From Crocinitomicaceae bacterium (GTDB lineage: Bacteria; Bacteroidota; Bacteroidia; Flavobacteriales_D; Crocinitomicaceae), in assembly GCA_029251865.1 (NCBI GenBank), contig JAQXCN010000030.1, positions 6,141-70,140 on the forward strand: a stretch of 64,000 bases of DNA. Direction: 5' to 3'. The notes under the pieces were generated by a model. The model searched no databases, was not told where the DNA came from, and was given only the letters and a program-made list of their open reading frames with translations. The position numbers and the translations under genes were made by a program. Below, piece by piece: positions 1-64,000 of the stretch (positions are counted from its first letter, which is position 1; each line of letters starts with the position of its first letter).

Positions 1-475
1 ATGCTGCTGTTTGGAAACCACTTGAAGACAACAAAGCCATTCTAAACTTAGTAAACTGCTCTTTTTCCATACCGAAACGCATGACTTCAAAAGACTGTGT
101 TAATGTTTCGAAATACATGTTGATGCGATCCAGTCGTGAGATGAAGAAATCAACATCTAACGTTTCATTCCATCCTTGGTCTTGCCCAGCGGCTGAAATG
201 ATTTTTCCATTGTGACAAAGCTGCTCCAGTTCGTGTTGAATTAAACTGAAATAGAGCTCTGTAATTTGATGGTAAACAATGAATATTTTTTCATCAGGAT
301 AATCGGTCTTTGGTTTTTGAAGGCTTAGCAGCGCATCAACCTCGATATAATCCCAATATGTTAATGGGTTCGCAAAAATCAAACCATCTAAATAAGACAC
401 AAGATCCTGTCCGATTGCTGCATATTTTTTATTAAGCTGTTCTAATCGGTCTTTGATTTCAGGTGTGATTTCCAT
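1..475 (-). CDS. kynA: tryptophan 2,3-dioxygenase, N-terminal part (3' end lies beyond the window start)
   Basis: Absent from the ORF track because it is open at the window edge. My translation of the minus strand from the ATG at 473-475 reads MEITPEIKDRLEQLNKKYAAIGQDLVSYLDGLIFANPLTYWDYIEVDALLSLQKPKTDYPDEKIFIVYHQITELYFSL... The YWDYI-x-D-x-LLSLQ and DE-x-FIV-x-HQ-x-x-EL blocks are typical TDO helices. Confidence 0.7.
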   Translation of the reverse strand, partial: MEITPEIKDRLEQLNKKYAAIGQDLVSYLDGLIFANPLTYWDYIEVDALLSLQKPKTDYPDEKIFIVYHQITELYFSLIQHELEQLCHNGKIISAAGQDQGWNETLDVDFFISRLDRINMYFETLTQSFEVMRFGMEKEQFTKFRMALLSSSGFQTAA

Positions 476-643
476 GGGTATCTGCTTCTAGATGTTATCT
501 AGTTCGAAGGTAGTTATTTTGTTTGAATCACTGAACAAGAGGCACGTTGTCCGAATTGAAGATATCGGATGCGCAGGATTGGATTAATGCTTGAATTGAA
601 ATCGCCGTATATACTTTAGAAAGAAAACGGGTATGTAGAGAGG

Positions 644-799
644 TTATTTTTCTTCCTCGTCTAATACTCTTTTTGGTCGCAGCTGCTCAAACAAACCTAA
701 GGTGATCCAATAAGGAAGAACGAAACCCATTAAGAATAATAACATCCAAAAGGCCATGCCTCCAATTAAAAGAAATAAAACTATACCAAATGTGCTCAT
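644..799 (-). CDS. small hydrophobic protein (51 aa), hypothetical
   Basis: Below the ORF-track size cutoff. My translation is MSTFGIVLFLLIGGMAFWMLLFLMGFVLPYWITLGLFEQLRPKRVLDEEEK. It has two hydrophobic segments and a charged tail. No homology was recognised. Confidence 0.3.
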   Translation of the reverse strand: MSTFGIVLFLLIGGMAFWMLLFLMGFVLPYWITLGLFEQLRPKRVLDEEEK

Positions 800-806
800 G
801 TTCTGC

Positions 807-814
807 TATTTTTG
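807..814 (+). promoter_or_regulatory. Bacteroidetes-type -7 box (TAnnTTTG) upstream of fumC
   Basis: TATTTTTG matches TAnnTTTG and lies about 50 nt upstream of the fumC ATG at 865. Confidence 0.4.
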
Positions 815-864
815 CTGTACGCTTAGGCAAAATTAAAAAATTTAAATAAATAATTCATTATAAA

Positions 865-2256
865 ATGGAATATAGAATAGAAAAAGATACCATGGGCGAT
901 GTGAAGGTTCCATCAAATCGATACTGGGGTGCGCAAACAGAGCGTTCTAGAAACAATTTTAAGATTGGACCGGCTGCGTCTATGCCTATTGAAATCGTTC
1001 ATGCATTCGCTTATTTAAAAAAGGCCGCGGCATATACTAACGCTGAACTTGGCGTTTTAGATATTACAAAAAGAGATTTAATTTCTTCAGTTTGTGATGA
1101 AATTATTTCTGGTTTGCATGACGAAGAGTTCCCACTTGTTATTTGGCAAACAGGTTCAGGGACCCAGTCTAATATGAATTGTAATGAGGTCATTGCAAAC
1201 CGTGCGCACGTCTTAAATGGAGGTGATTTAACCGATGCGAAGAAAACCTTAAACCCCAACGATGATGTAAACAAATCCCAATCCTCTAATGATACTTTTC
1301 CGACGGCAATGCACATTGCAACTTACAAACAAGTTGTTGAAGTGACGATACCAGGGATAGAGAACCTTAGAAATACGCTTGAGGCAAAGTCTACGGAATT
1401 TAAGCATATCGTCAAAACGGGTCGTACACACTTCATGGATGCCACACCTCTCACGCTTGGCCAAGAATTTAGTGGGTATGTGGCACAGCTCAATAATTCT
1501 TTGAAAGCGATTCATAATGCATTAGAGTCGGTCAAGGAGCTTGCTCTCGGTGGAACCGCAGTGGGTACAGGGTTGAATACGCCAAAAGGATATGATGTTG
1601 TAGTCGCACAAAAAATCGCTGAATTCACGGGGCTTCCATTCATAACTGCAGAAAACAAATTCGAGGCTTTGGCCGCACACGATGCCATGGTAGAACTTTC
1701 TTCAGCACTTAAAAGAGCAGCGGTTTCGTTGATGAAAATTGGAAATGATATTCGCATGCTATCTTCGGGTCCAAGATGTGGAATTGGAGAGCTAATGCTT
1801 CCTGAAAACGAGCCAGGGTCATCTATTATGCCTGGAAAGGTAAACCCAACACAGCCTGAAGCTCTAACAATGGTATGCGCACAAGTAATGGGGAATGATG
1901 TAACAGTTTCGGTTGCGGGTTCTAACGGCCATTTTGAATTAAATGTATTTAAGCCAGTAATTGCCTCAAACGTGCTAGAATCTGCACGGCTTATTGGAGA
2001 TGCTTGTAATTCTTTCACTGTAAATTGTGCCGAAGGCATTAAAGCCAATGAACCTATGTTGAAACAGCACCTTGAAAATTCATTGATGCTTGTTACGGCA
2101 CTAAACACTAAAATAGGATATTATAAGGCTGCTGAAATCGCAAAATACGCACATAAAAATGGTACAACTTTAAAAGAGGCTGCTGTCGGGCTTGGGCATG
2201 TTTCAGCAGAAGATTATGACGCCATTGTTGACCCTTCTAAAATGATCGGACATTAG
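865..2256 (+). CDS. fumC: class II fumarate hydratase
   Basis: 463 aa. Carries the [13 protein letters not shown] signature and a typical N-terminus ([26 protein letters not shown]). Confidence 0.97.
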
Positions 2257-2681
2257 GCCATAAAATGAATCCTTAACGGATTCTGAGAGTATTCAATGTA
2301 GTATTTTAGCACCTCTTTTGCGTATGTCCTGAGATGGGGTAGATAGAAGACAAGTGACTCTTGTTTAACCCAAATGCATTGCTCTATTCCTTCCTCCTGA
2401 AGAGGTTTCATTGTTTTTTTATACCCATTGTAATTAACAAGATACCATTTCGTCTTTATCTTCTTTTGTTTGAGTAGATGTGCCGTTTTCTTTAATGGAT
2501 GTTGAAGGGAAAGTTTTTTGAGTTCTAGACCTGTTTCTTCTGCTGTTTCTCTTAAGGCGCCGTGTCTTTTTTTTTCGTGCTTTTCCACGCGTCCTTTTGG
2601 CAAGTCCCATTTTCCTTTTCTGTAGATAAGCAACAATTCTTTATTGCGATTGACAACTAATGATCCAGCTCTTTTTTGCAT
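2253..2681 (-). CDS. NUDIX hydrolase
   Basis: Nudix box [23 protein letters not shown] fits G-x5-E-x7-REUxEExGU. Convergent with fumC, with a 4-nt overlap. Confidence 0.85.
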
Positions 2682-2794
2682 TCCGTTAATTTTAGAACGA
2701 ATTTAGTTTATACCAACAACGGCTTATCATTAAAAGTGTTGGACTTTCAACAATAAAATGTTTAAATAGGTCAAAAGCGCTAGGGGTTCTAATT

Positions 2795-3853
2795 TTAGAT
2801 CTCTTTGTTTAATAAAGTCTGTGTTGGGAACGCAAAGTCTAAACCAGCAGCTGTAAATCGGGTTAAAACTTCTTTACTTATCGTGTTTTGAGAATCCAAC
2901 CAATGCGCCTCTGGTTTGACATAATAAATAAATAAAATCCCAAGTGCAAAATCCCCGAAGTCTTTAAAGCCAGCAGAACAGTCATCTTCTAGTATTGCCG
3001 AATTATCGGCTACGATTTGTCTTAGAAGATCAACTCCTTTCTGCATTCCTTCTTGGTCTGTGTCATAGGTTAAACCAAGATTTAAAACCACTTTAAGTGC
3101 GGGTTGTGAAGTTACATTGACAACACTGTTGTCAGTAAATGTACTGTTAGGAATTGTAACGATACGTCCTTCAAGTGTTCTAATTCTGGTGCTTCTCAAG
3201 CCAACTTCTTCAACGATACCGTCAAAACCTTGAATCTGGATTCTATCTTGGATTTTAAAAGGCTTGTCCAAGAAAATCATAATGCCTGCAAAAATGTTTT
3301 TTACTGAATCTTGTGCTGCGAGCGCGAGCGCTAATCCACCAATTCCAAGACCAGCAATCATTGCGGTAATATCAAAACCAATATTATCTAAACCAATGAT
3401 CACCCCAAATGTCCAAATAACACCTTTAACGGCCTTTGAAATAATAGGTAATATATAGTTATCTGCACCGCCTTCTGATTTCTCAATAATGGGTTGGACC
3501 ACTTCCGTAACTAAGGCATCAAATACCCGAGAGACAATAGAAGTTAAGGTAAGAACAGCAGCAATAGAAGCAATCCCTTCTAAAACATTAAGAATGACTT
3601 TGTTGTCAATTTTGATGTAATGAATCGCTATCCAGTAACCAAAAATCAAAATGGAATATCGAATAGGTTTTTCCAATTTATCGATGAGTACATCGTCTAA
3701 ATTGGTCTTCGTTTTTGCCGTGAGTTTTCTTAAAATGTTAGAAAGAATCCAGTAAACAATTTTTGTCGCAACAAAAGTCCCTAAAATAATCCCTATTGCA
3801 ATAGCCCAGACTTCAACTGTATTTCCTAAAAAGTGGTAGTCTAAAAATTCCAT
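2795..3853 (-). CDS. mechanosensitive ion channel family protein (MscS-like)
   Basis: N-terminal TM helices followed by the MscS beta-domain pattern FKIQDRIQIQGFDGIVEEVGLRSTRIRTLEGRIVTIPNS. Confidence 0.9.
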   Translation of the reverse strand: MEFLDYHFLGNTVEVWAIAIGIILGTFVATKIVYWILSNILRKLTAKTKTNLDDVLIDKLEKPIRYSILIFGYWIAIHYIKIDNKVILNVLEGIASIAAVLTLTSIVSRVFDALVTEVVQPIIEKSEGGADNYILPIISKAVKGVIWTFGVIIGLDNIGFDITAMIAGLGIGGLALALAAQDSVKNIFAGIMIFLDKPFKIQDRIQIQGFDGIVEEVGLRSTRIRTLEGRIVTIPNSTFTDNSVVNVTSQPALKVVLNLGLTYDTDQEGMQKGVDLLRQIVADNSAILEDDCSAGFKDFGDFALGILFIYYVKPEAHWLDSQNTISKEVLTRFTAAGLDFAFPTQTLLNKEI

Positions 3854-3954
3854 ATTCTTCTTTTATAATTAGTTATATAAGTGATCTCTTTTATTTAAGC
3901 ACTCAAAGATAAGTAGGATTCTCTAATTAACGACACTAAGTTTTATGAATGCCT

Positions 3955-4842
3955 TTACACGGAGTCATTATTTTCATCCTCAAACGACTCTTTTAATTCA
4001 CCCATTTTACCATTTTGAAAGTCGAAAAGTGCTTCTTTTATTTCACTTTGCGTATTCATTACAAAAGGACCATATGACGCAATAGGCTCTCCAATAGGCT
4101 CCCCTGCAAGAACGATGAAACGAGTCGAGGTTGTTGCGGATATTTCTAAAACACCACCATCATTATTGAACCAAATCATATCTTTAGCGCCTGATTGTTC
4201 ACTGTTAATAATAAGTGTTCCGTTTAAAATATAAATTAAAGAATTGAATGTTTTTGGTAGCGGAATTTTTAATGATGCACCTTTATCTGCTTGAATGCGA
4301 AGTAGCGTCTGAGGACTGTAGGTTTTGGCGGGTCCTTTTATTGATTCAAATATGCCTGAAACGACAGCTATTTGTGCCTTCTCTTTTTTAATTACAGGTG
4401 TATCATTTGCAGTTATAGGTAGGTAATAAGGGGGTTCCATTTTATATTTTGCAGGCGTATTCACCCAAAATTGTATAAACTCTTGACGTCCTCCATTTTT
4501 CACCAAATCAATACCAGGGCGCTCACTGTGTACTATACCATTTCCAGCATGCATCCATTGGGTTCCTCCTTCTGAAATCACAGCAGTATTCCCAATAGAG
4601 TCTTGATGCCTAACACTTCCTTCAAAAATAAAAGTAACTGGTGAAAACCCTCTATGTGGATGAGGCCCAACACCCAATTCGTTTTGTTTTTTTCCAGTCT
4701 CTAGGAACGCGTCCCAGTGATGTATTAACATAAAAGGGTCAATAAGGTTAACCAACTTAGTAGGAAGCGGCTGATCCAAAAGATGACCACCCATATTTAC
4801 ACGTTGTGCTGGGATTATTTTTCGTATGCTTCTGTTATTCAT
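3955..4842 (-). CDS. pirin family protein
   Basis: Cupin motif HPHRGFSPVTFIFEG...HQDSIGN and a bicupin length of 295 aa. Confidence 0.9.
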   Translation of the reverse strand: MNNRSIRKIIPAQRVNMGGHLLDQPLPTKLVNLIDPFMLIHHWDAFLETGKKQNELGVGPHPHRGFSPVTFIFEGSVRHQDSIGNTAVISEGGTQWMHAGNGIVHSERPGIDLVKNGGRQEFIQFWVNTPAKYKMEPPYYLPITANDTPVIKKEKAQIAVVSGIFESIKGPAKTYSPQTLLRIQADKGASLKIPLPKTFNSLIYILNGTLIINSEQSGAKDMIWFNNDGGVLEISATTSTRFIVLAGEPIGEPIASYGPFVMNTQSEIKEALFDFQNGKMGELKESFEDENNDSV

Positions 4843-4848
4843 TTTATA

Positions 4849-7800
4849 TCATTCTTTTTGCTTTCCCAAGGTTATTTTGTAATCCTCTAAGTTGCCTTTG
4901 ATTTTTAGATTGAGATATTTTGTTTTTCTTTTTGGATCAACTTCAATTATTTCGTCTTCAATCAAGGCCTTACCTTCGCCTTGCTTGGTTCCAATTACTT
5001 TATTTCGTGCACCTTGCTTAATAACGGACCACGGAATCTTCAAGAAGTATTCCATATTAAGCTGTAAATCTTGTGTGCCTGATATTTCAAAATGACCAAG
5101 CGTTGATTCTATCGTCATTTTAGGAATCGTTAGTAAACCATTTGTGATATCCATATGGTTTTGTAGTGTATCAAAACGAACAGAATTTAGATTTTTATCT
5201 CCAAAGTAATCCGCTAAAAGTGACATGTACTCGTAGTTTTCTAGTCGCCCATCTATGACCTGAAGATCCATGTGTATTTCAGATTGATCTAGGTTCGGTA
5301 CCATATCGGGATAAACTCTAATTTTACCCGTAATAAGCGTGTTGAGTTTTCCGTGAAGGTTTTCTGAGACTAAGGCATCTTGACCGAAGTTTTCAAATTT
5401 GAACATGAGTTTATCCATAGAAACATTTTCTAATTTAAGCTTCGGTTTTAAATAGATATGTTTAGCATCACTTCCATTAAAGTACCCGGACATGCGCACA
5501 TTTCCACCGGCAGCAGCTAAGTCTAAAGTGTCTACGTATACAAAGTGATTTTCCGTAGTACGAAGTCTCGCATGAATTTTTTGTAAATCAATTCTATGAT
5601 AAATAAAATGTCCAACATCAGCATCTATCGTCATTGCTGTAAAGGGTAATTCATAAATATTGAAAACTTCTCTATGCTCTTGAGTCTTCTGTAAGTCCGA
5701 GCTTGTACGTTTTAAAGTGGCTTGTGGTTTTTGGGATGGAAGTTGAAAATTAAAGAGTTGGTCAAAGTCAATATAATTGGCTTTTAAACCAATGTGATTA
5801 TCTCTTTTTCGAATACGAGGATTATTTCCAAAATAATAATTAATATCTAGGTCAAATACTGTTCTCCCTAACTTTCCTTTAAAATCTTTTACCATCAAAT
5901 GTTCATCCTCATAATGAAAACGACCGCTAAAGTTTTCAAAACGCATGGGATGTACGTGCATTTTAGCAGTTAAACGATCCAATGTCAGATCTAGGGATTG
6001 TAAAGAAGAGGCTTTATAGTGCATACTTGATTTAAGGTGAAGTATTAGGCCATCAACTTCTTCGTGTCTGTAATCTTTAGGAACGTAATTTTCTCCGCCG
6101 TACGAAAATAAATCTTCTAAACGGAGCAGGTCAGAATTTAAAGTGAGATCAATATCCACATCACCATCTAAAACATCTTTCATCCAAAAGCCATAATCAT
6201 GCGCCAAACCATTAAGGTGAAAATCGGAGCCATCAATAAAACCGGTAAAGGCCTTGATTTTTAAATCCTCATCTCCAATTAAGAGGTCGACATGGAAATC
6301 ATGTAATTCATGGGGGTAATGCTTGAGCTCGGCATGTAGGTTATCTATGAAGAATTCTCCAACAGGAAGATGTTCTGATTCTGTAAAAGCACGGGCTGAG
6401 GATTTGAATGAAAATCCAACATCTAAATTTTCTATTCTTTCATCGACACCACTACTGTCTTGTTTTGAATATTTTGTTATTTCCGAGAGGTCTAAGGTCT
6501 TGGACCGTATTTCAAGGTGCGCTAAAACAGGCGTACTACTATGATGCACTATAGCTGGGAGGTCAGAAATAGCGCCTTGGATTGAAAGGTCTGAGTTACC
6601 AAATTCCATATCAAATAAATCAAGAACAGCTTCTTTACCATTCATGATAAGATGCATGTCTAAATCTTCTAGAGGTACTGGAAGGTCTGAAGATTTAAGG
6701 CTTAAATCTTGAATTTTTAACTCACTGAAATAGGCTTGGTTTAGGTCGTTCAATGCAAGTTCCGGACGGTCTAAATCAACGATATCATGAAACCGCATCT
6801 CAAGTTGCGCACTGCCTGAGGCCTCTAAATCTTTTAGGTTTAAAAACTTCGTTAGAAAACCCACATTGAAATCTGCATTGAGCTCCATGTCAACTTCAGG
6901 ATTTTCAAAGTTTTTAACAGAAACGGATCCTATAAAATTTCCAGTTTCGAGTTTTGCACGCATCCCTGTGATTGAGAACGCCATGGTTTCTAGATTACGG
7001 TTTTTACCATTTGTAAAATGACCTTTAAACCCAAGATTGTCTATACGTTTTTTCTCTCCTATATTTTCAAGAAAAGCTTCATTTGCTCCGAATTTTGCAT
7101 CAATAAAAGGCATGACACCATGTAATGTAGGTCCTTTTACAATAGCATTGAAATAAATGTCGCCGGCATTTTTATAGCGCTCCAAAACAGGAATCAAATC
7201 AGAAGGTGCAAAAGCGATCAGCATATCGAAATTTGATTTTTTGCCGCTTATAGATAAATCCAAAGTAACCTCATTTTTAAGGTCAATAGACCCCACTAAA
7301 TCAAAGTCACCGTGCTCCATTTTAATACCAGAAGGCTTTAGGTCGAGCATTTGAGATTTACTATTAAATGCGAGGTCCGTATGAAATTCAAAGTGCTTTT
7401 TGTTGATGTATGTTGTATCACCGTTATCAATTACGTTCAACTCAAATTCGGTATCTATATGTGCGTTAATGAGGTCGCCAGAAGTTTGAAATCCACCTTC
7501 TGCATTGTAAATAAACGTTTCAACATCCACATTAGTGGTTTCATCAAATTTGTGAATGTCTATATTTTTAAGTGTGATCTTTTGAAGGTGAATATCTAAC
7601 GGAGCATCAGATACTGTGGTATCATTTGTTGTCAATGCATTTTGTAAATTAAGCGTCCCGTCTTCGTGCAGAATGAGGTTCAAATAACCTTCCTCAATAA
7701 TTAAGTCTTTGATATCATAATTTCCGGAGAGTAGATCCCAAATATTGAAGCCAGCATAAATATCAGCGACATTTAGGAGTCTCTCGGCGCCGAGTTCTTT

Positions 7801-8055
7801 TGATTCATAAACACTGACATCATCAATTTTTATTGATATATATGGGAAATTAGCAAAGGGCTCCAAGTGTGTATCCCCAACTTTTAATTCCCCCTTGTAG
7901 GTTTTGTTTAGCGCTAGAAGTTCACCTTGGATTAAAGCGTCTTGTTTGCTGTATACAACAAGGAGTAAAAGACTAAAAAGTAAAAGAGGAAACAGTAGGA
8001 TTATTGCTGCGATTCGCCACCAAAATTTTTTACTTTTTAAAAGAGTCCGCTTCAT
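4849..8055 (-). CDS. large membrane-anchored AsmA-like / TamB-like protein
   Basis: 1068 aa with a single N-terminal TM (WWRIAAIILLFPLLLFSLLLLVVY) followed by a long beta-rich region. The family call is by architecture only. Confidence 0.55.
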   Translation of the reverse strand: MKRTLLKSKKFWWRIAAIILLFPLLLFSLLLLVVYSKQDALIQGELLALNKTYKGELKVGDTHLEPFANFPYISIKIDDVSVYESKELGAERLLNVADIYAGFNIWDLLSGNYDIKDLIIEEGYLNLILHEDGTLNLQNALTTNDTTVSDAPLDIHLQKITLKNIDIHKFDETTNVDVETFIYNAEGGFQTSGDLINAHIDTEFELNVIDNGDTTYINKKHFEFHTDLAFNSKSQMLDLKPSGIKMEHGDFDLVGSIDLKNEVTLDLSISGKKSNFDMLIAFAPSDLIPVLERYKNAGDIYFNAIVKGPTLHGVMPFIDAKFGANEAFLENIGEKKRIDNLGFKGHFTNGKNRNLETMAFSITGMRAKLETGNFIGSVSVKNFENPEVDMELNADFNVGFLTKFLNLKDLEASGSAQLEMRFHDIVDLDRPELALNDLNQAYFSELKIQDLSLKSSDLPVPLEDLDMHLIMNGKEAVLDLFDMEFGNSDLSIQGAISDLPAIVHHSSTPVLAHLEIRSKTLDLSEITKYSKQDSSGVDERIENLDVGFSFKSSARAFTESEHLPVGEFFIDNLHAELKHYPHELHDFHVDLLIGDEDLKIKAFTGFIDGSDFHLNGLAHDYGFWMKDVLDGDVDIDLTLNSDLLRLEDLFSYGGENYVPKDYRHEEVDGLILHLKSSMHYKASSLQSLDLTLDRLTAKMHVHPMRFENFSGRFHYEDEHLMVKDFKGKLGRTVFDLDINYYFGNNPRIRKRDNHIGLKANYIDFDQLFNFQLPSQKPQATLKRTSSDLQKTQEHREVFNIYELPFTAMTIDADVGHFIYHRIDLQKIHARLRTTENHFVYVDTLDLAAAGGNVRMSGYFNGSDAKHIYLKPKLKLENVSMDKLMFKFENFGQDALVSENLHGKLNTLITGKIRVYPDMVPNLDQSEIHMDLQVIDGRLENYEYMSLLADYFGDKNLNSVRFDTLQNHMDITNGLLTIPKMTIESTLGHFEISGTQDLQLNMEYFLKIPWSVIKQGARNKVIGTKQGEGKALIEDEIIEVDPKRKTKYLNLKIKGNLEDYKITLGKQKE

Positions 8056-8227
8056 GAAATAAATAAGGTGCGCTAAAGATATGGTTATATATTAAAATGG
8101 CTTGGGATTAATCCCAAACCGTTCTAACCTAGAAACGGTAAAACATGTATTTTATTTTTTCGTTGCCCGTTATGATTCCACCATCATTGGATTTTAATTG
8201 TCTTGAGCAAACTTGTTCAGTTTTTAT

Positions 8228-8431
8228 TTATAAGCTCGCGTGCGAACCATCGCAGTAGGGAGGATTTTTAGTTTGTTTACAACCACAAATTGCCGCAGGT
8301 TTAGTTTCCTCTGCGGTGAAGATATGGGGCGTAAATTCAGTGCCTACATGTGCACCATTGCACCATGGTTGGTTTTCAGATTTTCCGCATGAACACCAGG
8401 CATACCTTTTTCCTTTTTCTAATTGTTCCAT
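8228..8431 (-). CDS. CDGSH iron-sulfur domain-containing protein
   Basis: Two CDGSH-type motifs: CSCGKSENQPWCNGAH and CGCKQTKNPPYCDGSH. Confidence 0.85.
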   Translation of the reverse strand: MEQLEKGKRYAWCSCGKSENQPWCNGAHVGTEFTPHIFTAEETKPAAICGCKQTKNPPYCDGSHASL

Positions 8432-8494
8432 TGAATTTTATTTTCACAAAAATCAATAATTCTAAAGTTTGAAGCATTAACCTAAATTAAGAAG

Positions 8495-8971
8495 TCATAT
8501 TCCTTTTATGGAGGAACGCATTTTATCCCCTTTGGCTTTACTTAAGGCTTCAGGCGTAATGCCCAGGAAAGAAGCAATCATTTTTTGAGGAACCCTCTGC
8601 ACGATATCCGGATAGGTTTTGAGGAACGCCTCGTAACGCTCTATGGCGGAAGCGCTCATTAAACGGATGACCCTATTTTGTAAAACAGAGATGCGTTTAG
8701 CTAATACGATTGGATCTACGGAAGAAACATCTCTTTCTTTAACAATAACGATGCTGTCCTCAATAGCCTCAATAAATAATTCAGAAGCCTCTTCAGGTGC
8801 AATAGCATCAGCAACAATCCATCCTTCAGGTGCAAAAAGGAAAACATGTTCTTTTCCTTTAGCATCAATTGAAAAGCTTCGGAGCAGACCAGATTCAACC
8901 TCATATACCATTGTATTTACATCTCCTTTGTGTTGTAGTAGCGTACCCTTTTTAATAGAGATTTTTTTCAT
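8495..8971 (-). CDS. Crp/Fnr family transcriptional regulator (short form)
   Basis: Cyclic-nucleotide-binding-like beta-roll (LLQHKGDVNTMVYEVESGLLRSF) and a C-terminal HTH-like region (KMIASFLGITPEALSKA). Confidence 0.75.
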   Translation of the reverse strand: MKKISIKKGTLLQHKGDVNTMVYEVESGLLRSFSIDAKGKEHVFLFAPEGWIVADAIAPEEASELFIEAIEDSIVIVKERDVSSVDPIVLAKRISVLQNRVIRLMSASAIERYEAFLKTYPDIVQRVPQKMIASFLGITPEALSKAKGDKMRSSIKGI

Positions 8972-8978
8972 AAAAGGT

Positions 8979-9656
8979 TTATTTTATTTCTTCTTGAATC
9001 AATTTTACGAGAACACTGTCTCTTCTTAACTGGCCGTCAACTAGGTTGAGGTAAAATTTATGAAGTTCTCCTTTTAAAGCAAGTTTTTCCATGATGTGCG
9101 GTTCGATATTTTTATGTCTCATTGTAGAGGGAACCACATAGCCCATAAATATATCCATTTCTTTAGAACGGGTTGTGTTATAGATATAATACTCTTGCAA
9201 GATGCCTTCTTGATTTGTATAACCCTCTATTTTTTTTAAAAATTCATGAATCGTGTATTTCTTCTGTAAACGTTCAACGACTTCCTCATTCTCGATAAGT
9301 TCAATCAGCCCGCTATTTTGAAGCCCTCGATATTCTTCTTGATTGTCAACAAAAATAGTATTACAAAATATGGCCATCGTTAGATGATAACCAATTGAAT
9401 CTTTTGAGTAGTTCTCTAGGGAATCTTTTCTTTGGTATAGCCATCTTCCCGAATTAATTGCTTGCTGGTTTGCTTTTTTGTTGAATTTAAAATCATTTTG
9501 GTCAACCTCTATATTTTTCAGCACACGACGTAAAGATTGATTTTTTAAGTCCTCTTTATATGATAATGCATTTTGCTTCTCCATGTAAAAGGAAATTGAA
9601 ATACCCAAGATGATGACGATAATTTCAAGGCTATATTTTATGGCAAGTTTTTTCAT
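8979..9656 (-). CDS. hypothetical N-terminally anchored protein (possibly DUF6090-like)
   Basis: 225 aa. Has an N-terminal TM (YSLEIIVIILGISISFY) followed by a soluble domain. The family guess is from memory of the N-terminal pattern only. Confidence 0.5.
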   Translation of the reverse strand: MKKLAIKYSLEIIVIILGISISFYMEKQNALSYKEDLKNQSLRRVLKNIEVDQNDFKFNKKANQQAINSGRWLYQRKDSLENYSKDSIGYHLTMAIFCNTIFVDNQEEYRGLQNSGLIELIENEEVVERLQKKYTIHEFLKKIEGYTNQEGILQEYYIYNTTRSKEMDIFMGYVVPSTMRHKNIEPHIMEKLALKGELHKFYLNLVDGQLRRDSVLVKLIQEEIK

Positions 9657-9717
9657 TTAGCTAAGTTAATGGTATTGATTTGTTCTCATTCAAATGCGCT
9701 GCTTAGGCCGCTTACTT

Positions 9718-9734
9718 TGTGTCAAATTTACACA
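9718..9734. promoter_or_regulatory. 17-bp near-perfect palindrome, candidate operator
   Basis: TGTGTCAAATTTACACA, with 7 of 8 arm positions complementary. It sits in the divergent intergenic region, two genes from the Crp/Fnr-family regulator. Confidence 0.3.
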
Positions 9735-9798
9735 TGCTTATAACTGTAACACCTTAAAAACAAATAAGATAACACAGATTAATTTTATTTAAAAATTC

Positions 9799-9828
9799 TT
9801 TGTTAATCTAAAATAATGAGTACTTTTG
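9799..9828 (+). promoter_or_regulatory. Bacteroidetes-type promoter (-33 TTTG / -7 TACTTTTG)
   Basis: TTTG at 9799-9802 and TACTTTTG (TAnnTTTG) at 9821-9828 are separated by 18 nt. The ATG is at 9855. Confidence 0.5.
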
Positions 9829-9854
9829 CGCCCTGAAATATTAAAATATTGAGT

Positions 9855-10517
9855 ATGAAAATGTCTTTAATTACATTATTTACGGGTTTAACAATGACCC
9901 TTTTTGCCCAAGTTCCAAATTGGAATCAGTACACATGTGAAGGTGATCAATATAGCATGTATACTGAGTTCTCAAAGGGAAAAGCGGTTGTTCTTCATTT
10001 TTCCAGTCTTTGGTCTGCAGGAAGTATTTTAGGTGCTCAAGACGCAGAGAGTCTATGGCAAAACATGATGTTAGAAAATGTCAAGGTTTTTGGTTTTATT
10101 CACCAAGACCAGGATTTCAATGTGGCAGATTGTGATGATTTGAACCAATGGGAATCCGCTCAAGGGACAAGCTATCCAAGTTTTGTAAACATCGAGAATG
10201 TTCTTAACGAATACGTATCGAAGTATACTTTAAGCGGTGCTACAACACTACCTTGGTTTTTATTGTTCTTCCCGAATGATGAAAACCTGGAGAACAGCAC
10301 ACTCGCTTATAGCGGTCATGATATAAACGCTTTAAATCATATTTTATATGATCAGTGGGTTCAAGGTGCGGTTATAGCCGAGCAAACAATAGTATCGAAA
10401 AAGATTGTGAGAATTTTGGATATGCTCGGTAGAGAAACTGCATTTAAAGCGAATACAATGCAGGTTTACGTTTATTCTGATGGGTCTACGAAAAAGATAT
10501 TTTCTACAGTTGAATAA
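9855..10517 (+). CDS. secreted thioredoxin-fold-like protein with T9SS C-terminal sorting domain
   Basis: Signal peptide ending LFAQ and a TlpA-like segment KAVVLHFSSLWSAGS with no Cys pair. The C-terminal tail KIVRILDMLGRETAFKANTMQVYVYSDGSTKKIF resembles a T9SS CTD. The track start at 9849 is TTG; the first ATG is at 9855. Confidence 0.6.
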   Translation: MKMSLITLFTGLTMTLFAQVPNWNQYTCEGDQYSMYTEFSKGKAVVLHFSSLWSAGSILGAQDAESLWQNMMLENVKVFGFIHQDQDFNVADCDDLNQWESAQGTSYPSFVNIENVLNEYVSKYTLSGATTLPWFLLFFPNDENLENSTLAYSGHDINALNHILYDQWVQGAVIAEQTIVSKKIVRILDMLGRETAFKANTMQVYVYSDGSTKKIFSTVE

Positions 10518-10536
10518 CTGAATGATGATCTCATTC

Positions 10537-10567
10537 AAAAGCCCTGCCCTTTGGTAGGGCTTTTTTT
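10537..10567 (+). terminator. Rho-independent terminator
   Basis: 9-bp stem AGCCCTGCC/GGTAGGGCT (one G-T wobble), loop CTTT, followed by a T7 run. Confidence 0.75.
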
Positions 10568-10661
10568 GTGCTTGAAACGAAATTAATCTAGATTAATGTT
10601 TCTTCCCCATGAATAAGTCACTTTTGGGCATTGAAAATTTAAACACAGTAAAAAAAAGATT

Positions 10662-11324
10662 ATGAAAAAAATATTTTTATCTCTTGCAGTCGTGGGTATA
10701 GTGATGAGCTCATGTACAGATAATGGAAGAAAAGTTGAAGCAAATGAAGCCCAAGCTATCGAAGTTGTAAAATCAGAAGCAACAATTGAGCTTACCTCTG
10801 TAGGTAACGGAAGCCATGTTGACTGGAGAGCATCTCACCTCGGGGGCGCGGCGCCAAGATTTGGAAAAATCAGCCTAAAAAGCGCCACTGTTTTAGTAAA
10901 CGATGGTGAAATGACAAATGCAACATTTGTAATGGACATGGCTGCATTTACGGTAGATAATTTTGGTGATGATAAAAAGTCTCAAGCCGAATTAACAGGA
11001 CATTTACAAAGTCAAGACTTCTTTGAAATTGAAAAATTTCCGACAACAACCTTTGACTTAGCACGTATAAACCCAACGAAAACGGATGGGTTTAATTCAG
11101 AAATTACAGGAAACTTGACAATAAAAGGCGTGACCAAAAGCATTACGTTTAAGGCTAATGTATCTGTGACGGCCGATAAGGTTTCTATTGTATCAGAAGA
11201 TTTTGCTGTTGACAGAACAGACTGGGGTTTATTGTATAACGTAGAAGGGACTGAAGGTGTCCCAGCTGACTACTTAATTGCGAATGATATCGGTTTTACA
11301 ATTGACGTAAATGTTTCTAAATAA
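10662..11324 (+). CDS. YceI family lipoprotein
   Basis: Lipobox (VMSSC) and YceI pattern: VDWRASHLGG...GKISL, GHLQSQDFFEIEKFPTTTF, GNLTIKGVTKSITF. Confidence 0.85.
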   Translation: MKKIFLSLAVVGIVMSSCTDNGRKVEANEAQAIEVVKSEATIELTSVGNGSHVDWRASHLGGAAPRFGKISLKSATVLVNDGEMTNATFVMDMAAFTVDNFGDDKKSQAELTGHLQSQDFFEIEKFPTTTFDLARINPTKTDGFNSEITGNLTIKGVTKSITFKANVSVTADKVSIVSEDFAVDRTDWGLLYNVEGTEGVPADYLIANDIGFTIDVNVSK

Positions 11325-11360
11325 TTCGGCATTGGCATAAATAGACTGTAGTTTTTTGAT

Positions 11361-11398
11361 GAAAACAGCCGTGCCTTAGGGTATGGCTGTTTTCTTTT
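11361..11398 (+). terminator. Rho-independent terminator between convergent genes
   Basis: Perfect 10-bp stem GAAAACAGCC/GGCTGTTTTC with a 14-nt loop, followed by TTTT. The U-tract is clear only on the + strand. Confidence 0.7.
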
Positions 11399-11729
11399 AG
11401 GTATTTAGAAAAATATAGGTATTGAGTAAGAGATAAAATAGAGCAGGAAGAGAAACCCACAAGCTATCCTTTGACTTCACTCTTACGGCCAAACCACAAA
11501 ACATGAGTAGCGCAAGACCCAGCGAAGAGGCACTCCATAAAGGCGTATAAATAAAACCTAGCAGTAGGCCGGTAGCACCAAGAAATTGACAGACGACAAT
11601 TACACGACCTAAATTTTGCATGCCCAATCGCTTCAATTCATCTTTCATCCTGGCGGAGATGAAGTAGTATATTGAGTAAAAAAAGAAAGAAATGCTCGAG
11701 AATAGAATGCAGATTCTAAATATGTCCAT
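11397..11729 (-). CDS. DoxX-like family membrane protein
   Basis: 110 aa, 3-4 TM. Pattern ELKRLGMQNLGRVIVVCQFLGATGLLLG...VRVKSKD. Confidence 0.5.
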   Translation of the reverse strand: MDIFRICILFSSISFFFYSIYYFISARMKDELKRLGMQNLGRVIVVCQFLGATGLLLGFIYTPLWSASSLGLALLMFCGLAVRVKSKDSLWVSLPALFYLLLNTYIFLNT

Positions 11730-11735
11730 TCTAGC

Positions 11736-12074
11736 TTAGTTCATGGCTTCAAATGCGATAAATCCACATAATACCAACAAAATAAGTGAGGGAAGGTGCT
11801 TGATAAAGGTGTTCTTAATTTTGAAGTGAAATCCTTGGGCAGAAACCATAAAGAACCCCATTAGCAATGCTGCAGGCAATAATACTGCCGGGAACCAAAT
11901 CCCTGTTACTAACAAAGTCGCCAATGCAATTTTAGAGACACCAACTAAATTTCTGGTCAAATCACTCAAGCCAAAGGTTTTAAATTCTACGATGACATTG
12001 TGGTATCGGAAAGTCCACACAAAAGCAACTGATAAGGCAACGGCGATTTGAGCCAACATTGATAATTTCTCCAT
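11736..12074 (-). CDS. DoxX-like family membrane protein (tandem paralogue)
   Basis: 112 aa with the same architecture (EFKTFGLSDLTRNLVGVSKIALATLLV...FHFKIKN). Confidence 0.5.
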   Translation of the reverse strand: MEKLSMLAQIAVALSVAFVWTFRYHNVIVEFKTFGLSDLTRNLVGVSKIALATLLVTGIWFPAVLLPAALLMGFFMVSAQGFHFKIKNTFIKHLPSLILLVLCGFIAFEAMN

Positions 12075-12127
12075 TTTAAATTATTTTAAGTTCACTTTGA
12101 GCAGTGAATTGTTTCTAAATGTACAAA

Positions 12128-13096
12128 TTAATCAAGAACTATTTTACCATGAAATCGTGTCTGCTCTGTTTCCAAAACTAAAAAGTAATAGCCCCTTGAA
12201 TACTCCGATAAATCAAGAAGTAATTTATTTGATGGTGCGAAGTGAACTTGTTCAATGAGTAAATCTCCTCTGAAATTATAAACTTTTGAGGTAAAATCTT
12301 TTTTATTTAAAGCTTCAATATTTACTTGAACCTTGCCGTTACTAGGGTTCGGGTAGAGCGTCAGTACAGCCTCCTCATTCGTGTAAATTTGATCGATTGA
12401 TACCAAAGAAGAAAAATTATAAATTTCGTTGATTTCATTTGGCGTCAATGCTTTTTTGAAAAAATAGATGTTATCTAGCGACATGTTTGGTGCACCTATA
12501 ATTAAATCGGCGGAATCAATATTTGCCGAAAAACTTTCTAGATTACCTATATATTCCTCATTAATAAATTCTGCATTTATATATGTTTTGAGAAAACCAT
12601 TTCTATCAATGGTGAGTGCAATATGTGCCCACTCTGATTCGGGAGGACCTCCCATTGACCTGTGTATACCACTACTGTCACTTGTTGGCTTGAAATGAGC
12701 CCTCAATGTACCGTCACCGATCCAGTCTTGATAGCCAATACCATATTGCTCATGAAACAAGTTGGGACTTTCATATTCCGCTTTTTTTTGAACGACGCCA
12801 CACTCGAACCCAAGGTCACCATCCTTTCTAAACCAGAAGCAGAGCGAAAAATCAGAGGTATCCATTCTTGAAAATTCAGGGTTCCCATAAATAAATCTGC
12901 TGTTCAGCTTTACGGCACTATTCGCATTCCCAAGATGATCTTCTATGAAAGTGAAATCGTTATTTGATATTGGTGTCGTGTGACTAATCACCTCATCTAT
13001 GGAACCATCAAAAGGAATGATTGCAGTTGCTGAATCTAAAATTTGCGCGGAGATAGAGAAGGAGAGCAGTGTTATCGAAAGTAAGAGTTTTTTCAT
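12128..13096 (-). CDS. LamG/concanavalin-like domain protein with T9SS C-terminal sorting domain
   Basis: Signal peptide, LamG-like core (DFSLCFWFRKDG...WAHIALTIDRNG) and a CTD (LTLYPNPSNGKVQVNIE...GYYFLVLETEQTRFHGKIVLD). Confidence 0.7.
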   Translation of the reverse strand: MKKLLLSITLLSFSISAQILDSATAIIPFDGSIDEVISHTTPISNNDFTFIEDHLGNANSAVKLNSRFIYGNPEFSRMDTSDFSLCFWFRKDGDLGFECGVVQKKAEYESPNLFHEQYGIGYQDWIGDGTLRAHFKPTSDSSGIHRSMGGPPESEWAHIALTIDRNGFLKTYINAEFINEEYIGNLESFSANIDSADLIIGAPNMSLDNIYFFKKALTPNEINEIYNFSSLVSIDQIYTNEEAVLTLYPNPSNGKVQVNIEALNKKDFTSKVYNFRGDLLIEQVHFAPSNKLLLDLSEYSRGYYFLVLETEQTRFHGKIVLD

Positions 13097-13185
13097 TGTT
13101 TTTCTTTTCGTTCAGTTCTAGCGGTTATAATTTTGACGTAGTTGTTTATAAAAAGATGCTTTTTCAATAAAGTAAATCCCGAAAG

Positions 13186-13339
13186 GTTTGTTAACGTTTA
13201 GGGTAATTGTCTGAAGCTTTTAGACATGTGACGCGCAGCGGAACTTTTCTGTAGCGTAGGACAATGGCAAGTTAGCACAGCGATTTGTTATTTGCAAGGA
13301 AGTCCAAAAAGCTTTTGCAATTACCCCTGTGTTGTAAAC
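13186..13339 (-). repeat. attC-like long imperfect palindrome (element A)
   Basis: On the minus strand: GTTTACAACacaGGGGTAATTG...CAATTACCCtaaACGTTAACAAAC. It has AAC/GTT boxes and a 9-bp inner stem with one unpaired G, and pairing continues into AAGCTTTT/AAAAGCTT. It begins 5 nt after the stop codon at 13345-13347. Confidence 0.45.
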
Positions 13340-13344
13340 TGTTT

Positions 13345-13890
13345 TTAAAAAGCAAATACGATTACCAAAATAATTAGTAGAATAGGAGCAAGTAGTACAA
13401 TTTGGCTAATTATTGTCCAAACGATAAACATCAAATTTTGTAAAAAACTAGAACTATTTGATTTGTCTTTTTTAGTTAGTGAGACAAGTTCATCAAATTC
13501 CATTTCTAGGAATTGGTTCTTAGGTATTTTGAGGTCAATAATTCCTTTGTCTGACAGACCTTTTTTATAACCAAGATAAATGTCTTTTGGATATAGCCAA
13601 ATTCCATACCCCATAGCCCAAAGACTTAATAATCCTAATGGGAAATATTTCCACATTCCTGTTGAAATTTCCCAACCTGAAATAAAGCTTTCCCCTTTCC
13701 ATGATGTGTCACAATTATTTAAAACGTGCTGAAGATCATGTATATGGATAGCATCTCGTCTAAATTTTGGATTTGGCAATTTTAGATTTATTCCAAACAC
13801 TTTGAAATTAAAGGATGTGTCATTAACTCCACCGTCGATTGGTATGTTATTTTCTTTATAAAACTTCTCTAAGTGTTTAGCTAAAGTCAT
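13345..13890 (-). CDS. Coq4-like HDxxH-x11-E motif protein with C-terminal TM anchor
   Basis: HIHDLQHVLNNCDTSWKGE fits the Coq4 zinc-ligand pattern HDxxH-x11-E. There is a C-terminal hydrophobic helix (IISQIVLLAPILLIILVIVFAF). The family call is tentative. Confidence 0.4.
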   Translation of the reverse strand: MTLAKHLEKFYKENNIPIDGGVNDTSFNFKVFGINLKLPNPKFRRDAIHIHDLQHVLNNCDTSWKGESFISGWEISTGMWKYFPLGLLSLWAMGYGIWLYPKDIYLGYKKGLSDKGIIDLKIPKNQFLEMEFDELVSLTKKDKSNSSSFLQNLMFIVWTIISQIVLLAPILLIILVIVFAF

Positions 13891-13900
13891 AAGGTTAATA

Positions 13901-13924
13901 GTTTACAACGTTTGGGCTAACTGC
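13901..13924 (-). repeat. solo half-copy of the palindrome-arm motif (element B)
   Basis: + strand GTTTACAACGTTTGGGCTAACTGC closely resembles the arm of element A, GTTTGTTAACGTTTAGGGTAATTG. I found no partner arm. Confidence 0.4.
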
Positions 13925-13937
13925 GTTTTAATGCAGT

Positions 13938-14825
13938 TTAGGTTTTGTTGGCTGTAGTTTTCTTTTCTTTTTTTTCCCATTGCCAATAAAAGAATGGGAA
14001 TACTGGTATAGGAAATGATTGTTTGGCATCTATATCTGAAAAATATCCATTTATTGCAACAAGCTCAATTCTCAAACTTCTTAAAAAACCAAATCGGTTC
14101 TTGTAAAATGGGGCTATTCTAAATCCATAGTTAAATTGCCTTTTTCTTGGGACATTTTCAAGATAAGTGAAAGTTGAGCCATAAGTATAACCTATATGAT
14201 AGCTAATCCAATTTGATGGCCTGTAGTCTATTCCAATAGAAAAGTTGGGATTCCAGCTGTTCGTAAATGTTTTAGTTTGAAAGTTCAAGGAATCATTTTT
14301 TTGCATAATTAACTCCCCGATGTAATCAACTCCCGCAGACAAGTTAATGTCCAATTTATCTTTTATTCGATAACCAATACTTGGTTTGAAATGAAAATAT
14401 GATCCATTTTCCCACATAGTCAGGGACGGGGTTTCAAACCGTTGAAGAGTATCCCAAAAGTGAACAAACATGGCTTCAATTCCTATAGTGGGCACTAATC
14501 CATTTTGTGTATTAAATCGATACCTAAAATTAATACTTGGAATCGGTTTTTTTAGTTCAGTAAACGCCCCAAAGATCCAGGGTAATAAGTCAATTTGTGC
14601 TGTAAGTTTATCGGTAATCCCTACAAATGCCCAACTTGGAAATGGTAAAGTTTGTATTGATTGAGCATATATCCATTCCCCTTTTTTAAGAGTATATGGC
14701 GTTATACAATCAATAGGATGAAGGTAAGCATCATCTTTTAACGAATTTTTTTTCTGAATTGTATCCGTTTGCCCAATTAAAAATAATGGGAATAAAATTG
14801 ATATTAAAAGTGTTCTTTTATTCAT
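13938..14825 (-). CDS. hypothetical secreted protein, outer-membrane beta-barrel-like
   Basis: Signal peptide (LLISILFPLFLIGQ) and alternating aromatic/hydrophobic strands (FSIGIDYRPSNWISYHIGYTYG). No family was recognised. Confidence 0.45.
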   Translation of the reverse strand: MNKRTLLISILFPLFLIGQTDTIQKKNSLKDDAYLHPIDCITPYTLKKGEWIYAQSIQTLPFPSWAFVGITDKLTAQIDLLPWIFGAFTELKKPIPSINFRYRFNTQNGLVPTIGIEAMFVHFWDTLQRFETPSLTMWENGSYFHFKPSIGYRIKDKLDINLSAGVDYIGELIMQKNDSLNFQTKTFTNSWNPNFSIGIDYRPSNWISYHIGYTYGSTFTYLENVPRKRQFNYGFRIAPFYKNRFGFLRSLRIELVAINGYFSDIDAKQSFPIPVFPFFYWQWEKKEKKTTANKT

Positions 14826-14834
14826 TCTTAATTA

Positions 14835-14967
14835 CCGCTAACGTTAAGTATATGGGCAGTAGCGGATTAACTGCTACTCATTTTTTGAAAGCAAGATACT
14901 TATTAAATACAAAAAGCGGATCAAGTTTGCACCTAAACCGCTATTGCTTATATACCTTGTTAGCCAC
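14835..14967 (-). repeat. attC-like imperfect palindrome (element C)
   Basis: On the minus strand: GTGGCTAACaaggTATATaagcaATAGCGG...CCGCTActgcccATATActtaacGTTAGCGG. It has a 6-bp GCTAAC/GTTAGC outer box and bulged inner stems. It starts 2 nt after the SDR stop codon, and its GTT lies 14 nt before the next ATG. Confidence 0.45.
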
Positions 14968-14969
14968 TT

Positions 14970-15749
14970 TTATTTTTCTTCTTGCATTTTTCTAGTTGTC
15001 TTTAAAATCATTTTCTTAGGGAAGAATGAAACTAGAGACAACTGCATCTTTTGTGATCTTGATGAGACTGAGATTACATCTAGTTTTCCTTGAATCATCG
15101 CATTATATCCATCTTCTGCAACACTTCTAGCTGAAGCTGGGTTACTATAAATTGCTGTCTTATCCACACCTGATGTTTTCGCAAAGCTTGTTTCAGTAGC
15201 GCCTGGCAACAATGCCGTGACTGTGATATCTTTGTCATACAATTCCTCTGCTATTGCATTACTAAAAGATGAAACATACGCCTTTGAAGCAAAATATACG
15301 GCTTGTAATGGGCCTGGTATCAAAGCAGCAGTCGAAGAGGTGTTTAGTATTTTTCCATTATTTCGAGCCACCATGCTTGGTAACAAAAGATAGGTCAACT
15401 CTGTGAGTGCAACCATGTTGAGATTAATCATTTGCATTTGCCGTTCCCATGGAAGTTCATGAAACTTTCCTACCAATCCAAAACCTGCATTATTCATTAA
15501 ATAGTCTACTTGAATACCCAGGGACTCTATATCATTAAATAATTCTTTAGCGGCTCCAGTTTCGCTTAAATCTTTCGCGATTGTGTTGACTTGAATTCCA
15601 TACTTTTTCTCTAACTCGGCTTTCAAATCATTTAGTTTGTCCTGTCCTCTTGCTACTAGAATTAAATTACCCCCTTTTTCTGCGTGAATAGTTGCTAGTT
15701 CTTTTCCTATACCACTGCTTGCTCCTGTTATTAATGCTGTATTTTTCAT
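14970..15749 (-). CDS. SDR family oxidoreductase
   Basis: TGASSGIG cofactor motif and YxxxK (YFASKAY). I prefer the start at the ATG at 15749 (MKNTALITGASSGIG) over the track start at 15830. Confidence 0.9.
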   Translation of the reverse strand: MKNTALITGASSGIGKELATIHAEKGGNLILVARGQDKLNDLKAELEKKYGIQVNTIAKDLSETGAAKELFNDIESLGIQVDYLMNNAGFGLVGKFHELPWERQMQMINLNMVALTELTYLLLPSMVARNNGKILNTSSTAALIPGPLQAVYFASKAYVSSFSNAIAEELYDKDITVTALLPGATETSFAKTSGVDKTAIYSNPASARSVAEDGYNAMIQGKLDVISVSSRSQKMQLSLVSFFPKKMILKTTRKMQEEK

Positions 15750-15844
15750 CGATTCATATTTATTAGATTCAAGACAAATTTCGGTGCTTTTTTGAAGTGT
15801 GAATAGCACTAATAATGGAAGATGTAACACAAATAACAGAAAAT

Positions 15845-15867
15845 GAAAAAAGAAGCTTATAGCTTCC
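15845..15867 (-). terminator. weak Rho-independent terminator after the AraC-family gene
   Basis: On the minus strand, a GAAGCT-ATA-AGCTTC hairpin is followed by TTTTTT. Confidence 0.4.
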
Positions 15868-15873
15868 TTTACA

Positions 15874-16782
15874 TTAATTCATCTGACGATATTCTTGAGG
15901 TGTTTTGCCAGTTTTCTTTTTGAAGATTCGTCCAAAATAATGAGGGTAATTGAATCCCAAAGAATAGGCAATACCACTTATAGAATCTGTTGAACTTACA
16001 AGAAAATTTTTAGCTTTTTCGATTAAAAAATCATTGATGTGTTCTTTCGCTGATCGACCTGTTTCTTTACTTAATAAATCACTAAGATAATTGGATGATA
16101 AGTGGCATCCATTGGCTAAATATTCAATAGTGGGTTGCCCTGATAAAATCAATTCATTCGTTTGATAATAGCTTTTAAGAAGGCATTCAACCTTCGATAC
16201 AATATCTGTGTTTTGAGCAGAACGTGTGTTAAACTGGCGTTCGTAAAACCGGAAGGAGTAACTTAAAATGAGTTCAATGTTTGACACCAATACTTGTTGA
16301 CTGTGACTGTCTATACGCTCTTGAATTTCGTCCTCAATTAAGTTTACAAGATTGTTCAATAAAGATTGTTCTTTCTCTGATAAATGAAGAGCCTCATTTA
16401 CTTCATAATTAAAGAATGTGTAACCGTCAATTTTAGAAGCTAATTTGGTGTTTCTTATCAAGTCAGGATGAAAGTAGATCATCCAACCTTTTATCTCATT
16501 TAACTTTTGGACTTTTGTGACCGTGAATACTTGTTTGGGCGCAGAGAAAAAAAGCACACCTTCGTTAAAGTCATAAGGTTTTCTGCCATAGTCAAGGCCA
16601 CAACTAGCGTCTTTCAAGGCGATACTATATAAGTCTGATGTGATTTTCAGTCCTTGCATTTCTTTTCCAAAAACAATGTCGGCAGTATCGATAACAGCTA
16701 TCAAAGGATGTGTTGGTTTTCCTAAACCTGAGCCTTCAATTAATTGGTTTATAGATTTTATATGTATGATATTCTTATCCAT
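15874..16782 (-). CDS. AraC family transcriptional regulator
   Basis: C-terminal double HTH (IEYLANGCHLSSNYLSDLLSKETG...ISGIAYSLGFNYPHYFGRIFKKKTGKTPQEYR). Confidence 0.9.
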   Translation of the reverse strand: MDKNIIHIKSINQLIEGSGLGKPTHPLIAVIDTADIVFGKEMQGLKITSDLYSIALKDASCGLDYGRKPYDFNEGVLFFSAPKQVFTVTKVQKLNEIKGWMIYFHPDLIRNTKLASKIDGYTFFNYEVNEALHLSEKEQSLLNNLVNLIEDEIQERIDSHSQQVLVSNIELILSYSFRFYERQFNTRSAQNTDIVSKVECLLKSYYQTNELILSGQPTIEYLANGCHLSSNYLSDLLSKETGRSAKEHINDFLIEKAKNFLVSSTDSISGIAYSLGFNYPHYFGRIFKKKTGKTPQEYRQMN

Positions 16783-16860
16783 TATTTATACAAACCTATT
16801 ACTTAGACCCTGGACACATTAACACTAATTCCGGTAAAATTAACACGTATTGCTTCAATT

Positions 16861-16914
16861 GTGGCTAACGTAGGGCTAAAGATACATCTTTATTTTTCCA
16901 TTGTGAAGCCCGTT
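16861..16914 (-). repeat. short attC-like hairpin (element D)
   Basis: On the minus strand: AACGGGCT-(29 nt, including the AAAGAT-GT-ATCTTT hairpin)-AGCCCtaCGTTAGCCAC. The stem has a 2-nt bulge. It shares ACGTTAGC with element C and lies 12 nt after the stop codon at 16927-16929. Confidence 0.3.
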
Positions 16915-16926
16915 CCTTATTGACTT

Positions 16927-17592
16927 TTAGAGAATGGACTCTCCGTTCAGGTCGGACGTCAGCACATCGCCCATATAATTTAAAAAGGGTCGAATGGTAT
17001 TAAAATGATCGATCATCCATTGCTCAAACTTCGCATCAAAAAGCAGTTCATCAGGTATTTCTTTAGTAAAGATAAATTGCTTGAAACGTAGGTTATTAAT
17101 CCCTGGATGTTCCTTGTCAAAACCTTTGGGTGCAGTTTTTAATTGGTCGCCTTTCATGGTCCCCCAAGTTTCTGTTAGGGTTTTCGCCCTTGACATCTTC
17201 TCAAAGTATTCATGGTCCATTTCTATTTCTTTACGGACGCGAAATAAATCATCTTTATTTGGCCCCCAAAAGCCTGCGCCAAAGAACGATGCTCCTGGTT
17301 CAAGGTGCAGGTAATACCCGCCTCGAAATTGTGGCTTAATGCGGTGAAACCCGATGCCAAAATGAGATTTATAGGGGGTTTTGTTTTTTGAAAAACGCAC
17401 GTCTCGATAGACACGAAACACCTTTTGGCCGTCCAGTTGGTTTTCGTCGCTTAAACGTTCAAATAGGTCTTGCGTAAATTGAAGAACATGTGCTCGTGCC
17501 GCGTCGTGTTTGTGCTTATTGTCTTTAAACCAATCACGGTTGTTGTTTTCTCGAAGCTCCTCGAGAAATGGAAAGATCGAAGGGTGTAGCAT
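16927..17592 (-). CDS. DUF2461 (TIGR02453) family protein
   Basis: FLEELRENNNRDWFKDNK...FRVYRDVRFSKNKTPYKSHFG is the characteristic pattern. Confidence 0.8.
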   Translation of the reverse strand: MLHPSIFPFLEELRENNNRDWFKDNKHKHDAARAHVLQFTQDLFERLSDENQLDGQKVFRVYRDVRFSKNKTPYKSHFGIGFHRIKPQFRGGYYLHLEPGASFFGAGFWGPNKDDLFRVRKEIEMDHEYFEKMSRAKTLTETWGTMKGDQLKTAPKGFDKEHPGINNLRFKQFIFTKEIPDELLFDAKFEQWMIDHFNTIRPFLNYMGDVLTSDLNGESIL

Positions 17593-17630
17593 TGTCCGTT
17601 GTTTTTTTGCGTACTGAAAATAAGGATTTC

Positions 17631-18416
17631 TTATGAATCAATGGCATTAAACGAGCTTACAATGCCTTTAATGAGTGCCGAGCTAAATCCATTATGTTCC
17701 ATTTCATTGAGCCCCGATATGGTACAGCCCTTAGGCGTAGTCACCTTGTCAATCTCAAATTCAGGGTGCTGACCCCCAGAAATAAGCAGCTCTGCTGCAC
17801 CCTTAACGGTCTGGTTGACAATGGCACTTGCGGTTTTTGAGTCAAAGCCAATTTGAACACCTCCTTGAACCATTCCGCGCATAAAACGAAGTACAAATGC
17901 GACGCCACAGGCTCCTAAAACCGTGGCGGCATCCATCAAAGTCTCATCAATGCGAATTGTACTTCCAATGGTATTAAAGCATTCTTCTATGAGCGCATCA
18001 TGAATATTGTTATTTGCAGCAATACAGGTCATTGAAGCCCCAACATCAGCGGCGGTATTGGGCATAGCGCGATAGATAGGAATATTGCATTGCGCGGTAT
18101 CTTTGAGATCTGAAATCATAACACCTGTTGCAAGTGAAACGATGACTTGTTTTTTGGAATTTAAATGTGGAGCTAAATCCTTTAGTACTTCCAAAACGTT
18201 GTAAGGTTTGAGCGCCAATAAGATGAGGTTTGCGTTTTCAATGGCTTGGATATTATCGTCAAGAATACGCACGCCTTCTTTCTCGAAATGCTTAATAGCA
18301 CTTGTATCCCTTTTCGTGACAACAAGATTTACATTTTTTGCACTTTTGATGAGGCCTTTTAAGATGGCTTGCCCTAAATTTCCACAGCCAATAATAGTGA
18401 TGTTTTTGCCTTCCAT
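17631..18416 (-). CDS. proC: pyrroline-5-carboxylate reductase
   Basis: Rossmann motif ITIIGCGNLGQAI and C-terminal dimerisation pattern (VTTPKGCTISGLNEME). Confidence 0.9.
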   Translation of the reverse strand: MEGKNITIIGCGNLGQAILKGLIKSAKNVNLVVTKRDTSAIKHFEKEGVRILDDNIQAIENANLILLALKPYNVLEVLKDLAPHLNSKKQVIVSLATGVMISDLKDTAQCNIPIYRAMPNTAADVGASMTCIAANNNIHDALIEECFNTIGSTIRIDETLMDAATVLGACGVAFVLRFMRGMVQGGVQIGFDSKTASAIVNQTVKGAAELLISGGQHPEFEIDKVTTPKGCTISGLNEMEHNGFSSALIKGIVSSFNAIDS

Positions 18417-18461
18417 AGGAATGAATTTGGCGGCAAAGGTAGGGTTTTATATAGTTTTAGT

Positions 18462-19094
18462 TTATGGCGTCTTTTTTAATGGGGTATTCAACGGTTCTTT
18501 CTTTAAGTCAAGCGGTTCAACTTCGCCCATTTCTTGCTGGTAAATTACCTTTCCAACGATAGGGACAGCCTCTGGGGGTGTTGTATTTTGTATGGTTTCG
18601 TTGGAGGGTTTGTCAAAGTCAGGTTGCGCTATATTTCCAAGTGTTGTTTCTCTAATGGGATTCGTTTCTTTTTGAACCTCTGGCGCTATGGTATCTCCAA
18701 TCAATGTATCCGAATGAATAATTTGCCGAACCTGTTGCTTTTTTACCCCATCTGATTTATGATTCTCGGTACACCCTGAAATGAGCATGATCAAGCTCAA
18801 AGATCCAAGTAGTGATATACGCAGTGGCTTGAAGCGAATTTTATCCTCTATATTTTTATAGAGGCGTTTCAGTTTTATTTCAAGAGGTGCGTCCTTTTTT
18901 TTAGGGACCAATATGCGGCCACAAATTTGAGCTTTACTATTATGAGAGAGGTAGTTTGCGATGTCTTCCTGAGACATAACCGTAAAATCTACTACTGTTT
19001 TATCACAAATCCCGCAATGTCGACCTTCCTTATTTGGTGACATTTTGGTCCAGTCCTCATGGCATGGTGTTTCGATTTTTAATTCTTGATGCAT
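18462..19094 (-). CDS. hypothetical protein with N-terminal Cys-rich (CxxC) segment and one TM
   Basis: The N-terminus reads PCHEDWTKM...RHCGICDKTVVDF, followed by a TM (ISLLGSLSLIMLISGC) and a low-complexity tail. Confidence 0.5.
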   Translation of the reverse strand: MHQELKIETPCHEDWTKMSPNKEGRHCGICDKTVVDFTVMSQEDIANYLSHNSKAQICGRILVPKKKDAPLEIKLKRLYKNIEDKIRFKPLRISLLGSLSLIMLISGCTENHKSDGVKKQQVRQIIHSDTLIGDTIAPEVQKETNPIRETTLGNIAQPDFDKPSNETIQNTTPPEAVPIVGKVIYQQEMGEVEPLDLKKEPLNTPLKKTP

Positions 19095-19152
19095 TTTTTA
19101 ATGCAGTACACCATTTCTAAAAAAACGTTCATTGCTGTTAAAAAAGAAGTCA

Positions 19153-19181
19153 TAAAAAAGGCAAGGAGGACTCCTTGCCTT
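19153..19181 (-). terminator. Rho-independent terminator after the porin gene
   Basis: 11-bp stem AAGGCAAGGAG/CTCCTTGCCTT, followed on the minus strand by a T run. Confidence 0.7.
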
Positions 19182-19206
19182 GGTTCTTTAAAACAAGAGC
19201 TTGTAT

Positions 19207-20319
19207 TTAGAAATTGAATTCAGTTTGTAACCTGATTAACAACATGTCATTTTTTGTGGCTTCTTGAGTAATTCCTATATCGCCTTGAATCTTGAGGTTG
19301 TGTCCTACAACATACCTTGAGAACCCAATCGTGTATTGGTTCACATTATTATAATAATCTTTTAATTCAGGTGTAAGTTGCGTAAACCTACCTGCAATCT
19401 CCCAATTGTTCTTGAATAGGTAACCAGCCTGAAGGTTGAGTGCTGAACCTGTATAGTAAGCTTCATCTAAATTATTGACAGCACCATCAATTGCTTTTCT
19501 GTCTGCATACTCTCCAAAAAAGGATAAACCTTTATATTTAAAATGTGCATCTGCCTGGAAGCTCTGAAGGTCTCTCAGTTCTCCTACTAGATAATCTCCT
19601 TTTTGACCTCTTGTTCGCATTGCGTTATCATTATAATCGTAAGTTAAGCTTAACATAAGTTTTGGTGTTTCCTCTCTCTTGAGGTCAGAGGCAAAGTAAT
19701 CTCCTTTACCGGTAAACTTCCCAAAAGGCAACAACTCAAGCCTTGCTGTATAACCATTACCGGATGAAGACCCAGATTGGTTGAGCCCTTCACCTTGGGA
19801 CACAGCAAATTTCTCTCTTACTAAAAAGGATTTTCCAAGCTTGAAATGGTGTCTCAATTGAAAGCCTGCATCACGGTCTAAAGTAAATCTAGAGTTAAGA
19901 AGGGATCGGTCAACAAGCTGCAACTTCTGAGAAGAGAATACCCGTTCTATATTTCCCGGAAGTTTTGTTTGACCAAACCAAACAGTCCAGTTTCCTGTAA
20001 AATTCCATTTGATGACGGCATCCAATACTTGTCCATTGGCAACATCGTATTCGAATTTATACTGAACTTTTGGGCTAAAAGCAAAACCAGAACCTTTGAT
20101 CCTTGCGCGGCGAACCCAAGCTTTATCTGAGAAGCTACTATCTCCAAAATCAAGCGTTCCATCATAGCGCGTTTGAAATCTAAAAGCCACTTTTGTTGAC
20201 CATGAAGAATCTTGAGACATAACATTTATAATCCCTTTTCCAAAAGGATTATTCGTTACATCTTGTGCAACTAACAAGGAAATTACTAGCGTAAAAGGGA
20301 TAAATAATAATTTTTTCAT
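19207..20319 (-). CDS. porin (phosphate-selective OprO/OprP-like family)
   Basis: Signal peptide, beta-barrel pattern and a terminal F. WVRRARIKGSGFAFSPKVQYKFEYD is typical of the family. It lies divergent to the Na/Pi cotransporter. Confidence 0.65.
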   Translation of the reverse strand: MKKLLFIPFTLVISLLVAQDVTNNPFGKGIINVMSQDSSWSTKVAFRFQTRYDGTLDFGDSSFSDKAWVRRARIKGSGFAFSPKVQYKFEYDVANGQVLDAVIKWNFTGNWTVWFGQTKLPGNIERVFSSQKLQLVDRSLLNSRFTLDRDAGFQLRHHFKLGKSFLVREKFAVSQGEGLNQSGSSSGNGYTARLELLPFGKFTGKGDYFASDLKREETPKLMLSLTYDYNDNAMRTRGQKGDYLVGELRDLQSFQADAHFKYKGLSFFGEYADRKAIDGAVNNLDEAYYTGSALNLQAGYLFKNNWEIAGRFTQLTPELKDYYNNVNQYTIGFSRYVVGHNLKIQGDIGITQEATKNDMLLIRLQTEFNF

Positions 20320-20389
20320 TTTTTCATTTTTGAAATCCGGTACAAAGAATGGAATTTTATTTCTTAGTTAATATCATTTTAATTCATTC

Positions 20390-20404
20390 TTAACAATATG
20401 TTAA
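20390..20404. promoter_or_regulatory. perfect palindrome TTAACA-ATA-TGTTAA, candidate operator
   Basis: Seen in the porin / Na-Pi divergent intergenic region. The 8-mer TTAACAAT recurs at 20507-20514. Confidence 0.3.
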
Positions 20405-20532
20405 TATGCGTAGTAAAAGGATGATATATTGTCTTAATATAAGTGGGCTTTAATCATTAGTTATCTATAAATCAATGATTTATGTTTTTTTAATGTTATC
20501 GAATCGTTAACAATCGGAGCATTGTAATAAGA

Positions 20533-20550
20533 GTTCCTTACTGTTCCTTA
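20533..20550 (+). promoter_or_regulatory. tandem direct repeat GTTCCTTA-CT-GTTCCTTA (10-nt period), candidate response-regulator site
   Basis: The repeat abuts and overlaps the -7 box at 20549-20556, upstream of the Na/Pi cotransporter. Confidence 0.3.
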
Positions 20551-20556
20551 ATTTTG
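20549..20556 (+). promoter_or_regulatory. Bacteroidetes-type -7 box TAATTTTG
   Basis: Matches TAnnTTTG and lies about 26 nt upstream of the ATG at 20582. Confidence 0.45.
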
Positions 20557-20581
20557 TGGGTATAACTAATAATTTGATACT

Positions 20582-22753
20582 ATGAAATCGCTTTTATTTT
20601 GTCTTACCCTATTTTCAAGTGCTTTGTTTGCATTCGCGCAAAACGAGCCTATTAATGCGGATACAGCTAAAATCAATCTTGAAATTCCCGCTGAAGATAC
20701 TGTGGCGCGTATTGAAGTAGATAAGGAAGTCTTTGTTAATTTAAAATCTCATTCTAAACCGGACGGTTTGGAAATAACATGGAGCTTAGATTATGCTGCA
20801 TTGTCCAATTTAGCAGACAAAAATCTTGTAATAAAGTACAATACAAATATTGGCGCAAAACGAAATAAGAAAGGTTATGAAGGGAGTGATTGGAAATACA
20901 GCGAACCATTTGAACTCAATAAAACAAGTTATGAGGTAAAAGATTTAATTGGAGGCGAGAAGTATGAGCTATATATCGGTCTTGTAGATTCTTCAGTTGA
21001 AAATGTAACAAAGGAGTCAGACGTGATTTGGTCAGCGAAAGTTAAAGCCAAAACAGAAAGAGGTTGGGGTGTTATGAAGCTATTGATCTTAATAGGTTCT
21101 TTGGGGCTATTTATTTTTGGAATGAAAGTCATGAGTGATGGAATGCAAAGAACGGCAGGTGAACGCCTTCGTAAAATGCTAGGGTCGATTACTTCAAATA
21201 GGTTTAAGGGCGTAATAACTGGTTTTAGTACTACAGCAATAGTTCAATCTTCTTCTGTAACAACAGTAATGACGGTTAGCTTGGTAAATGCAGGACTGTT
21301 GAATCTTAGACAATCGGCAGGTGTAATGATGGGGGCCAATATAGGTACCACAATTACAGCTTGGCTCGTACTTCTACTTGGTTTTAAGGTTAGTATTTCA
21401 AGTTATGCTTTAGTGCTTATTGCGATTGGAGCTCCGCTTCTTTTCATGTCTTTTAGAAAGTCAAAGGACCTGGCCAATGCTATTATTGGTTTTGCCATCT
21501 TGTTTATCGGTCTTCAGTTCTTAAAGGACGCTGTCCCTGATTTAGATAAAGATTCTGCTTTAGTTCAGTTTTTTGTTAACTACAAAGACATTCCATTTTT
21601 TAGTAATCTAATGTTTGTTTTATTGGGAACCGTAGTAACGGTTGTAATCCAATCCTCTAGTGCAGCTATGGCATTAACATTGACAATGGTATCGAAGGGA
21701 ATTATTCCATTTGAGGTAGCATGTGCAATGGTTCTTGGTGAGAATATTGGTACTACAATTACAGCTGAGCTTGCTTCTTTAGTTGGGAACGTTCACGCCA
21801 AAAGATCAGCAAGAATTCACTCTTTATTTAACATTGTAGGTGTTACTTGGATGCTAATTGTAATTCCATTCTTCTTGGATGGTATTGGATGGATTATCGG
21901 CCAAAGCCATGGTGTAGCATTCGACCCAACTAACACGTCATTTTCAACGGAAGGAATAGCTTTATTCCACACATTGTTCAACGCAGCTAACGTGCTTCTT
22001 CTTATTGGCTTTGTCCCTTACTTGGTTAGAGTTGCAGAGCGTAGTGTAAAGTCTAAGGGAGAAACAGATGAAGAATTTAAACTTGATTACATCACAGGTG
22101 CAGGAGGCATAAGTGTTCCAGAGGTAGCTATACTTGAGGCGAAAAAAGAGGTCGCAAAATTTGGTGAGGTTACAACAAGAATGAATGAATTTGTAAGGAC
22201 CTTGATTAATGATCAAGATAAAAAAACTAGGAACAAGATGTTCAATAAAATCCAAAAGTATGAGGAAATAACGGATCGGGTTGAAGTAGAGGTTGCGAAT
22301 TATTTGGACCAAGTTGCTACCCAAGAGGTCAGCCCTGAAGTTTCTACCCAAATAAGAAGTATGTTGAGTATCACAAATGATCTCGAGCGAATAGGAGATA
22401 TTTACTATCAGATTTCTAAAACCATTGAAAGAAAAGATGATCAGAAGATTTACTTCCTTCCGGAACAGCGGGAGAATCTAAATAAGATGCTCGATTATAT
22501 TCATAAAGCCTTTTCGGTAATGAATGTAAATTTAAACGCTGAGTTCGGCCATATCAATATGGATGATGCTGTAAAGGCTGAAAGAGAGGTGAATCAATTA
22601 AGAAATCAATTGAAAAAGTCTTACCTAGAAAATGCTGAGAAGGGAGAGTACAAATTCCAATCAGGAATTCTTTATAACGACATTTTCTCCTCATGTGAAA
22701 AGGTAGGTGATCATATTATTAATGTAAGCGAGGCTATCGCAGGTGAAGTATAA
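20582..22753 (+). CDS. Na/Pi cotransporter family protein with PhoU-like C-terminal region and an N-terminal secreted extension
   Basis: Duplicated NptA repeats (IVQSSSVTTVMTVSLV / VIQSSSAAMALTLTMV) and C-terminal PhoU-like helices. There is an extra signal peptide plus a domain of about 160 aa at the N-terminus. Confidence 0.88.
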   Translation: MKSLLFCLTLFSSALFAFAQNEPINADTAKINLEIPAEDTVARIEVDKEVFVNLKSHSKPDGLEITWSLDYAALSNLADKNLVIKYNTNIGAKRNKKGYEGSDWKYSEPFELNKTSYEVKDLIGGEKYELYIGLVDSSVENVTKESDVIWSAKVKAKTERGWGVMKLLILIGSLGLFIFGMKVMSDGMQRTAGERLRKMLGSITSNRFKGVITGFSTTAIVQSSSVTTVMTVSLVNAGLLNLRQSAGVMMGANIGTTITAWLVLLLGFKVSISSYALVLIAIGAPLLFMSFRKSKDLANAIIGFAILFIGLQFLKDAVPDLDKDSALVQFFVNYKDIPFFSNLMFVLLGTVVTVVIQSSSAAMALTLTMVSKGIIPFEVACAMVLGENIGTTITAELASLVGNVHAKRSARIHSLFNIVGVTWMLIVIPFFLDGIGWIIGQSHGVAFDPTNTSFSTEGIALFHTLFNAANVLLLIGFVPYLVRVAERSVKSKGETDEEFKLDYITGAGGISVPEVAILEAKKEVAKFGEVTTRMNEFVRTLINDQDKKTRNKMFNKIQKYEEITDRVEVEVANYLDQVATQEVSPEVSTQIRSMLSITNDLERIGDIYYQISKTIERKDDQKIYFLPEQRENLNKMLDYIHKAFSVMNVNLNAEFGHINMDDAVKAEREVNQLRNQLKKSYLENAEKGEYKFQSGILYNDIFSSCEKVGDHIINVSEAIAGEV

Positions 22754-22759
22754 TTAAAG

Positions 22760-23233
22760 ATGAAATTAAGTCAATTTATTGCACATTTAAATCAATTAGA
22801 CGCCCTATCGTTTCGGCTTGAAAGTGGTGTTCAGGTTCCATCTCACTTTCATATTACTGAATTGGGTATGACAAGCAAAACATATATTGATTGTGGCGGA
22901 ACGCTTAGAGAAGATCTTTTTGTCTCTTTTCAATTGTGGTCAGCTGATGACACGGCACATAGGCTATCCCCTGCCAAAGCGATTGATATTATTAACGCTG
23001 CAGCACAGAAGATTCAATTGCTTGATGCTGAGGTAGAAGTTGAATATCAAAGCGACACGGTAGGTAAATATGGTTTATCATTTGGAACAGATGGCTTTGA
23101 ATTACAAAGTAAAAAAACAGCTTGTTTGGCAGAGGACCAATGTGGGATTTCACCACAAAAGCAAAAGGTGGATATGACAGCGCTAAACAATAAAGATAAT
23201 AATGCCTGTACTCCGGGTTCAGGGTGCTGTTAA
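22760..23233 (+). CDS. DUF6428-like protein with Cys-rich C-terminus
   Basis: HFHITELGMTSKTYIDCGG...FQLWSADDTAHRL resembles the DUF6428 pattern as I remember it. The tail is ...ACTPGSGCC. Confidence 0.45.
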   Translation: MKLSQFIAHLNQLDALSFRLESGVQVPSHFHITELGMTSKTYIDCGGTLREDLFVSFQLWSADDTAHRLSPAKAIDIINAAAQKIQLLDAEVEVEYQSDTVGKYGLSFGTDGFELQSKKTACLAEDQCGISPQKQKVDMTALNNKDNNACTPGSGCC

Positions 23234-23237
23234 GAAG

Positions 23238-24353
23238 ATGTCACAAAAAGAAAAGTTAGTAGATATTGCGAAGTTGTTCCTTAAAATGGGAACCATATCT
23301 TTCGGAGGTCCAGCAGCACATATCGCAATGATGGAAGATGAGGTTGTCCGCAAGCGAAAGTGGATGAGTCAAGAACATTTTCTGGATCTAATAGGTGCGA
23401 CCAATTTAATACCAGGGCCTAATTCTACGGAAATGACCATGCATTGTGGTTACGAACGCGCAGGCTGGAAGGGTCTCATAGTGGCAGGGATGTCTTTCTT
23501 AATTCCTGCCATTTTAATTACAGGTTTTTTTGCATGGTTTTATGTTTCTTATGGACAATTACCCGCGGTAAAACCCTTTATATATGGAATACAACCGGCT
23601 GTAATTGCAATTATTGTAATGGCGGCATATAAACTTGGTAAGAAGGCGTTAAAAACGTGGCAGCTTGGTGTTTTAGGACTTTTAACAATTACAGCTTGTC
23701 TTTTCGGTCTTAGTGAAGTTTTGGCTTTGTTTACGTGTGGTTTTACAGGACTAATCCTTTATTTTTTAAAAACCAACGAATCTAAATTAAAGTCGTTTCT
23801 CCCATTTACCTTAGCGGGTGCACTTCCTTTTGGAGGGTCCTTAAAAATCTTACTCACCTTTTTGAAGGTCGGTGCTATTTTATACGGAAGCGGATATGTC
23901 CTGTTTGCCTTTTTGGAGGCAGAACTTGTAGCAAATAATTTATTGACAAGACAAGAGTTAATGGATGCTATTGCAATTGGTCAATTCACACCGGGCCCAG
24001 TCCTATCAACGGCAACTTTTATTGGCTACCAATTGAATGGATTTTCAGGTGCTGTAATGGCAACATTAGGCATCTTTTTACCTTCCTTTTTATTTGTGGC
24101 ATTTTTGAACCCATTGATTCCTAGAATGCAAAAGTCCAAGCCTTTGCGTAGTTTTTTGGATGCGGTGAATATTGGTGCAGTTGCGGTTATCATTGTGGTA
24201 TGTCTGCAAATGGCAAGGGAGACCACTACGGATTGGCGCATGATGTTGATTGCGGCCATCACACTGATTATTGTTTTTGTGTTTAAAAAATTGAATAGTG
24301 CCTACATCGTATTGTTCGGTGCTCTCTTTGGTTATGTGCTAAGTCTTATTTGA
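23238..24353 (+). CDS. chrA: chromate transporter
   Basis: Duplicated CHR domains (FGGPAAHIAMMEDEVV...GATNLIPGPNSTEM and GQFTPGPVLSTATFIGY). The ATG at 23238 avoids overlap with the upstream stop at 23231-23233. Confidence 0.9.
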   Translation: MSQKEKLVDIAKLFLKMGTISFGGPAAHIAMMEDEVVRKRKWMSQEHFLDLIGATNLIPGPNSTEMTMHCGYERAGWKGLIVAGMSFLIPAILITGFFAWFYVSYGQLPAVKPFIYGIQPAVIAIIVMAAYKLGKKALKTWQLGVLGLLTITACLFGLSEVLALFTCGFTGLILYFLKTNESKLKSFLPFTLAGALPFGGSLKILLTFLKVGAILYGSGYVLFAFLEAELVANNLLTRQELMDAIAIGQFTPGPVLSTATFIGYQLNGFSGAVMATLGIFLPSFLFVAFLNPLIPRMQKSKPLRSFLDAVNIGAVAVIIVVCLQMARETTTDWRMMLIAAITLIIVFVFKKLNSAYIVLFGALFGYVLSLI

Positions 24354-24403
24354 AAGATTCAATAGTTGAGGATTTTTTAAGAAACAAGGTCAATTTTGTT
24401 TAA

Positions 24404-25315
24404 TTAAAACCCCACATCCCAATAAGTGAGTGTTCCACCCGCGAATATTCCCATACCATTTTCTACGTTTGAGTATACTTGTACTGGCGTCGCAAAAGGA
24501 TTTCCACTTGCGCTTTGATACATATTAAACGATTTTAGATAGTTGAAATAAGCTGCGCTGGTGTTAACTAATCTTATTTCGCCAAAAAGCTCTAGGTCTT
24601 TTAGTTCGGCATAATTGATCACACTAAAGGTAAGTGCGTAATCTTCTCCATCAAAATTCTCATCCTTGAGCATTAGATATAGATATGTATTTTCGAATCC
24701 TCCCGAATTGAATCTATTTATTGTTTCAACATTGATATCATTGCAAGAAATCTGCAGTGGTTCCCGGAATTCGATGGTATCTCCTTCAAATTCATCTATC
24801 CATGTTCCCTTGACCAAAACTTCGACCATATAGTAGTTTTCATTTGCAGACGGATCTTGAAAATTTATGGTTGTTTCCAAGATGTTCTCGCCATCGCTAT
24901 TGGTGCTGCTAACCGTGTCAATACTATTGATTTGAACAGCTGTTGGGATCCTATTTGTTGCGCTTACCGACGTATATCCAGGTGCATTCACTTCAATTGT
25001 GTATAGTTCGTCGGCCTGTGGAGTTGCGCCTGTAGGGGAGGTGTACAGCCCATCTCCTTGGTTCGTAAGTGCCGTCACTTGAACGCCGTTACCATCGAAA
25101 ATTGAGACATCTGCGTCCTCAATACTCGTATAGCTCGTTGTTTCTAAAACGCCAACACTTCGACTAATATTGGCAGTCCATAAAGAGTCATTTGTAAAAA
25201 GACTATTGACCACAATTCGTGGTGCAATATCTTGGGCATCGAACTCAATTTCTTTTGTACAATTCGTAAATAAAAGAAATGATGTAACGGATAAAAATAA
25301 AATAAGTTTTTTCAT
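24404..25315 (-). CDS. DUF4249 family lipoprotein
   Basis: Lipobox (LLFTNC). Its size and position immediately downstream of a CarbopepD-type TonB receptor match the usual pairing. Confidence 0.65.
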   Translation of the reverse strand: MKKLILFLSVTSFLLFTNCTKEIEFDAQDIAPRIVVNSLFTNDSLWTANISRSVGVLETTSYTSIEDADVSIFDGNGVQVTALTNQGDGLYTSPTGATPQADELYTIEVNAPGYTSVSATNRIPTAVQINSIDTVSSTNSDGENILETTINFQDPSANENYYMVEVLVKGTWIDEFEGDTIEFREPLQISCNDINVETINRFNSGGFENTYLYLMLKDENFDGEDYALTFSVINYAELKDLELFGEIRLVNTSAAYFNYLKSFNMYQSASGNPFATPVQVYSNVENGMGIFAGGTLTYWDVGF

Positions 25316-25318
25316 TTT

Positions 25319-27730
25319 TTAAAATTTAAAGCTGTAAGAAACACTCGGGAGAACGGGAAATAAGCTCAGCTGATTTAGCGTCCTAGCTCCATTGTTTCCT
25401 TCTTCAAAGAAGAGGTAGAATGCATTTTGACGAGAATACGCATTGTAGAGGCCAAAACTCCAAGTGCTTTCCCAATTTTTCTTCTTTTTGTGTAGGTTGA
25501 TTCCAAGGTCTAACCTGTGGTATGATGGCATTCTGTAGTCATTGCGTGCCTCTATGTGTTCAACCGGTTCATAGGGAGTATTTGCACCTACACTCAGGCC
25601 ACTGACCCCTAAATAGGTTTGTTGTGCGAGTGTTGTTGCATAACCAGACCCGAAGACCCAAACCACACCAATGTCAATGCGGTCATTAAACTTGTGTGTA
25701 ATTGCGAGTCCAATATCATGCCTTCTGTCATATATATATGGATATGGATCTCCAAAATTCAAAGAGTCAAATTGTCTGTTGGACCAACTTAAAGTATACC
25801 CAATCCAACCTGAGGTTTTTCCTACCTTTTTCTCAACGAGGACCTCTAGGCCATAGCTGTTTCCATTTCCGACTGTGATTTTATCCTGCCAGTCTTGTGA
25901 AGATCCGAAAAAGCTAACTCCCTCTTTATAGGCAATTAAGTTCCTCATGTCTTTATAGTAGCCTTCTACGGAAAACTGGAAGCCCTTAGTTAGGGTTTGT
26001 GCGTAACCAAGTGCAAATTGATTTGAGTACTCTGGCGCAACCCTGTCTGTGACAGGAACCCATAAGTCTGTTGGTAATCCAATGGTTGGGTTGGTCAATA
26101 AATGTAAAAACTGAGTCATACTTGAATATGACATTTTCAATGATGAATTTTCATTGAGCATATATCTTGCTGCGAATCTAGGCTGGATACTTGGGTACCA
26201 CTCCTGATTTGCTTTGAATCCTGAAAAATGAAGTCCGATGTTTAATTTCAGACGTTCTGAAATTTCCCAATCGTCCTCAAAATAAGCCCAGTGCTCATGA
26301 CCATATTGTCTTGACGATCCAAATGTGGTATCAATACCGCTTGAAGTATTATTTGAAAGCGCTATTTGATTCACCCCTGGTACAAAGGTGTGGTACGTAT
26401 CTCCAAGTCCAAACTTAATTGTGTGGTTTGGATTCGGTCTATAGTCGAAATCAGCTTTTACGGTCCAATCTTGAATCCCAGAATTATAGTTAAAGAGAAC
26501 ATTTTGGCTTGTTGAAGGCGCATTTTGATAAGTTGTAGTTGATTGATTTTCGCCACCTACAGTAAATTCATATTGACTGAACGTTCCCGTTAGGTTCATG
26601 AAAAGTTTAGGAGTAATAATCTTGTTCCAACGCAGTGCTGCAATGGCATTTCCCCAGCGCAAACCATTGGAATTATTTTGTTGTGTTATTGAGGTGTCTT
26701 CATCTGTGGTATATTCATTCGTCCCGTCATTGTAGAAACGATCTCTTCCAAAGTAGCCGCTTAGGTAAAGTCTACTTGTTTCTGAAAACTTATGGTTTAT
26801 TTTTGCATTTAAATCCCAAAAATAATAGCCTCCGGTCTGTGTTTCATTAGAACCAACATCACCTTTTCCGCCGCTTTGATTTCTATTACGCATATTGATA
26901 AAAGGTCTTGCGAGAACATCTATATATGTGCGTCTTCCCGAAACGATAAAGGATGTTTTATCTTTAACAATAGGGCCTTCGAGGGAAAGTTTTGAAGAGA
27001 TTAAACCAACACTTCCCTCTCCGTGAAATTCTTTCATGTTCCCTTCTTTCATTCTGATATCGAGTACAGAAGACAAACGACCTCCATAGCGCGCAGGGAA
27101 CCCTCCTTTAATCATCGTTACTTTGTTGATTGCATCTGCATTGAATATGGAAAAGAAACCAAAGAGGTGCGTTGCGTTGTAAATGGGTACCCCATCCAAA
27201 AGCATTAGGTTTTGGTCTTGACCGCCTCCCCTTACATAAATTCCACTTGAGCCTTCGCTTCCTGATTGGACACCTGGAAATAGTTGTATGGTTTTAATAA
27301 TATCTTTTTCTCCTAAGAAGACTGGGAGTGCTTTTATTTTTTCAATCGAGACATCAAAGGAGCTCATTTGCGTACGCTCCTCAATGTTTTTTTCAGCCGT
27401 AACCGTTACTTCTTCGAGTTCTTGAATGGTCAATAGTTCGATAGGTAATGCAATGTCTTTCTTGCCATCAAGCTGGTATTCCATAGCAGTATAGCCAATG
27501 TATGAGACCCTAATGTATGCACTATCCTGCGGTAAGGTTAAGCTGTAAAATCCATATTCATTGGAGATCGTTCCTTTTTTTGATTTTAAATCAAAGACTT
27601 TAGCGCCAATTATAGGTTCTCCCGTTTTGGCTTCTTTAACAGTTCCACTAATCGTAAATTTCTGTGCAAAAGAAAGCTGAAATACAAAAATAAGTATTGC
27701 AAGCAAGGTAAATTTTTTCATAGACAACAT
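25319..27730 (-). CDS. TonB-dependent receptor with carboxypeptidase-regulatory-like N-domain
   Basis: FTISGTVKEAKTGEPIIGAKV (CarbopepD_reg), a plug region (IQLFPGVQSGSEGSSGIYVRGG) and a C-terminal aromatic residue (YSFKF). An alternative start exists at 27721. Confidence 0.9.
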   Translation of the reverse strand: MLSMKKFTLLAILIFVFQLSFAQKFTISGTVKEAKTGEPIIGAKVFDLKSKKGTISNEYGFYSLTLPQDSAYIRVSYIGYTAMEYQLDGKKDIALPIELLTIQELEEVTVTAEKNIEERTQMSSFDVSIEKIKALPVFLGEKDIIKTIQLFPGVQSGSEGSSGIYVRGGGQDQNLMLLDGVPIYNATHLFGFFSIFNADAINKVTMIKGGFPARYGGRLSSVLDIRMKEGNMKEFHGEGSVGLISSKLSLEGPIVKDKTSFIVSGRRTYIDVLARPFINMRNRNQSGGKGDVGSNETQTGGYYFWDLNAKINHKFSETSRLYLSGYFGRDRFYNDGTNEYTTDEDTSITQQNNSNGLRWGNAIAALRWNKIITPKLFMNLTGTFSQYEFTVGGENQSTTTYQNAPSTSQNVLFNYNSGIQDWTVKADFDYRPNPNHTIKFGLGDTYHTFVPGVNQIALSNNTSSGIDTTFGSSRQYGHEHWAYFEDDWEISERLKLNIGLHFSGFKANQEWYPSIQPRFAARYMLNENSSLKMSYSSMTQFLHLLTNPTIGLPTDLWVPVTDRVAPEYSNQFALGYAQTLTKGFQFSVEGYYKDMRNLIAYKEGVSFFGSSQDWQDKITVGNGNSYGLEVLVEKKVGKTSGWIGYTLSWSNRQFDSLNFGDPYPYIYDRRHDIGLAITHKFNDRIDIGVVWVFGSGYATTLAQQTYLGVSGLSVGANTPYEPVEHIEARNDYRMPSYHRLDLGINLHKKKKNWESTWSFGLYNAYSRQNAFYLFFEEGNNGARTLNQLSLFPVLPSVSYSFKF

Positions 27731-27770
27731 TCTCTTGAATTTTATTTTCTTGTAAAGGTCGAAATTTTAT

Positions 27771-28031
27771 TTAATTCGTACAGCAAGGTCCTTGTTCGTA
27801 ACTCGTAATTCCATTACGGTCAGCATGACAAGCATTAGAGTAGGTTACACCATTACAACCACAAACGGGATCATATTGCTCATTACAAACCACGCTTGGG
27901 TCTATTAATGAAGAATCAATACAAGTTTCTTGCGCTATGTTTTCAACGGACCCACAATTTTCTTGTTTTAAGCAAGACATTACGATTGTCAATAGGAGTG
28001 CAGAAAAAGTTAAATAAAAAATGCTTTTCAT
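27771..28031 (-). CDS. Kazal-type serine protease inhibitor domain lipoprotein
   Basis: Lipobox (IVMSC) and a Kazal Cys pattern: CNEQYDPVCGCNGVTYSNACHADRNGITSYEQGPC. Confidence 0.8.
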   Translation of the reverse strand: MKSIFYLTFSALLLTIVMSCLKQENCGSVENIAQETCIDSSLIDPSVVCNEQYDPVCGCNGVTYSNACHADRNGITSYEQGPCCTN

Positions 28032-28064
28032 CAGTGGCTAAACGTTGAATCTCTTTTATTATTG

Positions 28065-29018
28065 CTAATCCAAGGTATTCGTATCGCGCAAAAATTCAAG
28101 AACAGGGACCAAGCTTTTATCAGGATTTTCTTCCATAGGAACATGTCCTAAACCATTGAGTATGACCAAGGTGTTGTTCGGTAAGTCTTTGTGGAATTTT
28201 AATGCGACCTCTGTTGGAATTAATTTATCTTTTTCTCCCCATATAATAAGAGTGTTTTGAGTTATCGTTTTTATTTTTTCATAGCTATTTATATCGTTTT
28301 CAACGCTCAACCGATCGATAAATGCCTGGCGATTCCCTGCTCTTAAGGCAAGCTCAAAGTAGCGTTCTACAAGAGTATCATTAACCTTAGTTATATCAGC
28401 ATATACATTTTCTACACTTTTCCGTGCTATGAATTTCGGTGTAATATATGTAAATAGATTTTTAATGATAGGTGTTTTTGCAAGCTGAAATGCGATTGGG
28501 GTACTTTGAGCTTTTATAGCATACCCGGAGGCATCAATTAAAATTAGTTTACTCACTTTATTCGGGTAACGTGCTGTATATCGCCAAGCAATACCTCCAC
28601 CCAATGAATTTCCACCTAGGATACATTTATGAATACTTTTAGCATTTAAAAACTTATGAATGAATTCAACGTAGCTATCCATTGTATAGTTCCGATCTTT
28701 AAAGGGTCCAGTTAGGCCATAAGCTGGTAGATCCATTCTAATCACCCTTCGGGTTTTTTTTAATTGATTTGTCCAGCCCTCAAAAGTATGTAGACTTGAA
28801 CCAGTGCCGTGGATTAAGACAAGAGGAATAGAATCCTTAGACAAACCCTCATCCCTGTAATGCACATTTATGCCGTCAATAGAAATAAATGATGAGGGCG
28901 CCTTCCCATACTTCATTTTTAAGGTTTCTAAAGGAATATCTCGATAACCAAAAACAACTATAACAATCAAAACGATTGCGGCTAGAATCAAAAATAAAAT
29001 TTTAAAAACCGTTTTCAT
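28065..29018 (-). CDS. alpha/beta fold hydrolase, membrane-anchored
   Basis: HGTGSS oxyanion region, nucleophile elbow GNSLGG and a C-terminal GHVPMEE. I prefer the start at the ATG at 29018 (MKTVFKILF). Confidence 0.85.
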   Translation of the reverse strand: MKTVFKILFLILAAIVLIVIVVFGYRDIPLETLKMKYGKAPSSFISIDGINVHYRDEGLSKDSIPLVLIHGTGSSLHTFEGWTNQLKKTRRVIRMDLPAYGLTGPFKDRNYTMDSYVEFIHKFLNAKSIHKCILGGNSLGGGIAWRYTARYPNKVSKLILIDASGYAIKAQSTPIAFQLAKTPIIKNLFTYITPKFIARKSVENVYADITKVNDTLVERYFELALRAGNRQAFIDRLSVENDINSYEKIKTITQNTLIIWGEKDKLIPTEVALKFHKDLPNNTLVILNGLGHVPMEENPDKSLVPVLEFLRDTNTLD

Positions 29019-29134
29019 GATGATGTTTTTGAATACTATAAATTTAAAGCAAAACGAATGAGCCGGTTCTTTCAATAAACATTGTATTTATTTAAGTTCG
29101 CAATGCTTAACTTAGTACTGTCTAAAATCATGCG

Positions 29135-32316
<3,182 letters not shown>

Positions 32317-32414
32317 TCATTTTTAACTGCAGGAACCCTCTATTTTAAAGCGGCTTATCGTATTTGGATAAAAAAAATCAATTAAATTAGGTCAACTCTT
32401 TTTCGAGAACTCAG

Positions 32415-33812
32415 ATGTTTAGAAATTACAAAGTGCTTTTTTTCATGCTGATTATGCTGCTATCAGTATCGTGTAGAACTATAGCACCACCACTTCCGGA
32501 GCTTAAAAAGGCGCCTGAAAAAAAGATTGAACCCGTGATTTCGAGGATGAATATTGATATCGAAGTAGATATGAATAGGTTATTTCAAGAGGCGGAGAAA
32601 AGCACGCCAAAAACATTTAAAGGGAAAAAGTCAAATTGTGAAGGCATGAGCTATACGTACGCTTTTACGCGAAAGCCGATTGCGTTTAAGACAAAAGCGA
32701 GTCAGCTTCAGACAACAATTTCTGGTGGGTTTTCATTAGAGCTGAATTATTGCCCTTTGTGCATAACCCTATGGAATGGAAACGAGTCATGCACTGTACC
32801 AAGAGTCTACGCTTCTTGTGGTATTGGTGAGCCTAAAAGGCGTTATTCAATGACCTACTTGACAAAAGTTGGGTTAAGTAAGGATTATAAACTTCAAGCG
32901 AGAACAATACTCAAATCATTTATAATAAAAGACCCTTGTGAAGTGACGTTTATAAATTACGATGTTACAGATAAGGTTCAAAAAGAGATCACAAAAGAGC
33001 TTAAGTCAATGAAATCAAAACTCGACAAGGAGCTTGGTGCTCTAAATGTTAGGTCTAAGATAGAGGAGGCATGGAGGAAACTGCAAGATCCACTGCCAAT
33101 CGACGCCTACGGCAACCTATTTTTAAATCCTAGTTCTTTATCAATGACTGAGTTGAGCTATAAAGGAAATACGGCCAAGTTTTCGTTAAGTTTATTTTTC
33201 TCTCCGCTTATTAGTACTGAGTTCCAGCGTCAAAAATACGTGCCTTTGGAACCAATGCGCAAAGAGCCACAGGTTTCTGGCTTTGATATTTTAGCGGATG
33301 CTGCAGCTAGTTATGATTCTTTATCGTCTATTTTAACAAGGACATTTCGAAACCAAGTTATTACTGTAAAAGGGAAAAGAGTTGTGGTGCGAAATTTGGA
33401 CATAATAGGAACACAGTCTGAGCAGTTGGTGTTGCGTTTAGTATTTGACGGTTTTCGAAAAGGAGTAATATATCTCGTTTGTAGACCCAATATGGATTTT
33501 GAGAAACAAATATTGCGCCTCGAAGACATTGACTTCGAGATTAAGACAAAGGCGCTTTTATTAAAATCAGCACAGTGGTTACTTGGAAATAGAATTAAAA
33601 ATGAAATAATGGAGCGCGCAAAAATTGATTTGTCATCAAATGTAAAAAAGCTTTTATCGGCTTTAGAAAACCGGCTGAATGGAGAGGTTTATCCTGGATT
33701 CAACGTAAATAGTAAGTTAGATCTTTTGCGTGTAAATAAAATCATTTTAGGACCTTCCAAATTATATGTAAGGACAAACATCACAGGAAAAGTAAATTTA
33801 GATATTCATTAA
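32415..33812 (+). CDS. hypothetical lipoprotein (possibly DUF4403 family)
   Basis: Lipobox (LLSVSC), 465 aa. The family guess rests on size and context only. Confidence 0.45.
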   Translation: MFRNYKVLFFMLIMLLSVSCRTIAPPLPELKKAPEKKIEPVISRMNIDIEVDMNRLFQEAEKSTPKTFKGKKSNCEGMSYTYAFTRKPIAFKTKASQLQTTISGGFSLELNYCPLCITLWNGNESCTVPRVYASCGIGEPKRRYSMTYLTKVGLSKDYKLQARTILKSFIIKDPCEVTFINYDVTDKVQKEITKELKSMKSKLDKELGALNVRSKIEEAWRKLQDPLPIDAYGNLFLNPSSLSMTELSYKGNTAKFSLSLFFSPLISTEFQRQKYVPLEPMRKEPQVSGFDILADAAASYDSLSSILTRTFRNQVITVKGKRVVVRNLDIIGTQSEQLVLRLVFDGFRKGVIYLVCRPNMDFEKQILRLEDIDFEIKTKALLLKSAQWLLGNRIKNEIMERAKIDLSSNVKKLLSALENRLNGEVYPGFNVNSKLDLLRVNKIILGPSKLYVRTNITGKVNLDIH

Positions 33813-34961
33813 ATGAAAAAGCATAGCGCATTTCTTCTCCTTTTGAGCTGTTTGGTTTTTTCAGTTGGTTGCTATGCACAAGATGTAGGATACTATAAAT
33901 GCAACGGCGGCATTTCTCTTTCCCCTAATAATTTTTATGCGCTGGCTTTTCAGGGAAAAAGAGGCCTTGATAAGAAATCACTTTTCGGTTATGAAAAGAA
34001 ATTAGAGGTAAGCAAAAATCAAATATGGCTCTTTTTTGATACACCGTCTTCAGGTTTAATGAGGCTACAGATTAAGAAAACGGATACCCCATTTCAAATT
34101 TATATTTTCAAAGAGAAAAACGGAGTGCTTTGTGAAGATCTAGAGTCAAAAAGTGCCAAACTAATCTATAAGGAACCAAGTACTGTAAACTTAAATTCAG
34201 AATTTATTTTTGTTGAAGATGCGCTACGTTATGGCGTCGTTTTGGTCGCTAATTCGGGCGTTAAGGATTCATTAGAGTTCTCTTTTGATTTTTCTCCCCA
34301 AGATGAATTCGGCAATGAAATTGTCGATTCGTTACTCTTTGACTTATCAACACACGGTAATGCACATGAATACGAGATACATGTCAGAGACGCAATAACC
34401 AAACGCCCTGTGAAGAGTAAAATATCTTTAACTGGAGCCAATGAAATTAATGGTGCATATGTCGCAAGTGATTTAATTCTAAACATTCGAAAGAACATTA
34501 AGGAATGCGAACTAAAAATAGATGCCGAAGGTTATTTTTCCTTTGATAAAAAGGACCACTCTATACTTCTTAAAAACGGATTAAATGATACCATCTTACT
34601 TAAGCCATTGGTCAGAGGCGCGGTAGCTAAGATTGATGAAATTTATTTCACAGCCGGTCTTGCTACAATTTTAGAAGAGTCAGGGCCAAAATTAAATAGA
34701 CTCCGTGATTTTTTACTCGTTAATGCGTCAGTGAATATTGAAATTCAAGGTCATGTGAATGGTGATGGAACGCAGCCGCTAAGTTCAAGACGTCTATCAA
34801 AAAAACGCGCTAAAGAAATCGTTAAGTACTTAATCACTGCGGGGATATCCTCAAAAAGGTTAAGCGCCAAGGGATTTGGTTTTACAAAACCTGTTTATGA
34901 ATTTCCAGAATCGGAAATGGAAAAAGAGGCCAATAGAAGAGTTGAGATTTTAATTAAATAA
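33813..34961 (+). CDS. OmpA family protein
   Basis: C-terminal OmpA-like domain (IEIQGHVNGDG...SKKRAKEIVKYLITAGISSKRLSAKGFG...NRRVEILI). Its ATG directly abuts the upstream TAA. Confidence 0.85.
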   Translation: MKKHSAFLLLLSCLVFSVGCYAQDVGYYKCNGGISLSPNNFYALAFQGKRGLDKKSLFGYEKKLEVSKNQIWLFFDTPSSGLMRLQIKKTDTPFQIYIFKEKNGVLCEDLESKSAKLIYKEPSTVNLNSEFIFVEDALRYGVVLVANSGVKDSLEFSFDFSPQDEFGNEIVDSLLFDLSTHGNAHEYEIHVRDAITKRPVKSKISLTGANEINGAYVASDLILNIRKNIKECELKIDAEGYFSFDKKDHSILLKNGLNDTILLKPLVRGAVAKIDEIYFTAGLATILEESGPKLNRLRDFLLVNASVNIEIQGHVNGDGTQPLSSRRLSKKRAKEIVKYLITAGISSKRLSAKGFGFTKPVYEFPESEMEKEANRRVEILIK

Positions 34962-34963
34962 CC

Positions 34964-36307
34964 TTATCCGTAGTAGGGTGAAATCATCTTGTAGACAACA
35001 ACTCCAGTAACTGCGACATATAACCAAATAGGAAACGCAAACCGCGTCCATTTTTTATGTTTTTCAAAATCGCCTTCCCAAGCAAACTTGTAGGCGTATA
35101 GAACAAGAGGAATAACAACCAGACTTAAAAAGATGTGTGAAATCAGAATGAAGAAATATATGTTTTTAGTATCAGCTACGGCTATTTTTTCAGCAGTTTC
35201 TAGTATTCCATTACCATTTATATCTCCATATTTGGTAGAGTCGGAAGTCATATGGTACAAAACGTAAAGTAATAGAAATAGGATAGAAAATGAAAGACAT
35301 CCTTGGATAATACGCTGATGAATTCTCATTTTTTTAAATTTAATAGCAACCAAGGCGAGTATTAATCCTACGGCAGTCAGGCCATTGAGGCTTGCATAAA
35401 TTGGAGGTAGAAAGGAGAGGTCGAGGCCGTCAATTTTCACTGAAAATAACACAGCAACTGCAACAGGTATGGCAATTGATACTCCTAAGATTGCGCGATC
35501 TAAAACTTTTTTATTTTTCGGTTTCGGAGATAATCGCCCTTCTTTTTGTGTAATTTCTTCTGCTATTCCGTCCCATAATTTGACGCGAAACGCTAATGCT
35601 TTTTTTGAAACCTCCAAAGCTTCCTGACATTTTTGGACATCTCCCATGCAAAGCTCTTCAACCATTTTCAGTGAAAGAGGCCCATGTTCATCACCGTCTA
35701 ATTCGACATGTCTATCCAAATAATAACGCAACTTATTATACTTTTTATTTTTGGCATCAGATTGCTTAAGGATTTCAATAAACATATCAGGGATTACGTC
35801 TTCTCTACCAAATGTAAAGGCAGCTGCAATACAATGTGATTTTCCAGAAGCAATGACTTCAAAAGTGAAATTGACAAAGTCTTTGACCGCTTGATTGATA
35901 TATAAGCCATCTAAAGTGGTTGCGATTGTCTCTCCATTTTCAATCCCCTTTATTAAATGACGAATTTCGCTTGAATCTGCATCGATTTGTTGCATTGCAT
36001 CCAGGTACATTTCGAAGTGACTTTTAGCCTCTCCGCTTTCGTTTAGGTCACTTTCCTCCGCTTGAACTATTTCATTTATAAAACGAGACAAGTTGGCATT
36101 CGGTCGAGGGGTCCAAGGAACATCGGTATTGGTGAGCTGAACCTGAAGTGATTTTAGTAATGACATAAAGTCCCAAACTGCAAATACGTGCAAAGACATA
36201 AATGTCTTTATATCTTCGAGACTATGCATTTGTTTGTATAATCCGTGGTCGCGAAGCTGTCTGCGGTATGGGTAAAGTTCCTTCTCTATGTGGTTGAGAT
36301 CGATCAA
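34964..36307 (-). CDS. fusion protein: DUF3050 (heme-oxygenase-like) N-domain + DUF420 (CtaM-like) membrane C-domain
   Basis: The N-domain reads [18 protein letters not shown]...PWTP...[13 protein letters not shown]. The C-domain has 4 TM helices ending [31 protein letters not shown]. Confidence 0.6.
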
Positions 36308-36310
36308 TTG

Positions 36311-36994
36311 TTATTTTAAACTATTAATAAGAATACGTAACTCCTTTTTTAACCGACGATATTCATTTTTGTTTACTGATCCATCGTACCCAGTAATGTT
36401 ATAAACCCCTCTTAAATACCCTGAAGGGTCAACCATAGAAAACGCACCGGAATGTGCGTAGCCCCCCTCAGCCTCTTCTTCTCTTCCCGAAAATATCTTA
36501 AAGCTTTCAATTCCAAGACGGTGCGTAAGCTCTTCATCGCCAGTCAGAAAATCCCAATTGTCACAATTGTTACAATATCTGTCTTTATAAGAACGCAATG
36601 CTGAAGGCGTATCTTTATCAGGATCAATCGAGAACGATAAGAACTGAACTTTTTCGCTCAGGCCCATTTCATCGATTTCATTTTGTAGACGCTTCATTTC
36701 AATATTCATTATCGGACAGATCGTTGGGCAAGTCGCAAAAAAGAATTCAGCAATCCAAATTTTGTTTTCATAACTTTTGTTAGTTACTGATAACGAGTCT
36801 TGATTTAAGTAGTTAAAAGACCGAATACTTTGGTGCACGGTATCAATGATTTGAACTCCATTTACCTCAGAATATTCAAGGTCATGATGGCCTATGTATG
36901 GAAGCTTTTGAACAATCTGCTCTTCTCTTGGTTTGTTTTCCAAATCACATGCAGTGAAAATTAAGATTATAAAGCATGCTGTTAACCCTTTCAT
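36311..36994 (-). CDS. SCO family protein (SCO1/SenC copper chaperone)
   Basis: Lipobox and the CPTICP (CxxxC) motif with a downstream His (YAHSG). Confidence 0.85.
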   Translation of the reverse strand: MKGLTACFIILIFTACDLENKPREEQIVQKLPYIGHHDLEYSEVNGVQIIDTVHQSIRSFNYLNQDSLSVTNKSYENKIWIAEFFFATCPTICPIMNIEMKRLQNEIDEMGLSEKVQFLSFSIDPDKDTPSALRSYKDRYCNNCDNWDFLTGDEELTHRLGIESFKIFSGREEEAEGGYAHSGAFSMVDPSGYLRGVYNITGYDGSVNKNEYRRLKKELRILINSLK

Positions 36995-36996
36995 TT

Positions 36997-37686
36997 TTAT
37001 TTTGCAGCTTGTTTATCATATTGTTTTTGAAGTAAAGCCATGCTCTGCTTCATTCTTCTAATTTGCCCTTCAACATTTCCGGAAAGTACCATTCGCAAGT
37101 GACTTTGCTTATCTAAAAGAAGCATTAATTCCTGGAACTTCAGGCCCTCGTTCGTAAGAGTCACCCCGTTGTTTTTGAGATTATATATGGACTTCACATC
37201 GCCAGTGGCTAAGATCCAGATTGAAGGGTCATAATTTTCGGCTAAATCACGAACAGCATCGTTAATTACGCTTAGGTCTTCGACAGGATTTCCTTGGTCA
37301 TCGATTAAAAAAGAAATCATCCTAATTTTTTTAGTCTTCTTGGTTTTGTTTTTCCAAACATGTTGATAGATTGTTTGATTCAAATGCCACATCAAAACAG
37401 AACAACTATCTGGGCATGAGCTTTGAAGTGTGTTGATTAAAACGAGCTCGCCTTCAAATTCTTTAGAAGACCTTTTTACGCCTGAGGCATCGGTAAACTC
37501 AAACGCGGGGACTACTCCGAAATCATCGAGCACTTCGAATTTATGTTCGCAACTCCTTGTTCCTATAAAGACAAGCAACATAGCAGGGCCAAATACAAGA
37601 AAAAAACTAAGGATTTTGTTAAATCTACTTTTTACCAACGGAAATTCTTTAAACCGCAACCGAAGACCAAGCGTCTCCGACAGCAA
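36997..37686 (-). CDS. SCO-like thioredoxin-fold protein (divergent)
   Basis: Carries a CPDSC motif in an SCO-like position. The track start is a TTG that overlaps the upstream gene by 38 nt. An alternative TTG at 37638 would remove the overlap. Confidence 0.5.
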   Translation of the reverse strand: MLSETLGLRLRFKEFPLVKSRFNKILSFFLVFGPAMLLVFIGTRSCEHKFEVLDDFGVVPAFEFTDASGVKRSSKEFEGELVLINTLQSSCPDSCSVLMWHLNQTIYQHVWKNKTKKTKKIRMISFLIDDQGNPVEDLSVINDAVRDLAENYDPSIWILATGDVKSIYNLKNNGVTLTNEGLKFQELMLLLDKQSHLRMVLSGNVEGQIRRMKQSMALLQKQYDKQAAK

Positions 37687-38017
37687 GGGCCTCCCATAGG
37701 GCTATGAATATCAGATATAGGATAAACATCGCATAAGGAATAAGTATGACGTTTCTCATCCATTTTCTTTCGTCACCAAGGTGCATAAATACCATAACGA
37801 TATACCCCGCCTTCAAAAGAGTTAAAACAATAAAGGTCCACTTTACATATGGCCAAGCTCCTGAAGACTGCTTTATAAAGGCGCCTAAAGCCACCTCTAT
37901 TACGGTGATTAGTGTTAGCAGTATGGTTACCTTAACAATCTTACTTCTAATCTGTTTTCCTTGTTCTTCAGAATGGTGCGTATCTAAAGAATATTCAATC
38001 AAGTCGTCTCTTTCCAT
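37649..38017 (-). CDS. cytochrome c oxidase subunit IV family protein
   Basis: About 120 aa, 3 TM, N-terminal HHSEEQG segment. It sits directly after the CoxIII genes. Confidence 0.7.
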   Translation of the reverse strand: MERDDLIEYSLDTHHSEEQGKQIRSKIVKVTILLTLITVIEVALGAFIKQSSGAWPYVKWTFIVLTLLKAGYIVMVFMHLGDERKWMRNVILIPYAMFILYLIFIALWEALAVGDAWSSVAV

Positions 38018-38035
38018 GGTAAAAGCAATTTAAAT

Positions 38036-39091
38036 TTAAACGAGGTAAAAGAAGGTGAAAACAAAAACCCAAACTAAATCGACAAAGTGCCAATAAAGTC
38101 CAGTTTTTTCAACCATTTCATAATGCCCCCTTTTGTGATAGGTACCTTTCATAGCGCCAATCAAAATCAAAATGTTAATCAAAACCCCAGAAAAAACGTG
38201 AAAACCATGGAATCCTGTAATGAAGAAAAAGAAATGCGCGTATTGTTGTGGGCCGTATTCATTTTTAGTAGGTAACCAGTGTGTTCCATCTTCAAACCAC
38301 TTTGCGCCATACGTTACTTTTGGTGTTCCACTGTATAAAGAAGCATAATATTGCTTTTCTGCTTCTTTTCCTGTGATTTTATCGCCGATTTTTCTTTTTG
38401 AATCCTGAGAAGCTCCTTTAATCGTCAATTCCATGTCGTGATCGTGGGCTTTTTTAATTTTAGCTATTGAGCCATCATGAAGATGAATCATTCCTCCTTC
38501 GTGAATATGACCATTTTCAGCGGCATGCTGGAAGGTATGCATTAAGTCATCTTTTATAACCTCTCCTTTTTTGTGGTGCATTCCTGCCTCGATAACGGTA
38601 AAACTTTCAATCTCACCAAAATGTCCCTTAACTATAGCTTCTGAACCGTCAGCAAGTTCAATTCTTCCAAATTCTGAACCGTGTATGAAGTGGCTCCATT
38701 CCCAAACTTGAGAGCCCAAGAAAAAGAACCCGCCTATTACAGTTGCAATCATCCATTTTACAACACCTTTTTTATCCATTCTGTGACCTGCTTCCACCGC
38801 CAAAACCATGGTTACTGATGACACAATCAAAATAAAGGTCATTAATGCCACATAAATTAGAGGGTATCCATGTCCTAAAAACGGTAATGAATTAAAAGTT
38901 TCCTCACCTATCGGCCAAGCTTCAAGGGTATCATGTCTAACAAATCCATAGGCTACAAGGAGACCGCTGAATGTCAAGGCATCTGAAACAAGGAAAAACC
39001 ACATCATGAGCTTTCCATAACTGGTTTGAAAAGGTGATTCCTTTCCTCCCCACAATGTTTTTGAATCTAATTGAGTCGTCTGTCCCGCCAT
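38036..39091 (-). CDS. cytochrome c oxidase subunit III with ~150-aa insertion
   Basis: MMWFFLVSDALTFSGLL at the N-terminus and FFFFITGFHGFHVFSG...GLYWHFVDLVWVFVFTFFY at the C-terminus. A soluble His-rich insert lies between them. Confidence 0.85.
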   Translation of the reverse strand: MAGQTTQLDSKTLWGGKESPFQTSYGKLMMWFFLVSDALTFSGLLVAYGFVRHDTLEAWPIGEETFNSLPFLGHGYPLIYVALMTFILIVSSVTMVLAVEAGHRMDKKGVVKWMIATVIGGFFFLGSQVWEWSHFIHGSEFGRIELADGSEAIVKGHFGEIESFTVIEAGMHHKKGEVIKDDLMHTFQHAAENGHIHEGGMIHLHDGSIAKIKKAHDHDMELTIKGASQDSKRKIGDKITGKEAEKQYYASLYSGTPKVTYGAKWFEDGTHWLPTKNEYGPQQYAHFFFFITGFHGFHVFSGVLINILILIGAMKGTYHKRGHYEMVEKTGLYWHFVDLVWVFVFTFFYLV

Positions 39092-39113
39092 TTAAAAGAT
39101 TTTTTTTGCAAGT

Positions 39114-40178
39114 TTAATGAATAAAAACCAAAAACAGTATCAAATAGCCCCACAAAAGCCCTAAAAAATGCCAGAAAATAGCTGTTAAACGAAGCGTTAA
39201 ATGATTTTCAGCACCAAACTTATTCATAAATGTTTTTAAAACCACACGGCTCAAATAAATTAAGGCCACTGCAACATGCAATAAATGCAGGAAGGTTAAT
39301 ATAAATAAGAAGGATGAGGCCATGTCTGAAGACTCCGTGGCCTTGATTTGGAGGAAATTTGATAAAACCTTCCCCTTGTAAAACAGTTTCCTGTTCTTGT
39401 ATTCGAGTTTCTCTCCTTTGAAGGAGATATTAAAATCTTCCCCTAATTTGCCTTTAGCAAAAAAATCACCTCTTCCATCAACTACGTTTTGGGAGAGTTG
39501 TTTTAGTCTTAAAATATCGGCTGAAGCTAATGGCGTTGAGTCATTTAAGAAAAAAGAATTGTTTTTCACAAAAAGCGGCGTTCCTTTAAATACAAGGGTA
39601 TATTGATTTTTGCTGTTGGCAGTTACCAAACGAAACTTGTTGTTATAGTTTTCTCCCGAGATGAACTCTTTCATATAATTCTGGAATGAGGAAAAATCTT
39701 GCTCACTCATTTTTTTCTCACTTAACAAATAGTCATTGCCATCAACCGTAATAAATTGGTCATTCTTTTTTACTTCGAAATAGTCACCGTATCGACCATC
39801 TGTAACCACAATGTGATTTTGAAAAGGGTGCACGCCTCTGTCCATCAATTGCCCAAAACCTGACCATTGAAAGTAAATGAATAAGAGACCAAAAATTAAT
39901 GTGGATAACATCCCAACTTTGGTAAGGAGTAAATTGTCTTTCTTTGCATAGCTAATAGACGCAATGAAAGTCAAACTACTTGTAACGATGCATGCCGTAC
40001 TCCACCAAAATGCGCCCGGCAAAGTTGTCTCAAGCCAAAACGCATCACCCATACTGACTATGTAGGCAGAAGAAAGCCCAGCAAAAAGCATTACGATGCT
40101 GAAACAGCTCACATAAACAAGATTTTTTTTCATTTTTTCATGGACGACAGGGTCCAGATCTTTAGATAAATCCATCAC
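39114..40178 (-). CDS. cytochrome c oxidase subunit III-like protein with ~170-aa insertion
   Basis: N-terminal TM helices and C-terminal LTFLHLLHVAVALIY...AIFWHFLGLLWGYLILFLVF. Confidence 0.7.
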   Translation of the reverse strand: MMDLSKDLDPVVHEKMKKNLVYVSCFSIVMLFAGLSSAYIVSMGDAFWLETTLPGAFWWSTACIVTSSLTFIASISYAKKDNLLLTKVGMLSTLIFGLLFIYFQWSGFGQLMDRGVHPFQNHIVVTDGRYGDYFEVKKNDQFITVDGNDYLLSEKKMSEQDFSSFQNYMKEFISGENYNNKFRLVTANSKNQYTLVFKGTPLFVKNNSFFLNDSTPLASADILRLKQLSQNVVDGRGDFFAKGKLGEDFNISFKGEKLEYKNRKLFYKGKVLSNFLQIKATESSDMASSFLFILTFLHLLHVAVALIYLSRVVLKTFMNKFGAENHLTLRLTAIFWHFLGLLWGYLILFLVFIH

Positions 40179-41064
40179 TTAAAATTTTAATATGTTCTGC
40201 TTTATCTAGAACATAGGTAAATTGAATAATTGGTAAATAAACAAAGGAAGCGAACATTAGTTTTCTCGCATCAGCATCTTCTTGGCTAAGGAACAATTTA
40301 TACGCATAAATGAAAAATAAAGTGCCCAGAATTGCTGCAATTACGAACGTTGTATTTCCTGTCCAATCTAAAATCCATGGAATTAAACTAAAGGGAATCA
40401 GGGCTAAGGAATACAATAGAATTTGAAATGCGGACTGCTTAGATTTTCCAGAAGCCGATGGTAGCAAATGGTAACCAGCTTTCTTATAATCCTCGTGAGT
40501 AACCCATGCAATAGCCCAAAAGTGAGGGAATTGCCATGTGAATTGAACAAAAAACAAAACTCCTGGAAGAAATCCAAAGGTATTTGTTGCTGCAATCGCA
40601 CCAAGAAAAGGAGGAATCGCACCTGGAAATGCACCGACAAATACAGCCCATGCGCTTTTTGATTTCATGGGTGTATACATAAAGACGTAAGAGATAAAGG
40701 CTGCCAAACCAAGTAAAGCACACTTTAAATTGATGAGGTAAAGAAGCCCTGTTCCTATTACCAGCGTTGCAATTACAATGCTGTAAGCAGATCTTAGACT
40801 CATTTGTCCTTGAGGGAGAGGTCTGTTTGAGGTACGCGCCATGAGCTTATCAATATCTTTTTCCCAGATTTGGTTTGCTCCATTTGATGCTGCTGTTACT
40901 AGAGACCCTCCAAGCATTAAAAAGAGTATTTGAAGATAATCGGAACCACCTGCAAACAAGTAGCCTGATAATGCAGATAGAACTACTAGAAAAGAGAGTC
41001 TAAACTTGGTGAAAAGTATTATTTTTTTTAGTAGACTCTGTTGAATTAAAACTTCTTGCGTCAT
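40162..41064 (-). CDS. ctaB: protoheme IX farnesyltransferase (heme O synthase)
   Basis: UbiA-type motifs (NQIWEKDIDKLMARTSNRPLP) and about 9 TM helices. Confidence 0.92.
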   Translation of the reverse strand: MTQEVLIQQSLLKKIILFTKFRLSFLVVLSALSGYLFAGGSDYLQILFLMLGGSLVTAASNGANQIWEKDIDKLMARTSNRPLPQGQMSLRSAYSIVIATLVIGTGLLYLINLKCALLGLAAFISYVFMYTPMKSKSAWAVFVGAFPGAIPPFLGAIAATNTFGFLPGVLFFVQFTWQFPHFWAIAWVTHEDYKKAGYHLLPSASGKSKQSAFQILLYSLALIPFSLIPWILDWTGNTTFVIAAILGTLFFIYAYKLFLSQEDADARKLMFASFVYLPIIQFTYVLDKAEHIKILSDGFI

Positions 41065-41071
41065 TGCCGTG

Positions 41072-41079
41072 CAAATTTA
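41072..41079 (-). promoter_or_regulatory. Bacteroidetes-type -7 box TAAATTTG immediately upstream of ctaB
   Basis: The reverse complement of CAAATTTA is TAAATTTG. It ends 7 nt before the ATG at 41064. Confidence 0.4.
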
Positions 41080-41197
41080 CGAATTAATTAGTGTTTTTAG
41101 CAGTAAAGCATTGTATTAATGAGAAATATTAAAAAAGCAAATATTGTCAAAAGGCAACGCACAATAAGCGTTATATTTATGACAAAAATTAATTTTT

Positions 41198-41974
41198 ATG
41201 TTCGAAAACATTTCTATAGAAATTTCTGAAGGTATCGGTGTCTTAACGATTAATAGACCAAAGCAATTGAATGCTTTGAATAAACAAACTATTGAAGAAG
41301 CCCATAAGGCCTTGAAAAACTTGGAGGCAGACTCTAATGTTGGTGTAATTATACTTACAGGTGCTGAGGATAAAGCCTTTGTAGCAGGAGCAGATATAAA
41401 AGAGTTCGCTGACTTTTCAATTGCACAAGGTGGCACTCTAGCTCAAGAAGGCCAACGCTTGTTATTCGACTTCGTAGAGCATTATTCGAAACCAGTTATT
41501 GCTGCCGTTAATGGCTTTGCGCTAGGTGGCGGATTAGAATTGGCAATGGCCGCTCATATTAGAATAGCATCTAGCAATGCTAAAATGGGATTGCCAGAGG
41601 TGTCTTTAGGCGTTATTCCTGGTTATGGGGGCACGCAAAGACTAGCGCAACTTGTTGGAAAAGGAAAGGCGAATGAAATGATTTTCAGTGCAGGAATGAT
41701 TTCAGCGGAAGAGGCCGCAACTTGCGGTTTGGTTAATTCCGTGGTACCCCAAGAATCCCTAATGGAGACTGTGAAAAAGTTGGCTTCGAAAATATTAAGA
41801 AATTCACCGATGGCGATACGTTCTGCAATAAAAGCCGTAAATGCGGGTTATACTTCGGGAAAAAACGGATACGAAGTGGAAATCGAAGAGTTTGCGAAAT
41901 GCTTCGGAACAGAAGAATTCAAAGAAGGGACAACTGCTTTTTTAGAAAAGAGAAAAGCCAAATTTAGAAAGTAA
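41198..41974 (+). CDS. enoyl-CoA hydratase/isomerase family protein
   Basis: Crotonase pattern: FVAGADIKEF, AAVNGFALGGGLELAMAAHIRIAS, GLPEVSLGVIPGYGGTQRL. Confidence 0.9.
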   Translation: MFENISIEISEGIGVLTINRPKQLNALNKQTIEEAHKALKNLEADSNVGVIILTGAEDKAFVAGADIKEFADFSIAQGGTLAQEGQRLLFDFVEHYSKPVIAAVNGFALGGGLELAMAAHIRIASSNAKMGLPEVSLGVIPGYGGTQRLAQLVGKGKANEMIFSAGMISAEEAATCGLVNSVVPQESLMETVKKLASKILRNSPMAIRSAIKAVNAGYTSGKNGYEVEIEEFAKCFGTEEFKEGTTAFLEKRKAKFRK

Positions 41975-41975
41975 A

Positions 41976-43433
41976 ATGACCAGTCCAGTTAAAAAGCTTT
42001 TTGGACAAACAGCCGTTTATGGTATGTCTTCTATTTTAGGAAGGCTGCTCAATTATTTGCTAGTTCCTCTATACACTGCCGTTTTCGTTGACCCTGCTGA
42101 TTATGGTGTTGTCTCTGAGCTTTATGCCTGGGTTGCATTCCTTATTGTTCTGCTTACTTTTGGAATGGAGACCGCTTTCTTTAGATTTATTCAAAAAGAA
42201 GGCCAGCGTGAAAAGACATTTGCTACGGCATTGGTTTCTTTGTTGTTTGTTAATGCTGTTTTTTTTATCATTTTGGCCATTTTCCATCAGGATATTGCGA
42301 GGCTTTTACTCTTTGAACATCATGGTGAATATATTTTATTATTAGGTGGAATTGTTGCTATTGATGCTATTTCTTCTTTGCCTCTTGCCAAACTTAGAGC
42401 AGAGGAACGAGCCGTCCGGTTTTCAATAATCCAATTTAGTTCAATAGGCATTAATATCGCGTTAAATTTAGTTCTCATGCTCGGGTTTGTAGACCCTGAG
42501 CATCCTGAAAAAGGGATATTCTATATTCTATTGGCAAATCTTATGGCATCTCTAATTAAGCCGATTTTAATGTATAAGTCGTTTCAATTAAAAGCTTCGT
42601 TTGATCGTGCATTAATGCATAAAATGCTTCGTTACTCTATCCCTTTGGCAATCGCTGGTTTTGCTGGTATTATCAATGAAATGTTGGATAGGATTTTATT
42701 AAAGCAACTCTTATTCGACCCAACGTCTCCAGAATCATTAAATCTCGCAGAGGCCCAAGTAGGTATTTATAGTGCATCTTATAAATTGGCAATGCTTGTC
42801 ACTATATTTTTACAGGCTTATCGCTATGCGGCTGAGCCATTTTTCTTCAATCAAATGAAGAATGAACATAGGACCCAGGTATATGTGAAGGTAATGAATG
42901 CATTTATTGGCTTAGTCTGTTGTGTTTTTTTACTTGTAAGCCTAAATATTGATGTTTTTAAACATTTCATTCAAAATGAGTCTTATTGGGTCGGTCTTAA
43001 AGTCGTCCCAATATTACTGTTGGCAAATGTTTTCTTGGGGATTTATTACAACCAAAGCATTTGGTACAAGCTGAGCGGAAAAACCGGGTATGGTGCACTG
43101 ATTGCCATATGTGGCGCACTTTTAACTATAACCTTGAATATGATTTATATCCCTCAGTATGGCTACATAGCTTGTGCGTGGGCAACACTAATTGTCTACT
43201 TTATACAAATGATTCTTTCTTACATTCTAGGACAGAGGCACTACCCAATCCCATACAATCTTAAAAAGTTTTTTTTATACCTGGGGATTACTCTCGGGAT
43301 TTACTTTTTTGCGCGTGAATTTCAGTTTGAGGATCAAGTTATAAATCTTGTATACAGGAATAGTCTTCTACTTATGCTTATTCTATTTCTTTTTTGGAAC
43401 GAAAAGAAGCCTTTGGCTGAACTTGAAGTTTAA
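41976..43433 (+). CDS. oligosaccharide flippase (Wzx/MOP-type polysaccharide biosynthesis protein)
   Basis: 485 aa with about 12-14 TM helices. The N-terminus YGMSSILGRLLNYLLVPLYT is typical. Confidence 0.75.
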   Translation: MTSPVKKLFGQTAVYGMSSILGRLLNYLLVPLYTAVFVDPADYGVVSELYAWVAFLIVLLTFGMETAFFRFIQKEGQREKTFATALVSLLFVNAVFFIILAIFHQDIARLLLFEHHGEYILLLGGIVAIDAISSLPLAKLRAEERAVRFSIIQFSSIGINIALNLVLMLGFVDPEHPEKGIFYILLANLMASLIKPILMYKSFQLKASFDRALMHKMLRYSIPLAIAGFAGIINEMLDRILLKQLLFDPTSPESLNLAEAQVGIYSASYKLAMLVTIFLQAYRYAAEPFFFNQMKNEHRTQVYVKVMNAFIGLVCCVFLLVSLNIDVFKHFIQNESYWVGLKVVPILLLANVFLGIYYNQSIWYKLSGKTGYGALIAICGALLTITLNMIYIPQYGYIACAWATLIVYFIQMILSYILGQRHYPIPYNLKKFFLYLGITLGIYFFAREFQFEDQVINLVYRNSLLLMLILFLFWNEKKPLAELEV

Positions 43434-43505
43434 CGACTTTAATTCTATTTGAGGCTCTCGTGTTAGGTTAGCTGTCCTGAATCAATTAACTTTGTGGTCT
43501 GTAAT

Positions 43506-45452
43506 ATGTCACAATTCAAAGCCGGAAATTTTTTAGATCAAATTGAGATTCCTGAGGATCTTAGAACGAAGTTTTCTTTAAAGGATTTACCGCAGGTTTC
43601 AGAAGAGGTAAGACAATATATTATTGATGTAATCTCAGAGATCGGTAATAGTCATTTTGGAGCGAGTCTCGGCGTGGTTGAATTGACAGTTGCACTTCAT
43701 TATGTCTTTGATACGCCAAAAGATAAAATCGTTTGGGATGTCGGACATCAGGCTTATGGTCACAAAATTTTAACCGGCCGCAGAAATATTTTTCACACGA
43801 ATAGAAGTAAAGGTGGGATTTCAGGTTTTCCCAAACGTTCGGAGAGTGAATACGATACCTTCGGCGTGGGCCATTCTTCAACTTCTGTTTCGGCTGCTTT
43901 AGGTATGGCTATTGCTAATAAATATAAAGGCGACCCTAAAACACAACATATCGCTGTAATTGGTGATGGCGCCATGACCGCTGGTATGGCTTTCGAGGGG
44001 ATTAATCATGCTGGTTTCGAAAAGGATGCAAATCTTTTAGTGATTTTGAATGATAATGGAATGTCCATTGATCCCAGTGTTGGCGCATTGCGCGAGTATT
44101 CTAAAAATTTTAAACCTTCTCAGGCAGCAGTTAACGTCAAAGATGAATTGTGGAAAATACTCGGAAAAGTTTCGAAGTTTGGTCCTGATGCACAAAGTAT
44201 TGTTGCTAAAGTTTCAAAGGCCTTAAAAGGTGGCCAGAGCAACTTATTTGAGTCATTGAATTTCCAATATTTTGGACCAGTTGATGGTCATGATGTGGAA
44301 CGCATAGCGACGGTATTAACTGAATTAAAAGATATTCCAGGCCCTAAAATATTGCATTGTATTACGAGAAAAGGAGCTGGATACAAGTTTGCTGAGGAAG
44401 GCAATCCAGCACAATGGCATGCACCCGGAATATTCAATAAAGAAACGGGTGAAATCGTTAAGATATCGCCAGCCGCTTCCGAACCACCAAAGTATCAAGA
44501 GGTATTCGGGCATACCATTGTTGAGCTTGCAGAAAAGAATGACAAAATAATGGGTATAACCCCTGCAATGCCCTCAGGATGTTCTCTAAATATTATGATG
44601 AAGGCGATGCCCGATCGTGCATTTGATGTAGGTATTGCTGAGCAACATGCAGTTACCTTTAGCGCAGGACTTGCAACGCAAGGCCTGATACCTTTTTGTA
44701 ACATATATTCCTCTTTCATGCAAAGGGCATTTGATCAAGTTTTACATGATGTTGCAATTCAAAACTTAGATGTAGTTTTCTGTTTGGATAGGGCAGGTCT
44801 TGTTGGCGCTGACGGGGCTACGCATCATGGGGCATATGATTTGTCATATATGCGGTGTATTCCTAATATGGTTGTGTCTGCTCCAATGAACGAAGAAGAA
44901 TTAAGAAACCTTATGTTTACTGCGCAATTGCCAAAACAGGGCCCTTTTACGATAAGGTATCCTCGGGGAAGAGGGAATCTCTCAGAATGGAAAACCCCCA
45001 TGAAAGAAATTACTATTGGCAAAGGAAGGCGTATAACAAATGGTAACGATTTAGCTATTCTATCAATGGGTCATCCTGGTAATTTTGTTCAGTCGGCACT
45101 AGAGGAATTGGAAAGTCTTGGCGCCTCTGTTGCGCATTACGATATGCGTTTTGTGAAGCCAATTGATGAGCTTATTCTACATGAAGTTTTTACCAAATTC
45201 AAATATGTTATTACGATTGAAGATGGATGTATTATGGGTGGATTTGGCTCTGCTGTGATAGAATTTATGGCAGACCAGAAGTACCAAGCCGATATCACAA
45301 GATTGGGCATCCCAGATAAATATATACATCATGGAACTCAAAAAGAGTTATGGGCTGATTGCGGTTTTGATTCAAAAGGCATTGTAAATACTGTCATTAA
45401 GACACTATCTATCTCTAAACACGCAATAAAACTGAAAAAAAACATCAGCTAA
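43506..45452 (+). CDS. dxs: 1-deoxy-D-xylulose-5-phosphate synthase
   Basis: GHFGASLGVVELTVALHYVF, the TPP motif IGDGAMTAGMAFEGINHAG...LNDNGMSI, and AEQHAVTFSAGLA. The ATG at 43506 is preferred over the GTG at 43494. Confidence 0.95.
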   Translation: MSQFKAGNFLDQIEIPEDLRTKFSLKDLPQVSEEVRQYIIDVISEIGNSHFGASLGVVELTVALHYVFDTPKDKIVWDVGHQAYGHKILTGRRNIFHTNRSKGGISGFPKRSESEYDTFGVGHSSTSVSAALGMAIANKYKGDPKTQHIAVIGDGAMTAGMAFEGINHAGFEKDANLLVILNDNGMSIDPSVGALREYSKNFKPSQAAVNVKDELWKILGKVSKFGPDAQSIVAKVSKALKGGQSNLFESLNFQYFGPVDGHDVERIATVLTELKDIPGPKILHCITRKGAGYKFAEEGNPAQWHAPGIFNKETGEIVKISPAASEPPKYQEVFGHTIVELAEKNDKIMGITPAMPSGCSLNIMMKAMPDRAFDVGIAEQHAVTFSAGLATQGLIPFCNIYSSFMQRAFDQVLHDVAIQNLDVVFCLDRAGLVGADGATHHGAYDLSYMRCIPNMVVSAPMNEEELRNLMFTAQLPKQGPFTIRYPRGRGNLSEWKTPMKEITIGKGRRITNGNDLAILSMGHPGNFVQSALEELESLGASVAHYDMRFVKPIDELILHEVFTKFKYVITIEDGCIMGGFGSAVIEFMADQKYQADITRLGIPDKYIHHGTQKELWADCGFDSKGIVNTVIKTLSISKHAIKLKKNIS

Positions 45453-45495
45453 TCTTAAATTTTACTTTATATTGGACGACTAAATTGATGAAATT

Positions 45496-46890
45496 ATGTC
45501 TGCAAAAACCAATCAAAGTGCCCTTTTTACGCTAACGACAGTATTCTTTTTCTGGGGGTTTGTTGCTGCAAGTAACGATATTTTAATTCCCGTATTTAAG
45601 GAAGCGTTTGATTTAACTCAAGGTCAAAGTCAATTTGTTTCCATTGCTTTCTACATTTCATATACGGTTGGTTCTTTAATATATATGGGCGTTTCAATTT
45701 TCATTGGAAAAGACCTCGTTAACAAAATAGGATATAAAAATGGATTGGTTCTAGGTTTAGTTATTTCTGCTTTGGGGACATTGCTATTTTATCCGGCTGC
45801 AAATTCGGGCTCTTATCCTTTAATGTTAGCAGGATTATTTACTGTGGGACTAGGTTTTTCATTGCAGCAAACTGTTGCAAACCCATTAGCTATTGCTTTG
45901 GGGCCAGTTAAAACAGGGTCTCAACGACTTACTCTAGCAGGAGGGATAAACAATCTAGGAACCACTATCGGTCCTCTAATCGTCAGTTTCGCCATTTTTG
46001 GCACGGCTTCTTCTGGAAGTACAAACATGAGTATCGAAAGCGTTAAGATCCCGTATTTAATTTTGGGTTTAGCCTTTTTATTGGTAGCTGTTATGTTAAA
46101 GTTTTCTTCTTTACCGGAGCATCCTGAGGCCGTCGAAGAATCTGATGATGACGTTTCTTCTTCCAAAAAGTCAGCATTACAATACCCACAGTTAGTTTTG
46201 GGTATGTTCGCGATATTTCTTTATGTAGGTGTTGAGGTTTCAACGGCAGCGAATTTACCTGAATATATGGCGAAAGAATTAGGTTTTGCTATAGATAAAA
46301 TAGCACCGTATGTTTCTCTTTATTGGGCGAGTTTAATGATTGGTCGATGGACTGGTGCTGTTCAGGCTTTTACAGATAACATGTCAATGCAAAAAGTATT
46401 GCGCTTTATCGCGCCATATTTGGCATTTGGTGTTTTTTTACTTGTCAATGCGATTGCCAATCATGATTTAACGCCATTTTACGTTTACGGCGTGATTATT
46501 TTGGTATTGATTGCCGCGGATATGGCGAGTAAAGGTGACGCTGCGCGTATGTTGTTGATTTTTTCCATTCTAGGTATTTGCGCCTTATTTGTAGGTATGA
46601 CAACCACAGGAATGATTAGTGTTTACGCCTTTACAAGTGTAGGGTTATTTTGCAGTACGTTATGGCCTTGTATTTTTGCACTGTCAGTTCGCGGATTGGG
46701 AAAACATACGAGTCAAGGTAGTAGCTTTTTAATTATGATGATTATGGGTGGCGGAATTATTAGTTGGCTACAAGGTTCAGTATCAGAAAGTATTGGAATT
46801 CAAAGTAGCTATATCGTTGGTGTTTTGTGCTTTACATACTTAGGTTTCTTTGCATGGATTGTGAAAAGACGTTATTCTGCCGAAGTATAA
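45496..46890 (+). CDS. sugar MFS transporter (FucP / glucose-galactose transporter-like)
   Basis: 12 TM helices. The N-terminus FFFWGFVAASNDILIPVFKEAFDLTQGQSQ is typical of the family. Confidence 0.85.
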   Translation: MSAKTNQSALFTLTTVFFFWGFVAASNDILIPVFKEAFDLTQGQSQFVSIAFYISYTVGSLIYMGVSIFIGKDLVNKIGYKNGLVLGLVISALGTLLFYPAANSGSYPLMLAGLFTVGLGFSLQQTVANPLAIALGPVKTGSQRLTLAGGINNLGTTIGPLIVSFAIFGTASSGSTNMSIESVKIPYLILGLAFLLVAVMLKFSSLPEHPEAVEESDDDVSSSKKSALQYPQLVLGMFAIFLYVGVEVSTAANLPEYMAKELGFAIDKIAPYVSLYWASLMIGRWTGAVQAFTDNMSMQKVLRFIAPYLAFGVFLLVNAIANHDLTPFYVYGVIILVLIAADMASKGDAARMLLIFSILGICALFVGMTTTGMISVYAFTSVGLFCSTLWPCIFALSVRGLGKHTSQGSSFLIMMIMGGGIISWLQGSVSESIGIQSSYIVGVLCFTYLGFFAWIVKRRYSAEV

Positions 46891-47014
46891 AACTAGTCTA
46901 TCAATTCGAACAGCAAACTACTTAGTGTTTAAATGACATTTATATGCCCTCATGGTGCGTTTTTGTATGTAAAGTGTTAAATTCACCTTCTAAATACCAA
47001 ATCAAAACCAAAGA

Positions 47015-49315
47015 ATGACTTTTCATAATTTCTTTTTGTTCAGAAGATTCAACTTATTATTATTCTTTTACTTTTTTACTTCTTTTATTGCTGATGCTCA
47101 AAATGAGATAGACCTTTCTATTCGCCAACGTGTATCGGATCTAATGTCTAAAATGACATTGGAAGAAAAAATAGGTCAAATGAATCAATACAATGGCTTT
47201 TGGAATGTAACTGGTCCCTCCCCTGCGGAAGGGAATGCAAAAGAAAAATATGACCATCTCGCAAAAGGCTGGGTTGGAAGTATGCTAAATGTAAGGGGCG
47301 CTGAGGAGGTAAGAGCTGTTCAAAAGGTTGCAGTCGAACAGTCAAGATTAGGCATTCCCTTGATCATCGGTTTTGACCTCATTCATGGCTATAAAACTAT
47401 AAGCCCGATCCCTCTTGCGGAATCTGCGAGTTGGGATTTAGATGCAATTAAAAATGCAGCATCCTTGGGGGCTAAAGAAGCCGCCGCAGCAGGTATCAAT
47501 TGGACTTTTGCGCCGATGGTTGACATTACAAGGGATGCCAGATGGGGACGTGTAATGGAGGGTGCTGGAGAGGATCCATATCTCGGTAGCCAAATCGCTT
47601 CTGCGCGTGTAAAAGGATTTCAAGGTTTAGACTTGTCGAGTCCAAATACGGTAGCTGCTTGCGCGAAACACTTTGCGGCATATGGATTTGCTGAAGCAGG
47701 ACGAGACTATAATACAGTGGATATTGGTGACAATACTTTACACAACATTGTTTTACCTCCATTCAAGGCAGCGACTGAGGCCGGAGTAAAAACTTTCATG
47801 AATTCATTTAATGACCTGAATGGTATTCCAGCAACAGCTGATAAGAACTTGCAACGAAATATTCTTAAGGGCGATTGGGGATTTGAAGGATTTATAGTTT
47901 CCGATTGGGGTTCTTTAAAGGAAATGATCGACCATGGTTATGCTGAGAACAACCATCATGCTGGCTCTTTAGGTTTGAATGCTGGTTCAGACATGGACAT
48001 GGAGTCATACATCTATTTAACAGAGCTTAAATCATTACTAAAAGAAGGGGAAGTTACAATGGCACAAATCAATGACGCAGTCCGTCGTATTTTGACTGTT
48101 AAATTTGAACTGGGACTCTTCGAAGATCCTTATAAGTACTGTGATGTTGAAAGAGAACAAAGTGTTATAGGCTCGAAAGAAATGAATGAAGGAGTGTTAG
48201 ATATGGCCCGAAAATCTATGGTGCTTCTTAAAAATGACAAAGGGATTTTACCTCTTAAGAAGCAAGCCCAAAAAATCGCCCTCATTGGACCTCTAGCAGC
48301 TGACAAGAATAGTCCACTCGGAAATTGGAGGATTGCGGCAGAAAATAATTCTGCAGTTTCAGTTCTTGAAGGATTACAGGCATACAAAGGCAATGTAATA
48401 ACACACGAACAAGGCGTAAAATTAGTGGAGGCCATACCTGCTTTTCATGAAGAGGTTCAAATAAACACAACGGACAAGTGTGGTTTTAAGGCGGCAATAA
48501 AGGCGGCAAAAAAAGCAGATGTAGTTGTAATGGTCCTTGGAGAGTACGGTTTTCAGTCTGGAGAAGGGCGAAGCCGAACAAAGTTAGGTTTACCGGGCTT
48601 TCAACAGGAGTTGTTAGAAGCTGTATATAAAGTGAATCCTAATATTGTTCTCGTATTAATGAATGGCCGTCCTTTGGTGTTAAATTGGGCGGAGGCTCAT
48701 CTGCCGGCTATTTTAGAAACTTGGCATTTAGGGACACAGAGTGGTAATGCTATTGCAGAGGTGCTTTATGGTGATTATAATCCAAGCGGGAAGCTTCCGA
48801 TGAGTTTCCCAAGAAGCGTTGGTCAATTGCCATTATACTATAATTACAAAAGTACAGGCCGCCCAGGAGCGGACGGTACAGATGCAGGTAGTGTTTTTTG
48901 GTCTCATTATGGGGACGAAAAAAACACACCACTATATCCTTTCGGATATGGGCTCAGTTATACCACTTTTGAGTATTCAAATATAAGGCTTAGCTCCAAC
49001 ACCTTGGATTTAGAATCAAGTATTACGGCTTCAGTAACCGTTTCTAATACGGGAAAAGTAAAAGGAAAAGAAGTTGTTCAAATGTATATTAAGGATCATT
49101 TTGCCAGCACAACAAGGCCTGTGAGAGAGCTCAAAGGTTTTGAGTTGCTTTCTATTGAACCAGGAGCATCGGTGGATGTTCAGTTTGAAATATCCAAAGA
49201 GGATTTGGAGTTTTATACCGAAAAAAAAATCTGGGAAGCTGAGCCAGGTGCATTCACTGTTTTTATTGGTACAAATTCCGCGACCAAAAGGTATGCAGCG
49301 TTTACTCTGCGATAG
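47015..49315 (+). CDS. glycoside hydrolase family 3 beta-glucosidase
   Basis: EEKIGQMNQ, the nucleophile region GFEGFIVSDWGS, and C-terminal FGYGLSYTTFEYS with an FnIII-like end. Confidence 0.93.
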   Translation: MTFHNFFLFRRFNLLLFFYFFTSFIADAQNEIDLSIRQRVSDLMSKMTLEEKIGQMNQYNGFWNVTGPSPAEGNAKEKYDHLAKGWVGSMLNVRGAEEVRAVQKVAVEQSRLGIPLIIGFDLIHGYKTISPIPLAESASWDLDAIKNAASLGAKEAAAAGINWTFAPMVDITRDARWGRVMEGAGEDPYLGSQIASARVKGFQGLDLSSPNTVAACAKHFAAYGFAEAGRDYNTVDIGDNTLHNIVLPPFKAATEAGVKTFMNSFNDLNGIPATADKNLQRNILKGDWGFEGFIVSDWGSLKEMIDHGYAENNHHAGSLGLNAGSDMDMESYIYLTELKSLLKEGEVTMAQINDAVRRILTVKFELGLFEDPYKYCDVEREQSVIGSKEMNEGVLDMARKSMVLLKNDKGILPLKKQAQKIALIGPLAADKNSPLGNWRIAAENNSAVSVLEGLQAYKGNVITHEQGVKLVEAIPAFHEEVQINTTDKCGFKAAIKAAKKADVVVMVLGEYGFQSGEGRSRTKLGLPGFQQELLEAVYKVNPNIVLVLMNGRPLVLNWAEAHLPAILETWHLGTQSGNAIAEVLYGDYNPSGKLPMSFPRSVGQLPLYYNYKSTGRPGADGTDAGSVFWSHYGDEKNTPLYPFGYGLSYTTFEYSNIRLSSNTLDLESSITASVTVSNTGKVKGKEVVQMYIKDHFASTTRPVRELKGFELLSIEPGASVDVQFEISKEDLEFYTEKKIWEAEPGAFTVFIGTNSATKRYAAFTLR

Positions 49316-49345
49316 GATTTTTTATCATTATCAACTTACAAGCCT

Positions 49346-49353
49346 TATCTTTG
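49346..49353 (+). promoter_or_regulatory. Bacteroidetes-type -7 box TATCTTTG
   Basis: Matches TAnnTTTG and ends 7 nt before the ATG at 49361. Confidence 0.4.
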
Positions 49354-49360
49354 TAACCTT

Positions 49361-49729
49361 ATGGATTACCAAATTGAATTGCGTTATCAAAAATTAGTTG
49401 CTCACCTGGAAAAATCTTTGGGACCAGATTTGGACGTTCATGCTTTGCTTTTCTTAATTGGAGTTAACGAATTGGGAATTGGACACAAAAGGTATAGCAA
49501 ACAAGAAAAAACAGACTTGATCCATGTAGCTATTTGTACTCTTTTGGTGCCTGCAGGTTATTACGAGTTTAAAGGACGAGATGAAGATGGATGGCCACAT
49601 TTTGAACTATTAAAAAACCTACCAGCTATAAATTCTAAGGATCAAGAGCATTTAATTAAAGAAGCGATGTTAGACTATTTTTTAGAACATCAATATTATG
49701 ATGAAATAAAAGACCTCGTCTCTGATTAA
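49361..49729 (+). CDS. hypothetical protein (122 aa)
   Basis: Clean ORF preceded by a promoter-like box. No motif was recognised. Confidence 0.5.
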   Translation: MDYQIELRYQKLVAHLEKSLGPDLDVHALLFLIGVNELGIGHKRYSKQEKTDLIHVAICTLLVPAGYYEFKGRDEDGWPHFELLKNLPAINSKDQEHLIKEAMLDYFLEHQYYDEIKDLVSD

Positions 49730-52098
49730 TTAATAATTAACACCTTTCCTACTTTTTGGTCTTTACCAACATTAGTCGCAGTCCAAATATAGTAGACTCC
49801 TGTTGCAACTCTTTGTCCATTAAGTGCTTGACAATTCCACACAACCGTACCCCCATTTGATGTTGTTCTGTACACCAAATTACCTGCAGCATCTGTAATT
49901 TTCACATCGCTATTATACCTGATGCCCTGAATCGTAACGGGCCCTGAATAATTTGGTCTTACTGGGTTAGGAAAGACATTGAATGTCTCATACGTTGGAT
50001 CCTCGTAGCTTGCATCAGAACGGTAAGAAACCAAACCATTATCAGTAATAATATAGAGCTCTCCAGAGTTTTGATCTAATTTTAAATCAAAGATATTATT
50101 TGAAACTAGAGGAGAATTTTCAGTAGTAAATTGTTCAAGAATTTCAGATCCGTCTGCACTGAGTAATAGAATACCTGCATTGGCTGTTGCAACCCATTTT
50201 CGATTTCCTCCATCGACTTCAATATCTGTAATATGAGTATTACCGAGTACATATTCTACATTTCCTTCAAAGGTTACTTTTACTCTTTGTACATCAAAAT
50301 CTCCTGCATTACCAGCAAATGTATTTGCTGCGTTGTATAGAATTGCAAAGCCTGCGTCCGTTCCTACCCATATTTCTCCATCAAAGTCAGCTGCTATTGC
50401 TGTTACATTTGGAGAAGGTAGATTTCCTGAATTTACACCGGTATATACATGTATATATTCATCGTCACTTTCGTCATCAATAGTATTTTTGTGGTTGTAT
50501 CCAAATAACCCATGCTCTTCGGAAGCAAACCAGATATTATCATTGAAGTCAACGATCATTTTCGTTGTATAGATATTTCTGGCGCTGGATCCACAATCGA
50601 AATTAAACCAGGATCCATCAGGACGTAAAACATTTAAAGGTCGTTCGGTATACCCATTTAACACCCATAAGTTGTTTTGTGCATCATAGCGAACACCTGA
50701 AGCTAAACTCCAGCCATTTTCAATCCCGGTAAATGCAAGTGTTGAATTAGAGTCATCAAAAACGGTTACAGAATCTCCTGTGAAAATGGTCAAGGGTTTT
50801 TCGGAGTATGAGGCGACAGCGTATTGTTCAGGGTTGTTCGGATTAACTGAAATATCAATAAAATCCCAAATATTATCATTTTGCCATTGTGGTACATTTG
50901 AAACATTCTTAAAGGACCAAGCCTCTTCTTTAAAAACATGGACACCATTCGTGCTAAAAGAGGGAAGCTTACCTAAAAGTCGGCCACTAGCGACTGCTAA
51001 TGTATTGTTTTGCCAGTCCATGGCGTAGAAATTATTATTGTAAGGGCCTACTATTGGGAAGGTTTTATATCCAATTCCAGAAGGGTAAAGGTAAAGCCCA
51101 TTGATTTGATCTGCAGACCAGACTCCCTCATTGGTTCTAATAGTACGAATAGGAGAAATCCAAATGTTAAAGTTATTTGAATTGTAGGATATTGGACCTG
51201 ACAAGTTACTATTGTAGATGTAGATCGCTCCCTCCATATTTACAGCAAATGTTGTGTCATCCAATATATTTATTGAATTAATTTCCAAAGAAAACGGCAC
51301 GTTTGTAAGCAGTGTAAAGCTGTTGTTGAAAAGATAAAATACACTATCTGAGCCATAAGTGTCGTCTTTGAGAAGGATAAATTGTTTATTGTCGAACAGT
51401 TCTATTTCACTGTAATAATTTTCTGTTTGAATCGGTACACGAAAATCCGTTTGCCATTGGCTAACATCAGGAAGAGCTGGATTTTCGATTAGTCCATATT
51501 TTAATCTGTCTGCTGTGAGTGCAAAGATTGTATCCGTAGCGAAGCTCAAGTCGAGAATCGGTTGGTTTCCATTTGTTGGATAATATGTGTCTTTAATTTC
51601 ATCCTTGTTCAGATCAAGCTTTGCAATACAAAAATCAGTAGCTACATAAACATAAGGGCCTTGTCGCTTAAAGCGATTTATTTTTTTTGAATTCGGAATT
51701 GATGCAAGCTTAATTGCGGGGATATTGTATATAGATGATGCGGTAATCTTGTCAATATTACCATTTGTGTAACCCACGAGGACGCATGCCTCGACAGAGT
51801 CATAATACAGACAAGAAATCTCGATATCAGACAGACCGTTCACCTCTGTAAGTAATTCTTCCTCTTCAGTATCTCGATTTAAAACGTGTAACCCATTTGT
51901 GTAGGCCGTAAATATTGTGTTTTCGGCTACGACTACATCTACAGCCTTACCTGAGGCAACATGGAGCCTCCATTGCCCCATACCTATTTGAGCCCAAAAA
52001 TAATTCCCAACAATCAGGGTAAGTACAAGCATAAATGTCTTCACACTGCAATAACGTCGGTTTGTTCCATATATTGAAGTTACAGGAATCATTTTCAT
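49726..52098 (-). CDS. beta-propeller repeat protein with T9SS C-terminal domain (PorZ-like)
   Basis: Two-component-regulator-propeller-like repeats (NGLHVLN, GLYLY, HGLFGY, GILLL, NGLVSY). The CTD reads FPNPVRPNYSGPVTIQGIRYNSDVKITDAAGNLVYRTTSNGGTVVWNCQALNGQRVATGVYYIW. I prefer the start at the ATG at 52098, which makes an ATGA overlap with the upstream stop. Confidence 0.55.
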   Translation of the reverse strand: MKMIPVTSIYGTNRRYCSVKTFMLVLTLIVGNYFWAQIGMGQWRLHVASGKAVDVVVAENTIFTAYTNGLHVLNRDTEEEELLTEVNGLSDIEISCLYYDSVEACVLVGYTNGNIDKITASSIYNIPAIKLASIPNSKKINRFKRQGPYVYVATDFCIAKLDLNKDEIKDTYYPTNGNQPILDLSFATDTIFALTADRLKYGLIENPALPDVSQWQTDFRVPIQTENYYSEIELFDNKQFILLKDDTYGSDSVFYLFNNSFTLLTNVPFSLEINSINILDDTTFAVNMEGAIYIYNSNLSGPISYNSNNFNIWISPIRTIRTNEGVWSADQINGLYLYPSGIGYKTFPIVGPYNNNFYAMDWQNNTLAVASGRLLGKLPSFSTNGVHVFKEEAWSFKNVSNVPQWQNDNIWDFIDISVNPNNPEQYAVASYSEKPLTIFTGDSVTVFDDSNSTLAFTGIENGWSLASGVRYDAQNNLWVLNGYTERPLNVLRPDGSWFNFDCGSSARNIYTTKMIVDFNDNIWFASEEHGLFGYNHKNTIDDESDDEYIHVYTGVNSGNLPSPNVTAIAADFDGEIWVGTDAGFAILYNAANTFAGNAGDFDVQRVKVTFEGNVEYVLGNTHITDIEVDGGNRKWVATANAGILLLSADGSEILEQFTTENSPLVSNNIFDLKLDQNSGELYIITDNGLVSYRSDASYEDPTYETFNVFPNPVRPNYSGPVTIQGIRYNSDVKITDAAGNLVYRTTSNGGTVVWNCQALNGQRVATGVYYIWTATNVGKDQKVGKVLIIN

Positions 52099-53558
52099 TT
52101 TTTTATGAGAATAAGCAGTGCTGGTGTTTTGGCAAAAACATTCCATTCGCCACTATTTAGTAGTCGATCAATTTCTTCTTGATAAGTAACCTCATTAAAG
52201 GGGTATTTGTTTTCTTCTGCAGTAAGTAAAGCAATACAGTTTGCGTCACCTTTATACGGATAGTGATAAATATAATCTCTAAAAGCAAGGTGTGGAGCGA
52301 GTGGTGCTTGTGCGCTCACTCTCAAGGAGTCTGGAATGGTAGCTAAAACTTGATGTACATTCTCTACATCGAAATTTCTACCCCAATGAATTGGGGCATA
52401 AAACCTTGTATTATCTTTTTTATAGTATTCGGAGGTCCTGTTCTCCATAAATTTAAATGTTGAAACGGCACAAATACCAACCATCACCGCTGTTAATTTG
52501 AGTTTCTTATTTTCTAACCCATTTAAAAAGGTATACAGCGCAATCACAATAATAGGAACAAATTCAATCGAATAATGATCGCTAATACCCCACCTAATAG
52601 GCAAGTCGTTGTACATTTTTTGAGCGAGAATTGGTACAATCATGATGAGGTACTCTGGATAAAAAACAAGTGCCCATCCTCCGGCTAAAATAATAGCTAA
52701 ATACGTTTCTGCTTTAATACCGTCATAATAGGGATCTCCGGAATGGTTTTCGAACAAGAGTTCAATAGCTCTTATTGGGTGTTTAATAATGTTAACAATG
52801 ACCTCCCCAAAGTTTCCACCCAGCGCGTTAAAGGAATGGTGTAGATATACGCCATCCGTATTTGAGAGCGATGGAATCACAACTTTTAGTATTAAAATAA
52901 AATAGAGAAACGCCCCAATCATCATAGCGCTGCTTATTTTAAGCCGTTTCCATTCTTTATTTATTAAATGTCTGAAGCTCAACCCTAAGCCAATAAAACC
53001 TGCCCAAAGGGCCATGTTTTCTTTTGAAATAAGAATTAAAACAAAAAAGAGAACGCTCTTCAGTAAAGCTTCTTTTTTATAATAATAAAGGAACCAAGGA
53101 ACAAACATCGCTGCAACGACATTGTCATGGTAGTCGAAGCTCAAAGCGGAATAGATCCCCCAGATACAGAAAAAATGAACAGTAGCAAGTGTAGCAAACC
53201 TTCTATGATCCGATATTAGAAAAACAAACTTATAGATGCCAATACCGCCAAACAGTATTGCGCTCCATTGAAAAATCAACATTGTATAACTTCCAAAAAC
53301 CCAATAGAAAGGTGAAATTAAAAGAGGGTATAATGAAAAGTGATCCGCCAAAACATTATCAAAGGAAGGCTGCATAATCATGCAATTATTCCAGCGGAAA
53401 TGTGCGTAGTCAAAAATAGCATTTTGATTAATGCCTAAATCCCAACCGTATGTTCTAAAGTTATAGTGATTTAGGAAACTCGTCGCAGCAAATATAGCTC
53501 CAAAGCATACCAACACAAGAATCAACCATTTGTGTTTTTCCGCGATGCTTTTAATCAT
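52095..53558 (-). CDS. DUF2079 family integral membrane protein (GT-C-like)
   Basis: About 12 TM helices. The N-terminal region reads NFRTYGWDLGINQNAIFDYAHFR...ADHFSLYPLLISPFYW. The ATG at 53558 overlaps the GT2 stop by 8 nt. Confidence 0.6.
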   Translation of the reverse strand: MIKSIAEKHKWLILVLVCFGAIFAATSFLNHYNFRTYGWDLGINQNAIFDYAHFRWNNCMIMQPSFDNVLADHFSLYPLLISPFYWVFGSYTMLIFQWSAILFGGIGIYKFVFLISDHRRFATLATVHFFCIWGIYSALSFDYHDNVVAAMFVPWFLYYYKKEALLKSVLFFVLILISKENMALWAGFIGLGLSFRHLINKEWKRLKISSAMMIGAFLYFILILKVVIPSLSNTDGVYLHHSFNALGGNFGEVIVNIIKHPIRAIELLFENHSGDPYYDGIKAETYLAIILAGGWALVFYPEYLIMIVPILAQKMYNDLPIRWGISDHYSIEFVPIIVIALYTFLNGLENKKLKLTAVMVGICAVSTFKFMENRTSEYYKKDNTRFYAPIHWGRNFDVENVHQVLATIPDSLRVSAQAPLAPHLAFRDYIYHYPYKGDANCIALLTAEENKYPFNEVTYQEEIDRLLNSGEWNVFAKTPALLILIKK

Positions 53559-54579
53559 TACTTGTATTTTTTTCAGAAATAATATAGTTCGGACGCCCTT
53601 TGCTTTGGGCAAAAACCTTACCTAAATATATCCCAATAATACCAATCATAATCAGTTGTATTCCACCAATTAAAAGTATGCTAGCTATGATAGATGTCCA
53701 GCCCGGTATCGCCTCATTCCCAAAGGCAAAAACGTAAATAGCATACAAACCATAAATAAATGCAAGTAGCGCAAAGAATACGCCAAAATAAATAGAAAAA
53801 TATAAGGGCTTTGCACTTAAAGAGGTGATTCCTGTAAGCGCAAATCGAATCATTTTTGAAAACGAGTATTTTGTTTCTCCAGCAAACCTTTCATTGGGAA
53901 CATAATCAATCGCCTCTTGGTGAAAGCCAAGCGATGGGATAATTCCGCGGATAAAAAGATTAGACTCTTTATAATTTCTTAGGGCTTGAATAACTTTTCG
54001 ATCAAGTAGCCTAAAATCAGCAACACCATCTTCGAGTTTTATTTGGCTCAAGGCATTAACCATTCGATAGAATAATTTAGAGGTAGTTCTTTTAAACCAC
54101 GGAAGCGAGCTATCCTTTCTTTTGGTGTAGACAACATCCGCGCCATTTTTCCAACGTTTTACCATCTCAGGAATGAGTTCAACAGGATGCTGAAGGTCCG
54201 CGTCTAAGGATATAACCCCATCCAACCTAGCATGATCTAACCCCGCTTTGAGAGCAGGTTGGTGTCCAAAGTTTCTTGAGAATGAAAGATATTTAACACG
54301 TGAATCTTCTTTTGCTAGATTCTTGATGAGTTCCAGCGATCTGTCATGACTTCCATCGTCAACAAATATAAATTCAACTTCATCAAGGCTGAGAGGAGAG
54401 ATTGTCTCGTTTAGCTTTGAATACATAAGGTCAATATTCCCTTCTTCATTGAAGGTTGGAATTACAACGCTAAGTGTATTTTTTATCAAAGGCTTTTTTT
54501 TCAAAGTTAAGTATAATAACCTTTTTATAATGTGCTTATATTTGCAATACTTAAAGAAGTAGTTTATGGAAGAACGCAT
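53551..54579 (-). CDS. family 2 glycosyltransferase, polyprenyl-phosphate type (GtrB/ArnC/DPM1-like) with two C-terminal TM helices
   Basis: LSVVIPTFNEEGNI, FVDDGSHD and ISLDADLQHP, followed by two C-terminal TM helices. The ATG at 54579 overlaps the divergent RidA start, so the true start may be the TTG at 54504. Confidence 0.85.
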   Translation of the reverse strand: MRSSINYFFKYCKYKHIIKRLLYLTLKKKPLIKNTLSVVIPTFNEEGNIDLMYSKLNETISPLSLDEVEFIFVDDGSHDRSLELIKNLAKEDSRVKYLSFSRNFGHQPALKAGLDHARLDGVISLDADLQHPVELIPEMVKRWKNGADVVYTKRKDSSLPWFKRTTSKLFYRMVNALSQIKLEDGVADFRLLDRKVIQALRNYKESNLFIRGIIPSLGFHQEAIDYVPNERFAGETKYSFSKMIRFALTGITSLSAKPLYFSIYFGVFFALLAFIYGLYAIYVFAFGNEAIPGWTSIIASILLIGGIQLIMIGIIGIYLGKVFAQSKGRPNYIISEKNTSND

Positions 54580-55000
54580 CTCAACTAATAAAGCACCGAA
54601 ACCCGTTGGGCTTTATCCACATGCTAGAAAAGCAGGAAACTTATTGTTTTTATCTGGAGTGGGGCCTAGAGTCGCAGGTTCTGATGCTACAGATTCAATG
54701 GTTCCAGGTCTTAAATTAGACCATAACGGGAATTTTTTAGAATTTGATTTTGAAGCGCAGTGCAGAAGTGTTTTTGATAATGTTAAAATTATACTTGAAG
54801 AATCAGGGTCTAGCTGGGATCAGCTTATTGATGTCACTGTTTTTTTGGTAAATATGAAAAGAGATTTTCAGGTATACAATAGAGTTTATGCTGAGTACTT
54901 CAAGGATAATTTGCCATGCCGAACTACAGTAGAAATTAATTCATTACCCACTCCAATTGCGATTGAGTTAAAATGTATTGCAACAACAAAAGAATTATGA
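54566..55000 (+). CDS. RidA family protein
   Basis: YjgF/RidA pattern: APKPVGLYPHARKAGNLLFLSG...PCRTTVEINSLPTPIAIELKCIA. Confidence 0.9.
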   Translation: MEERISTNKAPKPVGLYPHARKAGNLLFLSGVGPRVAGSDATDSMVPGLKLDHNGNFLEFDFEAQCRSVFDNVKIILEESGSSWDQLIDVTVFLVNMKRDFQVYNRVYAEYFKDNLPCRTTVEINSLPTPIAIELKCIATTKEL

Positions 55001-55575
55001 AAGGATTTATTTTACGTATTATTATCGCGCTGACCGCATTAGGATTTAATGTTTATTTATTTAGCACAGCCTGGGGCTGGGGGATTTCAATGTTATTTGT
55101 ATCCGCTTTCATCATACTTTCTTTCTTTAGAAATCCAAGTATGATTTTAGCTTTAAATCAAATGCGTGTTGGGAACCATGAAAAGGCATATAAATATATA
55201 AGCCGAATTAAAAGCCCTGAATTTTTACCTAGAAAACAGCATGCGTATGTAATTTTTCTTCAGGCTATTATGGGTGCCCAAACATTGGGCCCGGCTCAAA
55301 GCGAACCGAAGTTGAGGAAAGCTTTGGCTTTGGGATTAAGAACTCCTGAAGATAACGCTATGGCTCGAATGCACCTCGCAGGGGTTTGTGCTCAGTCCGG
55401 CCGAAGAAAAGAGGCGATGTCGTTACTTTCGGAGGCGAAAAAACTTGATAAGTCTGGAATGATGAAGGACCAAATTAAAACGATGCAACAGCAACTTCAA
55501 GCCGCGCCTTCAAAGAATCAAATGCGAATGGCTCAAATGATGGGCGGAAGAAAGAAGACGCCAAAGATGCGTTAA
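54997..55575 (+). CDS. hypothetical membrane protein with helical (TPR-like) C-domain
   Basis: Two N-terminal TM helices. The ATG at 54997 forms an ATGA overlap with the RidA stop. Confidence 0.5.
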   Translation: MKGFILRIIIALTALGFNVYLFSTAWGWGISMLFVSAFIILSFFRNPSMILALNQMRVGNHEKAYKYISRIKSPEFLPRKQHAYVIFLQAIMGAQTLGPAQSEPKLRKALALGLRTPEDNAMARMHLAGVCAQSGRRKEAMSLLSEAKKLDKSGMMKDQIKTMQQQLQAAPSKNQMRMAQMMGGRKKTPKMR

Positions 55576-55577
55576 CG

Positions 55578-56426
55578 ATGTCAGGAACTAAACATTTTAC
55601 AGAACCTTGGGACGACTACGAGCTCATTGATGCAGGTGGAGGCAAGAAACTCGAACGTTGGGGTGAAATCATAACAATACGCCCTGAGATGCAGGCTTAT
55701 TTTCATAGTGGTATTCCTTTTGATCAATGGAAAAAAATGGCCCATTGGGAGTTCACAGAAAAAAAGGCAAACAAAGGTGCATGGAAAGCACTTAAGAAAA
55801 ATAGTCCATCGACTTGGGACGTTAGTTATGGAAGACTGGTCTTTAAGCTTGAAATCACCAGCAATAAGCATTTAGGATTATTTCCAGAACAAAAGACGAA
55901 TTGGGAATTCATTGAAGATCATCTATCTAGCGAAGAAAAGTTTTTAAATCTTTTTGCTTACACAGGTGCTTCTTCATGTGTTGCGCGTCATCTTGGTTCT
56001 GATACGTATCATTTAGATTCAGTTAAACCGATCATTTCCTGGGCTAAACAAAACATGGAGAAAAGTCGCATCATGAATATTCGATGGGTACATGAAGATG
56101 CGCTTAAGTTTGTGAGTCGTGAGCAGAAAAGGGGTAATACCTACAAGGCGATTCAAATGGATCCACCAGCCTGGGGTCTTGGCGCAAAAGGCGAAAAGTG
56201 GAAGTTGGAGGATAAAATTGACGAATTATTAGCTGCTACTTCAGCAATTTTAGATAAAAATGGGTTTTTAATTCTCAATACCTATTCACCTTCTGTTGAT
56301 CAGGAGACATTGAAAGAATTGATGTCTATCTATTTTCACAACAGAACATCATTTGTTAAGAGTTTACATATGAAAACAACATCAGGAAAGCATCTTTATT
56401 TTGGTGAGCTTGCACGCGTGTATTAA
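55578..56426 (+). CDS. class I SAM-dependent methyltransferase (RlmI/YwbD-like catalytic domain)
   Basis: LNLFAYTGASS (motif I-like) and IQMDPPAWG (the DPP motif of RNA m5C/N-methylases). Confidence 0.7.
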   Translation: MSGTKHFTEPWDDYELIDAGGGKKLERWGEIITIRPEMQAYFHSGIPFDQWKKMAHWEFTEKKANKGAWKALKKNSPSTWDVSYGRLVFKLEITSNKHLGLFPEQKTNWEFIEDHLSSEEKFLNLFAYTGASSCVARHLGSDTYHLDSVKPIISWAKQNMEKSRIMNIRWVHEDALKFVSREQKRGNTYKAIQMDPPAWGLGAKGEKWKLEDKIDELLAATSAILDKNGFLILNTYSPSVDQETLKELMSIYFHNRTSFVKSLHMKTTSGKHLYFGELARVY

Positions 56427-56430
56427 TCTA

Positions 56431-57750
56431 TCAAAGAAGGTCATTCGCCATATTTGCGAGTTCTGACCGTTCTCCTTTCTCAAGTTTAACATTAGAAAAC
56501 AACTTTTGACCTGTCAAACGATCAATGAGATAAGCCAACCCATTACTGTTTTCGTCAAGGTATGGCGTATCTATTTGATGAACGTCACCAGTGAAAACAA
56601 TCTTCGTGTTTTCTCCTGCTCGTGTAATAATTGTTTTTACCTCATGCGGCGTCAAGTTTTGAGCCTCATCAATAATAAACATAATGTTTGAAAGACTACG
56701 TCCTCTTATGAAGGCTAATGGGGTGATTAAAATTTTCCCCGACTCTTGCATTTCAAGGATTGCCTTGTGTTTCTTTTCATTTTGTCCGAATTGCGATTTA
56801 ATAAACTTCAGGTTATCAAAGAGGGGTTCCATGTATGGACCAATCTTATCATTAGCATCCCCAGGAAGAAATCCTATTTCTTTATTCGATAAAGGAACAA
56901 TGGGTCTCGCTAAAATAATTTGATTGTACTGTTTGGCTTGCTCTAAAGCTGAAGCTAAGGCAAGTAAGGTCTTTCCTGTTCCCGCAACGCCTTGTATAGC
57001 AACGAGTTTTATGTTTTGATTCATCAAGGCGTGAAGCGCAAAGGCTTGTTCTGCATTTTTTGGTTTAATACCGTAAACAAATTCTTTTTCAATACGCTCA
57101 ACTTGATCTACTGCATGGTTAAAAAACGCGAGAGATGAAGATTTTCCGTTTTTGAGAATATAATAACCGTTGGTGAGTTTATTGGCACCAAGTATTCCAT
57201 TCTCGTCAATTCTTCCTTTTGTAAATATTTCTCTGATTTTCTCTGAGTCAACACCTTCTATAGTATTAGATTTCTCCTCATTTTTGATGGTCACCTTGCC
57301 TGTTTCGTAATCTTCAGCGATAACCCCAAGTGCTTTAGCTTTAATTCTCAGGTTAATATCCTTAGTTACAAGAGTTATTGATTTTTTTGGTTCATTTTCT
57401 TTTAGAAAAAGCGCAGCATTGATTATTTTATGATCGTTTTTACCTTCTGCATAAATATGTTCTGCATCTAATTTTTTTGGTTTTTGTTCCATTATTACCC
57501 GAAAATTCCCTTTGCCTTTTCCTAGAGAAATCCAATCTTGAAGCCCTCCACTACCAGATAATTTATCTATGAAGCGTATGACTTCTCGTGCACAGAAATT
57601 TTTCGTGTCATTCCCAACTTTGAATTTATCGAGTTCTTCTAATACGGTAATAGGAATTGCGACATTGTTATCCTCGAATGTTGTTATTGCTTGATGATCA
57701 TGTAATAATACAGAAGTGTCGAGAACGAATATTTTTTGCTTTTTTGCCAT
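56431..57750 (-). CDS. PhoH family ATPase with N-terminal PIN domain (YlaK-like)
   Basis: The PIN start is IFVLDTSVLLHD. Walker A is GVAGTGKTLLALA and Walker B is FIIDEAQN. Confidence 0.9.
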   Translation of the reverse strand: MAKKQKIFVLDTSVLLHDHQAITTFEDNNVAIPITVLEELDKFKVGNDTKNFCAREVIRFIDKLSGSGGLQDWISLGKGKGNFRVIMEQKPKKLDAEHIYAEGKNDHKIINAALFLKENEPKKSITLVTKDINLRIKAKALGVIAEDYETGKVTIKNEEKSNTIEGVDSEKIREIFTKGRIDENGILGANKLTNGYYILKNGKSSSLAFFNHAVDQVERIEKEFVYGIKPKNAEQAFALHALMNQNIKLVAIQGVAGTGKTLLALASALEQAKQYNQIILARPIVPLSNKEIGFLPGDANDKIGPYMEPLFDNLKFIKSQFGQNEKKHKAILEMQESGKILITPLAFIRGRSLSNIMFIIDEAQNLTPHEVKTIITRAGENTKIVFTGDVHQIDTPYLDENSNGLAYLIDRLTGQKLFSNVKLEKGERSELANMANDLL

Positions 57751-57839
57751 TCAAATACTTTTACTTGAATATAGCTTTTAATCGAGAATAACACCAAGAA
57801 AAGTTATTGTATTTAACTAAAAATTTAAGAACAAGATTT

Positions 57840-58730
57840 TCAGTTGTCGTTATTTACAATATCTGCCATAGCAGAATCAAAACTTTCATGCTTGAATGTA
57901 AAACCAGTCTTCCTAATCTTGTCATTTGAAACTTTTAGGCTCTCTGTAAGCATGGTAGACATTTCTCCTAGTGCTAGAGATAGTATGGATCGGGGAACTG
58001 CAGGAAAGAAAAAAGGCTTCTTCATTTTTTTCGAAATGGTTCTCATAAATTCTTTATTGGAGAGGTAACCATTTGCGGCATTATAAATGCCTTCTTTTTT
58101 TTGATCGATGCAATGCACAAACATTCTACATAAGTCTCTTATATGAACCCATGGTACGTACTGCTGGCCGTTACCCAAAGGAGATCCTAATCCAAACTTT
58201 ACCGATTTCATGATTTTGTTTAAGGCACCACCTTTTTTATCAACAACCATAGCAATTCTTAGAATGCCTACAGGACAAATTTCTTTAAAAGTATTACTGG
58301 CCTTCTCCCATTCTTTTACAAGCTTAGATAAAAAATCGTCACCAAACTCGTCTGATTCCGTCATTTCATGGTGCTTATTGTAGCCGTAACAATTAATTCC
58401 CGATGCACTAATGAAGTATTGGAGTTTTGGCATATTTGCGGCGGACTTTCTTAAAAAATGTATTGAATTAACCCGAGAATTAATTAATTCAAGTTTTCTT
58501 TTTTCACTCCATTTTTTTTCTCCAATATTTGCTCCCGCAAGATTAATAATTACTTCAATTTCGTTCAGGTGCTTTGATTCGATACTTTGTTTTTCTGGAT
58601 CCCAATATATATGGCTTTTCCTTTTGGGCCTTCTAGTAAGCTTGTATACTTTGTGGCCTTGCATTTTAAGTGTTTTGGACAATGTTTTTCCAATTAATCC
58701 GCGGCCACCTGATATGAGAAACGTTGTCAT
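57840..58730 (-). CDS. TIGR01777 family oxidoreductase (YfcH-like epimerase fold)
   Basis: FLISGGRGLIGKTL Rossmann motif, a length of about 296 aa and a DUF1731-like C-terminus. Confidence 0.8.
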   Translation of the reverse strand: MTTFLISGGRGLIGKTLSKTLKMQGHKVYKLTRRPKRKSHIYWDPEKQSIESKHLNEIEVIINLAGANIGEKKWSEKRKLELINSRVNSIHFLRKSAANMPKLQYFISASGINCYGYNKHHEMTESDEFGDDFLSKLVKEWEKASNTFKEICPVGILRIAMVVDKKGGALNKIMKSVKFGLGSPLGNGQQYVPWVHIRDLCRMFVHCIDQKKEGIYNAANGYLSNKEFMRTISKKMKKPFFFPAVPRSILSLALGEMSTMLTESLKVSNDKIRKTGFTFKHESFDSAMADIVNNDN

Positions 58731-58862
58731 GAGCAGGCTTTTTTGTTTGAAAAGATTGTTTTTTTACCTTTCAAAACAGTCGATTATAAAAATAACATAT
58801 TTAAAACTTTTTTTGTTTTTAATTTAGAAGAAAATTAAGCTTTACAATTAGTAATTAGTATT

Positions 58863-60311
58863 TTGAAACACACCTTTTTAGTTTTATTTGTTTTTACAAT
58901 TAATCTCGCGTCGACACAGTCGAAAACTACTACCAGTCATAGAGGTAACAACCTATCAGTTTTGGAACACAGATTATCAACACTTGAAATGGAATCGGAC
59001 ATAGATGACGTAGTGTCCTCCATTAAAAAGGTACATCCTATGCCGTTTGACCGTTGCTCAGAGAAAGTGTTTAACGCGGCTTGCGTTGAGGCGCGTGAAG
59101 CGGTTAGAGCACCGTTGACTGTTCTGGAATTCTCAAGTGTTGTGAGCGTATTAATGAATACATTAGGGGATTCACATACTGCTTTAAACCCAAGAGATTT
59201 ATTGTTTATGAGTGGAAAAACAAGAAGGATCTATCCTTTTTATTTAACCCAAATACAAGATAAGTTTTATTTAAGCAAGGTTTTAAACGACCGAATTCCC
59301 AAAGGTGTCGAGGTAATAAAAGTCAATAATCAAAGGGTGAAGGAATTATTTGAAATAACTTCAAAATATGCTCCATCAGAGGGGCCTTTGATTAAAGCGC
59401 GCGACGAAGTTACATCTATGATGATGGGATTGGTTTTTAATCTTAAAAATCGTACTCCCGATAAACCGGTTATAATGACCTTCGTTTCACATCAAGGAGA
59501 CACAATGAAAAGTGATTTAGTTTCAATGAGGTCTTCGAAGTATTTGAATAAAAATAATAGTTGGCATGAAAAAAGAAATCTAGAATTCAAATTTGATGAC
59601 ACTACTGCTTTCATTGGATTAAATTCATTTGATGCACGAAGAGAAAGGAGCTACATGAGGGGAATCGATATTTTTTTTAGAAGGATTGAAAGAAAAAAGA
59701 TTAAAAAAATAACTATAGATATAAGAGGTAATCGAGGAGGTTATGTTTTACTACTGGAGCATGTACTGAGTTATATTAATACGAATAACGCAACTTTCGA
59801 TTTGAATTATTTATACAAAAGAAGTGAACTAGATCGTTTTGAAACACTTTCGCGACTAAAAAAAATGGATTTTGTTAAAAAGGCTTTACGTGTTTATCCA
59901 AAAGGAATGATCAGCAAAGAGTACGATTTTTATAAAAGTAATATGGGAACTACTACATCCATATTGTATCAAAAAAAGTTAAGAAATAGCAATTCTAGAA
60001 CTTTTACTGGAGAGTGTACGCTATTGACAAATGGATTATCCATGTCTGCATCTGTGCTTATGGCATCATGGTTTAAATCAAACGAAAGAGGTGAAATTAT
60101 TGGTTCACCATGTTTTGGCTCGATGAAAGGTACTCATGGCAACCCAGGTCAAGTAATATTAAAAAACTCAGGTATTCCAATATCTATTTCAACCTTAAAA
60201 TTAAATACCTTGGTCGGAACAGGAGATGTAGAAATCACACCTGATATTTCAGTAAAAGTAAGCGCTGAAAACGTCAAGCATAACACGGATCCTTTCGATA
60301 TTTCCTATTGA
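58863..60311 (+). CDS. S41 family peptidase
   Basis: IDIRGNRGGY and TNGLSMSASVL (Ser nucleophile region). The start codon is TTG. Confidence 0.7.
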   Translation: MKHTFLVLFVFTINLASTQSKTTTSHRGNNLSVLEHRLSTLEMESDIDDVVSSIKKVHPMPFDRCSEKVFNAACVEAREAVRAPLTVLEFSSVVSVLMNTLGDSHTALNPRDLLFMSGKTRRIYPFYLTQIQDKFYLSKVLNDRIPKGVEVIKVNNQRVKELFEITSKYAPSEGPLIKARDEVTSMMMGLVFNLKNRTPDKPVIMTFVSHQGDTMKSDLVSMRSSKYLNKNNSWHEKRNLEFKFDDTTAFIGLNSFDARRERSYMRGIDIFFRRIERKKIKKITIDIRGNRGGYVLLLEHVLSYINTNNATFDLNYLYKRSELDRFETLSRLKKMDFVKKALRVYPKGMISKEYDFYKSNMGTTTSILYQKKLRNSNSRTFTGECTLLTNGLSMSASVLMASWFKSNERGEIIGSPCFGSMKGTHGNPGQVILKNSGIPISISTLKLNTLVGTGDVEITPDISVKVSAENVKHNTDPFDISY

Positions 60312-61687
60312 TTAAAAAGGTTCATAATGCGCTCAATTGGAGGTTGAAATTTTACACGGTATTGGATGTAGATGTTTTTATTTTGAACGCGCTCTTTAAG
60401 CCAGGCTTTAATCCGTAGCTTATCTTGTGTTTCTATGAGGCTATCAAGCTTTATATTTATCATCCAAATATTACGAGTTGTGGTATCGTTGTACTCAATA
60501 CTTGGTTGCATGGAGAGAGAAGAAACAGCGGGGTACTGAACGGAGAGCTCTCTAAAAACATTTTGACTAAGCGTTCTTATATCTTGGATACTGTCTAAAA
60601 GCTCTGTTTTTACAGAAAGTTGTTCCTCAATCATTTCAATCTGCCGTTCTTTGGATAGAAGCTCGGCAGCAAGCGGATTAATTTCGTCTTCTTCCTTATT
60701 TCCAAATCCAATTTGTATATCTAAAGTAGATTTTTGTAATTCGAAAATAGGCAGCTTTTTTTCAAGATTCTTGATCTCCTGTTTTGAAATATTTGCACCG
60801 CCATAAATTAATTTAATTACTTTCTCTGAAGCATCGATCTCATGATCAAGGAGATAACTGTTTTTCGTCGGATGAATTGCTAGGTCACTTTTTACAAAAC
60901 GGTTCGCCTTTTGAAGGTATCGATCCTGTTGCACCATTGTATACCCGAAATAAATACTTGGGATAATAGTAATGATGGTTATGCTCCAGATTACACGATT
61001 GGTTCTTTTAGAAACCTTTTCATCAAGTAGACTTTTTTGCGGGAATTTTAGAATCCTCGAGGTTAAAAGTGTTGCGAGTGAGATAAAGACGGTATTAATG
61101 AAGAATAAATAGAAGGCTCCAAAGAAGAAACTCCACTGAAGTGTTGCTAAACCATAACCAGCGGTGCAAAGTGGTGGCATTAACGCAGTGGCAATAGCAA
61201 CCCCAGGAATCACATTACCTTTCATTTTACTCGCTATTGCAACAATTCCGGCGAGGCCTCCAAAAAACGCAATGAATACGTCATAGATATTAGGCGAAAT
61301 TCTAGAGAGCATTTCAGTCTGAGCAACATGCATTGGAGTTAACGCGAAATAAAGTGTTGATGCAAGAAGTGCCACAACTCCCGCAAAAAGATAATTATAG
61401 AGTGCTTTTTTAAGTAGGCTTATATCAGATGTTGCAAGACCAAATCCTAGTCCAATTATTGGACCCATTAGCGGGGAAACAAGCATAGCACCAATAACAA
61501 CTGCTGTTGAATTAACATTTAAACCAAGAGAACAAATGAAAATCGCAAAGACGAGAATCCAGAGGTTTGTCCCTTTAAAAACCACACCACTGTCTATGTT
61601 TTCTGAAATAATAGAGAATTCCTCTTTCTCATGATTTAAGCGAAAGCTATCAACAAGGTTTGTAATGAATCTAAATATTCTTTCCAT
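60305..61687 (-). CDS. DUF389 domain-containing membrane protein with extended C-terminal soluble region
   Basis: VVIGAMLVSPLMGPIIGLGFGLAT and GVAIATALMPPLCTAGYGLA are the DUF389 hallmarks. Confidence 0.7.
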   Translation of the reverse strand: MERIFRFITNLVDSFRLNHEKEEFSIISENIDSGVVFKGTNLWILVFAIFICSLGLNVNSTAVVIGAMLVSPLMGPIIGLGFGLATSDISLLKKALYNYLFAGVVALLASTLYFALTPMHVAQTEMLSRISPNIYDVFIAFFGGLAGIVAIASKMKGNVIPGVAIATALMPPLCTAGYGLATLQWSFFFGAFYLFFINTVFISLATLLTSRILKFPQKSLLDEKVSKRTNRVIWSITIITIIPSIYFGYTMVQQDRYLQKANRFVKSDLAIHPTKNSYLLDHEIDASEKVIKLIYGGANISKQEIKNLEKKLPIFELQKSTLDIQIGFGNKEEDEINPLAAELLSKERQIEMIEEQLSVKTELLDSIQDIRTLSQNVFRELSVQYPAVSSLSMQPSIEYNDTTTRNIWMINIKLDSLIETQDKLRIKAWLKERVQNKNIYIQYRVKFQPPIERIMNLFNQ

Positions 61688-61759
61688 ATAAAAAGCTTCA
61701 ATAAGTGGAAGGTCTTTTGACCCTAACTAATTTACGTGAATTTTTGAAATTTGTTGCTT

Positions 61760-62197
61760 TTATAACCAACCTAGATAGAATATTCCAACAATAAAAAGGT
61801 ACCTAAGAAATTTACCGAGAAGAATAAAAAAGAAACTAGGAACCCAAGCAACGCGAAAAAATCCAAGAGCGACGGCCATGGCATCTCCAACGAAAGGAAG
61901 CCAACTTAACATTCCAATCCAATGCCCATATTTGTTTATTAAAACCTTCCACTTGTTAATTTTAGTTGAAGAAACGCGTATTCGTTTTAACCACTTAGGA
62001 TTGCCTAATCGACCAAGCAAGTAATTAAACCAACCGCCAGCAGCATTGCCCGTTGTAGCTAAAACCAAACACCATAAAGGATGATATCCCAAAACGAGCA
62101 TGCCAATTAAAAAGACTTCTGATGTAATAGGTAAAAACGTAGCGGCTAAAAAGCTAGTTATTAGAAGTCCTAAGTACCCAATCTCGAAGTCAATCAT
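61760..62197 (-). CDS. YqaA/DedA-like (VTT domain) membrane protein
   Basis: The YqaA-like pattern reads LATTGNAAGGWFNYLLGR. I prefer the start at the ATG at 62197, because the track's TTG start at 62212 would run through the terminator hairpin. Confidence 0.7.
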   Translation of the reverse strand: MIDFEIGYLGLLITSFLAATFLPITSEVFLIGMLVLGYHPLWCLVLATTGNAAGGWFNYLLGRLGNPKWLKRIRVSSTKINKWKVLINKYGHWIGMLSWLPFVGDAMAVALGFFRVAWVPSFFFILLGKFLRYLFIVGIFYLGWL

Positions 62198-62222
62198 GAA
62201 AAAAGCCGGCAAAAGCCGGCTT
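62198..62222 (-). terminator. Rho-independent terminator after the T9SS cargo gene
   Basis: On the minus strand: AAGCCGGC-TTTT-GCCGGCTT followed by TTTTT. Confidence 0.7.
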
Positions 62223-62244
62223 AATTATTTGTTATCTAATCAAA

Positions 62245-64000
62245 TTATCTAATTGTCATTTTTCTGCTCACAGATGAGGCGTTTCCTTCCAAGGTTATCG
62301 TATAAAGACCAGAGGTCAAGTTTTTTGAATCTACTGGAATTATATTTTCTCCTTGCTTTAAATCAAGCGCTTTAGACGAAACAATTCTTCCTGATAAATC
62401 GGTAATCAACATAGTCATGTTTTGCGCATTATTCATTACCACTCTAAGATTGGCACCGTTACTTGTGGGATTTGGGAAAACATTGCCTACCTGAAATGAA
62501 GTGCTATTTTCTTCAACACCAATAGTTGGGTCGAAATTCATTCTGACAAATGGTGTTCCTGTTTGGTAATACCATGTTCCGTCGGCGAGGTCTTGAAAGA
62601 AAGAAGTTTGAGGATCAGAGTTTCCAGCAGTAGATACTCTAAATCCTGCCTCGTAAGAGCCCACAACTGCGAGATAAGTCGTATTTGCAAATAAATCAAC
62701 AGGACTTAACAATGGAACAGTAAAACTCGAATTCTGCATTTGTTGTGTCAAGATAAGTGGGTCTGACTCGTTTTCATAAATAAATTCTCCTTCTGAATCT
62801 AAGGAATATAATTTAACATAGAATTCAACGCCAAGTTGAGCACCATTTGTTCCACCGGGGATTCTAATATCGATTGCTTTGAGTGTTTGATCTGCCCAAA
62901 TATCGAAAAGGTTTCCTGCTTCGAAACCATCCTCTCCGTTTGAAGTACTTCCTCCTACAGCATTGATATCCCTTGCATATATATAGTTTACAACTTCAAA
63001 AGTGATATTTGAAATTTCATTATTCACCGGAACATCATCCGTAGAATCAGTGCTAATTGACTGAACGATCGTGTAGTCACCAAGGGCATCAGGTGTAAAT
63101 TGAGTGCTTAAAGAAATGGTGTCATAACCCAAAGGGTCTATAGAAACAGGATCACTTGTTCCTGAGAATGCACCAGCATTAATATCTGCATTCAAAGTCA
63201 CATTCGTTTGTGTATTATTCCCGCCATTAAATAATGCGGCTTCAAAGTCAATTGGTGCAACTTGAGTGATAGGGATTTGGAAGTAGTTCAGTCCTTCGCT
63301 TCCCCAATACGTATCCGTCACTTGAAGGTCGTTTCCGGGATTAGTAACAATACGAACGTCGTCAATATACCAACCGTAAGTTACCCACACATTTGGATTG
63401 TCAGCAGACGCTGGGTAGTTTGTAGTCCAGCTGAACTGAAGCCAAATAGGAGCGCTTGTTTCTGAAATCACAGTCCCGAGGTTTATTTGTTTAAGGTCCG
63501 GGTTGTCATACGCAGACCCACCAGAAGCGGATAAAACGGATTGATCTAAATTATCTCCAATGGGATTGAAAGTCACACCATCTGTACTGTAAAGTATTTG
63601 TTGTAAATCATTGAATCGCGCACCGAACTGTTCAAATTCTAGTGTCACCTGATTGGTGCCCGCCAAGGTAATAACATCAATCGGGTTAGCTGTTGTTAAG
63701 GTATAAACAACATCAAGTGCTTGGGTTCCATCAAAAGGATCGCCATTTACCAATTCAGCATAATTCCCACCGGAACTAGAGCTTATACCTGCTGTTGAAT
63801 ACCAACCATCAGATTCAGCATTGATATTCCACCCGTAGTCCAAACCAGATTGACCACTATTATCAACAACCCACGTAGATTCATCTGAGAAGTCATCTGA
63901 CCAAATCGTAACTCCTTCATCTTTTAATGAGGGCATTAGACTAGAAGGCTTCTCGACGCTTGACAATTCATCAGCTAAAATAATTCGTGGTGCTTTTTGA
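62245..64000 (-). CDS. large secreted protein with T9SS C-terminal sorting domain (5' end outside the window)
   Basis: The CTD reads VGNVFPNPTSNGANLRVVMNN...LTSGLYTITLEGNASSVSRKMTIR. The frame stays open from 63966 to the window end, so the track's TTG start is probably artificial. Confidence 0.7.
   Translation of the reverse strand, partial: QKAPRIILADELSSVEKPSSLMPSLKDEGVTIWSDDFSDESTWVVDNSGQSGLDYGWNINAESDGWYSTAGISSSSGGNYAELVNGDPFDGTQALDVVYTLTTANPIDVITLAGTNQVTLEFEQFGARFNDLQQILYSTDGVTFNPIGDNLDQSVLSASGGSAYDNPDLKQINLGTVISETSAPIWLQFSWTTNYPASADNPNVWVTYGWYIDDVRIVTNPGNDLQVTDTYWGSEGLNYFQIPITQVAPIDFEAALFNGGNNTQTNVTLNADINAGAFSGTSDPVSIDPLGYDTISLSTQFTPDALGDYTIVQSISTDSTDDVPVNNEISNITFEVVNYIYARDINAVGGSTSNGEDGFEAGNLFDIWADQTLKAIDIRIPGGTNGAQLGVEFYVKLYSLDSEGEFIYENESDPLILTQQMQNSSFTVPLLSPVDLFANTTYLAVVGSYEAGFRVSTAGNSDPQTSFFQDLADGTWYYQTGTPFVRMNFDPTIGVEENSTSFQVGNVFPNPTSNGANLRVVMNNAQNMTMLITDLSGRIVSSKALDLKQGENIIPVDSKNLTSGLYTITLEGNASSVSRKMTIR

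What the first reader, a model, noticed from the sequence alone, without database searches (positions are those of the whole stretch)
13186..16914. Co-oriented accessory genes separated by attC-like palindromes: possible integrase-less integron cassette array (CALIN)
From 11.4 to 16.9 kb every gene is on the minus strand and looks accessory: a DoxX-like pair, a LamG T9SS cargo protein, a Coq4-like membrane protein, an OM-barrel-like protein and an SDR+AraC pair. Read on the minus strand, three genes are followed 2-12 nt after their stop codon by an imperfect palindrome with ...AAC / GTT... outer boxes. These are 16914-16861 (after the DUF2461 gene), 14967-14835 (after the SDR gene) and 13339-13186 (after the Coq4-like gene). 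The GTT end lies 14-96 nt upstream of the next start codon. Four GTT ends share the motif CCC-N(1-8)-ACGTTr: agccctACGTTagcc, gcccatatacttaACGTTagcg, agcccaaACGTTgtaa and accctaaACGTTaaca. I saw no TAnnTTTG promoter box in the spacers upstream of the LamG, Coq4-like and OM-barrel-like genes. This layout matches integron attC sites: R''-L''...L'-R', RYYYAAC...GTTRRRY, bulged bases in the stem, ORF immediately upstream, short promoterless 5' region downstream. No intI or other tyrosine recombinase is in the window. If real, this is a CALIN (in the IntegronFinder sense) or the distal part of a larger integron. The core 7-mers match RYYYAAC/GTTRRRY only loosely, so a lineage-specific REP/MITE-like palindrome family is a serious alternative.
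Basis: partly seen in the sequence, partly recalled or inferred. Interest (0 to 1): 0.7.

Follow-up and report, generated by a model that had tools for sequence, protein, structure and literature searches.

The report
Integron-like gene cassette array, variant attC
This stretch of a marine flavobacterial chromosome holds small gene modules that each end in a folded, integron-type recombination site; near-identical strains carry different modules joined at the same four bases, yet no integrase gene lies nearby.

Summary
The window comes from a marine Crocinitomicaceae (Flavobacteriales). The 4.8 kb between the core genes DUF2461 (17592-16927) and DoxX (12074-11736) is a hypervariable array of four cassettes on the minus strand. 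Three cassettes end in structured sites (14965-14836, 13953-13903, 13337-13189). These share invariant AACA...CGTT, a covarying stem at fixed spacing (AAC-N3-stem...stem-N5-GTT), a variable loop, and a more stable bottom strand.

Strains with 91-100% identical flanking genes carry different cassettes. The same cassette is found behind five different sites and in front of four different cassettes, and the junction always falls within C-G-T-T. This matches the integron G|TT crossover and excludes homologous recombination.

A covariance model of these sites found about 20 untrained sites in other arrays. Every hit with E below 0.05 lies on the strand the array reads along. It found nothing elsewhere in 510 kb.

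The sites differ from canonical attC. The unpaired spacers are 3/5 nt instead of 5-6, and most sites lack extrahelical bases. A surrogate class-1 attC model scores them weakly or not at all.

No integrase occurs in the window or in any fetched locus. The verdict is an integron-type cassette array (CALIN-like) with a variant attC class, whose recombinase is unidentified.

The parts
16927..17592 (-). DUF2461 gene. It is a conserved core gene and forms the fixed upstream boundary of the array.
   Evidence: Pfam PF09365, E=6.7e-61. It is syntenic with proC in relatives down to about 62% amino-acid identity.
16861..16914 (-). Site0, the array's entry junction. It contains a weak hairpin (GGGCT/AGCCC) and a promoter-like box TATCTTTA (16884-16877). 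The recombination triplet GTT is at 16869-16867, with G|TT at 16869|16868. It behaves like an attI or attG site.
   Evidence: Homology with 20 or more relatives stops at 16857-16873, with a mode at 16867. At least 10 different sequences follow this GTT in different strains. R2 gives no hit here. The box is an exact TAnnTTTG (TATCTTTG) in distant relatives.
14842..16868 (-). Cassette 1 (2027 bp). It holds the AraC-family regulator (16782-15874), the SDR (15830 or 15749 to 14970), and the cassette's own site.
   Evidence: Pfam hits. The cassette is absent from L013, L014, L016, L019 and others. L060 carries the 3' part of the AraC gene, the SDR and the same site. The leader carries TAGGTTTG at 16798-16791.
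14836..14965 (-). attC-like site of cassette 1 (130 nt): GGCTAAC-AAG-GTATATAAGC...GCCCATATAC-TTAAC-GTTAGCG. GTT is at 14842-14840.
   Evidence: R2 40.5 bits. DNA fold -18.3 kcal/mol, z=-2.4. Pairing shown.
13909..14841 (-). Cassette 2 (933 bp). It holds the OM-barrel-like gene (14825-13938), a 16-nt leader, and the cassette's own site.
   Evidence: Weak OMP_b-brl and DUF2490 hits. The exact protein sits behind an esterase-like cassette in L061 and behind another gene in L062.
13903..13953 (-). attC-like site of cassette 2 (51 nt). The R'' arm AGCCAAC lies inside the gene's 3' end. The stem is CTAAACTGC/GCAG-TTAG with one bulged A. GTT is at 13909-13907.
   Evidence: R2 45.1 bits. Near-identical site bodies occur at other cassette junctions in L019, L020 and L050.
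13195..13908 (-). Cassette 3 (714 bp). It holds a 181-aa hypothetical protein (13890-13345), an 18-nt leader, and the cassette's own site.
   Evidence: The exact protein is recorded in 61 collection blocks with many different neighbours.
13189..13337 (-). attC-like site of cassette 3 (149 nt): TTACAAC-ACA-GGGGTAATTG...CAATTACCC-TAAAC-GTTAACA. GTT is at 13195-13193.
   Evidence: R2 31.5 bits. The same site body is followed by four different cassettes in other contigs.
12128..13194 (-). Cassette 4. It holds the LamG/T9SS-sorted protein (13096-12128) with a 98-nt leader. It has no recognisable site at its 3' end and looks like a fixed terminal cassette.
   Evidence: Pfam Laminin_G_3 and Por_Secre_tail. 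It is preceded by three different sites in the window, L014 and L019. It always abuts DoxX. R2 gives no hit downstream.
11736..12074 (-). DoxX-like gene. It is conserved core and forms the downstream boundary of the array.
   Evidence: Present next to DUF2461 after only 440-1800 nt in L003, L004 and L005.

Best explanation
The segment 16868-12128 is an integron-type gene cassette array. It sits at a fixed chromosomal position between DUF2461 and DoxX in a marine Crocinitomicaceae population.

Each mobile unit runs from the TT of one GTT triplet, through one or two genes, to the G of its own 3' site. The site is a single-strand-foldable imperfect palindrome built like an attC. It has an R box (YAAC paired with GTTR), an asymmetric unpaired spacer of 3 and 5 nt, a covarying L stem and a variable terminal loop of about 7-146 nt.

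A tyrosine recombinase of the integron-integrase kind is inferred to excise and insert cassettes by cutting within CG|TT. It is encoded elsewhere in the genome or supplied in trans. New cassettes enter at the conserved site just after DUF2461. This site has only the GTT half, so it resembles attI or attG. It lies 8 nt downstream of a promoter-like TAnnTTT(G/A) box that could transcribe the promoterless first cassettes.

Shown: the modularity, the exact junctions, the structural conservation and the co-orientation.
Inferred: the enzyme family, single-strand (bottom-strand) recombination, and the promoter role.
For: Variable content at a fixed locus. Relatives with 87-100% identical DUF2461 have 0.4-4.9 kb of unrelated genes between DUF2461 and DoxX.

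Breakpoints. The left-hand homology ends at 16857-16873. LamG-block homology starts at 13196 (L014) or 13206 (L019), that is, at the GTTs.

Cassette shuffling with base-precise junctions. The unk181 cassette start TTGTAAACTATTAAC follows five different site bodies. Its own site is followed by four different cassettes. The crossover is confined to C-G-T-T. One cassette start follows site0 in L021 and the third site in L020.

Structure. AACA and CGTT are invariant and the geometry is fixed at 3/5. Across 35 distinct sites, 8 of 10 L-stem pairs covary. There are 113 double-change cells against 49 in shuffles (0 of 500 shuffles reach this). The covariation score is 0.37 against at most 0.14 for slid controls.

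Specificity. R2 finds only array sites in 510 kb searched on both strands. It then finds about 20 untrained sites in newly fetched arrays. In that search 39 of 40 hits with E below 1 are on the array strand, and the one exception is a 14-bit, E=0.8 hit. L050 alone has 7 sites. Sites keep their orientation even where cassette genes are reversed.

Other attC-like properties. The bottom strand is more stable in 29 of 31 sites, by a mean of 1.44 kcal/mol. Class-1 attCs show 2.12 kcal/mol (PMC5027507). R-box sequences resemble canonical ones, for example GGCTAAC...GTTAGCG against GTACAAC...GTTAGCG of estX. Leaders are short and promoterless.

Literature. Sedentary chromosomal integrons have arrays of mutually similar attCs and cassette-borne promoters (PMC8618304). 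CALINs and attG insertion are established (PMC4889954, 10.1101/2022.09.11.507474).
Against: No intI or any tyrosine recombinase was found in the 64-kb window, in the 40 homologous loci, or in the 14 array contigs.

The geometry departs from canonical attC. The spacers are 3/5 nt, where the literature gives 'usually five to six' (PMC5027507). Most sites lack the L'' extrahelical base that all 12 class-1 attCs I examined have.

My surrogate canonical attC model recovers all class-1 attCs but no Crocinitomicaceae site with default filters. With filters off the hits are weak. The lineage model in turn finds no class-1 attC.

In RefSeq complete genomes, IntegronFinder 2 reported only In0 plus one Salinibacter integron for 'Bacteroidetes' (PMC9024848).
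Confidence: 0.7

Rival explanations
1. A cassette system that works like an integron but uses a different site-specific recombinase, such as a Xer-like or other lineage-specific tyrosine or serine recombinase. On this reading the resemblance to attC is convergent.
For: No intI was found anywhere in the fetched DNA. The spacers are shorter and extrahelical bases are mostly absent. Canonical and lineage covariance models do not cross-detect each other's sites. Complete integrons are almost unknown in Bacteroidetes complete genomes (PMC9024848). The array is anchored at a chromosomal gene end rather than next to an integrase.
Against: The conserved AAC/GTT triplets, the crossover within CG|TT, R-box sequences close to RYYYAAC/GTTRRRY, the R-spacer-L-loop layout, the bottom-strand stability bias and the co-oriented sites are together the specific signature of IntI substrates. 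Two related sites get marginal full-length alignments to the canonical model. The sites are all co-oriented, unlike Xer pdif modules, whose sites alternate in orientation (from my own knowledge).
Confidence: 0.2
2. A lineage-specific REP/MITE-like palindrome family or ordinary terminator hairpins. On this reading, gene content turns over by homologous recombination on the conserved flanks, making this a flexible genomic island without site-specific cassette exchange.
For: The hairpins lie just after stop codons. The locus sits between conserved core genes. Single-sequence folding z-scores are modest. Several site bodies are repeated nearly identically, as REPs would be.
Against: Junctions join unrelated site families to the same cassette with only CGTT shared, which homologous recombination cannot produce. 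Individual cassettes move independently and change order. No copies occur outside the arrays in 510 kb, and none on the opposite strand. The hairpins have no T-run. The stems covary while AACA/CGTT stay invariant at a fixed distance.
Confidence: 0.05
3. An assembly or binning artefact: chimeric joins of co-occurring strains at a repeated sequence.
For: Many metagenomic contigs break at or near the array.
Against: The same junction architecture recurs in independent assemblies from different projects and assemblers (JGI, ENA, Tara, NCBI MAGs, Logan), with consistent cassette boundaries. Contigs span whole arrays from DUF2461 to DoxX (L004, L014, L019). Contig breaks are the expected consequence of real population heterogeneity.
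Confidence: 0.03

Closest known systems
[quoted passage not shown]
   Same: Co-oriented sites. One or two genes per unit. Short promoterless leaders, with occasional cassette-borne promoters. Site families that resemble each other within an array. Fast strain-level turnover. Exchange at G|TT. No integrase within 4 kb.
   Different: The sites have 3/5-nt spacers and usually no extrahelical bases. The array is anchored after a housekeeping-type gene (DUF2461) at a half-site. The host is a Flavobacteriales lineage in which integrons are barely documented. A call by IntegronFinder's attC model is unverified.
Class 1 mobile-integron attC sites (59-base elements), e.g. attC of aadA1, aacA4, cmlA1
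   Same: R'' ...YAAC(A) and R' (C)GTTR.... An L''/L' stem, a variable loop, and a more stable bottom strand. The length range of 51-195 nt overlaps 57-141 nt.
   Different: The canonical geometry in all 12 examples examined is 7-5-8(bulge)...7-5/6-7, and those sites are GC-rich. The sites here are 7-3-10...10-5-7, AT-rich and mostly without a bulge. Covariance models of the two sets do not cross-detect at default sensitivity.
attI and attG sites (double-stranded integration sites; Loot et al. preprint 10.1101/2022.09.11.507474)
   Same: Site0 after DUF2461 has only the GTT half and is the point where new cassettes are found. It is not a foldable two-armed site. A promoter-like box lies just upstream, as Pc lies upstream of attI.
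   Different: No adjacent intI. Site0 resembles the right half (TTTAGCC-N4-GTT) of one of the local attC families. Its function as a double-stranded partner is inferred, not shown.
Xer-dependent pdif modules of Acinetobacter plasmids (from my own knowledge, not checked here)
   Same: Small gene modules bounded by short recombinase sites and exchanged between replicons without a dedicated adjacent recombinase gene.
   Different: pdif sites are 28-bp XerC/XerD cores that alternate in orientation around modules. Here the sites are long hairpins, all co-oriented, with AAC/GTT triplets.
REP/BIME or MITE palindromes
   Same: Imperfect palindromes in intergenic DNA, occurring in repeated families.
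   Different: Not dispersed, not in both orientations, and without target-site duplications. They mark exact module boundaries.

Membership tests
integron attC site | Inverse core sites R'' (RYYYAAC) and R' (GTTRRRY) with conserved AAC and GTT that pair | tested here: met
   AAC and GTT pair in all 31-34 scorable distinct sites; one site reads ATT instead of GTT. The fourth pair is kept in 20 of 31. The outer three positions pair only about half the time.
integron attC site | L''/L' stem conserved in structure rather than in sequence | tested here: met
   8 of 10 L pairs show double-sided changes. 78% of cells are paired. No shuffle of 500 reaches the observed covariation.
integron attC site | Unpaired central spacer of about 5-6 nt on each arm (PMC5027507) | tested here: not met
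   The spacing is a constant 3 nt (R''-L'') and 5 nt (L'-R') in nearly all sites. It is effectively 5/7 where the first two L pairs are open. It is asymmetric in the same direction as canonical sites.
integron attC site | Extrahelical bases on the L'' arm (G16, T23/24) | tested here: not met
   All 12 class-1 attCs have the L'' bulge. Only about 4 of about 20 site families here have a single extra base, though always on the same (5', top-strand) arm. The literature shows that extrahelical bases are dispensable for some attCs (PMC5027507).
integron attC site | Variable terminal structure; total length of tens to about 150 nt | tested here: met
   Total length is 51-195 nt and the loop region is 7-146 nt.
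integron attC site | Recombination crossover between G and TT of R' | tested here: met
   Natural recombinants place the crossover within C-G-T-T. These data cannot resolve the exact phosphodiester bond.
integron attC site | The bottom strand folds more stably than the top strand | tested here: met
   True for 29 of 31 sites, mean -1.44 kcal/mol. Many of the sites are related, so they are not independent observations.
integron attC site | Detected by the IntegronFinder attC covariance model (E<=1) | not testable with these tools
   The model and its seed alignment are not held. A surrogate built from 12 class-1 attCs gives no hits with default filters. With filters off, the best window hit is 9.1 bits, E=0.44, using the R box only. 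L050 has hits of 17.2 and 13.7 bits.
CALIN (IntegronFinder) | At least two attC sites less than 4 kb apart with no intI within 4 kb | tested here: inconclusive
   The three sites are 0.7-1.0 kb apart. No integrase lies within 64 kb. Whether IntegronFinder would call the sites attC is unknown.
complete integron | An intI gene with adjacent attI and Pc | tested here: not met
   No tyrosine recombinase was found in the window, the 40 related loci or the 14 array contigs. A promoter-like box plus a half-site follows DUF2461 instead.
REP/MITE palindrome family | Dispersed copies in many intergenic contexts and in both orientations | tested here: not met
   R2 gives zero hits below E=0.8 outside the arrays in 510 kb, and every hit below E=0.05 is on the array strand. 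Only about 64 kb of any one genome was examined, so this is not a genome-wide test.
Xer/pdif modules | 28-bp XerC-spacer-XerD sites alternating in orientation around modules | tested here: not met
   The sites are 51-195-nt hairpins and all co-oriented. Xer binding itself was not tested.

The most novel reading that the evidence does not exclude
Marine Flavobacteriales carry their own class of cassette platform. The recombination sites are attC-like but have a distinct geometry (3/5-nt spacer, no extrahelical bases). Arrays grow from a fixed promoter-plus-half-site at the end of a housekeeping-type gene rather than from an intI-attI module. The recombinase is remote, or is not an integron integrase at all. 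Standard integron finders would miss such arrays, which would then be an overlooked source of strain-level diversity in abundant ocean bacteria.
Probability: 0.3. Interest if true: 0.8.

Novelty: new variant of a known kind. Interest (0 to 1): 0.66.

Why it matters
Integrons are textbook engines of rapid gene gain, but almost everything known comes from Proteobacteria. In Bacteroidetes, complete-genome surveys found essentially none.

This locus shows cassette exchange operating in an abundant marine Flavobacteriales population. Strains with 97-99% identical flanking DNA differ completely in cassette content. One exact cassette protein is recorded in 61 collection blocks with many different neighbours.

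The cargo is dominated by cell-surface and secreted proteins (T9SS-sorted LamG, FG-GAP and BNR proteins; OM-barrel-like proteins), small regulators (AraC, HxlR) and enzymes. This links cassette turnover to surface and niche variation.

The variant site geometry also matters. It either widens what integron integrases are known to accept or points to a different enzyme. It also suggests that attC models trained on clinical integrons under-detect such arrays in metagenomes. Metagenomic contigs and MAGs visibly break at this locus, so its content is systematically lost from MAG-based surveys.

Tried and rejected
- Rfam at gathering thresholds gave no hits in the window.
- Simple pattern scans (AAC...GTT plus stem counts) were too noisy. 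They gave 56 hits against 30-55 in shuffles, or 17-32 for the stricter AACA/CGTT version, and were abandoned for covariance models.
- MAFFT on full-length sites misaligned the left arms. This was solved by N-masking the loops.
It could not find sites longer than about 75 nt.
- The supplementary attC alignment of the IntegronFinder paper is not held. A text search for attC sequence lists was unproductive.
- A tblastn search of plasmids with IntI1 returned only class 1 integrons, so the canonical training set is class-1 only.
- GC skew over 64 kb was uninformative about orientation relative to replication.
- Two exact site cores were absent from viral contigs.
- Walking out from the window ends found no integrase. 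One end protein is not on record, and the other end adds 9 kb of ordinary genes.
- Contexts of unk181 homologues (L064-L067) gave no integrase. They gave one more site and a decayed single cassette.
- I ran no further search on IntI1. The ranked output would be saturated by proteobacterial integrases and carries no taxonomy filter.

Full report
**What is in the window.**
The finding lies in a chromosomal region of a marine Crocinitomicaceae (Flavobacteriales). The closest public relatives of the flanking DUF2461 gene are MAGs labelled Crocinitomicaceae or uncultured Flavobacteriales. The rest of the 64-kb window encodes housekeeping functions and no recombinase: fumarase, isocitrate dehydrogenase, DXP synthase, cytochrome oxidase assembly and T9SS PorZ.

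On the minus strand the gene order is proC (18416-17631), DUF2461 (17592-16927), AraC-type regulator (16782-15874), SDR (15830-14970), OM-barrel-like protein (14825-13938), a 181-aa hypothetical protein here called unk181 (13890-13345), a LamG protein with a T9SS sorting domain (13096-12128), then two DoxX-like genes.

**Checking the observation.**
As single DNA strands they fold only moderately better than shuffled sequence, with z-scores of -1.4 to -2.7. Folding alone would therefore not be convincing. The evidence that matters is comparative.

**The locus is hypervariable and its breakpoints fall on the GTT triplets.**
- In relatives with 87-100% identical DUF2461, the distance from DUF2461 to DoxX ranges from 440 nt to 4.85 kb, and the genes in between are unrelated from strain to strain.
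- A contig whose flanking DNA is 98.7% identical to the window (L013) shares none of the five genes.
- L014 (97.5% identical DNA) has one HxlR gene followed by LamG. L019 has two other genes followed by LamG.
- blastn homology on the DUF2461 side stops at window positions 16857-16873 in more than twenty loci, most often at 16867, the last T of the GTT at 16869-16867.
- Homology of the LamG block resumes at 13196 (L014) or 13206 (L019), at the GTT at 13195-13193.

**Cassettes move as units, and the junction is base-precise.**
The exact unk181 protein is recorded in 61 blocks of the public collection, and the OM-barrel-like protein in several. Aligning the contigs shows two things:
- The cassette start TTGTAAACTATTAAC... 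is preceded by five unrelated site bodies, ending ...GTTAGCCCAAACG, ...GTTTATTCAAAACG, ...CTTATACTAGACCG, ...AATTACCCTAAACG and ...AATTACCTTAAACG.
- The cassette's own 149-nt site is followed by four different downstream sequences: TTAACAAACC..., TTATAACCAAC..., TTATAGTTAAT... and TTATGGGGAAT....

The only sequence shared across these junctions is CGTT, so the crossover lies within C-G-T-T. Homologous recombination cannot produce this; a site-specific cut can. Likewise, one cassette start (TTGGCGGTAATTACATT...) follows the first site in L021 and the third site in L020.

**Anatomy of the sites.**
Eleven hand-curated sites align without gaps over their arms. AACA and CGTT are invariant. A stem begins 3 nt after AAC and ends 5 nt before GTT. 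The R box pairs over 4-6 bp (YAAC with GTTR).

I built a covariance model with the loops masked (R2). It recovered every curated site, and nothing else below E=0.8, in 510 kb of window plus 40 homologous loci searched on both strands. In newly fetched array contigs it then found about 20 sites it had never seen, at E of about 1e-4 to 1e-10. In that search 39 of 40 hits with E below 1 were on the array strand; the exception was a 14-bit hit at E=0.8. One contig, L050, has seven sites in 10.8 kb. Two of its cassettes carry genes on the opposite strand while their sites keep the array orientation.

Across 35 distinct sites:
- 8 of the 10 L-stem pairs show compensatory changes.
- There are 113 double-change cells against 49 ± 6 in shuffles, and none of 500 shuffles reaches the observed value.
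- The covariation score is 0.37 against at most 0.14 for slid registers.

Several site families coexist (about 51-53, 67-69, 130-133, 148 and 190-195 nt). This resembles the mutually similar attCs of sedentary chromosomal integrons (PMC8618304). The bottom strand is the more stable in 29 of 31 sites, by a mean of 1.44 kcal/mol. Class-1 attCs show the same bias (2.12 kcal/mol in PMC5027507; 2.7 for the eight I folded).

**The array in the window.**
With filters off, R2 finds exactly three sites between 11.3 and 17.7 kb: 14965-14836, 13953-13903 and 13337-13189. The array therefore reads as follows:
- Site0, with G|TT at 16869|16868.
- Cassette 1: AraC plus SDR, 2027 bp. Its own TAnnTTTG box is at 16798-16791.
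- Cassette 2: the OM-barrel-like gene, 933 bp, 16-nt leader.
- Cassette 3: unk181, 714 bp, 18-nt leader.
- Cassette 4: LamG, 98-nt leader without a promoter box. It has no recognisable 3' site and always abuts DoxX, so it looks fixed.

**The entry site.**
The element after DUF2461 is not a member of the palindrome family. Relatives lack an AAC arm and R2 does not score it. Its right half, TTTAGCC-CTAC-GTT, resembles the L'-spacer-R' half of one local site family. At least ten different sequences follow its GTT in different strains. Eight nucleotides upstream lies TATCTTTA. In more distant relatives that lack arrays this box is an exact Bacteroidetes -7 box, TATCTTTG.

I infer that site0 is the double-stranded partner site (like attI or attG) and that the box is the promoter reading into the first cassettes. 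Neither point is shown.

**Comparison with canonical attC.**
I harvested twelve class-1 attCs from plasmid integrons. All twelve have the geometry R''7 - 5 nt - L''8 with a bulged fourth base - loop - L'7 - 5 or 6 nt - R'7. [quoted passage not shown] The Crocinitomicaceae sites share these features with canonical attC:
- the R-box sequence (for example GGCTAAC...GTTAGCG);
- the R-spacer-L-loop plan;
- the direction of spacer asymmetry;
- the arm on which the occasional bulge sits.

They differ in having 3/5-nt spacers and usually no bulge.

A surrogate canonical model (R3) recovers all class-1 attCs, including three it was not trained on. It finds none of the Crocinitomicaceae sites with default filters. 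With filters off, the best window hit is 9.1 bits (E=0.44, R box only). Two sites in L050 reach 17.2 and 13.7 bits with full-length alignments. R2 in turn finds no class-1 attC. The true IntegronFinder model could not be obtained, so formal membership is open.

**The recombinase.**
tblastn with IntI1 finds nothing in the window, the 40 homologous loci or the 14 array contigs. Pfam scans of 50 window ORFs show no Phage_integrase domain. Extending one window end by 9 kb adds only ordinary genes.

I could not search whole genomes of the clade. The enzyme is therefore inferred from its footprint. Conserved AAC/GTT, a crossover within CG|TT, a folded two-box site and a bottom-strand bias are the specific signature of integron integrases, which is why I favour an IntI-type enzyme acting in trans (confidence 0.7). 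A different recombinase with convergent sites remains a real possibility (0.2).

**What is known, and novelty.**
Integrons and CALINs are well described, and integrons have been reported in the phylum Bacteroidota (PMC8618304, PMC9668308). However, IntegronFinder 2 found only In0 elements and one Salinibacter integron among complete 'Bacteroidetes' genomes (PMC9024848). Insertion of cassettes at non-att genomic GWT sites, which seeds integrase-less cassettes, has been demonstrated experimentally (10.1101/2022.09.11.507474).

I did not find a description of cassette arrays in Flavobacteriales or Crocinitomicaceae, or of attC sites with this geometry. The literature held here is incomplete. I therefore rate this as a new variant of a known kind.

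**Cargo.**
Cassettes seen across strains encode:
- T9SS-sorted surface or secreted proteins (LamG, FG-GAP, BNR, Lcl_C-like);
- OM-barrel-like proteins;
- HxlR and AraC regulators;
- SDR and epimerase enzymes, an alpha/beta hydrolase and a PEMT/ICMT-like methyltransferase;
- DUF1801 and many hypothetical lipoprotein-like proteins.

unk181 belongs to a family widespread in Flavobacteriia genomes.

**Limits.**
- Only about 64 kb of any one genome was examined, so 'not dispersed genome-wide' and 'no intI in the lineage' are untested.
- R2 E-values are rough, and the three window sites were in its training set. Independent support comes from the untrained hits and the junction analysis.
- The canonical surrogate model is small and class-1-biased.

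Noticed in passing
L004 720-785 and 1530-1610: Site0 is present twice. After the first inserted gene there is a second copy that includes the last ~12 nt of the DUF2461 coding sequence. The first copy is a hybrid: its left half is site0 and its right half (CTACGCATAGCCAAAACGTT) resembles another site family. A simple G|TT exchange does not explain this.
   Followed up: partly
L003 10700-10725, L022 (compare L005 10700-10740): These strains have lost the GTT of site0 through a ~12-14-nt deletion between two CTAC repeats (cctac|gttttcaaactac|atcat). They carry almost no cassettes, as if the entry site had been inactivated.
   Followed up: partly
window 10662-11324 (+): A YceI-family gene lies between DoxXa and the next conserved gene. 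It is present in the window, L014, L019 and L051 but absent in L003, L004 and L005. This is a second, independent presence/absence polymorphism just outside the array, with no R2-type site.
   Followed up: partly
L014 9490-10000: In this 98%-identical strain most of the 210-aa gene and of proC upstream of DUF2461 is missing. Only 513 nt remain between the porin gene and DUF2461, against ~1.9 kb in the window. proC would be a pseudogene or deleted there.
   Followed up: no
L064 9960-10720: A 78%-identical unk181 homologue sits alone between secDF and hflX in another lineage. It keeps the cassette start GTTGTAAACAATTAAC and has decayed remnants of sites on both sides. This looks like a fossil single cassette (SALIN-like) at a secondary genomic site.
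   Followed up: partly
L001, L021, L039, L069, L070 contig ends: Metagenomic and MAG contigs repeatedly end at or within ~100 nt of site0 or at the DoxX end of the array. Assemblies break at this locus, so its cassettes are under-represented in MAGs.
   Followed up: partly
L050 7763-7815: One otherwise typical site (40.5 bits) has ATT instead of GTT at the recombination triplet (…ACCGAACATTATCA). It may be an inactivated site or a tolerated GWT-like variant.
   Followed up: no
window 15840-15873 (minus strand): A perfect hairpin GGAAGCTATAAGCTTCC followed by TTTTTT lies directly after the AraC stop codon. It looks like an intrinsic terminator between AraC and SDR inside cassette 1, so the SDR gene probably has its own promoter.
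   Followed up: no
L065 1-10722: A more distant unk181 homologue (65%) ends a 10-kb run of small, mostly co-oriented accessory-looking genes (OM barrel, NYN, YARHG, a T9SS protein, cNMP-binding, a methyltransferase). There are no R2-type sites. I did not examine whether another site family separates these genes.
   Followed up: no
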